Positions 1 to 64,000 of a DNA stretch of 64,000 nucleotides are shown one piece after another. The stretch spans positions 122,932 to 186,931 of the forward strand of contig CAYSNH010000001.1 in NCBI GenBank assembly GCA_964432405.1. Reading direction: 5' to 3'. Positions within the stretch are counted from its first letter, which is position 1, and each line of letters begins with the position of its first letter. The notes under the pieces are model-generated. The model was not told the DNA's origin, searched no databases, and saw only the letters and a program-made list of their open reading frames with translations. The DNA is from an uncultured Candidatus Saccharibacteria bacterium (GTDB lineage: Bacteria; Patescibacteriota; Minisyncoccia; UBA6257; UBA11618). The position numbers and the translations under genes are program-made.

Positions 1-2
1 AA

Positions 3-200
3 GACCGGAGATTAAAAATTCTCCAACCAGAGAAGAGCAAACTGAAAAAGTTCCCTCTGAACGATCCGTCCGTCATACAAATGGCAGGTGGCAGCGGAAA
101 GATCCGTAACGTACTGCAAACGATGATCATTAAGCACATCAACAGCAGCAGGAGAAGTCGTAAGATTAAGACCTGGAAGGAAGAAGAAGCGAAAGGCTGA
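3..200 (+). CDS. 3' end of an unidentified CDS (partial, continues upstream of window); visibly higher G+C than surroundings
   Basis: Open frame from position 3 to TGA at 198-200 (…KTWKEEEAKG*), followed by a strong hairpin terminator. No recognisable family. Confidence 0.2.
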   Translation, partial: DRRLKILQPEKSKLKKFPLNDPSVIQMAGGSGKIRNVLQTMIIKHINSSRRSRKIKTWKEEEAKG

Positions 201-226
201 TCGCTTCCAGCCTTAGAGTCGTCAGT

Positions 227-262
227 CACCCCCCCGCCTGAATTCAGGTGGGGGGTTTTTAA
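227..262 (+). terminator. Rho-independent terminator
   Basis: GC-rich hairpin caccccccc gcctgaattcagg tgggggg followed by TTTTT at 256-260. Confidence 0.6.
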
Positions 263-309
263 TTTAAAAACCCCTGCTAAAGGGGCTTTTAAAAAAATAA
301 TATAAATTG

Positions 310-652
310 TGGAAGTGAGGGGAATTGAACCCCTGTCCGAAATATTTCTGCCAGATTTTCTACAAGCTTAGCCAAGTTAAATTTTGAGACCAATTAGCTC
401 ATTCTTGGCAAAAAACTAATTAGTCTTTGTCGGTTAATTTTTATTTCCTAGTCCCGACAACTAAGAAACTAAGCTCGCTGTTTAACACCGGTGATGACCT
501 AACGAGCATCAGCCGCCGATGCAGCATTTAAGCGTAAGCTAATGCTGGAGTTCGATTAACGTTGCCGTTTATCGGTTGTTTCAAATTTTAAAGAGTTTGA
601 ACTCTGCTTGCTTATCTAGTTTCAACCTTTCGTCGAAGCCTAGACCACTCCC
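310..652 (-). ncRNA. ssrA: tmRNA (SsrA)
   Basis: Minus-strand 5' end reads GGGAGUGGUCUAGGCUUCGACG… (conserved UUCGACG). The 3' end is a tRNA-like T-arm GGACAGGGGUUCAAUUCCCCU with acceptor strand CACUUCC-A giving a G3·U70 pair. An internal reading frame GGC AAC GUU AAU CGA ACU CCA GCA UUA GCU UAC GCU UAA encodes a tag-like peptide (…PALAYA*). It lies immediately downstream of smpB. Confidence 0.8.
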
Positions 653-1055
653 TTTTCTTAATGTCCTCGCGTTTGTCAGCCCTCTTCTTTCCTCGACCTA
701 AGCCGATCTCCATCTTCAACAAACGCCCTTTATTATAAACCCGTAAAGGCACTATTGTCAAGTTCTTCTCCTTAGTCTTTCCCATTAAACTTTTAATTTC
801 TGCCGCTGACAATAAAAGTTTTCTAGTTCTCTTAGGATCATAGTCTTCAGGAGTGTTAGCCGGTTGATAAGGTGGTATATTAGCATTTAATAACCAAGTC
901 TCGTTCTTTTTGATCACCACAAAAGAACCAGCCAGATTAATATGCCCAGTTTTAATGGCTTTAACCTCAAAACCTTTTAATTCCATACCCGCTTCGAAAG
1001 TATCTAATATCTCATAATCTCTACGAGCACCCCTATTTACCGCTATATTTTTCAT
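612..1055 (-). CDS. smpB: SsrA-binding protein SmpB
   Basis: 147 aa; MKNIAVNRGARRDYEILDTFEAGMELKGFEVKAI…PPYQP is typical SmpB. The 3' end of the ORF overlaps the predicted tmRNA 5' end by about 40 nt. Confidence 0.9.
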   Translation of the reverse strand: MKNIAVNRGARRDYEILDTFEAGMELKGFEVKAIKTGHINLAGSFVVIKKNETWLLNANIPPYQPANTPEDYDPKRTRKLLLSAAEIKSLMGKTKEKNLTIVPLRVYNKGRLLKMEIGLGRGKKRADKREDIKKREWSRLRRKVETR

Positions 1056-1074
1056 TGACTTAATTATACTTTCC

Positions 1075-1587
1075 TTGTATATTTCTACTATTAATCACAA
1101 TACCAGAATAAACAACCGAATAACAGCCGAAAAGCTATTGGTAATTGATGAGAAAGGAGTCAATCTAGGAGTCCTTAAAACCAATGAAGCGCTGAAGATA
1201 GCTCAAGAACGTGGTCTCGATCTAATTGAGATATCACCTCTCGCTAAACCTCCGGTAGCTCGTATTCTGGATTTTGATAAATATCGTTATCAGCAAGAAA
1301 AAAAGCTGAAAAAACAAAAAAGTGGTACTAAAGAAGAGATTAAACAAGTTCAAATTAGTGTCCGCTCAGCTCAAAATGACCTAATGGTCAAAGCTAAGAG
1401 AGCTAATAACTTCCTAGCCAAAGGCCACGTTGTTCGCATCGTTATGGTGCTGCGAGGCCGAGAAAGAGCTAATAGAGACTTTGCCAAAGAAAAGCTAAAG
1501 AACTTCTTAGCTGGTCTCGACCCTCACAAGATAACCATGACTCCTAAATTCGGTGGCCGTGGTATTATCACTCAGATTCAAAAGTAA
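1075..1587 (+). CDS. infC: Translation initiation factor IF-3
   Basis: 170 aa; the INNRITAEKLLVIDEKGVNLGVL… N-terminus and KGHVVRIVMVLRGRE core are IF-3-like. The ORF begins with TTG, and ATT codons lie just downstream; infC classically uses a non-ATG start. Start of the infC-rpmI-rplT operon. Confidence 0.9.
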   Translation: MYISTINHNTRINNRITAEKLLVIDEKGVNLGVLKTNEALKIAQERGLDLIEISPLAKPPVARILDFDKYRYQQEKKLKKQKSGTKEEIKQVQISVRSAQNDLMVKAKRANNFLAKGHVVRIVMVLRGRERANRDFAKEKLKNFLAGLDPHKITMTPKFGGRGIITQIQK

Positions 1588-1589
1588 TT

Positions 1590-1772
1590 ATGAAAAAAGC
1601 GGTTAGTAAAAGAATAAAGGTATCTAAAAGCGGCAAATTATTGCGTCGCCAAGTTGCTGTTGATCATTTTAGATCTAAAAAAACTGGTACTAAGATTCAG
1701 TCTAAAAGAAATCAACGAACCATTGCTAAAGGATACGAAAAGCAAATCAAAGGATATCTAACTTCTAAATAA
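1590..1772 (+). CDS. rpmI: 50S ribosomal protein L35
   Basis: 60 aa, very basic; MKKAVSKRIKVSKSGKLLRR… sits in the conserved position between infC and rplT. Confidence 0.9.
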   Translation: MKKAVSKRIKVSKSGKLLRRQVAVDHFRSKKTGTKIQSKRNQRTIAKGYEKQIKGYLTSK

Positions 1773-1776
1773 AAAT

Positions 1777-2121
1777 ATGCCAAGAGTTAAAAGAGGAAAA
1801 AACGCTTTAAAAAAGCGTACTAAAATTCTAAAGTTCACCAAAGGATTTAAATGGGGAAGAAAAAGCAAAGAAAGAGCTGCTAAAGAAGCCTTGCTTCACG
1901 CATGGACTCACGCTTTTCGCGGTCGCAAAGAAAAAAAGCGAACCGCTCGCACTCTTTGGCAATCAAAGATTAATGCTGCTGCTCGTCTCGAAGACTTAAC
2001 TTATGGTCAGCTAATTGATAAACTTAAAAAAAGTAACGTCAAATTAGATAGAAAGATCTTAGCTGATTTAGCAGAGAACGATCCTGAGATCTTCAAAGAG
2101 ATCATTGCTCAAAGCAAATAA
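1777..2121 (+). CDS. rplT: 50S ribosomal protein L20
   Basis: 114 aa; MPRVKRGKNALKKRTKILKFTKGF…WQSKINAAARL…KILADLA matches the L20 signature. Confidence 0.95.
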   Translation: MPRVKRGKNALKKRTKILKFTKGFKWGRKSKERAAKEALLHAWTHAFRGRKEKKRTARTLWQSKINAAARLEDLTYGQLIDKLKKSNVKLDRKILADLAENDPEIFKEIIAQSK

Positions 2122-2668
2122 TAATAATTTAGAGCGCGACATAATAATAATCTTTACTAGTGTTATAGTCGCTTACTTCATGTGGGATAGTCCTTTGTTA
2201 TCTGGATTTTTTGAATCCTTAGAACAAGGGAGGTATATCGGCGCCTTTATTGCTGGTATTTTTTTTACCTCTATTTTTACTACCGCCCCAGCTATCATGA
2301 TCCTAGTCAAAATCTCTGAATTTAATTCAATTCCTTTAGTAGCAATAATGGGAGCCGCTGGTGCCGTTATTGGAGACTCTATTATTTTTTATTTTTTTAG
2401 AGATAGATTGTTCAATGACATCGCTCAAGTTGTTAAATTACCAAGACTAAAAAGAATTCGTCATCTTACCCGATCAAAAATGATTCGCCTTTCGGCAGCT
2501 ATGGTAGGAGGATTAATGATGGCTATTCCTTTATTCCCTGACGAAACCGCAATGGCAATAATGGGCTTCTCTAAAATATCTACTCGCCTCTTTATATTAA
2601 TAGCCTTCTCTTTCAATTTTCTTAGCATCATCCTTCTTGCTTTTGGAGCTAAGTATTTCGGCTCTTAG
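2105..2668 (+). CDS. Hypothetical polytopic membrane protein
   Basis: 187 aa with about 5 hydrophobic helices and no recognisable motif. The start overlaps the rplT end, so the true start may be downstream (e.g. MWDSP…). Confidence 0.4.
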   Translation: MLKANNNNLERDIIIIFTSVIVAYFMWDSPLLSGFFESLEQGRYIGAFIAGIFFTSIFTTAPAIMILVKISEFNSIPLVAIMGAAGAVIGDSIIFYFFRDRLFNDIAQVVKLPRLKRIRHLTRSKMIRLSAAMVGGLMMAIPLFPDETAMAIMGFSKISTRLFILIAFSFNFLSIILLAFGAKYFGS

Positions 2669-3191
2669 AATCCTCGGTTTTCTTTTTTATATGATCCCAA
2701 GCCTTGCGCAAAATACCTGCCCTAACCTTAAAACGAGATAAATGCCTCTTAGCATCATTTAGATTAAACCAAGCATAACCATCATGCTCATCAGATATTC
2801 TAATAATATCCTTATTAGCCTCGGCTAAATAAAAGATTACCACCTTAAACATTTTTTCCTTACCACGATTATAAGGAAACTTTTCAAACTCTTTAAAATT
2901 TGTTTGCATTTTCAAATCCTTACGACTCAAACCAGTCTCCTCTTTAACCTCTCTAAAAGCGGTTTGTAAACTTCGCTCATCCTCTTCCATTTTCCCTCTC
3001 GGCATGTCCCAAGTATTTCTACCTCTATATAATAATAAAAATTTTGTGCCTTCTTCAGTTTTTTTATAAACCACAAAACCCGCCGAAACAACTTTTTTGC
3101 GTAACGAAGAAGATTTTTTTCTTATTCTCTTAATAGGTTTGTTCATTTTCTTTTCAACTCTTACCTTATCAATCTCTTCAACTTGCTTCAA
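2649..3191 (-). CDS. NUDIX hydrolase
   Basis: Nudix box GKMEEDERSLQTAFREVKEETGL (GX5EX7REUXEEXGU pattern), with a basic N-terminal extension. Confidence 0.8.
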   Translation of the reverse strand: MKQVEEIDKVRVEKKMNKPIKRIRKKSSSLRKKVVSAGFVVYKKTEEGTKFLLLYRGRNTWDMPRGKMEEDERSLQTAFREVKEETGLSRKDLKMQTNFKEFEKFPYNRGKEKMFKVVIFYLAEANKDIIRISDEHDGYAWFNLNDAKRHLSRFKVRAGILRKAWDHIKKKTEDSKSRNT

Positions 3192-3203
3192 GAGGAGGCT
3201 GAG

Positions 3204-4166
3204 CTACATTCTATCTTCAGGCTCCACATAACTAAGACCTAAGGCTTTATAAATTTCCTCTTCGGTCTTTCCTGCGATCTGCTTACTACCTTTAAATAAA
3301 CCATATTCATTTAACTTATAACCCTTTTTTAAGGCTAATTGACGAAGACCAATGTTATGATCCTTGGGACCGGTAAAATAATTAAGGGCTGCTCCATAGG
3401 ACTCCTCAGGAATCACTCTCAAATCGGCGTCTAGGCCACTTTTTAACTTAACCAGGGCCTTGGTAGTTCCTTTGGCAAAAACCTCCTCTACCTCCGGCAT
3501 TGCGACAAAAAAATCTATTATCTTCTTACCAAATACCGATTTAGCACAAACTACTATATCAATATCACCAATTGTTTTTTTACCTCTCCTCAATGAGCCT
3601 GCTATCGTTACTTTTTTAACCCCCTTGAAACGTTTTAATTTCCTTTCAATGGCTTTTGCTTGTGGCAAAGCAACGGCCAAAGCTTGCCGTCCTTTTGATT
3701 GCCTTAGATATCCCAAGCCTCTCAAAATATTCTGCTCACTCTTTGCACCAAACCCCTTTAACTTACCAACCTTACCCAACTTAATTGCTCTCTCTAACTG
3801 CTTAACTGTTTTAATACCTAGCTTCTCATAAAGAGTTTTGATGTTTTTTGGCCCCAAGCCTTCAATTGCTGTTAGCTCTGATAAATCAACTGGGATCTTC
3901 TTTTTTAATTTCTGATAATATTTTAACTTACCCGTCTTGATTAACTCCTCTATCTTTAAAGCAATAGACTTACCAACTCCTGGAACATTCTCCAAAGCCT
4001 CAAGCCCTCCTTCCTTATATATATCCACCAAGCTCTTTTTCAGACCCGTGATAACATCCGCCACCTTTTCATAGGCCTGAGGCTTAAAAGCCACACCCTG
4101 CATCCTTAAACGATCTGAAATTTCATAAAATATTTTAGCAATTTCCGAATTCTTAATAATCTTCAT
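3204..4166 (-). CDS. Family X DNA polymerase (Pol beta-like core, no PHP domain)
   Basis: 320 aa with helix-hairpin-helix motifs (GVGKSIALKI, GLGPKNIKTL), the nucleotidyltransferase motif GSLRRGKKTIGDIDIVV, and a C-terminal …GLSYVEPEDR as in Pol X enzymes. Confidence 0.8.
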   Translation of the reverse strand: MKIIKNSEIAKIFYEISDRLRMQGVAFKPQAYEKVADVITGLKKSLVDIYKEGGLEALENVPGVGKSIALKIEELIKTGKLKYYQKLKKKIPVDLSELTAIEGLGPKNIKTLYEKLGIKTVKQLERAIKLGKVGKLKGFGAKSEQNILRGLGYLRQSKGRQALAVALPQAKAIERKLKRFKGVKKVTIAGSLRRGKKTIGDIDIVVCAKSVFGKKIIDFFVAMPEVEEVFAKGTTKALVKLKSGLDADLRVIPEESYGAALNYFTGPKDHNIGLRQLALKKGYKLNEYGLFKGSKQIAGKTEEEIYKALGLSYVEPEDRM

Positions 4167-4169
4167 AAC

Positions 4170-4835
4170 CTACTCTTGAACATGAGTAATGGGCTTGTGA
4201 TCTCTGATAAGAACCCTTCCTTTACGCCCTTTGCGCTGAGGGAAAATTATATGTGGCACAAAAAAGATAACTACAGCCGATAACAAAGAGAAAAATCCTC
4301 CCAAAACAAAAACCATTATAAAGCCAAATAACTTAACAATAATTCCACTAACCAAACCTGTAACACCGGCTGCAAAAGACATCGCTGTGCTATCAAGGGA
4401 CCAATCCAGAGCCTCGTGATTCTTATCCAGGTGACGAGAGAACATTCCTGACCAAGAAGGAACGTACATGCCAAAAGCGATCGCGTGAATTACTTGCACC
4501 GCATACAATTGCCAAATCTCTTCTACTAAAGCGAAGCTAAAAGCCGAAATGGAAGCTAGAACTAACCCTAAAACCAAAACCATAAAATCATCTTTCTCTC
4601 CTGGAGTTTTGTCTAAAAAGTTAGCGATAGGTATTTGGATAGCTCCTTTAATAATCCAATATACAGCAGCGGCCATACCAACTGTCACCACCGTAGCTCC
4701 ATGAACCTTATCTACAATAAACAAAGCAAAAATTGGGTTGATTAATCCCCAACCAGCCAAAAGAGCCAGGTCCGCCAAAACAAACAGCCGAACAAAACGA
4801 CCAACCTTGAGAGAAAAATTAAACGGCATCTTCAT
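4170..4835 (-). CDS. Hypothetical 6-TM membrane protein (resembles half of an MFS-type transporter)
   Basis: 221 aa, six predicted TM helices, positive C-terminal tail. No strong motif. Confidence 0.4.
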   Translation of the reverse strand: MKMPFNFSLKVGRFVRLFVLADLALLAGWGLINPIFALFIVDKVHGATVVTVGMAAAVYWIIKGAIQIPIANFLDKTPGEKDDFMVLVLGLVLASISAFSFALVEEIWQLYAVQVIHAIAFGMYVPSWSGMFSRHLDKNHEALDWSLDSTAMSFAAGVTGLVSGIIVKLFGFIMVFVLGGFFSLLSAVVIFFVPHIIFPQRKGRKGRVLIRDHKPITHVQE

Positions 4836-4845
4836 AATATTGATT

Positions 4846-5502
4846 TTAACCGAAAATCAAACCCTTTTCTAAGTCCTCAAACTTAATATCTAATGATTTG
4901 TAAAAATCTCTTACTAACTCTGAACGTGATTTTGCTAGAACTGCAAATAAATCCTGAGGCTCTACATAACTACCGCCTCTTTCTAAGGCTCGCTCTCCCG
5001 CCTCTTTTACAACCCTATCCAACATCTCCTTTATCTGACTCTTTTTAATTTTTATTTGCCCATCAGACTTAATCAATTGATCAATCTTCTTGACCGCCAC
5101 CCTTACATCAACCTCTAATCGCTTCAACCCTTTTTTAATTTCCACTTGTTCAAGACATTGTTTAATCAACCAAAGATCAAAATGACCACCTAAAAAATAA
5201 CAGCGCTCTGAAGCCTTCTCTACAACATTATTAGTTGTTGGTAAAAGATATTCGTTAAGATTAACTCTTCCTGGTGGTAGTTCGGCTAATTTTTTATCCG
5301 CTTGATTAATATGCATCAAACGATCAATTAAAAATAAAATAATAAAAATCCCCAAACTCTGCATCCAACGCAACTCTGCAAAAGATAAAACAATACTAGA
5401 GGCTGCCAAGGATCCGTAAAAGGCGTAAATAAATAAACGGGCTAAGAACCGTCCTCCCATTCCCATTTTCAATCTAATACTGTCAAAATAAAATCTATCC
5501 AT
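4846..5502 (-). CDS. Hypothetical membrane-anchored protein; soluble domain with weak Clp-N-like repeat resemblance
   Basis: 218 aa; two N-terminal TM helices then a charged helical domain (…ERGGSYVEPQDLFAVLAKS…). The family assignment is a guess. Confidence 0.3.
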   Translation of the reverse strand: MDRFYFDSIRLKMGMGGRFLARLFIYAFYGSLAASSIVLSFAELRWMQSLGIFIILFLIDRLMHINQADKKLAELPPGRVNLNEYLLPTTNNVVEKASERCYFLGGHFDLWLIKQCLEQVEIKKGLKRLEVDVRVAVKKIDQLIKSDGQIKIKKSQIKEMLDRVVKEAGERALERGGSYVEPQDLFAVLAKSRSELVRDFYKSLDIKFEDLEKGLIFG

Positions 5503-5504
5503 AG

Positions 5505-5735
5505 TTAGATAATGTAAAAGATTCTAATTATTAACCAGATAGGAATCAAAGCCCAAACAAAATAAATAATAATTGCTATCAAAAAAGCCGCCCAATAAAG
5601 AATGAGGCTGTGACGCAAAGAGCAAACTAATTTTTTAAAAATTACATAAGTATTTCCATACCAATGAATGAAAAAACCCAGCAACCTATTTAAAAAACTG
5701 CTGACCAAATAAGTAATCGTTAAATCTAATCTCAT
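5505..5735 (-). CDS. Small hypothetical membrane protein
   Basis: 76 aa, two hydrophobic helices. Confidence 0.3.
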   Translation of the reverse strand: MRLDLTITYLVSSFLNRLLGFFIHWYGNTYVIFKKLVCSLRHSLILYWAAFLIAIIIYFVWALIPIWLIIRIFYII

Positions 5736-5780
5736 GTTATTAAATCTAGCATAAACTAATTATAAAAAATAAAAAACCCT

Positions 5781-6797
5781 TTAAAGTAGTAACCCTATAA
5801 TTAGCCAAAGCATCCCCATTCCTGGTCTCAAGGTCCATAAGAAATGATCGGAAAAACCATATAGCAGAAGACTGGCTAATAATATAAAGGTTACCCCTCT
5901 TTCCCAATTAGCAAAACCTTGCCAATAAAAACTTCCGATAAACATTAAGAATAGTAGAAGACCTATCAATCCCAGCTCTACTGCTATTAATAAATAAAGA
6001 TTGTGAATTGGTCGCTCCCCCATGGCCAAAACTAAACCGCTACCTAACAAAGGCTTTTCTTTAATCTTTTCTAGCGCCACTTGATAATCAGTTAGACGTT
6101 CTTGAATAGTGAAATTAGTTGTTTCAATTTGCAAGCGAGGAATAACAGCCCAGGAAAAAGAAACTGCTAATACTATTACTGAAACAATAATAACTGTTGT
6201 TAATCGCCACCAATTTTTTTTATTAATAAAATCTCTACTAAACAATAAGAAGATCAAACTCATTAATATAGCAATTGCCCAGCCAACTCGAGAAAAAGTC
6301 ACTAATAACCCCAGCCAATTAATAAATATCATTACTAACCACAAATATTGCCAGCGCTTTCCCGAGTAACGAAAAAAGAAATAGTAGCAACTAATTAAAG
6401 ATAGAATTAAAAAGGCCGCCAATATATTAGGATGAGGAAAAGTTCCGTAAGCTCTCAACAACAAACCAGGATTAAGAAAAGTTTTGGCTATTGTTAAATT
6501 TAATGGCTCTAAAATAGACTCCCCTAAAAATTGAAGCCCTAAACTTTTCTGCCTTATAAACTGAGTCACCGCTAATAAAGACTCACCTAAACCACCAACG
6601 GCTAGCAACCAAAAAATAAATCTCCTAGGAATTAAGCTAACGAGAAAAGCTATCACCACCCAAGCTAATAATTTAAAAAAGGCGTAGTTCCAAGATAAAC
6701 TAGCCACTATTAAAAATAAAAGTAGAAATAATTTATTTAAATTCCACTGTGACTTCAACCACGCCACTTGGGTCGCTGGCGAAGGAATGTTCAACAT
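5781..6797 (-). CDS. O-antigen ligase / Wzy-like polytopic membrane protein
   Basis: 338 aa, about 10 TM. The block YGTFPHPNILAAFL…TFSRVGWAIAIL resembles Wzy_C/WaaL family loops. Confidence 0.45.
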   Translation of the reverse strand: MLNIPSPATQVAWLKSQWNLNKLFLLLFLIVASLSWNYAFFKLLAWVVIAFLVSLIPRRFIFWLLAVGGLGESLLAVTQFIRQKSLGLQFLGESILEPLNLTIAKTFLNPGLLLRAYGTFPHPNILAAFLILSLISCYYFFFRYSGKRWQYLWLVMIFINWLGLLVTFSRVGWAIAILMSLIFLLFSRDFINKKNWWRLTTVIIVSVIVLAVSFSWAVIPRLQIETTNFTIQERLTDYQVALEKIKEKPLLGSGLVLAMGERPIHNLYLLIAVELGLIGLLLFLMFIGSFYWQGFANWERGVTFILLASLLLYGFSDHFLWTLRPGMGMLWLIIGLLL

Positions 6798-7245
6798 CTA
6801 TTTTATTAAACACTTCTTTTATCTTTCTTGCTAGCTTATTAGCCAATTGATTTTCAGTAGTTGTCACCTCCCAATTAGCATCTCCTTTCTTAATATTAAT
6901 TAAACGATCTAAGGGGTCTATCTCAAAAGCAGTTCGACAAAACGACGTAACAAGCTCCCCTAACTCTTTCTCAAATTTTTTAGGAACTTTTTTTATAGTC
7001 ACCCTCCCTTCGTATTGCTTATTTTTGATCATCTCACAAGCCGGACAAAGCTTAAATTTCATTTGAAAATTATTTTCCTTATCTAAGTTTTTAAAATCTT
7101 CTATTTTATGGTGCCAGTGCTTATCAAAATAAACCGAGCCACAATCAGAACACATTAAAAACGGCTTTTCACCTTTTAAAAACTCCTGCTTGTAATTTCT
7201 CTCTTCTGGCAGATTGGACTTTCCTTGTTCTTTAGAATAGTTCAT
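6733..7245 (-). CDS. Zinc-ribbon (C4) protein, function unknown
   Basis: 170 aa; CSDCG…(x)…CPAC pairs suggest a Zn ribbon. The ORF overlaps the downstream gene by 65 nt, so the true stop or start are uncertain. Confidence 0.45.
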   Translation of the reverse strand: MNYSKEQGKSNLPEERNYKQEFLKGEKPFLMCSDCGSVYFDKHWHHKIEDFKNLDKENNFQMKFKLCPACEMIKNKQYEGRVTIKKVPKKFEKELGELVTSFCRTAFEIDPLDRLINIKKGDANWEVTTTENQLANKLARKIKEVFNKIDVEHSFASDPSGVVEVTVEFK

Positions 7246-8356
7246 ATATTTGATTAAGAATTATTAAAATAAATAAAATTGATAACAAGCCAATAACCGA
7301 CTTAGGAATATCACCTAAGATCATCTTACCTCTTCTCTTCTTTTTAGCCTCAATCCACATGGCCATTATAAACAAGGCCTCCAATCCAAAGAACAAACCA
7401 CCCGCCAAAGAAACTAGCTTAATAAAATCTTGGAAACCAGCCAGGTAAAAAGTTAATGGCAATAAAGCTATCGCGGCCACTCTAAAAAATCCTGGCCACT
7501 TCATATCAACTTTCAAAATATCATTAACGTTATAGCCAATAATTATATAAGAACTCCAGAGACTTAATAAGCCAAGTACACCTATTAAGATAAGAAGACT
7601 AGATGGCAACTGACCGACTAAACCAGAAACGGAATCAGGAGAAACGGGAGCTGATAAAGCAATTACGGCTAAAATAAAAAATATATAAACTATTGCGGGA
7701 GTAATGGTTCCTAGAATTATAGACCTCCTTATCTTTATCACATTCTTCCTTGAAGAACGCGCTATAGCCAACACCGCCACTCTACCAACTAAGGCAAAAA
7801 AGATGGGGGCTATGGGCGATAAGGACTTTCCTACCGTTGGAACAGTAACGTCAATTACCAAAGGAAACATTTCTGGTAAGGCTATTATAAAAATAACCGC
7901 GATAATACCAATCATGCCAATCGCAATAATAGATTCTAATAATCCCAACTTCTTTAAATTCAAAAAAATAACAACCGTTCCTAAAAGCCAAAAGACTAAT
8001 AAATGAGAAAAAGAACTACTACCAAAAATTAGTTTTGTGAAGCTTAAAGATAAAACTAAATAAATAACCAAGACCAACATCATCTGAACCACTGTCATCA
8101 AAACACTAAAAGCAGCACTAGTTGGTCCTAAATATAATCTAGAAAAACCTACAAAATTATGGCGCTCCTTTGTCCTAACGATAATGTCGGCATAAAACAG
8201 ATGAATCATCACCACAACCGCTGTAGCTAACGCCATTATGACAAACCCATTAAAGATTCCTATCTGAGCAAAAATAAAAGGCAAAGAAAAAATACCGGCC
8301 CCGATAATAGCCCCGGCCATTATACCTGCTGGTATTAGAGATTTAGCCTTAATCAT
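7232..8356 (-). CDS. Amino acid permease (APC-superfamily-like)
   Basis: 374 aa, about 11 TM. The N-terminal GAIIGAGIFSLP is typical of amino-acid transporters (aromatic / Aa_trans type). Confidence 0.55.
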   Translation of the reverse strand: MIKAKSLIPAGIMAGAIIGAGIFSLPFIFAQIGIFNGFVIMALATAVVVMIHLFYADIIVRTKERHNFVGFSRLYLGPTSAAFSVLMTVVQMMLVLVIYLVLSLSFTKLIFGSSSFSHLLVFWLLGTVVIFLNLKKLGLLESIIAIGMIGIIAVIFIIALPEMFPLVIDVTVPTVGKSLSPIAPIFFALVGRVAVLAIARSSRKNVIKIRRSIILGTITPAIVYIFFILAVIALSAPVSPDSVSGLVGQLPSSLLILIGVLGLLSLWSSYIIIGYNVNDILKVDMKWPGFFRVAAIALLPLTFYLAGFQDFIKLVSLAGGLFFGLEALFIMAMWIEAKKKRRGKMILGDIPKSVIGLLSILFILIILNQIYELF

Positions 8357-8934
8357 TAAACAAGATCCTTATTTTCTTTATCAATTAATTCAACAACTAG
8401 TTGTAATAATTTTTTAGGATCACTCTCAAAAGCTATCTTACCTGGTCCACGGTGAGCCTTAGCAACAATATCTCTGACTTCGTCTGCGATTCCACCAGTT
8501 CCCTCTAAGACTCCCATTGGCTTCTTATCTTCAAAAGAAATAGTAAATTCATTTAAAGTTCCCATTCGACCACAAACGGTAATTACCGCATCAGCCGCTC
8601 GAGTTAATAGTAAATTTCTTCCTGAATAATCAAAGCCTGTAAAGATTATCATGTCATGATAATCAACCGGTAAACGATAGCTCTTAATGTGAGCGGCCTT
8701 AGAAACAGCTGGTGACAATCCAATAACCGTACCTCCTGCCTCCTTAGCTCCTTTGGCAGACCAATAAGGAGTACCAGTAGTTGCTCCAGTAACTAAAATC
8801 ATGCCAGCTTTAGCAATCTCTGCGCCTAGTTGCTCAGCCTTTTCTAAAGCGTCTTTAGCACAATGTCCAGTCTCAGCTGCTCCAGAGACACAGATCTTAT
8901 ACTTCATATTATATTTGAAGTTGTTGTTAGCCAT
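8356..8934 (-). CDS. LOG/TIGR00725-family Rossmann-fold nucleotide-binding protein
   Basis: 192 aa; ICVSGAAETG…LVTGATTG…VCGRMGTLNEF is the LOG-family pattern. Confidence 0.7.
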   Translation of the reverse strand: MANNNFKYNMKYKICVSGAAETGHCAKDALEKAEQLGAEIAKAGMILVTGATTGTPYWSAKGAKEAGGTVIGLSPAVSKAAHIKSYRLPVDYHDMIIFTGFDYSGRNLLLTRAADAVITVCGRMGTLNEFTISFEDKKPMGVLEGTGGIADEVRDIVAKAHRGPGKIAFESDPKKLLQLVVELIDKENKDLV

Positions 8935-8938
8935 TGTA

Positions 8939-10288
8939 TTAAATTATATCATAAGTAATTCCCTTCTGAGGGATACTTGCTGTAATAACTAATTCATCTC
9001 TAATCTTATCTCTAAGAACAGCACTAGCATCCTCTTCACCTTGAACAACAAAAACTTTTTTTAAAGTTTTTCTTCGTGGTCTTAGCCAATCTAATAACTG
9101 AGGCTGATCAGCGTGAGCCGAATAACCACCGATAGCTTTAATCTGGCAATTAACCTCTACATCTGCCCCATGTATCCTAACCTTCTTTCTTCCATCAAAT
9201 AATTGACGTCCTAAAGAACCTTTGGCCTGAAACCCAACAATTAAAAGAATGCTATTAGGATCTGGTAAGTAGTGTTTTAGATGGTGCAATATTCTGCCTG
9301 CGTGCATCATTCCCGAACCAGCAATAATTACCTTGGGCGGATCAACCTCATTAATAGATTTAGACTCCATTGTTGTTAAAGTCTTTTTTAATCCTGGAAA
9401 ATTAAAAATTGGCTCATCTGGACTAATCTCTGTAATAACATCTTTACTAAAATAATTGCGGTGCTTTCTATATATCTCAGTTAATCTAATAGCTAGCGGA
9501 CTATCAAGAAACACCGGCACTTTAGGCACTCGCCCCTCATCAATTAATTCGTGAATAACAAAAAGCAATTGCTGACTTCTTTCCATGGCAAAAGCTGGAA
9601 TCATTAATGTCCCCTTAGATTTAACAACGTTTTCAATCATATTTTCAATCGTTCCTTTTCTCTCTGCTATGTCTTCGTGAATACGATCTCCATAAGTTGA
9701 TTCAATCAAACAATAATCTGTTTCTGGCAACTCCTCTTTATAGCCAATCAAAGGAGCTGGGCTATTACCCAGATCTCCAGAGAAAGTAATCCTCTTACCA
9801 TCAGCCTCAACATGAATAACACTTGAACCTAAAATATGCCCGGCGTTATAAAAAGTAACTGTAAAATTATCAAGGCTAATCGGCTTATGATACCCCTCTC
9901 CTTTCCAAAGCTTCATTAAACCAGCAATATCTTCCTCTTTATATAAGATGGGTCTATTTGATCTCTCTGCCTCCATCTCTAAAATATGCTGCGAATCTTT
10001 TAACAGTACTCGTGAAAATTCTTTGCAAGGCGTTGTAGAATAAACCGTTCCTCTAAAACCATCTCTATACAACTTTGGTAATAAGCCAATGTGATCGATA
10101 TGAGAATGGGTAATGAAAACCGCTTTAATATCCTTAGGATTATAAGGAAAGTCATTCCAGTTTTGCCGTTCACTAAATTTCCCTCCTTGACGAAGACCAC
10201 AATCGATTAATATTTTTGTTTCGCCACTTTCTAATAAGTAATTTGCTCCCGTGACAGCTTTAACACCTCCATTAAAAGTTAATTTCAT
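8939..10288 (-). CDS. MBL-fold beta-CASP ribonuclease (RNase J / CPSF-like)
   Basis: 449 aa with the metallo-beta-lactamase HxHxDH motif (FITHSHIDHIG) and the beta-CASP motif (GGYSAHAD). Confidence 0.8.
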   Translation of the reverse strand: MKLTFNGGVKAVTGANYLLESGETKILIDCGLRQGGKFSERQNWNDFPYNPKDIKAVFITHSHIDHIGLLPKLYRDGFRGTVYSTTPCKEFSRVLLKDSQHILEMEAERSNRPILYKEEDIAGLMKLWKGEGYHKPISLDNFTVTFYNAGHILGSSVIHVEADGKRITFSGDLGNSPAPLIGYKEELPETDYCLIESTYGDRIHEDIAERKGTIENMIENVVKSKGTLMIPAFAMERSQQLLFVIHELIDEGRVPKVPVFLDSPLAIRLTEIYRKHRNYFSKDVITEISPDEPIFNFPGLKKTLTTMESKSINEVDPPKVIIAGSGMMHAGRILHHLKHYLPDPNSILLIVGFQAKGSLGRQLFDGRKKVRIHGADVEVNCQIKAIGGYSAHADQPQLLDWLRPRRKTLKKVFVVQGEEDASAVLRDKIRDELVITASIPQKGITYDII

Positions 10289-10332
10289 AAGATCATTATA
10301 TAATATTTCTTAAAAGTTAACTCTTAATAACT

Positions 10333-11484
10333 TTACAGACTCTTTAAAACAGCCCCTCTATCACTCCAAGCAATATTTTTACCTCCTTTTAAGTGAATAG
10401 AATTTTCACTGCCTTTGCCGGTAATAATAACCACGTCTCCAGATTGAGCTAGTTCAATAGCAATCTTAATCGCTTCTCCTCGATCAATAACCTTCTTAGC
10501 TTGAGGACAGCCTTTAGCAATCTCCTCGATAATATTTTCTGGATCTTCATCATAAGGATCTTCATTAGTTAAAATAACTTCATCTCCATACTCAGCCGCA
10601 ATCTTACCCATCTCGGGTCGCTTCCATTTATCCCTTCCCCCTCCAGCTGATCCCAAAACACAAATCAATCTATCGTATTCCGGCTTGAGACTTTGATAGA
10701 CCGCCTTTAGAGAATCTGGCGTATGAGCATAATCAACTATCACCGCAAAAGGCTCTTGTTGAATAAATTCCATTCTTCCAGGAATACCCGCAAAACCAAC
10801 CACCCCTTTTCTAATATTTTCTTTATTAACTCCTAGCTCACTAGCGATAACTTCAACTAGCCCTACATTATATTTATTAAACTCTCCGGCTAATTGGCTT
10901 TCAAGATTACTTTTCCCAAACCAAACCACCTTTCCTTGAGCCGCTTTTTCAAATTCCCTAGCATACTGATCATCTTTATTAATAAAGCAAAGTTTTTGAG
11001 CTAGACGAAAAAGTTTTAATTTAGCTTCCTTATATTTATCAAAAGAACCATGAGCCTCAATATGCTCTGGAGCAAGATTAGTTAAAGCAGCCACATCCCA
11101 CTTTATAAAAAGATGCCTGTTAGCAGCAATGCCCTCAGAGGTAACTTCAATAATTACATACCGACAACCAGCCTTAACAGAACGTCTTAAAAACTTTTGA
11201 ATAAAAAAACGTCCAGGCATTGTAGTTTCGGTCTTATTCTTACCCTCCTCTTCTCCCACCTTAACCTTGATCGATGAAAGAACCGCCACCTTCTCACTAG
11301 ACGCTTCTAAAACAGCGCTCAATAATTCAATAGCAGTTGTCTTGCCTTTGGTTCCAGTAATGCCAATTACAAAAATATCTTTTGAAGGAAAACCAAAAAA
11401 CACCGCTCCTAAAAAAGACCAGCTAAAATGATACAACCAGGGAAGCCCTGGTATCATATAAAAAATTTTTCTTAAAAAATTCAT
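10333..11484 (-). CDS. Mur ligase family protein (MurE/MurF-like), short form with N-terminal hydrophobic segment
   Basis: 383 aa with the ATP-binding loop GITGTKGKTT, DYAHTPDS and a C-terminal Mur ligase domain. The N-terminal substrate-binding domain appears absent. Confidence 0.7.
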   Translation of the reverse strand: MNFLRKIFYMIPGLPWLYHFSWSFLGAVFFGFPSKDIFVIGITGTKGKTTAIELLSAVLEASSEKVAVLSSIKVKVGEEEGKNKTETTMPGRFFIQKFLRRSVKAGCRYVIIEVTSEGIAANRHLFIKWDVAALTNLAPEHIEAHGSFDKYKEAKLKLFRLAQKLCFINKDDQYAREFEKAAQGKVVWFGKSNLESQLAGEFNKYNVGLVEVIASELGVNKENIRKGVVGFAGIPGRMEFIQQEPFAVIVDYAHTPDSLKAVYQSLKPEYDRLICVLGSAGGGRDKWKRPEMGKIAAEYGDEVILTNEDPYDEDPENIIEEIAKGCPQAKKVIDRGEAIKIAIELAQSGDVVIITGKGSENSIHLKGGKNIAWSDRGAVLKSL

Positions 11485-12056
11485 TTCTTTACTTTCTTCA
11501 GAGCTTCTATTAAGCGATCTTCTAATTTTGTTAACTTAGGATCTATTTGAGAGATTATTTTTTTAGCTTGAGCCTTCGTATAATCTAAACTTACCAAAGC
11601 CTCTTCTAATTCAATATCAGACTCCATAGCCCTTACCACTTCCTCAGTACCTATAGCAACCACCTTACCTCTCAACTCCAAAACCACTCTCTCTGCCGTT
11701 TTTTTACCAATTCCTGAGGCACGAGTCAATAAATCCGGCTTACCTTCATTAATAGTTGCTATCAATTGATCAACTGGAGCCACTGCCATCACTCCCAAGG
11801 CTGATCGAGGACCCACTCCGCTGATACTAATTAATTTCTCAAAAAAACCTAGTTCTAATTCTGTTGAAAAACCATATAGATCTAAAGCGTCTTCTTTTAC
11901 ATTTAAATAAGTATAAATTTTTAACTCTTCTCCTGTTTCTGGTAAAAGGTCGTGAGTTTTTGGCGATATAAATACTTTGTAATTTACCTTATTAACATCA
12001 ACGATAATAAAATCCTCTTTTTTAGACACTAACTCTCCTACTAAACGATAAATCAT
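11481..12056 (-). CDS. ruvA: Holliday junction DNA helicase RuvA
   Basis: 191 aa with an OB domain, the HhH motif SGVGPRSA and IGKKTAERV; canonical RuvA. Confidence 0.9.
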   Translation of the reverse strand: MIYRLVGELVSKKEDFIIVDVNKVNYKVFISPKTHDLLPETGEELKIYTYLNVKEDALDLYGFSTELELGFFEKLISISGVGPRSALGVMAVAPVDQLIATINEGKPDLLTRASGIGKKTAERVVLELRGKVVAIGTEEVVRAMESDIELEEALVSLDYTKAQAKKIISQIDPKLTKLEDRLIEALKKVKK

Positions 12057-12137
12057 ACCTATATAGTATAGAGAGGGCCGTAAAATAACAACTTTTAAGT
12101 GACAAAAGGCTAATTTTCCTTTATAATATGGGTCCTT

Positions 12138-13931
12138 ATGAAGTTTAAGTTAGAATCACCCTTCAAGCCCGGAGGTGATCAACCCCAAGCTATCAAAGAA
12201 CTCGTTAAAGGAGTTAAAAAAGGCCATAAAGATCAGGTCTTATTAGGCGTAACTGGATCAGGTAAAACCTTTACCATTGCCTCAGCTATTAAAGAATTAA
12301 ATATGCCAACTCTAATAATCTCTCCTAATAAAATATTAGCTGCTCAACTTTATCAAGAATTTAAATCATTTTTTCCTAAAAACGCTGTTAATTACTTCGT
12401 TTCCTATTACGACTACTACCAACCCGAGGCCTATTTACCAATAGATAAAACCTACATACAAAAAGATGCTCGTATTAATTCAGAGATTGATAAGCTACGT
12501 CATGCTGCTATTCAAAATCTATTTACCAGAAAAGACTCTTTAATTATCGCTTCTGTTTCTTGCATTTATGGAATCGGTAGTCCTGACAACTATAAAAAAG
12601 CCCGTCTAGAATTAAAAGTTGGTGGAGTGATTAGCAATAAAGATATTATTAATCACCTTAGCCTTCTTCAATATATTCGTAGCCAAAACAATATAGCCTT
12701 AGGAGAATACATATTAGATACTAATCGACTAGGAACAGGCAAAGTTATCATCCACCTAGTCACAGATAATAAGGTGGAAATAGAAATGAATCGTAAAAAG
12801 ATTATTTCTATTAAGATGGATGATAAAAATAGAGATAGTCTAGATATTTATCCAGCAAAATTTTGGGTAACTCCCCAACATCAATTTAATCTCGCTCTAC
12901 AAAACATTAAAAGCGAGATGGAGGAAAGAGTTAGGTGCTTTCAATCAGATAATAGATTTGAAGAAGCTGAGCGCTTAGAAAAAAAGACCTTGTTTGATAT
13001 TGAGATGTTAAAAAAACAAGGTTATGTTAATGGTGTTGAAAATTATTCTCGGCATTTTGATTTTCGAGAACCAGGCGAACCTGCTCTCACATTATTAGAT
13101 TATTTTCCTAAGCCATTCCTATTAATAGTTGATGAATCTCATATCACGATCCCCCAACTAAAAGCCATGCAAACTGGTGATTCAAGAAGAAAAGATTCTT
13201 TAATTACATACGGCTATCGACTACCTTCTGCTATAGATAATCGACCCTTACGTTTTGAAGAGTTTGAAAAGAAGGTTGGGCAAACTATTTATGTTTCTGC
13301 TACTCCTGGTGATTATGAAATAAATAAAGCTAAAAAGAATGGCCAAATAACTGAGCAGGTGGTAAGGCCTACGGGAATTTTAGATCCTAAAATATCTATC
13401 CGACCAGCTCAAACTCAAGTGATAGATTTATTAAAAGAAATTAAGAGTCGTGTAGCTAAAAATGAACGAGTTTTAGCACTTACATTAACTAAAAGATCTG
13501 CTGAGGATTTAACTGAACATCTATTAGATCAAGGCATTAAAGCTAGCTACCTACATTCAGAGATTAAAACCTTAAAAAGGCCTGAGGTTTTAGCCTCTTT
13601 ACGTCGAGGTGATATTGACGTGGTTGTTGGTGTTAACTTATTACGTGAAGGATTAGATCTCCCTGAGGTAAGTCTAGTAGCTATTCTTGATGCAGATCGA
13701 GAAGGATTTCTTCGCAACTATCGAGGCCTTATTCAAATGGCTGGTCGAGCAGCTCGATCAACTAAAGGCCAGGTTATTCTTTATGCTGATCTCTTAACCA
13801 ACTCTATTAAACAGACCCTAGAAGAGACCAAAAGGCGTCGGCAGGCCCAAACAAAGTTTAATAAAAAAAGTGGCATTACCCCTCAAGAATTGAACAAGCC
13901 CATCATGGTTAGTGATTTTAATATTGACTAA
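12138..13931 (+). CDS. uvrB: Excinuclease ABC subunit B
   Basis: 597 aa; Walker A GVTGSGKTF, the YYDYYQPEAY beta-hairpin and helicase motifs. It is shorter than typical UvrB, so the C-terminal UvrC-interaction coil may be missing. Confidence 0.9.
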   Translation: MKFKLESPFKPGGDQPQAIKELVKGVKKGHKDQVLLGVTGSGKTFTIASAIKELNMPTLIISPNKILAAQLYQEFKSFFPKNAVNYFVSYYDYYQPEAYLPIDKTYIQKDARINSEIDKLRHAAIQNLFTRKDSLIIASVSCIYGIGSPDNYKKARLELKVGGVISNKDIINHLSLLQYIRSQNNIALGEYILDTNRLGTGKVIIHLVTDNKVEIEMNRKKIISIKMDDKNRDSLDIYPAKFWVTPQHQFNLALQNIKSEMEERVRCFQSDNRFEEAERLEKKTLFDIEMLKKQGYVNGVENYSRHFDFREPGEPALTLLDYFPKPFLLIVDESHITIPQLKAMQTGDSRRKDSLITYGYRLPSAIDNRPLRFEEFEKKVGQTIYVSATPGDYEINKAKKNGQITEQVVRPTGILDPKISIRPAQTQVIDLLKEIKSRVAKNERVLALTLTKRSAEDLTEHLLDQGIKASYLHSEIKTLKRPEVLASLRRGDIDVVVGVNLLREGLDLPEVSLVAILDADREGFLRNYRGLIQMAGRAARSTKGQVILYADLLTNSIKQTLEETKRRRQAQTKFNKKSGITPQELNKPIMVSDFNID

Positions 13932-13960
13932 ATTAATTTTTTTCCCTATCATCTCCCTAT

Positions 13961-14233
13961 ATGCCTAATACAGAATCAGTTAAGAAATCCCTAAGACAAA
14001 GCCAGCGTCGTCGTGCGCGTAATTTGTCACAGAAAAAAACTCTCAAAGAAGTTGTTAGAGATTTTAAAAAGACTGCTGAAACTAAATCAGATGAAGCTAT
14101 TAAGATGCTTCCTAACGTATACAAGAAGCTGGATAAGGCTGCTAAGAAAAATATTATTAATAAAAATAGAGCTAATCGACTTAAGTCTCGCTTAACTCAG
14201 AGGATTACTAAGTCTAATAAGACTGTTTCGTAA
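13961..14233 (+). CDS. rpsT: 30S ribosomal protein S20
   Basis: 90 aa, basic; MPNTESVKKSLRQSQRRRARN… resembles the S20 N-terminus. Confidence 0.85.
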   Translation: MPNTESVKKSLRQSQRRRARNLSQKKTLKEVVRDFKKTAETKSDEAIKMLPNVYKKLDKAAKKNIINKNRANRLKSRLTQRITKSNKTVS

Positions 14234-14958
14234 TCTAATTTACCAGACTTCACTAAAACGTCGTAGTTAGAAAAAACATCTCTATCTGCGACGTTTTTTT
14301 GATAAGCTAAAAGATTAAATATCTTAGCTGGATCCTCATCTACCAACAACTTCTCTAAAGTAGATATCCTCATTTTAAGAGGAAATCTTTTTTGTAATTT
14401 AAACAACATCTGAAAAAGACTAGCCTGGGGTAAAGACTGAGTAACTGACCCTCCTAAAGCCAACTTATCTAACTCTGTTACAATCCCCCAATTATCATTC
14501 CTATAAGTCTCAGCAATCATATTAATATCAGTTGATGATAAAGATAAACTTCTCCTTGCGGCCTCTTGCCTAATAAATGAATAGATTTGGGTAGAAGTCA
14601 GATCGCTGAACTCTTGATTAATAACCGGCTGCTTAGTGAGAAATGAAAAATCCTTATTAAGAGTTTTTTCCTCCGAAATAAGCGCTATTACTTCTTTTTC
14701 TTCAGATAAGGATTCAAATAATTTAATTATGTTTTTTTCTTTAATCCCCCCTACATTAAAAGTAATTGCCAAACGATGACCGCCAAACAACGACCTCCCT
14801 TTAACAAAGTCCTCAAACCTAACCAACTCCTCTTTACCTTCGTCAAAATAAAAGCGATCAATTGTTAAGCTAGAATGCTTCTTTGCATACTCTCTAACTA
14901 TTTCTTTAAGTTTCTGCTGACGTCGATATGAATCAGGACCGTGAAGATAAATAATCAT
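14197..14958 (-). CDS. holA: DNA polymerase III delta subunit
   Basis: 253 aa; MIIYLHGPDSYRRQQKLKEI… resembles the HolA N-terminus. Convergent overlap with rpsT. Confidence 0.7.
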   Translation of the reverse strand: MIIYLHGPDSYRRQQKLKEIVREYAKKHSSLTIDRFYFDEGKEELVRFEDFVKGRSLFGGHRLAITFNVGGIKEKNIIKLFESLSEEKEVIALISEEKTLNKDFSFLTKQPVINQEFSDLTSTQIYSFIRQEAARRSLSLSSTDINMIAETYRNDNWGIVTELDKLALGGSVTQSLPQASLFQMLFKLQKRFPLKMRISTLEKLLVDEDPAKIFNLLAYQKNVADRDVFSNYDVLVKSGKLDYETVLLDLVIL

Positions 14959-14996
14959 TGGCTTCTATTATAACAAAAAAACGATTGATTATATAT

Positions 14997-15848
14997 TTAA
15001 TTATTATCCTGACACTTTGGACAATAATGAAAAGACCGCCCTCCCTTCTTAGCCCTCTTCATTTTACTAACCTTACACCTCCCACACTTTTCACCCTCTT
15101 TTCCGTAAGCTAAGCGATAATTAGCATAACCACCTCTCTTTCCTGAAGCGTCTCTATAGTCATCAACCGAAGTACCTCTAAACTTAACCGCTTTAGCTAA
15201 TATCTGTTTAGTGGCTTTATGCATTAATTTTAACTGATCCTTGTTCAATTCATTTGCAGGCGTTAAAGGATGTATTTTAGCCTTCCAAAGTATTTCACTA
15301 ACATAAATATTACCAATCCCTGCTACCACCTCTTGATCTAGCAAGGTTTGATAAATAGTTTTTTTCTTTTTTAAAACATTATTTGAAAAATCTTTAAAAG
15401 ATATTACTAGGGCGTCTGGGCCTAGTTTTTTTAACTCTGGTAGATTTTCTATCTCGTCCTTTGTTCCAAAGACCACTTTCCCAAATTTTCTTAAATCTGA
15501 AAAAGCAATCATCTTTCCATTATCTAAAACTAAAACAAAGTGAATAAAGCCATTGATTCTCTCTTTCATCTCTTTGGGCTTTATTGGAATTACTTTTTTC
15601 TTTTTTATCTCCCACTCACCCACTAATAAATGCCCGGTCATTTTCATGTGAACCAGTAAGATGTGAGGGTCGGTAAAATAAAAGAGAATGTTTTTACCAA
15701 TTCTTTCTATCTTTTTAATAGTATGCCCCTTAGCTTTATCAACTTGATTAAATTTTGGCCAATCGTACCAAGAACCAATAATCCGCCTACGGCGGACTTT
15801 TTTATTTAAACCATCAATAGTCGTCTGCACCTCTGGAAGCTCTGGCAT
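14997..15848 (-). CDS. mutM: Formamidopyrimidine-DNA glycosylase (Fpg/Nei family)
   Basis: The N-terminus MPELPEV, an H2TH region and a C-terminal zinc finger CGRC…CPKC. Confidence 0.9.
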   Translation of the reverse strand: MPELPEVQTTIDGLNKKVRRRRIIGSWYDWPKFNQVDKAKGHTIKKIERIGKNILFYFTDPHILLVHMKMTGHLLVGEWEIKKKKVIPIKPKEMKERINGFIHFVLVLDNGKMIAFSDLRKFGKVVFGTKDEIENLPELKKLGPDALVISFKDFSNNVLKKKKTIYQTLLDQEVVAGIGNIYVSEILWKAKIHPLTPANELNKDQLKLMHKATKQILAKAVKFRGTSVDDYRDASGKRGGYANYRLAYGKEGEKCGRCKVSKMKRAKKGGRSFHYCPKCQDNN

Positions 15849-15851
15849 AAA

Positions 15852-17009
15852 CTATTCCAAGATTTTTAAGGGTATTAATTTAGGATCGGTGGGTAGGGTG
15901 AAATAAAAAGTACTCCCTCTACTCTCTACCGAATCTACTCTAATAGTGCCTCCGTGACGATTAATAATATTTTTAGTTAGATAGAGTCCTAAACCAGACC
16001 CCTCAACACCATATTGCTCGATATTCTTAGCTCTAAAAAATTTAGTAAACAATTTTTTTATATCATTCTTTGGAATACCTACCCCCGTATCTCGAACGCT
16101 GATCTCCACCATGGGCTTATTAGGTATTTTTTTCAAACTAACTATCACCTGACCATTTGGAACGTTGTACTTAATAGCGTTATCAATTAAATTAGCTATT
16201 GCTAATCCCAAACGAGCCTTATCAGCATTCACAAAAACCTCTTTTGATTTTGGGCGTTTGTAATAAAGCTTTACTTTATATTCTTTTGCCACCGCATCAG
16301 CATCAGATAATAATTTAGATAAAAATTTATTTAACTCTAGTTTATTAAAATTATATCCAAACTTACCCTCTTCTATTTGAGTAATGTTAATTAAGTCATT
16401 AATCGTCTTAATTAAATTCTTAGCTGTCTGTCGAGCAATTTTTAACTCCCCCTTACTATCTTTACTCAAACTCTTATCCTTGCTTAAATTATCTAAAGCC
16501 CAATTAAGCGCTGTTGTTGGCGTTCTCAATTGATGAGCGGCGATTGTAATAAAATCACTCTTAGCCCTTAATAATTCCAACTCTCTAGTCCTGTCCTTAA
16601 TCACTTTAATAAAAACTCTCGTCTTACCCAAATCATCTACTATTTTATGAGTAACTATACGCAACTCTTTAGCTGGATTTTCTAAAGAGACCTCTATTAT
16701 CTGAGGATAGGTACCTGGATCAGATCTTCTAATTACCGTCGGCGCCAAAGAAGGAAACATAGCTTGAGCTAAAACCTTTGATTTAAAACTTTTAGCTTTG
16801 GCTAATGAAAAAGTTTTTCCAACCACCTCACTCGCTTTAATTTTAAAAATATCTTCTGCAGATTTATTAAAATTAGAAACTTTAAAGCTAGTGTCATAAA
16901 CTATCACCCCCTCTTCCAACCCCACTATCAAAGCATTAAGTAAGCCCTGATCAAGCGACCAGGTGGCTTTTTCTTCTTTTTCTTCTTTTTTTCCAAAAAA
17001 CAAAGCCAT
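15852..17009 (-). CDS. Sensor histidine kinase (PAS + HisKA + HATPase_c), soluble
   Basis: H-box AAHQLRTP, and N/G boxes (DNAIKYN, RDTGVGI, GSGLGL). No TM segments, and no response regulator is adjacent. Confidence 0.8.
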   Translation of the reverse strand: MALFFGKKEEKEEKATWSLDQGLLNALIVGLEEGVIVYDTSFKVSNFNKSAEDIFKIKASEVVGKTFSLAKAKSFKSKVLAQAMFPSLAPTVIRRSDPGTYPQIIEVSLENPAKELRIVTHKIVDDLGKTRVFIKVIKDRTRELELLRAKSDFITIAAHQLRTPTTALNWALDNLSKDKSLSKDSKGELKIARQTAKNLIKTINDLINITQIEEGKFGYNFNKLELNKFLSKLLSDADAVAKEYKVKLYYKRPKSKEVFVNADKARLGLAIANLIDNAIKYNVPNGQVIVSLKKIPNKPMVEISVRDTGVGIPKNDIKKLFTKFFRAKNIEQYGVEGSGLGLYLTKNIINRHGGTIRVDSVESRGSTFYFTLPTDPKLIPLKILE

Positions 17010-17011
17010 TA

Positions 17012-18301
17012 TTAAAGATCAGCCCAATTTTTTCCTATCGACACATCAACCTTGAGACGCACAGGAAAATCATAAACCGTTTCCATAATTTGAGTGATTT
17101 TTTTAACTACACTATTAACTTTATCACTCTTAATCTCAAACAACAATTCATCATGAATTGATAAAAGAAGCCTTACGTCATCATTTTTATATTGCTGATA
17201 AACTTTAATCATAGCTAACTTAATAATATCTGCCGCCAAGCTCTGAATGGGCATATTAATCGCCGCTCGCTCAGCCTCAGAGGCTAAAAATCTATTAACA
17301 GAATTGATGGCTGGTAGCCAACGCTTTCTACCATTCAGATTTTCAACATAACCGATCTTCAACGCCTTCTTTTTAATCTTTTCTTGCCACGCTTTTATCT
17401 TCTTAAAATCAGCTAAATATTCTTTAATGAAATGATCGGCCTCTTTTCTGCTCAAGCCACTACTACGAGCAAAAGCAACCGCTCCCATTCCATAAACAAT
17501 TCCAAAGTTAAGTGTCTTAGCCATCTTCCTCATATCTACTGTTACTTTATCAAGCTCCACATTAAAAACCTGGCTGGCTGTAAGGCGATGAATGTCTTGA
17601 TCTTTTTTAAAGGCACTGATCATTTTTGGATCATTACTTAAACCAGCTAAAATTCTTAATTCAATCTGTGAATAATCTAAAGAAACCAACTTGTATCCTG
17701 GGCTAGCAATAAAAACCCTCTTAACCACTAAAGGAATGTTCTGAAGGTTGGGATTTTGAGAGCTTAATCTTCCTGTTGCGGTACTAGTCTGAAGAAAAGT
17801 TGTATGAACACGATCACCTAATTTTATTAATGGCTCTAAATAAGTAGATTTTATTTTAAAAGACTCTCTATATTGAATAATTAATTTAATAATCGTGTGC
17901 TCTTCTTTTAGATCTTGTAACTTTTCTGCTCTAGTTGAATGCAAGCCACTTTTAGTAGCTCTCCCCCTTGGTTTAATCTCTAATTTTTCAAATAAAATTT
18001 TAGAAAGTTGCTGTGGGGAATTTATATTAAATTCTTCACCCGCCTCCTTATAAATATTTTTTTCTAATGTTTGTAATTCTTTATTGTAATCAGTTAAAAG
18101 TTTCTTGACGGTTTTTTTATTAATCTTAATTCCTAATCTCTCCATTGATCTTAAGACCTCAACCAAGGGTAGCTCAATCTCATTAAATATCTTTTCCAAA
18201 CCCTCTTCTTTCAACCTACCTAGTAAATCTCCCTCGTCACTCATTGGGTTATCAGGGTTAAGAAGCCAATTAGCTATTTTATTTTTTATTTCTTGATTCA
18301 T
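17012..18301 (-). CDS. polA: DNA polymerase I, polymerase domain only
   Basis: 429 aa aligning with the Klenow polymerase domain from …IELPLVEVL… through motif A (DYSQIELRILA), motif B (RKMAKTLNFGIVYG) and motif C (HDELLFE). No 3'-5' exonuclease domain is present. Confidence 0.9.
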   Translation of the reverse strand: MNQEIKNKIANWLLNPDNPMSDEGDLLGRLKEEGLEKIFNEIELPLVEVLRSMERLGIKINKKTVKKLLTDYNKELQTLEKNIYKEAGEEFNINSPQQLSKILFEKLEIKPRGRATKSGLHSTRAEKLQDLKEEHTIIKLIIQYRESFKIKSTYLEPLIKLGDRVHTTFLQTSTATGRLSSQNPNLQNIPLVVKRVFIASPGYKLVSLDYSQIELRILAGLSNDPKMISAFKKDQDIHRLTASQVFNVELDKVTVDMRKMAKTLNFGIVYGMGAVAFARSSGLSRKEADHFIKEYLADFKKIKAWQEKIKKKALKIGYVENLNGRKRWLPAINSVNRFLASEAERAAINMPIQSLAADIIKLAMIKVYQQYKNDDVRLLLSIHDELLFEIKSDKVNSVVKKITQIMETVYDFPVRLKVDVSIGKNWADL

Positions 18302-26469: not shown

Positions 26470-27572
26470 CTCTTAATCGGCATCAAGATATAAAAGTGAG
26501 ATGTATCATCGGCTGATTTTATTACCGATGGACGATTATTACCATTAACTCCAAAAATTAAATTCTCAGAATCAATAACTTTCAGCCCATCAATTAAATA
26601 ACGCCAATTAAAGGCAACGTTATCAAAATCTTTTCCATCGCTCTTGGTAGGGATCATATAATTATTCTCCCCTAACATCTGATTAGCTAAATAAACCTCC
26701 ATCACCTTATTATTTTTAAGAGCGAGATTAACATCATTATTTTTTCCACTAAAAGTGCTAACTAAACGAACAGCGTTAATAAAATGATCCTTATTAACAC
26801 TTAACTCAGTTTCAATGCTCTTGGGAATAATCTGCTCATAGTCCGGATAATCTCCATCTATTAATCTAGATATTATTTGTAGATTATTGTTCTTAAAAAG
26901 AATTTGATTATCGTCTATAAAAATCTTAATAGGCTCATCATCGCTAAACACCCTTAACACCTCCTGAACAGTCTTCAGTGGAACGATTACCTTAAAGCTG
27001 TGGTTTATATCGGATTTGAATTGATTGGAGCTAATACTCTTCTCTGCGAGCCTAAAACTATCGGTCGCCACTAATTTTATAAGTGTTACTTGATAATCGA
27101 TTAGCAAACCACTAATCTCTGGTCTAATCTCTGATATTTGAGCGGCACTAATAACCTTATTAACAGCCTTTCTTAAAATAACAGGATTGAACTCTATAAA
27201 ATTCTCGCTTTTAACTTGAGGGATAACCGGAAACTCATCTTCTTTAAGTCCTTGGATCTTAGCTTCATAATTATCTGTTTTAAAAATAAAGTTATCTCCA
27301 TCCTTTTCCAAACTAACTCTTTCTTGATTAGTGTTATTAACAATATTGTTTAAAGTATTAAAAGGAATTGTTAATCCACCCTCTTCAATTATTTTTCCGG
27401 AAACAGTTTTTGTAATAGCTAGTTCTAAATTAGTGGTTGAGATATTAATCTTATTACCATTAGTTTTTAATAAAACATTTCTAAGAATTGGTAGATTAGA
27501 ACTTTCCCCTATAGCTCTCTCTACAGAAGATAACCCACCCTTTAAATTACTTTTCAATATAATAACCTTCAT
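26466..27572 (-). CDS. dnaN: DNA polymerase III beta sliding clamp
   Basis: 368 aa with a three-domain clamp pattern, immediately downstream of dnaA. Confidence 0.9.
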   Translation of the reverse strand: MKVIILKSNLKGGLSSVERAIGESSNLPILRNVLLKTNGNKINISTTNLELAITKTVSGKIIEEGGLTIPFNTLNNIVNNTNQERVSLEKDGDNFIFKTDNYEAKIQGLKEDEFPVIPQVKSENFIEFNPVILRKAVNKVISAAQISEIRPEISGLLIDYQVTLIKLVATDSFRLAEKSISSNQFKSDINHSFKVIVPLKTVQEVLRVFSDDEPIKIFIDDNQILFKNNNLQIISRLIDGDYPDYEQIIPKSIETELSVNKDHFINAVRLVSTFSGKNNDVNLALKNNKVMEVYLANQMLGENNYMIPTKSDGKDFDNVAFNWRYLIDGLKVIDSENLIFGVNGNNRPSVIKSADDTSHFYILMPIKS

Positions 27573-27836
27573 ATTACTAATATATTTATATATTAATTAT
27601 TAATAGTAGTAGTAGTTAGTAGTGTCGGACCTTTTTTGTGAATAACCTATTATAACCCTTTTATAATCGAATTAAAAATATTTTTTTAAATATGATAATC
27701 TGTTCACTTCCTGTGGATTAAGTTTGGATAAGATAGGAGTAAGTGGTTGGTAACTTTAGTCTTTGTTGAATGGGGTGTTTTTTATTAACTATTTATCCAT
27801 AACTAACTCACTAGTAATCCTCAGTTTATCCACAAG
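27573..27836. promoter_or_regulatory. Candidate oriC: DnaA-box cluster plus AT-rich unwinding element in the dnaA-dnaN intergenic region
   Basis: A perfect TTATCCACA at 27826-27834, TTATCCATA at 27793-27801, TGTGGATTA at 27713-27721, TTGGATAAG at 27725-27733, and AT-rich repeats (atatatttatatattaattattaatagtagtagtag) at about 27580-27625. Confidence 0.6.
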
Positions 27837-29198
27837 TTATCCCTTATCAATAATATCTCTGATCATGATTATTTTTTGGTTCAACATTTGATTTTTTAAA
27901 ATCTCTTTTTTGATTTTATCATAGGCATAAATAGCTGTAGTATGATCTCTTTTACCCAATTTATTAGCAATGTAAGGATAAGATAATCCTAAGATATCCC
28001 TCAAAAGATATATAGATACTTGTCGCGGTTCAACAATCTCCTTTTTTCTAGATCGGCTAATTATATCATTGATAGAAATCTCAAAAAAGTTAGATACGAC
28101 TTTCATTATTTGATCAGGATTGGTTGTTTTAGCTGGTTTTTGAACTATATTATCAATTATTTGATCAAGTGTTTTAGCGCTAACCTCCTCTTTTTTAACC
28201 TCTTTATAAAATAAAACCTTATTTAAAATACCTTCCAACTCCCTTAAATTCTTCTGAGTCTTACCAGCTATAGCATTAACAACCTCGTCGCTTAACTCCA
28301 CCCCTTTTTCTTCTAATTTATTACGTAAAACAGCTACCTTAAGCTCGAAATCAGGTGATGATATATCAACTGTCATCCCACCTTCGAAGCGAGAGCTTAG
28401 TCTTTCCTCAAGAACAGGTATGAATTTAGGTGATCTATCAGAAGATAATATAATCTGTTTATTTTGTTCAAATAAGGCATTAAATGTGTGAAAGAACTCC
28501 TCCTCAGTCTTCTCTTTACCACCAATGAATTGAATATCATCAATAATTAAAACATCTATATTTCTATATTTAGCCTTTATAGTATCCATTCTCTTATTTC
28601 TCATCGCCCAAATAACATCATTGGTGAATTTTTCAGAGGAAACATATTTAACTTTAATATTTCCCTTAGACTTCTTTTTTATCTCGTTACCAGCCGCTTG
28701 AATCAGGTGGGTTTTACCAACTCCCACTCCCCCATAAATAAAAAGAGGGTTGTATTTATTACCCACTGAATTAAGAACGGCTGTTATTGCTGCATAAGCT
28801 AGCTCATTAGTTGATCCAACAGCATAAGACTGAAGAGTGTACTGAGGATTGAGGCTGGTTTCAGGGTCTATCTTGAATTCAGTAAAGCTTAACTGAGTTT
28901 CGTTTTCAGAAGGGGTTTTTTCTACAAGATCACTTGGTATTAAAGGTTTCTTTTGAGAGTAGATAATAAACTCGATCTTCTTAACAGTCTCATCTAGCGA
29001 TCGTAAAGAACCTAAAATAACTTTATCGTACTTTTTTTCTACCCATTCCTTAGCAAAGTTATTAGGTAGGCCTATAACTACCAAACCATCTTTCTTATCA
29101 ACAACCTTACTATTCTTAAACCATGTAACGAAGTTAGGTTTTGATACTTGAAGCTCAATATCTCCCAAGGCCTTTTCCCAAAACTGATTTAGATCCAT
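27837..29198 (-). CDS. dnaA: Chromosomal replication initiator DnaA
   Basis: 453 aa; AAA+ Walker A GGVGVGKTHL, and a C-terminal DNA-binding domain. Confidence 0.95.
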   Translation of the reverse strand: MDLNQFWEKALGDIELQVSKPNFVTWFKNSKVVDKKDGLVVIGLPNNFAKEWVEKKYDKVILGSLRSLDETVKKIEFIIYSQKKPLIPSDLVEKTPSENETQLSFTEFKIDPETSLNPQYTLQSYAVGSTNELAYAAITAVLNSVGNKYNPLFIYGGVGVGKTHLIQAAGNEIKKKSKGNIKVKYVSSEKFTNDVIWAMRNKRMDTIKAKYRNIDVLIIDDIQFIGGKEKTEEEFFHTFNALFEQNKQIILSSDRSPKFIPVLEERLSSRFEGGMTVDISSPDFELKVAVLRNKLEEKGVELSDEVVNAIAGKTQKNLRELEGILNKVLFYKEVKKEEVSAKTLDQIIDNIVQKPAKTTNPDQIMKVVSNFFEISINDIISRSRKKEIVEPRQVSIYLLRDILGLSYPYIANKLGKRDHTTAIYAYDKIKKEILKNQMLNQKIIMIRDIIDKG

Positions 29199-29312
29199 AT
29201 CCTTATTTTAATCACTCTCATCAACTCGTCAAAATTTCAATGAAATAAGTCTTAGTTTAATAACATGTGGATTAGTTGTGGAAAACTATATTTTCTGGTA
29301 TAAATAATTATT
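29199..29312. promoter_or_regulatory. dnaA upstream region with additional DnaA-box-like sites; divergent rpmH/dnaA promoters
   Basis: TGTGGATTA at 29265-29273 and TTGTGGAAAA at about 29275. Confidence 0.4.
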
Positions 29313-29447
29313 ATGTCAACAACATATCAACCTAAGAAAAGAAAGAGAAAGAGAGTCCACGGATTCTTAAAAAGAAGCAGTACCCCTAGCGGTCGACGGG
29401 TTATAAAGAGCCGTCGTCAAAAGGGTAGAAAAAACATTACTGTTTAA
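29313..29447 (+). CDS. rpmH: 50S ribosomal protein L34
   Basis: 44 aa, not in the ORF track; [44 protein letters not shown], a classic L34, with its stop overlapping the rnpA ATG (TAAATG). Confidence 0.85.
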
Positions 29448-29750
29448 ATGCTAGCCAAAAAAAACAGGCTTCCTATTCAATACTTAAAGAGTAAAAAACC
29501 AGAAGTTAAACGCTCCCCCTCTCTTACTCTAAAAAAATATCCTAATGATAAAAACCTTCCTCGGGTAGGGGTTATGGTTGGTAAAAAAACAGTTAAGTCA
29601 GCTGTTAAGAGAAACGAGTTAAAGAGACTGGTCTTTGATCAGGTGGGAAAAATATTATCTGAATTAAAATCATTTGATTATTTAGTTGTGATTAGTAAGA
29701 ATAATTCTAAAGAACAATTAATCGAAGAAATTAATAAATTATTTAAATAG
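29448..29750 (+). CDS. rnpA: RNase P protein component
   Basis: 100 aa, basic; KKNRLPIQYLK…PRVGVMVGKK fits the RnpA pattern and the conserved position after rpmH. Confidence 0.85.
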   Translation: MLAKKNRLPIQYLKSKKPEVKRSPSLTLKKYPNDKNLPRVGVMVGKKTVKSAVKRNELKRLVFDQVGKILSELKSFDYLVVISKNNSKEQLIEEINKLFK

Positions 29751-30479
29751 ATGTTTAACACCTTCCTCACACAACCTATATTCAACGCCCTTATTTTTTT
29801 ATACAACAACATTGGAGATTTTGGAGTATCTATTATTTTATTAACTTTAATTATCAGAACTATTCTCGCTCCTCTTTTTTATAAGAGTTTTAAGAATCAA
29901 ACTCTCTTACAAAAACTTCAACCAGAGATACAAAAAATCCAACACGATCACAAGCATGATCGTGAAGAGCAAGCTCGAAGAATGTTGGAGTTATATCGTC
30001 AACACAAGGTTAACCCTTTTGCTGGCTTCTTGTTAATACTTGTTCAACTACCTATATTAATTGCAGTCTATAGGGTTTTTTATTTAGGAGTCACAGATGA
30101 AACATTAAAAAATCTTTATTCTTTCGTTTCCCACCCGGACGTGGTTAATAGCAGTTTTCTTGGCTTGATTGATTTATCAAATCGGAGTATTCTTATTGTT
30201 GTTTTAGCTGCTGTCTTTCAGTATGTGCACGGTCGTCTAACTCTTCCTAAAATAAAGGAGGGTGAGCCAGAGCCACAAGCTGTTAAGGTTAGCAAGAAGA
30301 TGATTTGGATTGGTCCAGTATTAGCGATCGCTATATTAATAACCATGCCTTCCGCTGTTGGAATTTATTGGTTAACAACAACCTTATTTTCTTTAGCTCA
30401 ACAAATATATATTAATAAAAAGATTTATGGAGATGACGAAAGCAACAATACAACGAATCCTGGAGTTAGTGGGGTTTAA
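29751..30479 (+). CDS. yidC: Membrane protein insertase YidC/Oxa1 (short form)
   Basis: 242 aa with 5 TM; …ILAPLFYKS…LQPEIQKIQ…YRQHKVNPFAG… are conserved YidC core motifs. Confidence 0.85.
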   Translation: MFNTFLTQPIFNALIFLYNNIGDFGVSIILLTLIIRTILAPLFYKSFKNQTLLQKLQPEIQKIQHDHKHDREEQARRMLELYRQHKVNPFAGFLLILVQLPILIAVYRVFYLGVTDETLKNLYSFVSHPDVVNSSFLGLIDLSNRSILIVVLAAVFQYVHGRLTLPKIKEGEPEPQAVKVSKKMIWIGPVLAIAILITMPSAVGIYWLTTTLFSLAQQIYINKKIYGDDESNNTTNPGVSGV

Positions 30480-30855
30480 GGATTTTTCTATTAACTTAGA
30501 TAATGAAGGAAGAAAATTAATAATCTTTATTAACGAAGGAGATTGGTTTAAAGCATGGGTTCCTAGGGTTATTAGCGATCTTAATCATATCGCTAAGGTT
30601 TTAGCTAATAAAAACAATCACAACCCTGTTTTTATTGATGTAAATAATTATCGCAAAGAACGAGAGAATATTATTATAGATATTGCTAAGGCTGCTGCAA
30701 GAAAAGTAGTTATTACTAAGGAAGACGTTAGATTGCCAGCTATGAACTCTTATGAAAGAAGGATTGTTCATCTAGAACTATCTACTCGTCCAGATGTAGA
30801 AACTGAAAGCGCTGGTGAGGGAGTTAGTCGCTGTGTTATTGTGAAGCCTCTTTAA
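30427..30855 (+). CDS. jag: Jag/KhpB-like R3H RNA-binding protein
   Basis: R3H motif YERRIVHLELS, in the conserved position after yidC. Overlaps the yidC end by 53 nt, so the start may lie slightly downstream. Confidence 0.8.
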   Translation: MEMTKATIQRILELVGFKDFSINLDNEGRKLIIFINEGDWFKAWVPRVISDLNHIAKVLANKNNHNPVFIDVNNYRKERENIIIDIAKAAARKVVITKEDVRLPAMNSYERRIVHLELSTRPDVETESAGEGVSRCVIVKPL

Positions 30856-31999
30856 CAACCTCTTCATCTACCCCCTCCTCTTCCTCCTCAGTCATTTCTT
30901 TAGTATCAGTTGCTAGCGTTAAGCTATAAAGCTTTCTATTAAATCTATTAATAAAATATAATTTATTATCTATTATTTTTAAGTCGATAGCATCAATGTT
31001 ATCAGATCCGTTATATAAGCTACTCGTTTTAATTGATTGATTATCATCATCAATAGTAAAAGATTTAATAACATCGTTAGATATAAACTCTCTATTTAAA
31101 TAGTCATCGGGTAGAGATGTGTTCGAAGGTATTTGATTTGGGATGGCGCAGTAAAAAATATTTTGATTAATAACACATTTAGAAGCTAGGGTTTTGAAAT
31201 CAAAATTAACAACAATTTTATTTATCTCTGAATTAATTAAGTTAAAAATTCCACCATCTTTCTTATTAAAGGCAGATGTTAATCTCCAATTCCCTTTTTG
31301 ATTAATCATTAAACCGTTACCAGAAGCCACTTTATTAATTTTTTTAGTACTTAGGTTAATTAGCCAAGCATTGGAAATATATTTGGTGGTAGGTCTATCT
31401 ATCGCGATCACCTCACTTGGCGTCACCCAGCTTAATTCAGAGCCTGTTAAATGGATATTTAAAATAGATCTAGAAGAGCCTTTTTTAAGATCTAGTATTT
31501 TTAAATTATTATTATTTAAATAAATAATCTCATTAGAGTTTTCCGGGTGCCAGTCGGCAGAGGTGGTATTTTTAGGAAGAGGTGTCCAGTTATTATCATT
31601 GGTGTTGTATATAGAAAAAAATGGTTGATTAGGATAATTAAATTTAATCATTATTTTTCTACCATCCTCAGAAGATTTAACCTTATTAATCCCCTCTATT
31701 TTTTGACTAGATATTTTTTCAGAATCTGAGCCAGTATTCTTTTTTATTTCTCCTAACGCGTTAATAATATAAATATTTTTTGTGGCCGGATTAATAGAGT
31801 AACCAAGAACATCTTCTTGTGATAAAATATTTATCTTATTTTCAGCAACCACACCAAGCTCACCATCTTTAGAGTCATCAGTTAGTAGATCCACTATTTT
31901 AAAATCTATATTACTATCTGAGTCTAAAAATAAATAAATTAAAAAACCGGTAATAATAATTATAAGAATTATTGAGATTGTTATAATAATTTTTCGCAT
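30836..31999 (-). CDS. Hypothetical N-terminally membrane-anchored protein with repetitive beta-rich (propeller-like) extracellular domain and acidic C-terminal tail
   Basis: 387 aa; TM at residues 5-25, N/S/T-rich repeats, C-terminal EEEEEGVDEE. This is the last gene of the T4SS-like block. Confidence 0.4.
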   Translation of the reverse strand: MRKIIITISIILIIIITGFLIYLFLDSDSNIDFKIVDLLTDDSKDGELGVVAENKINILSQEDVLGYSINPATKNIYIINALGEIKKNTGSDSEKISSQKIEGINKVKSSEDGRKIMIKFNYPNQPFFSIYNTNDNNWTPLPKNTTSADWHPENSNEIIYLNNNNLKILDLKKGSSRSILNIHLTGSELSWVTPSEVIAIDRPTTKYISNAWLINLSTKKINKVASGNGLMINQKGNWRLTSAFNKKDGGIFNLINSEINKIVVNFDFKTLASKCVINQNIFYCAIPNQIPSNTSLPDDYLNREFISNDVIKSFTIDDDNQSIKTSSLYNGSDNIDAIDLKIIDNKLYFINRFNRKLYSLTLATDTKEMTEEEEEGVDEEVVKEASQ

Positions 32000-32003
32000 T
32001 TAA

Positions 32004-33281
32004 TTATGGTTTAGTAGATGGTTGTTTAACATTGGGAATTTCAACGGTAAAGGTTGATTTATCAACGCGCACATCTAATATTGATGGATTAATTATATAT
32101 AAAATAGTGGTAGCTAGAGCTAAAAGAACAAGTCCAAATATAGCGCTTGTAATAATGTCTTTAGCCTCCGCTATTTTACTAGTATTACCACCTGAAACGG
32201 TCCACATCACGCCGCCGTAGGTAATCATTATAAAAGCAAGAATACCAGATATACCTAAGGCAAACTGATAAATTAAAACTATATAACCACCAATATCTTC
32301 CACTTGCTCCTTTCCTAGTATAGGAACGCAAAGTTTATAACCAAGACCATCCGGCCCACATTCTAATTTTTTAACATTCGTAATCTCAAGGCTGCCCTTA
32401 CCAGACATAAGAAAGGTTAGCTTGTCATTGTAGATTCTCATTGTAGCACTCGACCTAGTCTCTCCCCGTCGCCTTTGTTCATTAGTAACGCGCTCCGCAT
32501 AAGTCCTAGCAGCCGCTCTATTAAACTCATCTCTATTAATATCTAACCAACTTGCTGTTAAAGCAGCGTGATCCTTTATAAAACCACCCTTTCCCTCCCA
32601 TAGAGCTTGAAAAGTGGATCTATATGCCACATCACCTTCTTCAGAATCAAAATAAGCTAAAAGGTCACTTTTACCACCGTTAGCTCTAGCCTTAAAAATA
32701 CCCGAGGGGCCATACTTACTAGCCCACCTTTGATTAAGCCTGGCCTTGTCTTCTGGGTAAAGACTCATGCTCATCAACTCAGTAAAAAATAATTTTTCAT
32801 TAGTGCCATTTCCATCAGAGCCTAAAACAATTCTATCCTCAGGGTAAAGGGTTCCTTGTATAAATAATAATTTACCTCTTAAAACATCGTGACCATTATC
32901 ATTTCCTAGGCGATTTAAATCACTTGAAAAAATATTACCCGTTATTCGCTCGTACTCATCAGCTAACCTTTTTCTATACTCTCCAGACGTGCCTTTTAAT
33001 AAGTTCCAAGTAGTGAGCTCGTCTACATCAAGGTATGGATCGTAAAGAGCTCTCTTCATTGTTTGAGCATCTCTCTTAATTTTTCTAGCTAGATCCACTT
33101 CACTTAAATGATCTAATCTATCTGTTGATGTCGTTCGGTCTATATTTGTCATTGAGACATTTCTTGCCCCAGCCCTTGTTTCAGCTCCTTCTCTGGCAAG
33201 CTCTGCCTCCATAGATAATTGACTAAAGGCAATAGGAGTTGATAGAACAAATAATATTATAATAATAAAAACTTTTCTCAT
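32004..33281 (-). CDS. Secreted protein with C-terminal VirB2/TrbC-like pilin domain
   Basis: 425 aa with a signal peptide MRKVFIIIILFVLSTPIAFS. The C-terminal roughly 90 aa form two hydrophobic helices separated by VSGGNTSKIAEAKD, a pattern shared with the paralogs at 60424..61811. Confidence 0.45.
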   Translation of the reverse strand: MRKVFIIIILFVLSTPIAFSQLSMEAELAREGAETRAGARNVSMTNIDRTTSTDRLDHLSEVDLARKIKRDAQTMKRALYDPYLDVDELTTWNLLKGTSGEYRKRLADEYERITGNIFSSDLNRLGNDNGHDVLRGKLLFIQGTLYPEDRIVLGSDGNGTNEKLFFTELMSMSLYPEDKARLNQRWASKYGPSGIFKARANGGKSDLLAYFDSEEGDVAYRSTFQALWEGKGGFIKDHAALTASWLDINRDEFNRAAARTYAERVTNEQRRRGETRSSATMRIYNDKLTFLMSGKGSLEITNVKKLECGPDGLGYKLCVPILGKEQVEDIGGYIVLIYQFALGISGILAFIMITYGGVMWTVSGGNTSKIAEAKDIITSAIFGLVLLALATTILYIINPSILDVRVDKSTFTVEIPNVKQPSTKP

Positions 33282-33940
33282 TTTATTGTTAGATTTATTT
33301 TTTTAATAGCCACTTCACCAATATTTTTATTATTAATTACATTTATATTTAAATTAACAGAGGTTGGGCTGTTGTTAGTTGGTATATCTAGCTCTAAAAT
33401 ATTAGGCCTCTTAACATCCTTACCAGAGTGCTTAATATTATTAGAAAGCCAATTAAAGTTTAAATCCGATAGATTGCCTATATTAAAAAATAAGGGCCAC
33501 GCCTTAATGATACTTATTCCAGCTGGTATCGTATGATTCATAAAATTTCTTTCAATAATAACTTTGGGAATTACTTTAGGAATGATAAAGCTTTTTTCTA
33601 AATTACCTCCTTCAATATTTTTTATTAAAACCCTAACAAATATATTGCTACGACTCACATTAAATTTATTAGCAGTTATTTTTTGTAGGCCAACACCTTT
33701 TTGAAATAGCTTTCCATCTATATGCCACTCTATTAATTTATTTTTAACATTTAATAATCTACCACCCTCTATTAACTCAAAGCTCATATTTAATGAGGAG
33801 CCGTCAGTTGGCATTATTTTCCCCTGGTAAAATCCTGGTACAAAACTACCCCCCTCCCAATTAAATAAAAATTCTTGTCCTTGAGCAAGAGCGGGTAGAG
33901 ATAATAAACAAATAAAAATTATTAAAATTATACGATTCAT
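33278..33940 (-). CDS. Hypothetical secreted protein
   Basis: 220 aa, signal peptide …LPALAQGQ, N-rich beta-type sequence. Confidence 0.4.
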   Translation of the reverse strand: MNRIILIIFICLLSLPALAQGQEFLFNWEGGSFVPGFYQGKIMPTDGSSLNMSFELIEGGRLLNVKNKLIEWHIDGKLFQKGVGLQKITANKFNVSRSNIFVRVLIKNIEGGNLEKSFIIPKVIPKVIIERNFMNHTIPAGISIIKAWPLFFNIGNLSDLNFNWLSNNIKHSGKDVKRPNILELDIPTNNSPTSVNLNINVINNKNIGEVAIKKINLTIK

Positions 33941-34353
33941 ATTTTAGTAATTACTTTAGTAGTCATCCTAACCTTAGACTTCTTTTTTCTTTTAGGTCCC
34001 CTTTTAACTTTAGACCCCTTACCTGTTACCGAGCTAACTTTATGCACTGTTTCTGAGGCGATTGATTCAGGATGGTTGTGAATGTATATAGTTGAGATAA
34101 GTAAAATCGTCTTTAATGGAAGGGCGTTTAAAAAAGGAATAAACTCAATTAATACTGATGCGGCGTATAACTCACCTCTTGCTCCTCTGAACAATAACCA
34201 AAACTGAACAGGTAGCCACACAATAATATTTATAATCCATTTCACAACTTCTCCTGGTCCAATAGCAAAAGTAACCACCATTTCTATTAACTCAGCAAGA
34301 GCAACAAATCCTACTAAGATAAAAGATTCTATTAATCCAATCTTACTACCCAT
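33937..34353 (-). CDS. Small membrane protein (3-4 TM) downstream of VirB4
   Basis: 138 aa with a hydrophobic core and a basic C-terminal tail. Confidence 0.4.
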   Translation of the reverse strand: MGSKIGLIESFILVGFVALAELIEMVVTFAIGPGEVVKWIINIIVWLPVQFWLLFRGARGELYAASVLIEFIPFLNALPLKTILLISTIYIHNHPESIASETVHKVSSVTGKGSKVKRGPKRKKKSKVRMTTKVITKI

Positions 34354-36043
34354 TTAATAAATCTTTTGGATTAGTTGTAATAATCTGATCTTCAAGATAA
34401 GAAGCTACTATCTTAATAATGACATGATTTAGGCCTGCAAAAAATAGCCCCTCTCCCACAGGGGTGTCTAATAAGAAGTTTTTTTCACTATCCGTTAGAT
34501 TAAAGGTTTTTGCCAATAAATCGATCATTGCTGGTTGTTGCTTTAATAGTATTTGTAGGGCGGAGTTGGTGATAATGGGTCTTCCATAAGGAGATCTTAA
34601 AAAGTCTTCAACGTCTTGAGTGATAGTAGTAACGCCTAAGTAGTATTTTCTCGCTCTCTTAACTAAACCAAACATGAAAGAGGCGCCATCAGGATATTTC
34701 ATCATCCACCAAGCCTCATCAACTATCATTACTCGTTGTTTTAATTCACTCTTAATTAAATTCCAAATAAAGTTAACAATTATATACATTGCTATTGGTC
34801 TTAACTCCTCCTCCAGGTCTCTAATAGAAAAAACAACTAGTCGATTCCTTACATTAACGTTGGTTGGTTGGTTAACAAATCCCGCATAACTTCCCTGGGT
34901 GTATCGATATAGGCGCTGAGCCAAGGACTGACCACCAGTCAAGCTATTAAGAACAGTTTCTAAATCAGATAATAACGGCGGTTGAGCTTTAGAAAAATCT
35001 TTTCCAGGTACTATGTCTCTCGAAGCATAAGTTTCAGCCACAGCTCTGTCTAAGAGAGCTTCTTCTTCAGGAGTTATCTCTCCTAGCATTATCTTTAATA
35101 AGCCAGTTATATTAACTATGTGAGATCGTAGGGCGTCAGCAGGATCTTCATCCTTAGGGATGATTGGTAGATCAAAAGGATTGATATGATCCTTAGAGGC
35201 TAAGGAGATGTTAAAGAAGCTGCCACCTACCGCCTCGGCTAGATTTTTATATTCATTCTCGGGATCGATAATTAAAACATCCGTCCCAGTCATTAGTAGT
35301 CTCAATGCTTCCAGCTTTGCAGCATATGACTTACCAGCACCAGAGGTAGCAAAGATAACTTGATTAGCATTTTCTAGAGAGAATCGATCAAAAATAACTA
35401 AGGTGTTATTACTAAGATTGATACCTTGTAGAACCCCGCTGTCCGAGGTTAGTGTGGCAGAAACAAAAGGAAAAAATGAAGATGCTGGCGAGGAGTTAAA
35501 AGGAGATGTGATCATTAGAGAGTCTGTGCCTATCGGTAAAGCTGCATCAAAAGCCTCTATTTGCTGGAAGGTTGCCGGCTTGCTATAAACCAAGCGACTT
35601 TCTAATAAGTGATTAATCTTACCCTCCAACTTTTTTAATTCATTAACACTATCAGCATAAATAGTTATATAAACCGAGACATTAAATAAATGTTCAGTTG
35701 CTTGCTGTAGGGAGTCTCGTAGAGACTCAACATCTTGAAGAGCCGTCTCTAATTTAGGACTCCTAACCATACCCTTTTCACTTTTCTCAATTACCTGAGA
35801 TTCTATCTGAGCCGTCTTTTTTCTTAAGTTTTTTAAAGCAATAGCTGTATCTACCGGATGAACAAAGATAGATACATCCATTAATTCAGGAGCATTAATA
35901 ATTGGCGAGAACCATCCTGTGGCTAGGTAGCGAGGATAGGCTGAGATAAATATAGTCTTAGTATATTTATTACCCAGCTTTAAATAATTAGGATTAACCT
36001 CTAAAGCAGATGGAGCTATTATATTTTTAATTTCATTATTCAT
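34346..36043 (-). CDS. virB4: VirB4/TraE/TrbE-family T4SS ATPase, ATPase domain
   Basis: 565 aa; Walker A IFATSGAGKSY, the VirB4-characteristic IIDPENEY, and Walker B MIVDEAWWMM, with an overall Gram-positive-type VirB4 layout. Confidence 0.85.
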   Translation of the reverse strand: MNNEIKNIIAPSALEVNPNYLKLGNKYTKTIFISAYPRYLATGWFSPIINAPELMDVSIFVHPVDTAIALKNLRKKTAQIESQVIEKSEKGMVRSPKLETALQDVESLRDSLQQATEHLFNVSVYITIYADSVNELKKLEGKINHLLESRLVYSKPATFQQIEAFDAALPIGTDSLMITSPFNSSPASSFFPFVSATLTSDSGVLQGINLSNNTLVIFDRFSLENANQVIFATSGAGKSYAAKLEALRLLMTGTDVLIIDPENEYKNLAEAVGGSFFNISLASKDHINPFDLPIIPKDEDPADALRSHIVNITGLLKIMLGEITPEEEALLDRAVAETYASRDIVPGKDFSKAQPPLLSDLETVLNSLTGGQSLAQRLYRYTQGSYAGFVNQPTNVNVRNRLVVFSIRDLEEELRPIAMYIIVNFIWNLIKSELKQRVMIVDEAWWMMKYPDGASFMFGLVKRARKYYLGVTTITQDVEDFLRSPYGRPIITNSALQILLKQQPAMIDLLAKTFNLTDSEKNFLLDTPVGEGLFFAGLNHVIIKIVASYLEDQIITTNPKDLLNG

Positions 36044-36709
36044 TTATTTTTTATCTTTCTGAATAGAGACGCCCCTTTTTTCAATTAGTGCTGGATTATA
36101 GAAGTTGTAAAATAGTTCGACGACCTCGTCTTCTGATAAAGGAACGGCTCTCAAGCCAACTCTATTTAAGCCAGCCGTCACCTGATCTACTCTCAGGTCT
36201 AATTGGCGTTTATTTTCTATGAACTGGTCACTTTCAGTCTTCTTTTCTTCCGCCCTCTTCTTTTTAAATAATCCAAATAATCCTCCAGCTATTTTTTTAC
36301 CTATTTTAGGAAGAGCGATCGGATCATAAGGAACTATAATAAAAAAAGTTTTAGACATAATAGGATTTCTTTCTACAAACGCCTTAACAAAATCTCGATA
36401 GTCAGTAATTATATTTTTTAATAAGCTGGTAGGTTCTTTTTGGTGAAGTTTTTTTAATTGATTAAGATAGTTGTCAATATTAATTTTTCGAGAATGAATT
36501 ATTTCTTGAATAGAAAAACTAAGAGAGTTCAAGAATTCTTGATAGCTAAAAATAATCAAATTCTTTTCTTCTTCAGATTTAAGATCGAAGTTAATTCCTG
36601 AAACTAATAATATTTTTCTAAAACCACCGTTTTTTAAAACAACCACATCATCTTTAATATGATCAACGCTGATAATTTCTTGAGTTGCTAAAGATTTTTG
36701 TTTGGGCAT
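36044..36709 (-). CDS. VirB4 N-terminal domain encoded as a separate ORF
   Basis: 221 aa; …DDVVVLKNGGFRKILLVSGINFDLKSEEEKN… matches the CagE/TrbE/VirB N-domain pattern. Its stop TAA is directly followed by the ATG of the ATPase ORF, and the combined length of 786 aa equals canonical VirB4. Confidence 0.55.
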   Translation of the reverse strand: MPKQKSLATQEIISVDHIKDDVVVLKNGGFRKILLVSGINFDLKSEEEKNLIIFSYQEFLNSLSFSIQEIIHSRKINIDNYLNQLKKLHQKEPTSLLKNIITDYRDFVKAFVERNPIMSKTFFIIVPYDPIALPKIGKKIAGGLFGLFKKKRAEEKKTESDQFIENKRQLDLRVDQVTAGLNRVGLRAVPLSEDEVVELFYNFYNPALIEKRGVSIQKDKK

Positions 36710-36723
36710 TGTTTTATTATAAT

Positions 36724-37194
36724 TTATCTATAATCAACACGACGAGCCACTTCTCTTTCGCCGGTAGTTTTTCTAAAAACCTCATATTCATTCTTCATTT
36801 TTTTAAGCCTTTGTAAGAAAGGAAGCATAAAAGACTTCTCTCCCTTAATAGGCTTGCTAGAAGTGTCTAGTTTTAATTTTAAGTTTGATAGTCCTTTTTT
36901 AGCAACTTGCTTACCACCCTTTTTTTTCCAGATGTAAATGCGAGGACGCCAATAATAATTAATCATAGATGTTAAGAGGGTGAGAAACGATCTGCCATTA
37001 TATTTAACAAAGGCAAAAGAGGCGCTTATTATAGCTATTAAAATAGTGAACACTAGCCAGAAATAAAAGTTTAAGACAAAGAAGCTAAAGAAGATTATTA
37101 AGAAGCCAGCTGCAACGTATAAAAACTGTTTAATAGTTAGAGGACCAACTATCCTATCTTCTATATCTATAAATTGAGGGACTTGAAAATGCAT
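36724..37194 (-). CDS. VirB3-like small membrane protein
   Basis: 156 aa; …IVGPLTIKQFLYVAAGFLIIFFSFFV… followed by a second TM helix; positioned immediately upstream of VirB4 as VirB3 usually is. Confidence 0.45.
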   Translation of the reverse strand: MHFQVPQFIDIEDRIVGPLTIKQFLYVAAGFLIIFFSFFVLNFYFWLVFTILIAIISASFAFVKYNGRSFLTLLTSMINYYWRPRIYIWKKKGGKQVAKKGLSNLKLKLDTSSKPIKGEKSFMLPFLQRLKKMKNEYEVFRKTTGEREVARRVDYR

Positions 37195-37195
37195 A

Positions 37196-37975
37196 TTAAC
37201 TAAACCATTTAGAATCTGGAATCTTAACTTTGATTTCTCCTTTAGTCGGAGGTATTTGAGGGGTGTTGAGAGGTGTGAAGAAATTGCTATAATGCACGAT
37301 TCTTTGAACCTCTACATTATCATCTAAAGAGTTCTCTATCTCAACTCTAACAGGAGCTTCTTCAACAGATCTTTCCTTAACAGGTTCTTTATAAGTGAAA
37401 GAAGACTTACTCTCTTCTTCTACAGGCTTAATCTCTCCTATTTCTTCATGAAGAACAAATGGTTGATTGGGAGTAGGTGGTTTTATTTTTTGTTTTGCTA
37501 ATGGCAGATTGTTAGGAGCCTCAGTTGCTGGCTTATTTTTAACCTTGGTGGGCTTAGCACTTAACTTAGCAGGATTAGAATATTCTGTTACCGGCGCCGG
37601 TTTATCAGGGTAGGATGATAGTTGGTCAGGTGGAGCTGTAGAGTATTCAATCATCTCATGAACATCAACGCCTATTTTCTTTAACTCTGCCTCGATTGGC
37701 TGCAAGCACTCATCATGAATTTTTTGAGTCACTTCTTTAGCAGCCTCATAATTTATTTTTAGTTGAGATCCTAGTTCATTAGCAAAGTCTCGGGGATCTA
37801 AATCCTGAACAGCTACTCGAAGAATTAATTTAGAAATAATCCTTTCCTTATCAGACTTCAAGCTAAGCTTATCATTGAGAGTAGTTATATTTTTTACTAT
37901 TTCTTCAGAGCTAAGCCAGTCTCTGATTTTATCAGATAATGAAGCGAAGGCGTTTTGTAATGATGTTGTGACCAT
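37196..37975 (-). CDS. Hypothetical protein with Pro/Lys-rich central linker
   Basis: 259 aa, no TM; lies inside the T4SS-like block. Confidence 0.4.
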   Translation of the reverse strand: MVTTSLQNAFASLSDKIRDWLSSEEIVKNITTLNDKLSLKSDKERIISKLILRVAVQDLDPRDFANELGSQLKINYEAAKEVTQKIHDECLQPIEAELKKIGVDVHEMIEYSTAPPDQLSSYPDKPAPVTEYSNPAKLSAKPTKVKNKPATEAPNNLPLAKQKIKPPTPNQPFVLHEEIGEIKPVEEESKSSFTYKEPVKERSVEEAPVRVEIENSLDDNVEVQRIVHYSNFFTPLNTPQIPPTKGEIKVKIPDSKWFS

Positions 37976-37989
37976 AATTTTTTTATATT

Positions 37990-39849
37990 CTAACTAAAAG
38001 ACGGGCCATTTATATAATCCTTTAATTCCTTTAATTCTTTGTATTCTTTTCCACCAGGCGCCATTGATATGAGATCTTCTCTTATGCCTGGACTCTCTCT
38101 TCTCCTTACTTCAGGCATTTTTATTTCTAAATGTTGGTTAATAGTGCTTTGAAGGACCTGCTTCTTTTCTGTTTGAGGTGATCGGGCTAATTCTTTTAAT
38201 TGATTTTTTGTTAGCCCCATAGCCACCTCGACCTTTCTAAGTTCTGAGGTGGCTATATTTACAATCTCTTTAGCAGGAATTTTGCCAGTCGCCTTTCTAA
38301 TTGCTTCAGCTACATTTTCAGTTCCCTCAACAAATTCCCCAGCTAAAGAAGGCATGGTTTTTAGAGCCTCTTCTTTGGAGTTCATCTTTTTAGCTGAGTT
38401 GACAAAAGGTTTTATAGCAGCCTCTCGATCACCCCCTCTTTTATCAAGAAAGTCATCTAATTGACCTCGTTTCGACAGCTCATTAAGCTTAGCAGCTTTA
38501 GCAGTCGCTCCTAATTCTGAGTAACCATATAGCTCCGTGTTATTAAGACCCTTCAACTTTTCATTTTGATAGCTGTCAACTTGCTTTTTTCTATCAGCTC
38601 TCTTTTTAGAGTCTGCATCAGCTCTGTAGCTCGATGTAAATCTTCTAATACCAGGCATTCTAGCTAGTCCAGATCCAGCAGCTCCTAACCCAGCCTTACC
38701 AGCTCGTAAAGGCAGTTTAGCAAATCCTTTACCAATCTTTTTGGTCCTACCCTTAAATCTGTTATAAAGAGCAAGTGAGCTATTTTCCACCATGTCTTTT
38801 GCGCTACTACTTATTTTTTTTGAAATAATCAGATTACCTAGCAATAATCCAATGACAATAGATAGTCGAGCTCCTGTTTCAGCAATATTAGCAATAAAAT
38901 CACTAACATTACCACCGGAACCGCTAATAACACCAAAGACGCCACTAGGATGAGTTTTGAAATTGGTCAAGAAGATAATAGTTAAATAAATAAAGAATAG
39001 TGAAACTGGCAGAAAGGCCAGGTATTCAATGAATTTTCCCTGCCATTCCTCCCAATTCTTTTTAAATTTAGGAATTGCGCTAGAGATTAAGGCTAAGGGT
39101 AGCATTATTAACAACAGGGATAAGGCTATATAACGCACTAGGACTGATAAGGACAATATCATCATAGTACCCCCTCCCAAGACGGTGAAAGCAACAACAA
39201 AAAATAGTGCTGCTAGTAATTGAAGTGATGCCTTGCCAAATTGAAAATCAGCGCTTTCTGTAAATTTATCCTCCTCCTCTTCAAGAGTATCTGTTTTCAT
39301 AGCCTCTTGTAATCCTAGGGCATGTGCAAGAGATTTGGAAAATTCACTGAAGTCCCCGTGGCTAGCGTTTGGAGTTGATTTTGTCACAAAGAAATTACTA
39401 ACAACACCAGTAGCATCAATAAATACACCGGCAATTGATAAGCTAAAGTTGATTAGAAGAGCGACTATAATAATCTTTGGCAAAAGATTTTTATATGTAT
39501 ACCCTTGCAACCTTATAATAGTTCCGATAGCAGCTGTAATTATAGCCACAACCAACAACAAGTTAGCAAAGTCGCGAGATATCTGCCAACCAACTTGTAC
39601 TAAGGGGCTGTTTATTAGATTGGCATTTAATTCCAGACCTACTTGGATTAAAAATCCAGCTATCATAAAGACAATTGCCGCTAAATAACCAATAAGATAG
39701 ACAGCAAAATACAAAAATTTTGCCATTGCGGCATCCACTGCTGAGAGCGTACTGAGAGCGCCGCCCTCTAAAAAACCTGCTTGAGCTAAGCTAGGTATTA
39801 AAATTACCAAGAGTAGAAGTAGAAGTAGTATTTTATGTCCTTTAAACAT
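37990..39849 (-). CDS. VirB6/TrbL-like polytopic membrane protein with long hydrophilic C-terminal domain
   Basis: 619 aa; a signal peptide then at least 7 TM in the first about 370 aa, and a roughly 250-aa charged tail. This resembles Gram-positive VirB6 analogues. Confidence 0.5.
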   Translation of the reverse strand: MFKGHKILLLLLLLVILIPSLAQAGFLEGGALSTLSAVDAAMAKFLYFAVYLIGYLAAIVFMIAGFLIQVGLELNANLINSPLVQVGWQISRDFANLLLVVAIITAAIGTIIRLQGYTYKNLLPKIIIVALLINFSLSIAGVFIDATGVVSNFFVTKSTPNASHGDFSEFSKSLAHALGLQEAMKTDTLEEEEDKFTESADFQFGKASLQLLAALFFVVAFTVLGGGTMMILSLSVLVRYIALSLLLIMLPLALISSAIPKFKKNWEEWQGKFIEYLAFLPVSLFFIYLTIIFLTNFKTHPSGVFGVISGSGGNVSDFIANIAETGARLSIVIGLLLGNLIISKKISSSAKDMVENSSLALYNRFKGRTKKIGKGFAKLPLRAGKAGLGAAGSGLARMPGIRRFTSSYRADADSKKRADRKKQVDSYQNEKLKGLNNTELYGYSELGATAKAAKLNELSKRGQLDDFLDKRGGDREAAIKPFVNSAKKMNSKEEALKTMPSLAGEFVEGTENVAEAIRKATGKIPAKEIVNIATSELRKVEVAMGLTKNQLKELARSPQTEKKQVLQSTINQHLEIKMPEVRRRESPGIREDLISMAPGGKEYKELKELKDYINGPSFS

Positions 39850-39854
39850 TATGA

Positions 39855-41249
39855 TTATTTACAAGCTTCTAATTGCTGTTGGGTGCTTGATATTTTTCCA
39901 GTAATTTCATTTTGAATCTGATCCTTAGTAGTCTCTTTAGTAGTTTGGAATGATTGAGCAGCTTCTTCATCTAATAAATTAACTATATTATTGTAATGAT
40001 ATGCGATAGTTGGAGTATCTTGATAAGTGGGGTTTTGGATATTAAACTTAGCACTTTCTAGCGCCTCGGTAATCTGTTTATTATTTAACAGCTCTCCATT
40101 TAGTTGATTTAAAGCCCTTTGTTCATTTTCTAGGTTGGTTTCTGTAGATATGACTTCTGGTAAGTTGCGTTGAGCCTGACAGTCTCTTAGTTCAGCCACC
40201 ATTACCACCAGCGTAGATTGACTTCCTACTAATGTAGCTAGCACCTCTCCTCCAATCTGTCTTGGTAATAGGGTCGCGTCAATTTGAGTAATAAATGTTA
40301 GTTGGTTGTCCCCAAAAGTTTTTTCATTAGCCTTAACAATAGACAGGCAATTAGTTAAGTCACTACCTCTCAATCCGGCACACGGGCCAGAACCGCTTAT
40401 GTAGCCATTAGTTGGTTTGTCAGGAGTGGTTAAGCTAATTAACCCTTCTGCACCGGACCTAATTAATCTATTAATTAAAGCATCCGCTATCGCCCCTACA
40501 TAAACAGCTAAATCATTGGCGTTAATTAGATAGTCGATATCAGAGCCAACAGCTTTTGCAACTAAAGCACCAACTTGAGCTCCTGGAGTGGTAATTGTAC
40601 AGAATCTTCCAGAAGGATCACACTTTCTAGTGCCTAAGAAGCCATTACCAGAAACAGCCTCTAAAATACTAGCCTGAGCCTCTTCAGCAATTCGACGATC
40701 TCTCTCATTCATAGCCATAAAGACAGCGCCATAATAATTGTTTTGAGGTAACCACATTTCTGAGTAAGCAAACCAACCACCGTTACGGAAGTCCTCATAA
40801 AAGTTTTCAATATTACCAACGATATCATCTAGTGTGCAAGAAACGAAATCAGTAAATCTTGGCGGGTTAAGAATGCTTAACTGAACTTGGAGGCCGAAAG
40901 GAGAGCAGAGCTCTTCTAATCCTAGCTCTAGCGCAAAGTCACCTGCTGCAATATTAGCCGCATCAGATAAGAAGCCTTTCCAGTCAGTAACAAACAAAGG
41001 CTTCCCTCCTCCTTCAACCCAGTTAACTATCTGATCGGTAACCATTGATAACAATCTTCTTTTTAGAGCTGCCACAGCTACCTCAGTAACTTTTCTAAAG
41101 AATGTTTCGTCACTAGCGTGAGTAAGTAAGACGGGGTTAGATTCAAAGACAACATCGCCAACTCCGAAAATAGCCTCGGCTTTTTGAACAGGTGTTAAAA
41201 TCAAGCTAAGTCCGATAATTCCAATTAAAATTTTATTTCTAATATTCAT
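39855..41249 (-). CDS. Hypothetical secreted protein (T4SS-like block)
   Basis: 464 aa with a signal peptide …VQKAEA, several Cys, and a Q/N-rich C-terminal coil. It could be a VirB5-like or pilus-associated component, but no motif supports this. Confidence 0.35.
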   Translation of the reverse strand: MNIRNKILIGIIGLSLILTPVQKAEAIFGVGDVVFESNPVLLTHASDETFFRKVTEVAVAALKRRLLSMVTDQIVNWVEGGGKPLFVTDWKGFLSDAANIAAGDFALELGLEELCSPFGLQVQLSILNPPRFTDFVSCTLDDIVGNIENFYEDFRNGGWFAYSEMWLPQNNYYGAVFMAMNERDRRIAEEAQASILEAVSGNGFLGTRKCDPSGRFCTITTPGAQVGALVAKAVGSDIDYLINANDLAVYVGAIADALINRLIRSGAEGLISLTTPDKPTNGYISGSGPCAGLRGSDLTNCLSIVKANEKTFGDNQLTFITQIDATLLPRQIGGEVLATLVGSQSTLVVMVAELRDCQAQRNLPEVISTETNLENEQRALNQLNGELLNNKQITEALESAKFNIQNPTYQDTPTIAYHYNNIVNLLDEEAAQSFQTTKETTKDQIQNEITGKISSTQQQLEACK

Positions 41250-42031
41250 TAAATACTTATTTGATTAATCTTTAATAAATTCAAAACCTTGCTAGTTACC
41301 TCCTTAAACCCAGCATCTATTGACGGGTTGTATCTTAAAGCCGCTAAAGCCTCCAGAGGGCTGTCATTGGCATCCCGCAACTTAGTCATAACTATCTTTT
41401 GCTTAATCATTAAAGAGATTTGTTGCTTGTGTATACTGGTAGCTGGCACAGGAACTTCTAATTTATAAAAATCAGCTATAGCACCGTCATAAGAAGAAGT
41501 TATTTTATCAAAATTATTTTTACTAAACTCCTCCCAATTTATCTTCTGTGTAGCGAAGTGCTTGTTGATTATTTTTTGGAAAGAACGTAAGTAGTTGGCA
41601 AGAGCTTCTTTGTCGGTTCGATGAGAAATATTAATCCTTGCTAATTTAACATCATTAAATCCAAGATCTATATTATTAACTTTCTCCAGCTCTTCATTAA
41701 TTATAGAGTTGGCTATATTTTCTGGATTAAGAGCCTTGGCATATTTCTGATCATCAATATCTACTAAACCATTATTATTTAATTCCTTGATATGTTGAGC
41801 TATCTTATTACCTAGCTGTTTAGTAGTCTCTTCTGCAACTGGATTAGTTTGACGTGTGTTAAGAGGAATATCCTCATTTAAGGTATTTGAAATATTTGAT
41901 TTCTCCTGAGCTGTTTTTGGTGGTGATGCTGTTGGAGTCTGAGTCTCTAATGAATTACCAAAAAATATTAATCCACCCAAAACAAACAGGCCCATAAGCA
42001 AAAACAAACCGAATTTACGCACGGATCTCAT
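41249..42031 (-). CDS. Hypothetical bitopic membrane protein (first gene of T4SS-like block)
   Basis: 260 aa with an N-terminal TM (FGLFLLMGLFVLGGLIFF). The start overlaps the preceding gene by 1 nt. Confidence 0.4.
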   Translation of the reverse strand: MRSVRKFGLFLLMGLFVLGGLIFFGNSLETQTPTASPPKTAQEKSNISNTLNEDIPLNTRQTNPVAEETTKQLGNKIAQHIKELNNNGLVDIDDQKYAKALNPENIANSIINEELEKVNNIDLGFNDVKLARINISHRTDKEALANYLRSFQKIINKHFATQKINWEEFSKNNFDKITSSYDGAIADFYKLEVPVPATSIHKQQISLMIKQKIVMTKLRDANDSPLEALAALRYNPSIDAGFKEVTSKVLNLLKINQISI

Positions 42032-42086
42032 GTAATAATTATACCTTTAATTAGTAAACTAAAAAATTAAGAGAGTTATCCACTAC

Positions 42087-42848
42087 TTAAAACAACCTAG
42101 ACATTTTTTGGATAGTTTCTAAATCCAAGTTTTGAGGCCTACTCCTCTCTTTTATATCTAAATCAGTTAATTTTTCTTTTATAGCATCTTTTTCTAGCTC
42201 TAATCCTTCAGAAAGATTATTTAAAATAGTTTTTCTAGGCTGTTTAAATAGAATTCTAATGAACTTATAGTAGCGCTCACTATCTTTTACGTGCTTCGTT
42301 CTTAGGCTGATAATAGCGGAGTCAACTTTAGGGGGTGGAATAAAGCTGCCAGGGGGAATAGTGGCTATTATTTTAGGATCAGCCCAATATTGAACGCTAG
42401 CAGCTAGCAGGTTCATTGATGGCGGTTTGGCAGATAATCTTTTCGCCACCTCTTTTTGCATGGTAAAGACGGTTAGAGAAGGCTTATTATCTAATTCAGC
42501 AATTATTCTCAATAAATGACCGGTGATGTAATAAGGGATGTTGCCTATTAATTTATAATCCCTATTCAATTTATTGGTTATAGGCGGCAGGGCCTTTAAC
42601 GCATCATCTTCAATAACCTCTAGGATTGCAGTACTCCTATTTTTTAATTTAAGATCGAGAGCTAATTTTTTATCTTTCTCTAAAGCTATAATCTTGCCTA
42701 TTGGAGCCTCCATTAACAGCTCGGTTAAAGATCCTCTACCCGGACCAATTTCAATAACAAAATCCCCGCTCTGTATTTCTAGAGCTTCAATTATTTTTTT
42801 CAGAATATTCTGATCTTTTAAAAAATGTTGTCCCAATCTTTTTCCCAT
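42087..42848 (-). CDS. rsmA: 16S rRNA (adenine1518/1519-N6)-dimethyltransferase
   Basis: 253 aa; LGQHFL and the SAM-binding VIEIGPGRGSLT. Confidence 0.9.
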   Translation of the reverse strand: MGKRLGQHFLKDQNILKKIIEALEIQSGDFVIEIGPGRGSLTELLMEAPIGKIIALEKDKKLALDLKLKNRSTAILEVIEDDALKALPPITNKLNRDYKLIGNIPYYITGHLLRIIAELDNKPSLTVFTMQKEVAKRLSAKPPSMNLLAASVQYWADPKIIATIPPGSFIPPPKVDSAIISLRTKHVKDSERYYKFIRILFKQPRKTILNNLSEGLELEKDAIKEKLTDLDIKERSRPQNLDLETIQKMSRLF

Positions 42849-42851
42849 ACT

Positions 42852-44627
42852 CTAATATTCAATATACATCTCATCCTCGTCAGGTAAATGGTCTTTGTCT
42901 TGCCCAAGACCTTTAAATACTAACAGCTCCTCAGGTATTTCGTATAAAAATCTTGAAGGAATACTGTTTAAGGTGAGGAATAGATTTTTTCTAGCCCTAG
43001 TCATAGCAACATACATTAATCGCCTTTCCTCTTCTAACTCTTCTGGAGAGCCTAGAGATCTTTCGTGAGGTAATAATCCTTCACTACAACCACAAACAAA
43101 AACATTATCAAACTCCAATCCTTTTGATAAATGAATTGTCATCAATTTAACTCCACCCATCCCCTCAGGCTGATCCTGGCTTTGTACCAAGCTAACCGCT
43201 TCCAAAAAAGCAGCTAAACCCTGACTTTCAAAAGAAGAGGCAAAATTAACCAGCTCCTGAATATTTTCAATCCTCTCTTTGTAGTTTTTATAATGACTTT
43301 CTAGATAGCTAATATAATTAGAGTTATTTAGAAATGAATCAATCAATTGAGTGAGGCTAAGTTCTGTTGCTAGACGGGGTAGGTTTTCAATTAACACCCT
43401 GCTACGCCTCTTACCAAAAGCTTTTTGCAGACGCTCAAAGCTAACTTCGTCATTAGGATTAAAAGCAAAGCGTAATCCAGCCAATAAATCTTTAACCTCT
43501 TTTCTTTCATAAAAGCGAATACCGCCAAAAACCTGGTAAGGTATTTGTTCGTATATTAAAGCTTGCTCAATAGCTCGTGATTGAGCGTTAGTGCGATATA
43601 AAATGGCTATTTCATCAGAACTGTTATTAGATCCTCTCAGATCCATTATTTTAGAGGTAATCCAACCAGCCTCTTCTTCTTCTGATTGAGAAGTGGTGAC
43701 ATTTATTTTATTGCCGGCTGGATTTTGAGTCCAGAGAGTTTTTTCTTTCTGAAACTTATTATGTTTAATCAATTCATTAGCCGCATTAATGATATTGGCG
43801 GAAGAGCGATAGTTTTCTTCTAATAAAACTACTTTGGCGTTAGGCCAATCTTTTTCAAAGTTAAGAAAATTACGAAAATCAGCATGTCGCCAGCCATAAA
43901 TTGATTGAGCATCATCACCCACAACGCTAAGGTTGTTATGTTTTTTAGCTAGCAGCTTTATTAATAGGTATTGGGTCACATTAGTGTCTTGAAACTCATC
44001 AACTAAAATATATTTAAATCTATTTTGATACTTTTTTAATATCTTAGGGTCATCTCTCAACAAAATAACTATTTTTTCAATCAAGTCATCAAAGTCAAAA
44101 GCATTACACTTCTTTAAGGTCTTCTCGTATATCTCATAAGCCCTAGTCATCATCTCATCATCATTAGATGAGACTAACTCACTTTTTATTTTTGAAATAT
44201 AATAACGTATTAAACGAGGCTTATACTCTTCCTTGTCCAAATGGAGCTCTTTAATAATCTTTCTAATAACAGATAAAGAATCACCGTCATCGAAGATTGT
44301 AAATTGAGAGCTTCTTCCTAAATGTTTTGCTTCAACTCTTAATAAGCGAGCTCCTAATGAATGAAAGGTGCTAACAATTAATCCCTTGGTATTAACATTT
44401 TTGGCCTGACAATCTCTTTCTATCCGAAACTTCATTTCATTAGCAGCCTTGTTGGTAAAGGTAATGGCTAATATTTTCTCAGCTGGAACACCGGACTCTA
44501 AAAGACTAATAATTCTATTAGTTAAAGTCTTTGTTTTGCCAGATCCCGCCCCTGCCGCAATCAATAAAGGACCCTCTTTATAATCAACGGCCTCTTGTTG
44601 ATTTTTGTTAAGTTTTTCTGTTATCAT
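42852..44627 (-). CDS. UvrD/PcrA/Rep-family SF1 DNA helicase (short)
   Basis: 591 aa; Walker A AGAGSGKT and helicase motifs Ia-VI (e.g. TFHS, VDEFQDT, YRS, VAMTRAR). Confidence 0.85.
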   Translation of the reverse strand: MITEKLNKNQQEAVDYKEGPLLIAAGAGSGKTKTLTNRIISLLESGVPAEKILAITFTNKAANEMKFRIERDCQAKNVNTKGLIVSTFHSLGARLLRVEAKHLGRSSQFTIFDDGDSLSVIRKIIKELHLDKEEYKPRLIRYYISKIKSELVSSNDDEMMTRAYEIYEKTLKKCNAFDFDDLIEKIVILLRDDPKILKKYQNRFKYILVDEFQDTNVTQYLLIKLLAKKHNNLSVVGDDAQSIYGWRHADFRNFLNFEKDWPNAKVVLLEENYRSSANIINAANELIKHNKFQKEKTLWTQNPAGNKINVTTSQSEEEEAGWITSKIMDLRGSNNSSDEIAILYRTNAQSRAIEQALIYEQIPYQVFGGIRFYERKEVKDLLAGLRFAFNPNDEVSFERLQKAFGKRRSRVLIENLPRLATELSLTQLIDSFLNNSNYISYLESHYKNYKERIENIQELVNFASSFESQGLAAFLEAVSLVQSQDQPEGMGGVKLMTIHLSKGLEFDNVFVCGCSEGLLPHERSLGSPEELEEERRLMYVAMTRARKNLFLTLNSIPSRFLYEIPEELLVFKGLGQDKDHLPDEDEMYIEY

Positions 44628-44641
44628 GGGTTATTGATACA

Positions 44642-45637
44642 ATGCTTAAAAAATTATCCTTTTTAAGGCAAAAGGCGGCTCTGCCGGCTATTTTTATTAC
44701 TTGCGCCTCTATCTTCAACCTCTTTATTCTATCAGGTTTTTTCCAGCCTTTTTCTAACAATACGGTTTTAGGAGGTCCAGATCAAATGGATAATAATCAA
44801 GCGCTCTTGTCAGCGGAAACCCCCATTGATTTTGAGCCGGCTAATAATTTAGAGGATTTTGGTGGTTTTGCTATTTTAGATAGCTCTTATGTTTTAAGTC
44901 CAGGTAGCTCCTTGAGTAATACCCTCCCTACCCGAAACGGCTTAATGATTTATCGAGTCCAGTCTGGTGACAACTTATCTAGCATAGCTGCAAATTTTGG
45001 CGTATCACTTAATACTGTTTTTTGGGCTAACCCCAATTTAAATAAAAGAAGATCAATACAAGTCGGTCAGGAGATAGTAATCCTACCAGTCTCAGGAGTT
45101 AAACATGAGGTTCAAGAAGGAGAAACCCTTATCACTATAGCCTCTCTCTACAATGTTAACCCAGATCATATTTTAAAATATAATAAACAAATTGTGGCGG
45201 GTAGAAGTATTATCATTCCTGGCGCTAAGCCAACTAAAAAAACTACCCATTACACCCAATCTAAAAAGTTACCACGTCTAGCTGGACATCTTGTTGTCCC
45301 AACTACCGGTTGGAACTGGGGGCAGCTTCATTATAATAATGCCGTTGATATTGCTAATGCTTGCAACACATCAATTTATGCCGCCGCTGAAGGCTTGGTG
45401 GTTAAGGTTCGATCCGGTTGGAATGGTGGTTATGGAAATTACGTCATCATAGAACATCCTAATGGCATCTCTACCCGCTACGCTCATTTGCAAAAATCTA
45501 CCGTGTCAGTTGGTCAGTATGTTGTTCAGGGTGATCAAATTGGTCAAATGGGAAGTTCAGGTAACACTCATGGACCAACCGGTTGTCACCTTCACTTTGA
45601 AGTTGTGGGCGCTGCTAATCCATTCGCTAAAAGATAA
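44642..45637 (+). CDS. LysM-domain M23-family peptidoglycan endopeptidase
   Basis: 331 aa with an N-terminal anchor, two LysM repeats (YRVQSGDNLSSIA…, HEVQEGETLITIAS…) and an M23 catalytic region (HLHFEV). Confidence 0.8.
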   Translation: MLKKLSFLRQKAALPAIFITCASIFNLFILSGFFQPFSNNTVLGGPDQMDNNQALLSAETPIDFEPANNLEDFGGFAILDSSYVLSPGSSLSNTLPTRNGLMIYRVQSGDNLSSIAANFGVSLNTVFWANPNLNKRRSIQVGQEIVILPVSGVKHEVQEGETLITIASLYNVNPDHILKYNKQIVAGRSIIIPGAKPTKKTTHYTQSKKLPRLAGHLVVPTTGWNWGQLHYNNAVDIANACNTSIYAAAEGLVVKVRSGWNGGYGNYVIIEHPNGISTRYAHLQKSTVSVGQYVVQGDQIGQMGSSGNTHGPTGCHLHFEVVGAANPFAKR

Positions 45638-45664
45638 TAAAAAACCCCAGAGTTGCCTCTGGGG
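45637..45664 (-). terminator. Rho-independent terminator for the G+C-rich 333-aa gene (possibly bidirectional)
   Basis: Hairpin CCCCAGAG-ttgc-CTCTGGGG at 45645-45664, with a T-tract on the minus strand at 45637-45644. Confidence 0.5.
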
Positions 45665-45678
45665 GGCGGCTGACAAGA

Positions 45679-46680
45679 TCAGCCTTTGCTGGCGGTAGCT
45701 CCAAGACCGCCGGGTAGTCTTGATGGAGGAAAGACTTCCTCCATCATTTTTTTACTGACCTCACTTGTGTGAGCCTCAGCCTTGCTCTGGTTAAAAGTGT
45801 CAATCTCATTTTGAGCGCTCTTTCTGCCCAAGGTCGGATCCAGGTTGGGATGGAACTTCCTCCCATTTATGAGCTGAGCATTCTTTTGAAGATAGGCCGC
45901 TTTACGAGCTCTCCCCAAATGACCTTTGGTCATGTTGTCGCGAACCTCTCCAATCATCAGCTCGTCATCTCGGAAGTAGTAGAAATGGTGGCCATGGAAA
46001 GGATTGGCTACCAGCTTGTAACCGCGGTCAATAGGCTGTCGGCCAATCACAAACGATCCAGTAGTTGCTCTTTGCCCGTTGCGCAAAACAAACAGAGCAT
46101 CTTCAACATTTCTGTTGACACCAGTAGCGAGAAAGTTCTCATACTTGATGACAAAAGCTTCCACTGGTTGAAATCGAGGTGCTGTGTCCGGACAGAAACG
46201 GCATTGTTCCATTTCGCCATCAACATGAACTAGGAAGTCCAAGATTTCTTCATCAAGCTGCTCGACGCGAAGCTTGAGCTCGACAGATTCTTTTGAAGTT
46301 CCCATTTCAAGCAGCACTTCTTCAGGGGAGCGTCCTTTGAAAACGGTCTCCCGACAAACCACTTCATGTGGTTTGAAGTGCTTGTCTTCCTCGATTTTTT
46401 TAGCGACGACATCTTGTAGTCGATCGCTAAAAAATTCTCTGATGGGCTTTGTGTGCTGAACACAGTTAAGCCAAACAAAGTCGATGGGGCTCAAAAGAGT
46501 CCCCGGTCCACCAGCCAGCCAATTTCCCACGCGTCTGAGCTCATTGATTGGCAAGAAGCCTTTTCTGGCAGTACCAAACTCATCCAGCCTTTCGTTGTAC
46601 AAGACAAAAGCCTTCTCGGACAGGATACTTGGCCTGTCAATCAATAGATCTTTTTTTGAAGTTGTCGTCATGACAAACAC
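45679..46680 (-). CDS. Hypothetical protein of atypically high G+C, adjacent to tRNA-Ile
   Basis: 333 aa, with no family recognised by eye (…GHHFYYFRDDELMIGEVRDNMTKGH…). Its composition is clearly richer in G+C than flanking genes, and many overlapping spurious ORFs in other frames are consistent with that. Confidence 0.5.
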   Translation of the reverse strand: MFVMTTTSKKDLLIDRPSILSEKAFVLYNERLDEFGTARKGFLPINELRRVGNWLAGGPGTLLSPIDFVWLNCVQHTKPIREFFSDRLQDVVAKKIEEDKHFKPHEVVCRETVFKGRSPEEVLLEMGTSKESVELKLRVEQLDEEILDFLVHVDGEMEQCRFCPDTAPRFQPVEAFVIKYENFLATGVNRNVEDALFVLRNGQRATTGSFVIGRQPIDRGYKLVANPFHGHHFYYFRDDELMIGEVRDNMTKGHLGRARKAAYLQKNAQLINGRKFHPNLDPTLGRKSAQNEIDTFNQSKAEAHTSEVSKKMMEEVFPPSRLPGGLGATASKG

Positions 46681-46809
46681 TCTCCGTAATAAGGTGCTAA
46701 AAATTTTGGGCGGCTAAATTACAATAGCTCTAAAAACCCAATCAGAAACTATTTTACACCAAATTTTTTAAATGTCAAATAAAAACAGCCCTACAGGGCC
46801 ATTTAAATG

Positions 46810-46881
46810 TGGGCATGGGAAGGATCGAACTTCCGACCTCGTCTTTATCAGAGACGCGCTCTACCACTGAGCTACATGCCC
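46810..46881 (-). tRNA. tRNA-Ile (anticodon GAU)
   Basis: The minus strand reads GGGCATGTAGCTCAGTGGTAGAGCGCGTCTCTGATAAAGACGAGGTCGGAAGTTCGATCCTTCCCATGCCCA, a cloverleaf with anticodon loop CTGATAA. CCA is not encoded. Confidence 0.8.
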
Positions 46882-46902
46882 TAAATTAAACAAGCTAAAC
46901 AA

Positions 46903-47103
46903 CTATCGTTTTAGTTGCTTAGCTTTATCGAGGTTAAATTTAACAATTTCTTCTGATTTTGACAAGTCTCCTCCAAATGCCTTGCTAGCTCTATTAGCTA
47001 AAAATGACATCGATCGACTGACATAAAAAATTATTAATGCAAAAATAGTGATGCCAATTATCCAGAAGATCAACTCTTTTTTATTGTGAAAAAACTTTCC
47101 CAT
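46903..47103 (-). CDS. Small hypothetical membrane protein
   Basis: 66 aa with one TM. Confidence 0.3.
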   Translation of the reverse strand: MGKFFHNKKELIFWIIGITIFALIIFYVSRSMSFLANRASKAFGGDLSKSEEIVKFNLDKAKQLKR

Positions 47104-47602
47104 TGATTATTGATTTAAACTTTTTTTCATCTCCGACCAAGTTAAAGGAATCAAAGCTGACTACATAAGGACTTCTTTCAATACTACTAACAAAATTTAA
47201 CCAATTAACAAAAGGGGCGTCAGCAGTTATTGAGAAGCTGAGATAGCCAGGCTTAGTTTCTGAGCCTAAAACTTCTCTGCCAAAAGAAAACCCTACATCA
47301 ACATCATTTTTTTTAGCTAGTGAATTTATACTACGAGGAAAATCGATCAATTTATCTGATATTGGTAGAGTCGTAATTAAAGATAATTTTTCAACGCGCG
47401 CCTTTTCAGAATCTTTCTGTAAAGAAGCTAAAGAATCAATAGCCTTATAACGAAGAGCTACTTTATTTTTTAATTCAACTACCTTAGCAGTTCTTCTATT
47501 TATGTCGGCACGCAATAAAGCAATTAAAATTAACAAGACTACTACAACCGCTGCTATAACACTTAAATTAACAGTCATTACTCTTTTGAAGTCTTTTGGC
47601 AT
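47081..47602 (-). CDS. Hypothetical bitopic membrane protein (PilO/PilN-like topology, unverified)
   Basis: 173 aa; an N-terminal TM, a coiled coil, then a C-terminal alpha/beta domain. Confidence 0.35.
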   Translation of the reverse strand: MPKDFKRVMTVNLSVIAAVVVVLLILIALLRADINRRTAKVVELKNKVALRYKAIDSLASLQKDSEKARVEKLSLITTLPISDKLIDFPRSINSLAKKNDVDVGFSFGREVLGSETKPGYLSFSITADAPFVNWLNFVSSIERSPYVVSFDSFNLVGDEKKFKSIINGKVFSQ

Positions 47603-47621
47603 AAGATTATTATAACACTAT

Positions 47622-48287
47622 ATGACAGCAAATGAGATTACTTATTTAAAACAATCAGATTCGAATTTTCCTCAATCATTAAGAGAGATTTCTTCTTGTC
47701 CAGGTATTTTGTATTTTAAAGGCAATAAAGATTTGTTTAATTATAAAAAAAAGATTGCCATTGTTGGGACTCGTAAGGCGTCTAAAGCTGGCCAAGCTAT
47801 TGCTAGTCAATTAGCTAAAGACTTATCTCAGCAAGATGTTGTTGTTGTAAGTGGGCTTGCTTCAGGAATTGATAGAGCGGCTCATGAAGGTTGTTTAAAA
47901 GGTGTTGCCAAGACAATTGCCGTTCTTGGTCACGGCCTTCACTTAATTTATCCTGATGAGAATAAGGAGTTGGCTTTTCAAATAATACGCAATGATGGGC
48001 TGATAATATCAGAGTATCAGTCTGGGCATGCTATAGCTCCTCATCAATTTTTAGAGAGGAATCGTTTAATTAGCGGGCTTTGTCAGGGTATAATAATTAT
48101 CGAAGCTCCTAAGCGCTCTGGCGCACTCAATACCGCTAATCATGCCTTAGAGCAAAATAGAGACGTCTTCGTTGTTCCTGGCTCAATTCTTGATGCTAAT
48201 TATACTGGTTCTAATAATCTGATTAAGCAGGGCGCTTATCCAATTACCTCTGCGCAAGATGTTTTAGATGCCATGAATTTTAAATAA
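47622..48287 (+). CDS. dprA: DNA processing protein DprA (Smf), short form
   Basis: 221 aa; KIAIVGTRKAS…VVVSGLASGIDRAAHEG…, a Rossmann-fold DprA core. Confidence 0.85.
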   Translation: MTANEITYLKQSDSNFPQSLREISSCPGILYFKGNKDLFNYKKKIAIVGTRKASKAGQAIASQLAKDLSQQDVVVVSGLASGIDRAAHEGCLKGVAKTIAVLGHGLHLIYPDENKELAFQIIRNDGLIISEYQSGHAIAPHQFLERNRLISGLCQGIIIIEAPKRSGALNTANHALEQNRDVFVVPGSILDANYTGSNNLIKQGAYPITSAQDVLDAMNFK

Positions 48288-48349
48288 AATAATTGACAAG
48301 TTATTATAAATACATAAAACTTGAATCTTTGTAACAAAATATTTCAAAT

Positions 48350-50332
48350 ATGAGTAAATTAATTATTGTTGAGAGCCCAACTAAAGCCAAAACTATAAGC
48401 AAGTTTTTAGGAAAAGATTATCAATTAGAATCATCTTTTGGTCATATTCGCGACCTACCTAAAAGCACCTTAGGTATTGATGTTGAGCACAACTTCGAAC
48501 CAAAGTATCTAGTGCCTGTTAAAGCCAAGAAGGTGGTCAAGCATTTAAAAGAGTTAGCCAAAAAAAGCGATGGTGTTATTTTAGCTACTGATGAGGACAG
48601 AGAGGGAGAAGCTATCGCTTGGCATCTTGCTGAGGCATTAGGTCTAAAAGGAGAGGAGGTAGAACGTATCGTTTTTCATGAAATTACCAAAAAAGCTATC
48701 GAGGATGCTCTTTCGCAGCCGCGTCGAATAGATGTCGACAAAGTGGATGCTCAACAAGCTCGCCGAGCTTTAGATAGGATTGTGGGATACAAGCTCTCCC
48801 CCTTTCTTTGGAAGAAGGTAGCTCGTCGTCTTTCCGCTGGTCGTGTTCAGTCGGTGGCTTTGCGCTTGATTGTTGAGCGTGAAGAAGAAATAAGAAAGTT
48901 TAAGCCAGAGGAATACTGGAGTATCAATGCTTTATTAAATAAGGATAAGGATTTTGAAGCTAGCTTAGTTAAAATAGATGGCAAAGCGCTTGATAAGTTT
49001 GATGTTAATGAAAATAAAAGCGCTGATAAAATAAAGAAGGAATTAGAAAAAGAAAAATTTGTTATCAGTAAGGTTGAGAGCAAGGAGACTAAGAGAAATC
49101 CCTCTCCTCCTTTCATTACTAGTACTCTCCAGAGAGCGGCTTCTAGTCGCTTAGGTTTTACAGCTAAGAAAACTATGTTCGTGGCACAGAAGCTCTATGA
49201 GAAGGGTCACATTACTTACATGCGTACTGACTCAGTTAATCTTTCTCAAGAGTCAACTGTTGCTGCAAAGCAGTATTTATTAGAAAAATTTGGTAAAGAG
49301 TATGCCTCACAAGCACCGCGCGTCTTTAAGAAGAAAGCCAAAGCAGCTCAAGAAGCTCATGAGGCAATACGACCAACTAATATTGTTAATGATCCCGAGT
49401 CAATTAAATTAGCCGGTGACGAAAAGAAGGTCTATCGAATAATCTGGCAAAGATTTGTTGGCTCTCAAATGCCACAAGCTATTTTTGCTAGCACTACCGT
49501 TGAGATAGAGGCTGGTAAGTACGGTCTTAGAACTACTGGCAGCACTTTGCAGTTTGATGGTTTCTTAAAAGTTTGGCCTCAAAAATTTGAGGAAAGAGAT
49601 CTACCACTTCTTAAAGAAAAAGATAAGTTAGTTTTGAAAAAGATTGATGCCGATCAGCATTTCACAGAGCCTCCTCCTCGATATAATGAGGCCAGCTTGG
49701 TAAAAACTTTAGAAGAGCATGGTATTGGAAGGCCTTCAACTTATGCGCCAATCATTTCTGTTATTCAGGAGCGTAACTATGTTGAAAAGGAAAATCGTCG
49801 TTTTACTCCTACTCAAATAGGAGAGCTCGTTAATAAAATGTTAGTTAACCACTTCCCTCGTATTGTGGATATTGATTTTACCGCTAACATGGAAGATAAT
49901 TTAGACGATGTCGCTGAGGGGAAAAAGGATTGGCATAAGATCATCGCTACCTTTTACAAGCCCTTTATTAAAAATTTAGAAATTAAATACGAAGAAGTGA
50001 AAAGCGAAAAACCAGAACCAGAAAAAACTGACGAGGTCTGTGACAAGTGTAGTAAGCCAATGGTTATCCGCGCAGGTCGCTATGGTAAGTTCATGGCCTG
50101 CTCAGGATTTCCTGACTGTAAGAATACTAAAAAAGTCGAGGGAGATGATTCAGGACCTCAATCAACCGGGTTAAAATGTCCGGATTGCAAAGAGGGTGAT
50201 GTTATTCAACGCTTTACTAGAAAGGGTAAGCGAAAATTCTGGGGTTGTTCTAAATATCCAGAATGTGAATATGCTACCTGGGAAGATCCGACTCAGGAAA
50301 AGAAAGAAAAAGAAGATAAAAAAGACGCTTAA
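48350..50332 (+). CDS. topA: DNA topoisomerase I
   Basis: 660 aa; the TOPRIM N-terminus MSKLIIVESPTKAKTI, the active-site Tyr region, and C-terminal C4 zinc ribbons. Confidence 0.95.
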   Translation: MSKLIIVESPTKAKTISKFLGKDYQLESSFGHIRDLPKSTLGIDVEHNFEPKYLVPVKAKKVVKHLKELAKKSDGVILATDEDREGEAIAWHLAEALGLKGEEVERIVFHEITKKAIEDALSQPRRIDVDKVDAQQARRALDRIVGYKLSPFLWKKVARRLSAGRVQSVALRLIVEREEEIRKFKPEEYWSINALLNKDKDFEASLVKIDGKALDKFDVNENKSADKIKKELEKEKFVISKVESKETKRNPSPPFITSTLQRAASSRLGFTAKKTMFVAQKLYEKGHITYMRTDSVNLSQESTVAAKQYLLEKFGKEYASQAPRVFKKKAKAAQEAHEAIRPTNIVNDPESIKLAGDEKKVYRIIWQRFVGSQMPQAIFASTTVEIEAGKYGLRTTGSTLQFDGFLKVWPQKFEERDLPLLKEKDKLVLKKIDADQHFTEPPPRYNEASLVKTLEEHGIGRPSTYAPIISVIQERNYVEKENRRFTPTQIGELVNKMLVNHFPRIVDIDFTANMEDNLDDVAEGKKDWHKIIATFYKPFIKNLEIKYEEVKSEKPEPEKTDEVCDKCSKPMVIRAGRYGKFMACSGFPDCKNTKKVEGDDSGPQSTGLKCPDCKEGDVIQRFTRKGKRKFWGCSKYPECEYATWEDPTQEKKEKEDKKDA

Positions 50333-50349
50333 GAGAAAGCGTCTTTTTT
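50322..50349 (+). terminator. Rho-independent terminator of topA
   Basis: Hairpin AAGACGCTT-aagaga-AAGCGTCTT followed by TTTT. Confidence 0.6.
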
Positions 50350-50362
50350 AATCCATTAACTA

Positions 50363-51391
50363 TTAATTACTCATCGCATCAACCGCTTGTAAGAAGCCTT
50401 TGTAGGTAGTAGAGATTATTAGATAGTCATCAATAAGTCCGTAGTTAAATGAAGCTATCGTTCCGCTACCAAAGGAAGAGTAGCGACTGGTATTGTTATC
50501 TCCTACCGGGCCAGTTTTAAAGTCGCTAGGATCAGTGGCTGGCGGAGTTAGAAAAACATTTTTAATAGAAGCTCCCTCGATTTCTTCTAATATTTTTTTC
50601 ATACTAACATAGTCATAATCAGCTGTTTCTGGACTTCTAAGTCGCACGATATATCCAGGCCATGTTCCGTAACCCAACTTTGAAGTGTTGTAATAAAGGA
50701 AACTGGTAAAGTCTTTTTCGAAAGAATTCTTTAGCATGTTTCCAGCATCAGAGTCTTTAAGCTCTGGTAGCAAGGTAGTTAAAAAGTCATGACTGTTAGC
50801 TGGATTGCCTCCAATAGAGAAAGTCACCTCTTTTAATCCCTCTCCTTCATTATTTGCTAGAACATTACTTCCTTCATTTTGTAAGGTGGTTAAGATAGCT
50901 ATTAAGTTATAATCACTAACACTAAGAGAGCTAATATTGTCAGCTGAATTACCAAAAGCTGATACGTGAGTTATGGCTGGAACGATAGGCTCTTCTACTG
51001 TCGTGTCTGTATCAGACTCTTCTACAGCAGTCTCTTCAGGAAATAGAAGTGGGCCAGCATATTTATAGCCAAGTAGGGCTACGCCAATTATTAAAACTAT
51101 TACCAATAACCAGACTAACCATCGTCGAGCACCTCCTTTGGCTTCCATCTCTACCACCCCTGGCGAACTGTATTCATTAGGAGAAGTTGTTTCTGGGGGA
51201 GTGATAGGCCCACCCATATCATCAATCTCAGAGGGCTTAATAATCTCTGGCTCAGGCATACCACCACCAGTTTCTTCGACTGATTTTACATCAGACTCTA
51301 AAGACCTCATTTTTATCTCGGGTTGAGGTGGTGGAGGCGGACCACCTTGTGAAGAATCTTGTAAAGGATTCTTTTCTTGTTCTCCGTTCAT
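50363..51391 (-). CDS. Hypothetical bitopic membrane protein with Pro-rich N-terminal region
   Basis: 342 aa; PPPPPQP near the N-terminus and a TM at WLVWLLVIVLIIGVALLGY. Confidence 0.4.
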   Translation of the reverse strand: MNGEQEKNPLQDSSQGGPPPPPQPEIKMRSLESDVKSVEETGGGMPEPEIIKPSEIDDMGGPITPPETTSPNEYSSPGVVEMEAKGGARRWLVWLLVIVLIIGVALLGYKYAGPLLFPEETAVEESDTDTTVEEPIVPAITHVSAFGNSADNISSLSVSDYNLIAILTTLQNEGSNVLANNEGEGLKEVTFSIGGNPANSHDFLTTLLPELKDSDAGNMLKNSFEKDFTSFLYYNTSKLGYGTWPGYIVRLRSPETADYDYVSMKKILEEIEGASIKNVFLTPPATDPSDFKTGPVGDNNTSRYSSFGSGTIASFNYGLIDDYLIISTTYKGFLQAVDAMSN

Positions 51392-51436
51392 GTTGTTTAT
51401 TGTAGCACAATAAACAACTAGTCAATGTGGATATTA

Positions 51437-53527
51437 TTACACCCCTTTTAGAGAAAGACTGATCTTGCCGCGTTCTGTTTTAATGATTTTAGCTCTTACA
51501 GACTCACCTTCTTTAACAACGTCTTCTACTTTTTTAACAAAGCCGTCTTTTAACTCAGAAACATGAATCATTCCATCAGAGTTATAGCCAAATTCAACGA
51601 TCGCTCCAAATTCTAGGATCTTAACGATCTTTCCTTCAACAATCTCCCCTACTTTATAGTCATGGGTTATATCCTCAACGATTTTTTTAGCCTCCTCTGC
51701 TGCTTCAGCGGTACCAGCAGTTATATAAATTTCACCACTTTGGTCAATATCAATACTAGTAACTCCAGTATCTTCAACAATTTTATTGATCATCTTTCCT
51801 CCAGAGCCAACAACAGCACCGATTTTATCAGGATCTATTTTAGTAATAGTAATAGTTGGCGCGTATTTAGAGATTTCTTTACGAGGCTCTTTAATAGCTT
51901 TGTTTAGAGCATCTAATATATGAAGACGCGCTTTCTTAGCTTGTTCAAGAGTGTCTTTAATGATTTCAGAAGTTATGCCATCAACTTTTACATCTAATTG
52001 AACAGCGGTTACGCCATCTTTAGTACCAGCTACCTTAAAGTCCATGCCACCATGATGATCTTCCGGTCCCTGAATATCAGTTAAGACTTTATAGACGCCT
52101 TTTTCATTAATAGCTAGTCCCATCGCAATACCAGCTACTTGGTTTTTGATTGGTACTCCAGCATCCATTAAGGACATTGATGATGCACACACAGAAGCCA
52201 TTGAAGAAGATCCATTAGAAGAAAGGATTTCTGACACTAATCGAATAGTATAAGGAAATTCTGACTGATCAGGAATAATATTTTTCAAAGCTTTCTCTGC
52301 TAAAGCGCCATGACCAATTTCTCTTCTTCCAGGACCACGCATCCAACCGGTTTCGCCAGTGGAGTAAGGTGGAAAGTTGTAGTGAAGGAAGAAGTGCTTT
52401 TTGCCTTGAAATTCCATGCTTTCAATTTGTTGAGATTCACTTGGTGCTGCTAGAGTAGTGACCCCTAATGATTGAGTGCTGCCTCGAGCAAACAAAGCTG
52501 AACCATGATGTCTCTCAAATAATCCAACTTCAGAGTATAGATCTCTTACCTCATCAATTTTTCTACCGTCAGGTCGTTTGTCATTTTCAACAATATTTTT
52601 GTGAAAGAGATTATTCAAAGCTTCTTCAAAAATATTACCAGCAAAAGCAACGTCCTTTTCTTCGTGATCCTCACCCTCTAACATGTCGGTCATTTCTTTA
52701 TGAAGAGCAGACAAATTATCTTTACTTTTGTCTTTATCAGCTACATACATAGCTTTTTCTAACTTACCCTCTAGAAAGCTTTCCACTTTTTTAACTAGCT
52801 CAGGATCAGGTTGGCTTATTTCAACATCAGCCTTTTCTTTACCAATCTCTTTAACTACACTTTCCTGGAATTTAATTAATTTATTGATTTCTTTCTGACC
52901 TAGATCAAAAGCTTTTTGAATTTCATCTTCTTGAACTTGCTTCCCCTCTAACTCAATCATGTTGATAGTGTTTTTAGGGCCAGTCACAACACACTCTAGA
53001 TCAAATCCTTCAGCTAGTTGTGAGATGGTTGGGTTAGCCACATATTTATCACCAATCTTAGCTACACGAATTCCACCAATAGGACCTTTCCAAGGGATGT
53101 CTGAGATAGCTAAAGCCACGGAGGTGGTAGCTAGTGCTACAAAATCCGGATCATTCTCTCCATCAAAAGATAGGATAGTGACAATAATCTGCATATCTCG
53201 ACGAATGTTGTTATCAAATAAAGGACGAATGGTTCTATCAATCATTCGGCCAGTCAAAGTAGCTTCATCAGAAGACTTTCCTTCTCTACGCATGTAGCGA
53301 CTACCAAGAATCTTACCGGTAGCATAAAACTTCTCTTCATAATCAACGACTAATGGCATGTAGTTGATATCTTTATCTCGATTACTCATTACCGCTGTTA
53401 CCAAAACAGTGGTTCCACCATACTTACCAATCACTGCTGCATTAGCTTGCTCGGCTAGCCGAGATACTTCAAAAGTTAGGGGCTTACCCGCTACATCAAT
53501 GGAAAATTGCTTTCTGTTTAATTTCAT
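51437..53527 (-). CDS. pnp: Polynucleotide phosphorylase
   Basis: 696 aa with two RNase PH domains, a KH domain and a C-terminal S1 domain (…GEIVEGKIVKILEFGAIVEF…). Confidence 0.95.
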   Translation of the reverse strand: MKLNRKQFSIDVAGKPLTFEVSRLAEQANAAVIGKYGGTTVLVTAVMSNRDKDINYMPLVVDYEEKFYATGKILGSRYMRREGKSSDEATLTGRMIDRTIRPLFDNNIRRDMQIIVTILSFDGENDPDFVALATTSVALAISDIPWKGPIGGIRVAKIGDKYVANPTISQLAEGFDLECVVTGPKNTINMIELEGKQVQEDEIQKAFDLGQKEINKLIKFQESVVKEIGKEKADVEISQPDPELVKKVESFLEGKLEKAMYVADKDKSKDNLSALHKEMTDMLEGEDHEEKDVAFAGNIFEEALNNLFHKNIVENDKRPDGRKIDEVRDLYSEVGLFERHHGSALFARGSTQSLGVTTLAAPSESQQIESMEFQGKKHFFLHYNFPPYSTGETGWMRGPGRREIGHGALAEKALKNIIPDQSEFPYTIRLVSEILSSNGSSSMASVCASSMSLMDAGVPIKNQVAGIAMGLAINEKGVYKVLTDIQGPEDHHGGMDFKVAGTKDGVTAVQLDVKVDGITSEIIKDTLEQAKKARLHILDALNKAIKEPRKEISKYAPTITITKIDPDKIGAVVGSGGKMINKIVEDTGVTSIDIDQSGEIYITAGTAEAAEEAKKIVEDITHDYKVGEIVEGKIVKILEFGAIVEFGYNSDGMIHVSELKDGFVKKVEDVVKEGESVRAKIIKTERGKISLSLKGV

Positions 53528-53528
53528 C

Positions 53529-54071
53529 TTACTTTTTATTTGTTCTAGTTTTAGTTATTCTACCAATCTTCTTTTTCAAAATCATTTTAGGATTATTGTC
53601 TAAATCAATAAACTCCTCAGCCGCCTCCTTTAAACGACCAGAGGAGCTTCTACCAAACGCAGCCACTTCAACTCCTTTGCCTAATCCCCATTTGAGATAA
53701 TCAACTAAAGGAACAAAATCACCATCTCCAGTCACCAGGACGATTACATCCAGAGAATCAGCCATTCTAACAGCATCGACAGCCATACCAACATCCCAGT
53801 CGGCTTTTTTCATGCCACCAGGAAAGATTTGAATGTCTTTCATTCTTAATTCAATGCCACTTTTTTCTAAGGCATCAAAAAAAGAAGATTCACCGACAGT
53901 ACTTTCTGTCTTGACTACATACCCGATTGATCTAATTAATCTTCGGCCAGCAACCAACTCTTTCATTAGCTCTTTATAGTTAACACGAGCCTGAAAAAGA
54001 TTTTTAGATGAGTGGTATAAATTTTGAATATCAATAAAAATACCCACTCTCTGCTCTTTGTTTTTAATCAT
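53529..54071 (-). CDS. NYN-domain (LabA-like, PIN-related) protein
   Basis: 180 aa; VGIFIDIQNLY…DVIVLVTGDGDF is the NYN signature. Confidence 0.75.
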   Translation of the reverse strand: MIKNKEQRVGIFIDIQNLYHSSKNLFQARVNYKELMKELVAGRRLIRSIGYVVKTESTVGESSFFDALEKSGIELRMKDIQIFPGGMKKADWDVGMAVDAVRMADSLDVIVLVTGDGDFVPLVDYLKWGLGKGVEVAAFGRSSSGRLKEAAEEFIDLDNNPKMILKKKIGRITKTRTNKK

Positions 54072-54073
54072 TA

Positions 54074-54334
54074 TTATAAACCTAACTTCTTCACTAGAGA
54101 GCTGTGAGTTTTGCTATCTGTTCTTGCTAGATAGCGGAGTAAACGACGACGTTTACCAACCATTTTTAACAAACCTCTTCGAGAGTGAACGTCTTTAGGA
54201 TGTTTTTTCAAATGAGATACTAATTCTTCGATTTGTTTAGTTAATAAGCTAATTTGAATTTTAGCTGAACCAGTATCACTTTCATGAGCACCGTGTTCTT
54301 TTATAATATTTTTCTTTTTACGTGGTGTAAGCAT
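54074..54334 (-). CDS. rpsO: 30S ribosomal protein S15
   Basis: 86 aa; …[53 protein letters not shown]…. Confidence 0.9.
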
Positions 54335-54338
54335 TTTT

Positions 54339-55433
54339 TTATTTTTTTAATTTAAGAAAAATTCTTTTCTCTTCAGGTTTTATTAATTCAATAGTGAAAT
54401 TATATTCTTCGTCGACTTTTAATTGATTTTTCATTTCTTCAACTCCTCCAAATTCAGAAACATGAATAAGTCCCTGAATATTTTGGTCTAAGCTAATAAA
54501 GGCGCCAAATGGATTAAAGCGGTTAACCTTACCACTCACATCCTGACCTACCTCATAAGTCTTTTCTACTTCATCCCAAGGATTTTCTTTTAGAGCCTTG
54601 AGAGAAAGAGATACACGACCATCTTTAATCTCAACAATCTTTGCCTTTACTAAATCATTAATCTTGATAATCTCTTTTGGATTTTCAATTAAGCGGTGAT
54701 CAAGCTCAGAAATATGTATCAATCCCTCAATATCTGGATCATTAGCAAACTTCATGAAAACTCCGAAGTCAGCTACACCGGTAATAATGCCATCGATGAC
54801 ATCCCCTTCTTTATAGCTTACTAACTTCGCTTTTATATTTTCTGTTGTAAGGGCTTTTTCAGAGATGATCAGCTTGTTAGCTCTAGAATTAACATCAATC
54901 ACCTTAACTTTTAAGGTCTCACCAACAAGCTTCTCTAGCTCTTCTTGAATTTTTGATCGATCACCATCATTAATCTGAGGATAGTTATCGACACTTAATT
55001 GAGAAACTGGCAAAAAGGCCTTTAAATTATTAATATCTCCTACCAATCCACCAGAGTTAGCCATATTCATTTTTATCTCAATAGTTTCTTCACTATCTTT
55101 AAGCTCTTTCATCTCCTCCCAGGCTTTTTGCTTGTGAGTTTCTTTAAGAGATAGCTCAGCATAGCCTTCATCGTTCTCTACTTCTATGACCTTGGCTAAA
55201 GTAGTACCTCCTTTAGAGAGCTCTTTGATAGTGTCTTGGGCGTTAATAAGCTCTAGACCATAGATGATTCCAGTGCCACGACGACCAAGGTCAAAAAAAG
55301 CGGCCTTATTAGTTTTGCCAATATAAGTTGCTTCTACCAACTCATTTTGTTTCAAAACAGCAATAGCTGCCGGGTCATTTTTTAAAATGTTAGCCAGTGG
55401 AGACCTGGCTTTTTTAGAAATATTAATTGACAT
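54339..55433 (-). CDS. rpsA: 30S ribosomal protein S1 (short, multi-S1-domain)
   Basis: Repeated S1 motifs (e.g. [20 protein letters not shown]). The start probably lies at the internal Met (MSINISKK…, ATG at 55433) rather than the ORF-track start at 55484. Confidence 0.8.
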
Positions 55434-55499
55434 AATAATCAGAAAATATATCAAAACTATAGTGGTTTTATTTAAAAAAAGCAAGCTTTATTTAATAAG

Positions 55500-55526
55500 A
55501 TAAAAGAAAAGACCCGTTTCCGGGTC
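55500..55526 (-). terminator. Rho-independent terminator (minus strand) ending the G+C-rich element upstream of rpsA
   Basis: On the minus strand, GACCCGGAAACGGGTC is followed by TTTTCTTTT. Confidence 0.55.
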
Positions 55527-55532
55527 CTTGAA

Positions 55533-55721
55533 TTAATAATCTTCAGTATGACCAATAGCGCTTGAGGGCATGCTAAGGGTTGGGATTATGGGCACAACCC
55601 AAGGTTTTGTGCCTTGATCAACGCACGCTCTTCGAGCCTCTTCTCTAGCTGTCCAACTGGCCCTAATTTTTAAGCATGCAGCGTGAATTTCTTCTGGTGT
55701 TGGTGATGGCCTCTCTGTCAT
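55533..55721 (-). CDS. Small G+C-rich ORF (62 aa) or structured RNA, unknown function
   Basis: ATG at 55721 with an upstream AAAGGA RBS (7-nt spacing); MTERPSPTPEEIHAACLKIRASWTAREEARRACVDQGTKPWVVPIIPTLSMPSSAIGHTEDY*. The region contains internal inverted repeats (GCATGCTAA/TTAAGCATGC, GGCACAA/TTGTGCC), so an ncRNA is an alternative. Confidence 0.3.
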   Translation of the reverse strand: MTERPSPTPEEIHAACLKIRASWTAREEARRACVDQGTKPWVVPIIPTLSMPSSAIGHTEDY

Positions 55722-55806
55722 TTGCGAATCCTTTCTTTTTAAAGTTCTATAATCTCTCAAAGAGACGTGTTCATATATAATAGAACAAAACAATGAAAAA
55801 AGCAAC

Positions 55807-56343
55807 TTGTTTTACATCAAAAAAAGTGCTAGAATGAAGCATAAATTAATTATGATTATTAACTCTCTTGGTGAAGGAGGGGTTAGAATTCAAACCTCTG
55901 GAACTACAATTATAATCGAACCCTATAAAGACAAGATTCCCGCTCGTGTTAAAGCGGATATCTTTATTAAAACCACTTCAAACGAAGATAAGGTGGTTGC
56001 TGATCACATTATTAAGGGTCCTGGCGAGTATGAAATCAAAGAGGTGGAGATTGTTGGCTTCCATCCTTTCATTTATCGTCTTAAAGCTGAAAATCTTTCT
56101 CTTGGATTTTTGGGCATGCATAGTTCTGAGGATTTAACCGATATCGATATTTTATTTGTCGATGGTGATAGTGAGAAAGCTAAGATTATTAGGCAAATAG
56201 AACCAAAGATGGTGGTAGTGGTTAGTGGCAAGGCTGAGGAGATTGGTAAAGAGTTAGGTCTGAAGGCTAATAAGCAGGAGAAGATTACTTTAAAAAAGAA
56301 AGATTTAGCTAATCAAGACATGCAGCTTGTTCAATTGAAATGA
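55807..56343 (+). CDS. Hypothetical protein
   Basis: 178 aa from a TTG start, or 169 aa from the ATG at 55834 (MKHKLIMIINSLGEGG…). No recognisable motif. Confidence 0.4.
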   Translation: MFYIKKSARMKHKLIMIINSLGEGGVRIQTSGTTIIIEPYKDKIPARVKADIFIKTTSNEDKVVADHIIKGPGEYEIKEVEIVGFHPFIYRLKAENLSLGFLGMHSSEDLTDIDILFVDGDSEKAKIIRQIEPKMVVVVSGKAEEIGKELGLKANKQEKITLKKKDLANQDMQLVQLK

Positions 56344-56708
56344 GTAAAGATATAAAAAGTTTTATTTCTAGGATTCAAGAGTCCGATGAGAATACTAAAA
56401 AAAAGTGGCTAATTATCCTATCTAGTATTAGCTCGGTTATTGTCATTGGTCTTTGGGCGGTGTATCTTAACTTTACCACCGCTAGTATAACTGCGGTTAA
56501 TCCGATGCAAGAAAAAAAACCAGGATTTTTTAAAGTTTTCTTTGCCGGCGCATCAGTAGTTGGTGATAAGGCAACAACAGGATTAGCTAACAGTTATGTT
56601 TATTTCAGTGACAAGACCAAGTCTGAAAATAAGTTTTCAATTAACAAGGACGAACACAATTTTATTTATAAAGAGATAAAACCATTACCTAATAGACAGC
56701 TACCATAA
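56340..56708 (+). CDS. Hypothetical membrane-anchored protein
   Basis: 122 aa with one TM ([21 protein letters not shown]). Confidence 0.4.
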
Positions 56709-56709
56709 T

Positions 56710-59136
56710 ATGGCTAAGGAAAAAGAAATAAAAAAATCAAAAATAGAAGATATAGAAATTACCGAAGAATTACGTGAGTCATACCTAGACTACGCGATGT
56801 CGGTTATCGTCTCTCGAGCTCTGCCAGATGTGCGTGATGGTCTTAAGCCAGTACAGCGACGCATTCTTTGGGCTATGTGGGATAGTGGTTTGAATCCAGG
56901 TGCTAAGTTGAGAAAATCAGCTAATGTTGTTGGTGAGGTTTTAGGGCGTTACCACCCTCATGGTGATAATGCGGTATATGATGCGATGGCTAGAATGGTA
57001 CAAGACTTCTCTCTTCGCTACCCTCTTATAACTGGACAAGGTAACTGGGGTTCTATTGAAGGAGATTCTCAAGCTGCTATGCGTTATACGGAGTGTAAGA
57101 TGGCTAGAGTTTCTGAAGAGCTCTTGTTTGATGTTGAAAAAGAGACTGTTGATTGGCAAGAGAACTATGACGCTAGTCGAAAAGAGCCCGTTTGTTTACC
57201 AGCCAGACTACCCCACCTTCTGTTAAACGGTGCTATGGGTATTGCTGTTGGTATGGCTACCAACATTCCACCTCACAGCTTAGATGAGGTAGCGGATGCA
57301 GTCATTCATTTAATTGATAAGCCAAAAGCTACTGGTGAAGACTTAATGAGCTTTATTAAAGGGCCCGATTTCCCAACCGGTGGAATTATTTATGATAAAA
57401 AAGCTATTACCGCCGCCTATCTTTCTGGTCGAGGTGGTATTACTTGTAGGGCTAAGACTGAAATTAAAGAAGACCGTATTGAAATTACAGAGGTCCCTTA
57501 TCAAGTTAATGTTTCTGACTTGCTTGTTAAGATTGCTAATTTGGTAATGGAAAAAAAGATTGATGGTATTAGAGATGTTCGTAATGAATCAGATAAAGAT
57601 GGCTTGAGTATTGTGATTGAACTCAAGAAAGACACTATCCCCCAAAGAGTTCTAAATCAATTATTCAAATTTACTGAACTACAAAAAGATTTTCATCTTA
57701 ATATGATTGCCTTGGCTAATGGTTTGCAGCCACAAGTCATGTCAGTGATCGATATTCTTAAATATTACTTAGAACATCGCCAAATTGTTATTCGAAGGCG
57801 TACAGAGTTTGATCTTCGTAAGGCTAAAGAAAGAGCTCATATTCTAGAAGGGCTTTCCAAGGCTTTGTCAGTGATTGATAAGGTTATTGCTACGATCAAA
57901 AAATCTAAAAATAGAGATGATGCTCGTAAGAATTTAATTACCAAGTTTAAATTCTCCGAGATTCAGGCTAATGCAATTCTAGATATGAGATTGCAGAGTT
58001 TAGCTGCTCTTGAGAATAAAAAAATTAATGACGAGCTTAAAGAAAAGAAAGCGATCATTAAAGAATTAGAGCTTATCTTAAAAGATCCTAAAAAAATTCT
58101 TAAAATTATTAAAGATGACTTAAAGAGTCTTAAGGCTAAATATGGTGGCGAGCGAAGAACTCGAGTTGTTGCCACGGGCCTAAAGTCTTTAGGCGATGCC
58201 GACCTTATTAAGTCTGAAGAAACTATTATTACCCGCTCAAGAGGTAGTTATATTAAAAGAGTTTCTCCAACTGCATATAAATCTCAACATCGAGGTGGTA
58301 AAGGGCTAATTGGCTCAGATGTTGCAGAAGAAGATTTCATTGAGCATCTCCTTATCGCTAATACTCATGACAACATACTCTTCTTTACAGACAAAGGGCG
58401 CGTTTTCCAAACCAAGGTTTGGGAGATTCCTTCTTCAAGTAGAACTGCTAAAGGAAAATTAATTCAAAACTTCTTAGAAATCCCTCCTACAGAAAAAGTT
58501 AGTGCCATGGTTACCTATCAAGATAAGTCTGATGGTTACTTAATCATGGCTACCAAAAAAGGAGTCATCAAAAAAACCTCTCTAAAAGATTTTGATAAGG
58601 TGAGGCGGACCGGAATCATTGCCATCTCTCTAAAGAAAGATGATCTCTTGAGTTGGGTTAGACTGTCTTCTGGTAAAGACAATGTTATTTTAACCACTCG
58701 ACAAGGTCAGGCTATTCGCTTTAAAGAATCTCAAGTCAGAGCTATGGGTAGAACTGCCGCTGGAGTAGCCGCTCTTCGTCTCAAGGAGGATGATGAAGTT
58801 AGTTCACTTAATATTATTAATGACGAACACATTAAGAAGGCTAAATTATTGGTGGTAATGGATAGGGGGTATGGTAAGCAAACGAGTATTGCACAGTATA
58901 AGATTCAGAAACGTGGCGGTCTTGGTATAAAAACTGCTAGAATAACTAGTAAGACCGGCCAATTGATTTCAGCTCACTTAATCAATGGTGAAGAAGACCT
59001 CTTCGTCTTGTCTGCAAAGGGTCAGATGATTAGAACAAAGATTAGTTCTGTTCGTTCTGCTAGTCGTGCAACTCAAGGGGTTAAGATTATGAGCTTACGA
59101 GCCGGTGATAATATTATCGGTGCAATATGCCTCTAA
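56710..59136 (+). CDS. gyrA: DNA gyrase subunit A
   Basis: 808 aa; the active-site region AMRYTE, the QRDR ([12 protein letters not shown]), and a GyrA-box-like QHRGGKG in the C-terminal beta-pinwheel. Confidence 0.9.
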
Positions 59137-60416
59137 ATTTATCTCGTAATCAAATAATAATAGTCAGTCTAGTATTGTTACTGGTCGTTATTTCAATTTT
59201 TGCTTTTTTTGGAATAATACCGGGTATTTTTAAGAAGGACCAAGAGAAGGTCACTTTGAATTTAATGGGCTTTGAAGATCGTCGGGTCTTTTCTCCTGTA
59301 ATTAAAAATTTTAATGACAGGTTTCCTTATATAAAAGTTAAGTATCAGCAGATTAATTTTAATAATTATGAAGATGTTTTAGTTAATCAGTTAGCTGCTG
59401 GTACTGGTCCAGATGTTTTTATGTTCCACAGCACCTGGTTGCCAAAGCATTTTGATAAGATAACTCCCGTTGGCACAGAGCGATTTAACATTAGTGAGGT
59501 AGACAGGCTCTTCCCTACCGTCGTTAGACAAGACTTTGCTCCTAGTGAAGTCGTTTTCTCCCTTCCTTTATATATAGACACCCTTGCTCTTTATTACAAT
59601 AAAGAAATTTTTGATACTAAAGGCATAGCTATCCCTCCTCGAACTTGGTTAGAGTTTCAGGACACGGTCTTAAAAACTCGTCAGAAAGATAGGGCTGGTA
59701 ACTTGTTCCAGCCGGGAGCAGCTATTGGAGGGTCATCTAGAAATATTAGTCGAGCCACTGATATTTTAAACTTACTCTTTCTACAAACCGGCAACCCAAT
59801 GGTTGATAGCAGGTTCACTCAAGCTAATTTTGCTAGTCGAGGACGACAAGCCTTTAATTATTATTTGAGATTTAGTAATCCTAACGATGATTTTTATACG
59901 TGGAATAAGTATCAGCCTTTTTCAGCTGACTTGTTTGCTGAAGGCAAGCTACCAATGATGCTTCATTATAGAGCTCAGGCTTTTGATATTAAGCAGCGCT
60001 CTCCTTTCTTGAGTTTTGGCGTTGCGTCTGCTCCGCATCCTGCTACTCCGGGTCCAGAAGTTAGCTACGCCGACTATTATGGCTTAGCAGTCTCCAATTC
60101 ATCACTTAATCCTCAGGCCGCTTGGGAGTTTATAATACATGTTACTACCGATCCTAAAGCATCTAACATCTATCTATCTAGCACAGGTATGCCACCAGCT
60201 CTTCGTTCTAGTATCAAAGAGAAACTTAATGATCCAGAGCTAGGAATTTTCGCTAAACAGGCTCTAACAGCTCGTTCTTGGCCTCAGATAGACAATAGAG
60301 CGGTTGAGGTATCTTTTTCTAAGATGATAGAATCGGTAATGGAAGGTAGGTTAAGAACTGATCAAGCTCTTCGACAAGCTGAATCAGAGATTACTCAATT
60401 AATGTCTCGTCGCTAA
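59127..60416 (+). CDS. ABC-transporter extracellular solute-binding protein (family 1), membrane-anchored
   Basis: 429 aa; an N-terminal TM then an SBP_bac_1-like fold (…[21 protein letters not shown]…). No permease or ATPase gene is adjacent. Confidence 0.75.
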
Positions 60417-60423
60417 TTTTTAA

Positions 60424-60918
60424 ATGCCTCAATTTTTATCACACATAGTTCCTCAGTGTACGGGAAGATTATTCCCTAACAATATAGAAAGACTGTGTAC
60501 TTTTTGTGACTTAATAAAGATGCTTGATAATATAGTTAAATTTTTAGCTGGTCTGGCTCCCTTTTTAGCTATCATTCTTATAATTTGGGGAGCCTTCCTT
60601 GTCATTACAGCCGGCGGATCTTCTGATAGATTGTCTAGTGGTAAAAAAGTTATTCAAGCTGCTGTCGTTGGTCTAGCCATCGTACTTGGAGCTTGGGTTA
60701 TAGTTAGTACAGTATTTCTCATCATTACTGGCGGCAATAGATTTTATGGCGCTCCATTGCCTTGGCATTCTATTCGCTGCACTCAACTTAACACCCCTTC
60801 TAAACCTCGATCTCAATCACTAGGGCCAGGTAGGCATGGTGATGTTAGTAGCGCACAAGAAGCTAGAGAATTTGGCTATAGTGAAGAGCATATAAGAATG
60901 ATTTATCCGGAAGAATAG
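60424..60918 (+). CDS. VirB2/TrbC-like pilin paralog 1
   Basis: Two hydrophobic helices flank a GGSSDRLSSGKK loop (…IILIIWGAFLVITAGGSS…AAVVGLAIVLGAWVIV…). The likely true start is the ATG at 60520 (MLDNIVKFL…). Confidence 0.45.
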   Translation: MPQFLSHIVPQCTGRLFPNNIERLCTFCDLIKMLDNIVKFLAGLAPFLAIILIIWGAFLVITAGGSSDRLSSGKKVIQAAVVGLAIVLGAWVIVSTVFLIITGGNRFYGAPLPWHSIRCTQLNTPSKPRSQSLGPGRHGDVSSAQEAREFGYSEEHIRMIYPEE

Positions 60919-60952
60919 TCACTTACTATAATAATCTGGTATTATTAATATA

Positions 60953-61378
60953 ATGAAAGTAATCTTACTAAAACTTCTTCAAGTTCAGACAGCTTTTGCT
61001 AGAAATCACTATATGATGATTGATGATTCTGGTGGTGGTCAGATTTCTCCAGTTGGAGCCGGACAGATTTCTCCAGTTGGAGCCGGACAGATTTCTCCAG
61101 TTGGCGGCGGCGATATAGTTTTTACCAGCCCTTTAGGCGGGTATAGTAATCTGCAGCTCATCCTTGATAGAGTCATTAATGGCTTACTTATTTTAGCTAC
61201 CCCAGTAGTGGTTATTATGATTCTTTGGGCTGGTTATCAATTTATAGTATCTGGCGGTAGTCCAGATAAGATAACTAAGGCTCGTCAGACTATTCTTTGG
61301 GCTGCTGTTGGTTATGGTATTTTGCTTCTATCAAGAGGAATTACCTTTATAATTCAACAGTTATTAACAGGATACTAA
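60953..61378 (+). CDS. VirB2/TrbC-like pilin paralog 2 with internal tandem repeat
   Basis: A signal-like N-terminus MKVILLKLLQVQTAFA, the repeat GQISPVGA x3, then …IMILWAGYQFIVSGGSPDKITKARQTILWAAVGYGILLL…. Confidence 0.5.
   Translation: MKVILLKLLQVQTAFARNHYMMIDDSGGGQISPVGAGQISPVGAGQISPVGGGDIVFTSPLGGYSNLQLILDRVINGLLILATPVVVIMILWAGYQFIVSGGSPDKITKARQTILWAAVGYGILLLSRGITFIIQQLLTGY
61037..61108 (+). repeat. Perfect 3 x 24-bp tandem repeat inside pilin paralog 2
   Basis: ggtcagatttctccagttggagcc / ggacagatttctccagttggagcc / ggacagatttctccagttggcggc, in frame, encoding GQISPVGA repeats. Confidence 0.85.
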
Positions 61379-61448
61379 TTGTTGAAACTAAACAATCGGT
61401 TAAAATAGTAATGAAAGGTCGTTAAGGAAATCTTATTGTATTAAATTA

Positions 61449-61811
61449 ATGAACAAATTAATGAAGTGGTCTATCATTGCCACATCTTCCCTTCCTTTGC
61501 TGTCATTTGCTCAGCCTTTTAGATCAGGATATGTAGGTGGTCAGTCTGGACAGTCAGCTTCTCGTATTCAGAGTATTGAGGGTGTTATTGACGCAATGAA
61601 TACAGCTATAGGTTGGATCCAAAATATTCTTTTAATTTTAGCTATTATATTAGTATTATGGGCAGCCTTTCTTTATATCACCTCTGGAGGAGATGAGGGT
61701 AAGGTTGGGGCAGCTAAAAAAGCTTTATTCGCAGCAGCTATCGGAATAGCAATCGTGCTTCTAGCCTATTCCATCACTCCTATTATTCAACAGCTGTTAC
61801 AAGCTAGTTAA
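61449..61811 (+). CDS. VirB2/TrbC-like pilin paralog 3
   Basis: A clear signal peptide MNKLMKWSIIATSSLPLLSFAQP, then …ILLILAIILVLWAAFLYITSGGDEGKVGAAKKALFAAAIGIAIVLLAYSI…. The C-terminal IIQQLL is shared with paralog 2. Confidence 0.5.
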   Translation: MNKLMKWSIIATSSLPLLSFAQPFRSGYVGGQSGQSASRIQSIEGVIDAMNTAIGWIQNILLILAIILVLWAAFLYITSGGDEGKVGAAKKALFAAAIGIAIVLLAYSITPIIQQLLQAS

Positions 61812-61835
61812 AATATTTCTTAACGTAATAAAAAA

Positions 61836-61863
61836 GCCCCTGCTATTAACTAGCAGGGGCTTT
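61836..61863. terminator. Bidirectional rho-independent terminator
   Basis: Hairpin GCCCCTGCTA-ttaac-TAGCAGGGGC, with an A-tract upstream and T-tract downstream on the plus strand, and a strong T-tract on the minus strand. Confidence 0.6.
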
Positions 61864-61890
61864 GTCGTTCACATACCCTCTATTCTCTGT

Positions 61891-62445
61891 TTAGGGCGAT
61901 AGCAGTGTACGAACAGTAGCTGCACCCTCTCCACGCAATTGGAAGGTTGTTAAGGACCCTAACTCCAGGATCTTACCATTTTGTAGATCACTCCACTTTA
62001 ACAGAAAGATCCGATCTCTATCAGGATCAAGTATCTCTACCTGACCATCTGGAGGAGGGACGATCTGTATGTATTGGAATAGTCCTGGTTGCAGCTCAAT
62101 GGGCGAAGACCACTCTTCGTTGTCCAACTTTACTTTCGTAGAAGTTGGCTTTGAAGAACTTCCTACAAACAAGACTTCTTGGTTGAACGGAGTCTTCTCA
62201 GAGGTTTTTTGAATCTGCTGACTCGGACTTTCCGAGGTTTCAAAAAACTCACTCGTTTCCTTCCAGATACCTGGAAGGTAGTTGGCTGCCATCATAAGAC
62301 AGCAGATGCAGAGCATGGCTCCAATAAGCCATTTTGCGCCAGCTTTTACGCCTCCAAGAGGGGTCGTTGTTGCAGTATCGGCCATGACGGCCTCCTTTCC
62401 AATAAAAAAGGACAGTGTTAATTTACTGTCCTTAATATAGCACAT
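61891..62445 (-). CDS. Hypothetical membrane-anchored protein, possibly short NfeD-like partner of the SPFH protein
   Basis: The likely start is ATG at 62385 (MADTATTTPLGG…), giving about 164 aa: a TM (WLIGAMLCICCLMMAA) then a beta-rich C-terminal domain (…DGQVEILDPDRDRIFLLKW…). It sits immediately downstream of the SPFH gene. The NfeD call rests on architecture only. Confidence 0.35.
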   Translation of the reverse strand: MCYIKDSKLTLSFFIGKEAVMADTATTTPLGGVKAGAKWLIGAMLCICCLMMAANYLPGIWKETSEFFETSESPSQQIQKTSEKTPFNQEVLFVGSSSKPTSTKVKLDNEEWSSPIELQPGLFQYIQIVPPPDGQVEILDPDRDRIFLLKWSDLQNGKILELGSLTTFQLRGEGAATVRTLLSP

Positions 62446-62458
62446 TTAGCTATATTTG

Positions 62459-63544
62459 TCAATCAGAGCCAGAGTCAGCAAGATCTGGTCTGAGAATAGT
62501 TGTTGCGGACTCACTACCATCAATCGCCACAGTTTGGTGTCTGCTTTGACCATTGATAGCTAGAGCCAAATTCATTCTTGTAGCTTCAGGAATCTCTTCA
62601 AATCCCTTTAGCCGACTCATTGTTTCTAGGATAGCCGCCGTTTCTTTTCCAGTTCGTTGGCGCTTTTCCATAGTTTTTTGGAATTCTTCAGTCCATTTAA
62701 CGCTGGATAGAGCAAAATGATCGATGTCGATAGCATATCTTTCTTCGACATCAGAGTTTTTATCTTTTTCAACAAGCTCTTTATCAAGACACTCTTTTAT
62801 TTCTCGGTAAAAGAGTTTGTAGAAGGCGATCCTGGATTCTGGAGGGATGCAGCAGGCATCGGTAAGAATCTGGCTGTCGTGATCTTCATTGTACTTTGCA
62901 ACCTTTTGATCAAAAGACGCCTCATCCTCTTTCCTGATTTCTTCGAAATCACGATGAGGAATAATTTCAAGGCATAGGATGCAGTTGATGACCAACTGTA
63001 TGATTTCACGATCTTGTATAAATGCCGTGTAATTGTGACGTCCGGCAATGATACCAATCTCGCTACTAATTAAATCTCCCAAGCCCTGCTTGATAGCGGC
63101 TTCAGACAGCCCCGCGAATTTAGAGGCCCTTTGGTCGTCAACTCTGTATTGAGCGGATCCTTCAAGCTCAGCCTCTATCTCGTCTAGAGTTGTAAAGCTT
63201 TCTTTTATCCCAAGGCTTTTAACAGAGGCATCGTGGATATAGACTCTTTGCCATATCCAACACCAATGAATTCCTTCTCTCACATTCCTGCCAGTTCTTT
63301 CGCCAAAGACTCTGTATTCACCGAAGTGAATAGAGGGTACTTTGATGATCGAGCAGTAAATGATAAAAATCACCATTCCACTCCACCCCATCCAGGGCAT
63401 AGTTATTCCCAGCAGATCACTTCCCGTTTGTGAAGAATGATATGCTAGAGCTCCTAATCCTATCAGAGCGCTAATTAGCAGGACTTTCAAAAAATTGTCC
63501 AACAACCAGGTTGTTAATCGATAATCATCTTCCAAGTTACTCAT
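62459..63544 (-). CDS. SPFH/band-7 (stomatin/prohibitin-like) membrane protein
   Basis: 361 aa; an N-terminal TM hairpin then an SPFH-like core (…VPSIHFGEYRVFGERTGRNVREGIHW…). A strong RBS AAAGGGAGG lies 5 nt upstream of the ATG. Confidence 0.7.
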   Translation of the reverse strand: MSNLEDDYRLTTWLLDNFLKVLLISALIGLGALAYHSSQTGSDLLGITMPWMGWSGMVIFIIYCSIIKVPSIHFGEYRVFGERTGRNVREGIHWCWIWQRVYIHDASVKSLGIKESFTTLDEIEAELEGSAQYRVDDQRASKFAGLSEAAIKQGLGDLISSEIGIIAGRHNYTAFIQDREIIQLVINCILCLEIIPHRDFEEIRKEDEASFDQKVAKYNEDHDSQILTDACCIPPESRIAFYKLFYREIKECLDKELVEKDKNSDVEERYAIDIDHFALSSVKWTEEFQKTMEKRQRTGKETAAILETMSRLKGFEEIPEATRMNLALAINGQSRHQTVAIDGSESATTILRPDLADSGSD

Positions 63545-63669
63545 TTCAACCTCCCTTTCTTTTGGGCTTTCTTTCTTTCCCGTTTTTCTCTACGCTTCTC
63601 CTTTTTCTTTCTCTTCCTTGCCTCTCTTTCCTGGTTCTTCTCTGTTCCATGAGGATTTCGTTTAACCAT
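63541..63669 (-). CDS. Possible 42-aa highly basic ORF within the polypurine leader of the SPFH gene (likely non-coding)
   Basis: MVKRNPHGTEKNQEREARKRKKKEKRREKRERKKAQKKGRLK*; its composition is dictated by the AG-rich tract, and the SPFH RBS lies inside it. Confidence 0.15.
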   Translation of the reverse strand: MVKRNPHGTEKNQEREARKRKKKEKRREKRERKKAQKKGRLK

Positions 63670-63745
63670 CTTTATTCTCCTAAATAAGGATACTTGTCAA
63701 AGTTCTGATTTGTGATATTATATTATAAAAAAAGAAACCCGTAAA

Positions 63746-63829
63746 GGGCGAGTGGCGGAATTGGTAGACGCGATAGGTTTAGGACCTATTGAGCTTACGC
63801 TCGTGGGAGTTCGAGTCTCCCCTCGCCCA
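63746..63829 (+). tRNA. tRNA-Leu (anticodon UAG)
   Basis: GGGCGAGTGGCGGAATTGGTAGACGCGATAGGTTTAGGACCTATTGAGCTTACGCTCGTGGGAGTTCGAGTCTCCCCTCGCCCA; a long variable arm, anticodon loop TTTAGGA. A -35/-10-like TTGTCA…TATTAT lies upstream. Confidence 0.8.
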
Positions 63830-63855
63830 CACTTTTAAATGTTCTATTTTTATCT

Positions 63856-64000
63856 CACTCTTTTTTATCGTGAAAGGTTTTGTGCACTTCTTTTAGTTGC
63901 TTGTTAGTTATGTGAGTATAAACTTGGGTGGTAGAAATGTTGCTGTGACCCAGCATTTCTTGAACAGACCTTAAATCCGCCCCATTCATTAAAAGATCAG
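63856..64000 (-). CDS. Tyrosine recombinase (XerC/XerD/integrase family), C-terminal fragment; continues beyond window
   Basis: The minus strand encodes …[42 protein letters not shown], the conserved C-terminus with the catalytic Tyr (…TQVYTH…). Confidence 0.6.

Follow-up and report, generated by a model that had tools for sequence, protein, structure and literature searches.

The window analyzed here, a 64,000-nt stretch of DNA from an uncultured low-G+C Patescibacteria (CPR) lineage, contains an SPFH gene that is preceded on the minus strand by a long run of purines and followed by a gene for a small membrane protein. What is the purine run, and how does it relate to the two genes downstream? 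An earlier note had taken it to be a leader in which a 42-codon ORF consisting only of K, R, and E codons occurred by coincidence. The elements concerned are as follows.

63675-63681, minus strand: Shine-Dalgarno (SD) sequence AGGAGAA of the small ORF, 5 nt 5' of its ATG, read from the sequence
63541-63669, minus strand: 42-codon ORF for the polybasic peptide MVKRNPHGTEKNQEREARKRKKKEKRREKRERKKAQKKGRLK, with a TGA stop that overlaps the SPFH ATG (ATGA)
63549-63648, minus strand: polypurine tract, 89% A+G, forming the body of the small ORF, with the K, R, and E codons AAR, AGR, and GAR
63550-63558, minus strand: SD sequence AAAGGGAGG of the SPFH gene, 5 nt 5' of its ATG, inside the 3' end of the small ORF
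62459-63544, minus strand: gene for a divergent 361-aa SPFH/Band_7 protein, in which two hydrophobic helices at the N-terminus are followed by the SPFH domain and helical segments
61891-62385, minus strand: gene for a single-pass membrane protein of 164 aa, with its start ATG at 62385 preceded by AAAGGAGG

We consider it probable that these genes make up a membrane module of three members, inherited vertically and evolving fast, in which the tract is a coding mini-gene for a polybasic peptide (a split-off or unfused SPFH tail) that is translationally coupled to the SPFH gene, and in which the third gene encodes a partner other than NfeD. The tract is real and strongly strand asymmetric, as had been claimed. 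When the minus strand of the 64 kb was scanned in 100-nt windows (mean purine content 48%, sd 7%), positions 63549-63648 were the extreme, at 89% versus 75% for the next. The ORF that had been noticed within it is also present, and the tract is polypurine because codons of the forms AAR, AGR, and GAR, which specify K, R, and E, consist of purines alone. The earlier note had also raised the occurrence of other polypurine tracts; this was followed up for tracts within the window, and those checked encode K/E/R-rich protein segments (an L20-like N-terminus, the TopA C-terminus, and the GyrA N-terminus). The peptide has a net charge of about +16. "K/R/E-only" overstates its composition, since these residues make up 28 of 42 and the N-terminus reads MVKRNPHGTEKNQ. 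Exact look-up of four variants of the peptide, including that of the window, returned none in a collection of 15 billion proteins, and NCBIfam and PADLOC gave no match for the mini-peptide, the SPFH protein, or the 164-aa protein.

Comparison with relatives bears directly on whether the ORF is accidental. Fifteen related loci were fetched, and 12 were examined for the mini-ORF. An ORF of 40 to 43 codons lies at the equivalent place in all 12; a canonical start, ATG in type A and GTG in type B, is present in 9 of them, and the ORF of L004 is broken by a TGA codon. The AGGAGAA SD sequence is invariant across the 12 loci. The common N-terminus is (M/V)VKRSPHGKE, followed by a K/R-rich tail, and the conserved MVKRSPHG motif has undergone synonymous third-position changes (GTT/GTC, CGA/CGT, and CAT/CAC), which suggests that the amino acid sequence matters. 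Among the variant types, synonymous-to-nonsynonymous codon differences in the mini-ORF frame were 9:12, 8:15, and 8:7, with the synonymous count inflated in the tail because third-position exchanges between A and G are silent for K, R, and E in a purine tract; the cleaner signal, which is small, comes from the first ~14 codons, which are of mixed composition. The two other frames gave ratios of 1:20 to 3:12 and contain stops, and only the mini-ORF frame is open. The mini-ORF is annotated as a gene in L001, L007, and L015. Far from being coincidental, then, the ORF is conserved in related loci with a frame-specific synonymous excess (type C being the exception discussed below), and it has its own SD sequence and ATG and a stop that overlaps the SPFH start. 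From these comparative patterns, which cover about 40 codons in four sequence types, we infer that the tract is a conserved mini-gene that lies ahead of the SPFH gene and specifies a K/R-rich peptide of 42 residues.

As a noncoding leader, which is how it was first described, the tract would have an incidental ORF and would work at the RNA level, by binding protein or by serving as an unstructured ribosome standby or enhancer region, or at the DNA level, as a purine/pyrimidine mirror prone to triplex formation. The purine bias is extreme enough to suggest this, and purine-only RNA, which cannot self-fold and for which no fold was predicted, could favor ribosome loading. Purine-rich sequence is also poor in stops in any frame, a second ORF of 34 codons is open in the window, and type C retains the tract without a canonical start. 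However, the tract of the relatives is only 79 to 82% purine and its two other frames carry stops, the substitutions are frame specific, and an SD sequence and start are kept in the window, in type A (ATG), and in type B (GTG). Moreover, the equivalent sequence in the more distant locus L014 is unambiguously coding. A search of the leader region against Rfam passed only the tRNA, all other matches lying far under the gathering score, and folding of the tract as RNA was not significant (z = -0.10); a riboswitch or other structured leader was ruled out on these two grounds. Overall, a noncoding role for the tract appears improbable.

The arrangement of the mini-gene and the SPFH gene suggests translational coupling. 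The SPFH start lies inside the stop of the mini-gene (ATGA), and the end of the mini-gene holds a strong SD sequence (the near-consensus ribosome binding site reported earlier, AAAGGGAGG, 5 nt before the ATG), so that ribosomes terminating on the mini-gene would be delivered to the SPFH start. An SD-like motif precedes the SPFH ATG in every variant type (GGGG in type A and GGAG in types B and C), and the mini-ORF stop falls between -4 and +8 nt from that ATG in all loci, despite differing local sequence. The locus thus shows the SD sequence, start, ATGA overlap, and conservation expected of a translationally coupled small upstream gene, type C, with TTA in place of the start codon, being the exception. 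It resembles known coupled upstream small ORFs in having an SD sequence and ATG, a 4-nt overlap, and the downstream SD sequence in its 3' end, and in keeping stop and start close together across variants; it differs in that the mini-peptide is apparently under a constraint of its own and has a fused counterpart in L014, unlike typical leader peptides, in which the sequence is important for sensing only.

The same arrangement could mean that the ORF is translated as a regulatory device only, which opens or feeds the SPFH ribosome binding site, perhaps with K/R- or A-rich codons slowing ribosomes, and that the peptide has no function. The location of the SPFH SD sequence within the mini-ORF would fit such a device, as would the adjoining stop and start in every variant while local sequence and frame differ. 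Type C fits as well. Its three loci (L003, L004, and L009) have TTA instead of ATG or GTG at the start position, and in L004 the frame is also interrupted by a TGA. A GTG located 8 codons upstream in the same frame might restore the ORF, but it lacks an SD sequence. The loss of the start and the TGA in L004 indicate that the peptide is dispensable or has been lost in at least one sublineage, and type C, which has a strong independent SPFH SD sequence (AAGGAG), seems to tolerate both the missing canonical start and the premature stop. Against a purely regulatory role, however, the MVKRSPHG motif is kept with synonymous third-position changes, and an equivalent of the peptide is fused within the mature SPFH protein of L014. 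The leader is also unstructured (z of -0.10), which leaves translation of the ORF without an obvious SD-masking hairpin to melt. We consider a device with a functionless peptide possible but unlikely.

L014 offers a clue to the origin of the mini-gene. Its SPFH protein is 29% identical to that of the window (E = 6e-44), and the gene order is the same: tRNA-Leu, SPFH, partner, pilin. With the shared tRNA-Leu promoter region as the point of reference, the L014 SPFH ORF begins where the mini-gene would start; the segment that it encodes there, MADQQKNGDQKKDENQKKGRIRKGGKRS..., is read in one frame with the TM region. The mini-ORF and the L014 tail are thus both K/R-rich segments ahead of TWL(L/A)D...TM. 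A pairwise BLASTP test of the mini-peptide against this tail gave a 6-residue match, QKKGR[LI], whose E value of 0.052 over 6 residues does not by itself permit a claim of homology. The case resembles split genes, in which terminal protein segments undergo fission or fusion, in that the start of the mini-ORF aligns with the start of a longer ORF; it differs in offering one fused example and the marginal residue similarity just described. From position, composition, and this single fused example, a fission/fusion link, in either direction, is the most likely relationship. The 42-codon ORF would then yield a cytoplasmic polybasic peptide, most likely a cytoplasmic tail that has been split off, or has yet to be fused, and is made beside the SPFH scaffold. 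The probable site of action of the peptide would be either the SPFH oligomer or the membrane, at its anionic inner face.

Since a fused form exists in L014, programmed ribosomal frameshifting might join the mini-ORF and SPFH gene into one polypeptide with a polybasic tail. Type A ends in ...AAAGGGGTTTGAAATG, with an SD-like run just before GTT-TGA and the SPFH gene in the +1 frame, a junction that we take to be faintly prfB-site-like. In the window, however, the SPFH frame is -1 relative to the mini-ORF, and in all other loci it is +1 (distances of 125 and 124 nt). Furthermore, the window junction has no canonical slippery heptamer (X XXY YYZ), and every variant has a normal SD sequence and ATG for independent or coupled initiation. 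Because the frame relation differs between lineages, we rejected a frameshift fusion, which has scarcely any likelihood left.

The identification of the SPFH gene itself, made earlier from the letters alone, holds. The protein matches Pfam Band_7 (PF01145) at residues 80-305 with 39.4 bits (cutoff 23.6; E = 8.4e-10), homologs P0001 to P0007 bear precomputed PF01145 matches, and the α/β fold of the SPFH domain is present. In the AF2 prediction, two helices (residues 2-40 and 44-65) precede the SPFH core, and two more (286-312 and 320-330) follow it. The first two would form an N-terminal helical hairpin, which by the positive-inside rule would leave the SPFH domain in the cytoplasm. Among curated SPFH subfamilies (HflK, HflC, QmcA, YqiK/flotillin, and stomatin), there was neither a subfamily-model match nor close similarity to a solved member, and a profile search of PDB sequences gave no match. 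A genome-contig search with the single SPFH protein found nothing; rerun with an SPFH alignment, it found one MAG (UBA11618, Patescibacteria). A literature search for SPFH proteins in Patescibacteria returned nothing relevant.

The small downstream gene had been described as having a TM helix and a β domain with NfeD-like architecture. The first part of this description stands: the 164-aa protein is predicted to have a short N-terminus, one TM helix (residues 17-35), a low-complexity S/T/Q/E linker of ~35 residues that is predicted with low confidence, and an 8-stranded β-sandwich at about residues 72-161. Its pairing with the SPFH gene is conserved, the partner lying immediately downstream in every related locus that reaches that far and in the distant L014. 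The second part fails on both sequence and fold. A profile search for NfeD (PF01957) gave no match at E ≤ 1 in the 164-aa protein and none at E ≤ 5 for eight family members. Typical NfeD proteins have ~140 to 150 aa and roughly three N-terminal hydrophobic stretches (PMC2636767), and the C-terminal domain of PH1510 is described as a five-stranded OB-fold (PMC4208085); of the NfeD features, only adjacency to an SPFH gene was found here, and the β domain, in its predicted structure, best matches cupin/jelly-roll folds. NfeD identity was thus rejected for want of a Pfam or NCBIfam match, with one TM helix rather than about three and with 8 cupin-like strands rather than an OB-fold. Searches for the partner family, word indexed and exhaustive, returned a narrow family only (1, 9, and 4 matches, the last from a profile search of 1.84 billion proteins). 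The 164-aa protein is a lineage-specific SPFH partner and not an NfeD.

These differences set the module apart from the SPFH-NfeD operons (QmcA-YbbJ, YqiK-YqiJ, FloT/YuaG-YuaF, and PH1511-PH1510). In addition to lacking the NfeD sequence signal, the hydrophobic stretches, and the OB-fold, the partner has the long low-complexity linker, and its β-sandwich is predicted to face outward, so that the membrane would lie between it and the SPFH domain; the polybasic mini-gene is a third, extra component. HflK/HflC-FtsH is no closer a parallel. The window has a single SPFH gene instead of a K/C pair and no HflK or HflC NCBIfam match, its two N-terminal helices would make the SPFH domain cytoplasmic rather than periplasmic, and ftsH lies on the opposite strand, past the xer and tRNA genes.

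How the module might be transcribed is suggested by four further elements.

63694-63745, both strands: back-to-back promoter-like region, predicted by consensus scan
62434-62462, minus strand: promoter-like site within the module, TTGACA-17-TATATT with TG, agreeing with the consensus at 11 of 12 positions, with the -35 element overlapping the SPFH stop codon
62401-62433, minus strand: hairpin AAGGACAGT / ACTGTCCTT with a T-run after it, in the gap that separates the SPFH gene from the 164-aa gene, from a terminator scan
61833-61863, minus strand: G+C-rich 13-bp hairpin with a T-run, from a terminator scan, between the module and a convergent pilin-like gene ending at 61811

In the first of these, a predicted minus-strand promoter, TTTACG-17-TATAAT (63745-63717), is oriented toward the small ORF and SPFH gene, and a predicted plus-strand promoter, TTGTCA-16-TATTAT with TG (63694-63721), faces tRNA-Leu. 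Their -10 hexamers overlap with an offset of 1 nt, a geometry like that of 18-bp bidirectional promoters (PMC10268837). The segment is near invariant in L001 to L013, several of which read TTTACA-17-TATAAT. For their transcription, the mini-gene and SPFH gene would apparently share a bidirectional promoter with tRNA-Leu, which is read divergently. The internal promoter-like site, TTGACA-17-TATATT, is kept in L001 to L012, and the stem and T-run of the hairpin at 62401-62433, which looks like a terminator or attenuator, are retained in all related loci while the loop varies. From these conserved motifs, the partner gene appears to have its own promoter, overlapping a terminator-like hairpin at which SPFH transcripts would end. 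The bidirectional terminator claimed beyond the partner gene stands in part: a hairpin with a T-run does lie between the convergent genes, and on the plus strand, where the stem is followed by TTTGTCGTT, termination is plausible but weaker.

Upstream of the module, the earlier note had placed a tRNA-Leu gene and an integrase fragment, a setting that implied an island.

63746-63830, plus strand: tRNA-Leu, anticodon tag (ARAGORN; Rfam tRNA, 58.2 bits), transcribed away from the SPFH module
63855-64000, minus strand: Xer-type tyrosine recombinase gene, of which the window includes only the 3' end; outside the module and given for context only

The tRNA gene was thereby corroborated, and one is found at the equivalent place in L001, L005, L014, and L015. 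The "integrase fragment," in contrast, is the 3' end of an intact recombinase gene that extends beyond the window, with 100% identity to residues 246-292 of an intact 292-aa gene in L015, whose best NCBIfam matches are XerC, XerD, and XerA (XerA_Arch, 237.8 bits, above the 220 cutoff). The G+C elevation reported for the SPFH and partner genes is real but mild (42.4% and 46.5%, the latter 45.4% for the longer 184-codon ORF used in ranking); they rank third and second, respectively, among 62 ORFs with a mean of 36.4% (sd 3.4%). A recent acquisition of the module as a genomic island would account for this elevation (G+C and GC3 1.8 to 3.1 sd above the ORF mean in the window), for the adjoining tRNA-Leu and tyrosine recombinase genes, and for the far greater divergence of the SPFH and partner genes than of their neighbors, with recombination patches. 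However, the module occupies the same site between tRNA-Leu and pilin genes in every related contig and in L014 with its 29%-identity ortholog, the relatives likewise show this mild G+C excess, and the recombinase is of the Xer type and conserved beside ftsH. Islands usually integrate on the 3' side of a tRNA gene, and this module lies on the 5' side. Thus, neither variable presence, nor a phage-type integrase, nor a tRNA 3' location was found, the conserved synteny largely refutes recent insertion, and we regard an island origin as exceedingly unlikely.

If the mini-gene reading holds, an odd-looking noncoding stretch gains an ordinary explanation, a tidy reinterpretation rather than a surprise. 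Because a run of K/R/E codons is of necessity polypurine, such tracts in AT-rich genomes should be read first as coding for basic peptides. The mini-peptide would represent an unannotated microprotein family, since gene callers caught the copies of only some contigs, and a true split tail would be a natural experiment on the role of polybasic N-terminal tails in SPFH proteins. That a small TM-plus-β partner of an SPFH protein is not always an NfeD matters for operon-based automated annotation in CPR genomes. It is rather doubtful, yet conceivable, that the mini-gene is a naturally split SPFH N-terminal tail acting in trans as a polybasic microprotein and forming, with the outward-facing β-sandwich partner, an undescribed, rapidly diversifying, recombining SPFH system in episymbiotic Patescibacteria, which may have functional links with the neighboring T4SS-pilin-like genes and with cell surface interactions.

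The SPFH and 164-aa genes have diverged far faster than their neighbors and are recombination mosaics, whereas the nearby GyrA is 92 to 93% identical. The divergence and the recombination patches indicate that allelic exchange at the locus is real, and together, fast divergence and mosaicism hint at diversifying selection on the module.

The module most likely consists of three genes: a conserved, translationally coupled mini-gene for a polybasic peptide, one for a divergent SPFH scaffold, and one for a novel partner that is not NfeD. The sequence observations of the earlier note largely stood, but its NfeD label for the partner and its view of the small ORF as a coincidence within a non-coding leader did not. 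The mini-gene, the SPFH gene, and the partner gene are all encoded on the minus strand, and the features of the region are as follows.

Features of the module and its flank
Final 146 nt of the window: tyrosine recombinase C terminus
63746-63830, plus strand: tRNA-Leu(tag), transcribed away from the module
63745-63717, minus strand: predicted promoter-like site directed toward the small ORF and SPFH gene, TTTACG-17-TATAAT
63694-63721, plus strand: predicted promoter-like site directed toward tRNA-Leu, TTGTCA-16-TATTAT with TG
63669-63541, minus strand: mini-gene, 42 codons; AGGAGAA and 5 nt precede the ATG
63544-62459, minus strand: SPFH gene, 361 codons; AAAGGGAGG and 5 nt precede the ATG
SPFH-partner gap: predicted internal promoter, TTGACA-17-TATATT with TG, -35 overlapping the SPFH stop
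62385-61891, minus strand: partner gene, 164 codons; AAAGGAGG lies ahead of the start

The polypurine tract is real: minus-strand positions 63549-63648 are 89% A+G, the highest value of any 100-nt stretch in the 64 kb (runner-up, 75%; mean, 48%; standard deviation, 7%). Lysine is encoded by AAR, arginine by AGR or CGN, and glutamate by GAR, so DNA encoding a peptide rich in these residues necessarily contains a run of purines; other purine-rich stretches that were checked in the window are likewise basic or acidic coding sequence (L20-like N terminus, TopA C terminus, and GyrA N terminus). The leader RNA has no significant predicted fold (z = -0.10), and the leader has no Rfam match.

The small ORF itself is conserved, and its open frame and codon-level changes support coding. 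In all 12 of the related loci examined in detail, AGGAGAA is invariant and is followed at equal spacing by an ORF of 40 to 43 codons. Three sequence types occur: type A (MVKRSPHGKEQSWERAIRKKKRKEKRKRKRIAKKLNKKGV) starts with ATG, type B starts with GTG and ends in a ...RRQNRETKKKDPKETNNE tail, and type C resembles type B with TTA at the start position. Only the mini-gene frame is open in all types, and synonymous changes are in excess there, with synonymous:nonsynonymous codon differences between pairs of types of 9:12, 8:15, and 8:7 compared with 1:20 to 3:12 in the other two frames, a count that is inflated in the mini-gene tail because third-position A<->G changes are silent for K, R, and E. 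The N-terminal codons, which are of mixed composition, also differ at third positions (GTT/GTC, CGA/CGT, CAT/CAC, and AGC/AGT) while MVKR(S/N)PH is retained. The mini-gene stop always falls -4 to +8 nt from the SPFH ATG, as an ATGA tetranucleotide common to stop and start in the window, as TGA-A-ATG in type A, and as ATGAGTGA in types B and C; every variant has an SD-like motif ahead of the SPFH start. Type C (L003:1685-1840, L004:122-275, and L009:3841-4000) has no canonical start at the usual site, and an in-frame GTG 8 codons upstream, which arose by a lineage-specific A>G change and has no SD, could serve as a replacement; L004 carries an in-frame TGA as well. The mini-gene may be decaying or have been re-started in this sublineage, and these sequences suggest that at least one sublineage can do without the peptide.

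The distant ortholog locus L014 offers a clue to the origin of the mini-gene. There, the SPFH ORF is 445 aa long and, when the loci are lined up on the tRNA-Leu promoter block that they share (...CTTGACAAG), starts where the mini-gene does. Its N terminus encodes MADQQKNGDQKKDENQKKGRIRKGGKRSYLFFPFQEIWDEAPETWLAD..., a polybasic, purine-rich tail that runs in frame into a TWL(L/A)D-TM region, and this region aligns with the window SPFH protein from residue 12 onward. On the basis of position, composition, and this one fused example, the mini-gene looks like an L014-like tail that is encoded separately, either by fission or as the state before fusion; residue similarity between the mini-peptide and the L014 tail is marginal (QKKGR[LI]; E = 0.052). 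A programmed frameshift could in principle rejoin the two ORFs into such a fused product but is unlikely, since the frame relationship varies, with the SPFH ORF at -1 relative to the mini-gene in the window but at +1 in every other locus.

The product of the 361-codon gene matches Pfam Band_7 above threshold, with no NCBIfam subfamily match and no relative in a PDB sequence search. Its N terminus has helices at residues 2 to 40 and 44 to 65 with a basic stretch after the second, which by the positive-inside rule suggests a hairpin anchor and a cytoplasmic SPFH domain, consistent with a cytoplasmic polybasic tail.

The NfeD assignment of the partner did not survive profile searches: neither Pfam nor NCBIfam gave an NfeD signal for the partner or the seven relatives tested, and the defining features of NfeD are absent. 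NfeD proteins are described as having ~140 to 150 aa, roughly three hydrophobic segments, and an all-β domain (PMC2636767), and the PH1510 C-terminal domain as a five-stranded OB-fold (PMC4208085). In its AF2 model, the partner has a single TM helix and a confidently predicted β domain of 8 strands, joined by a disordered S/T/Q/E linker, so that the likeness to NfeD lies solely in adjacency to an SPFH gene. That adjacency is kept out to L014, and the partner is therefore a genuine, lineage-specific SPFH partner. Its family is tiny (9 clusters in a word-indexed search; 4 representatives among 1.84 billion proteins). The lysine-rich N terminus of the relatives (MADDKKD...) suggests that the N terminus is inside and the β domain outside.

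The -10 hexamers of the two opposed promoter-like sites (63694-63745) share 5 bp with a 1-nt offset, and on either strand the predicted -11A is base paired to the -7T of the opposing site; 18-bp bidirectional promoters have been described with this arrangement (PMC10268837). This predicted block is near-invariant in L001-L013. The SPFH-partner gap (62401-62462) holds three conserved elements in series, namely, a promoter-like site, a terminator-like hairpin followed by a T-run, and an SD. The predicted start site of the internal promoter lies within the 5' arm of the hairpin, so its transcript would evade termination, and SPFH transcripts would carry the entire hairpin; if the predicted signals are used, this arrangement could terminate SPFH transcripts and let partner-gene transcripts through. 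The SPFH and partner genes of L014 directly abut each other.

A genome search gave one match, a "Patescibacteria group bacterium" MAG, and we compared 15 related loci (L001-L013, L015, and L016) and the distant L014. Sufficiently long related contigs have the order ftsH, xer, (a 192-aa ORF in some), tRNA-Leu, small ORF, SPFH, partner, three pilins, SBP (solute-binding protein), and gyrA; the window neighbors are GyrA, the SBP, and three T4SS-pilin-like genes. Taken with the MAG match, these neighbors assign the window to an uncultured CPR lineage. L014 retains tRNA-Leu, SPFH, partner, and pilin despite 29% SPFH identity. The recombinase, which scores best against the XerC, XerD, and XerA models, is a complete 292-aa gene in L015, identical to the window fragment, and the L015 and L016 SPFH proteins are 99% identical to that of the window. 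A genomic island was ruled out, the locus being conserved chromosomal synteny. The 192-aa ORF, found between xer and tRNA-Leu in most relatives (L001:2964-3542, L003:967-1545, and L005:5137-5715), has no Pfam match and is absent from the window and L015 lineage, where 25 nt separate the xer end from the tRNA.

The SPFH and partner genes evolve much faster than their surroundings: amino acid identity between the window and L007 falls from 92% (GyrA) through 86% (SBP) and 66 to 68% (pilins) to 50% (SPFH) and 39% (partner), which suggests diversifying selection or allele replacement. L001 is a mosaic: it is 96 to 100% identical to L007 in the leader, across the first ~400 nt of the SPFH gene, and over most of the partner gene, and an SPFH patch of ~850 nt (in L001:3590-5560; window 63290-62460) is 81 to 94% identical to the window and 45 to 74% identical to L007. 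The L011 leader is chimeric, combining types B and A. As read from these sequences, the mosaic and the chimera indicate recombination between diverged alleles at this locus. Such fast mosaic evolution and the split-tail idea are the parts most worth attention.

Part of the unusual base composition could also stem from such recombination. The G+C elevation reported earlier is real yet mild: the SPFH gene (42.4%) and the partner (46.5%; the ranking took a longer 184-codon ORF, which is 45.4%) rank third and second among 62 ORFs (mean, 36.4%; standard deviation, 3.4%), with GC3 values of 0.40 and 0.45 versus an ORF mean of 0.295, and the modest excess is also present in relatives. The top-ranking ORF (45679-46680, minus strand; 47.4% G+C; GC3, 0.485) encodes 333 aa with no Pfam match.

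Three tandem T4SS-pilin-like (PF18895) genes (60424-61811, plus strand) are convergent with the module, and since a pilin-like gene also lies downstream of the module in the distant L014, the neighborhood may be functionally linked. The second of the three contains 3 tandem copies of a 21-nt GGAGAAATCTGTCCGGCTCCAACT-like unit (61040-61110, plus strand), encoding the repeat GQISPVGA.
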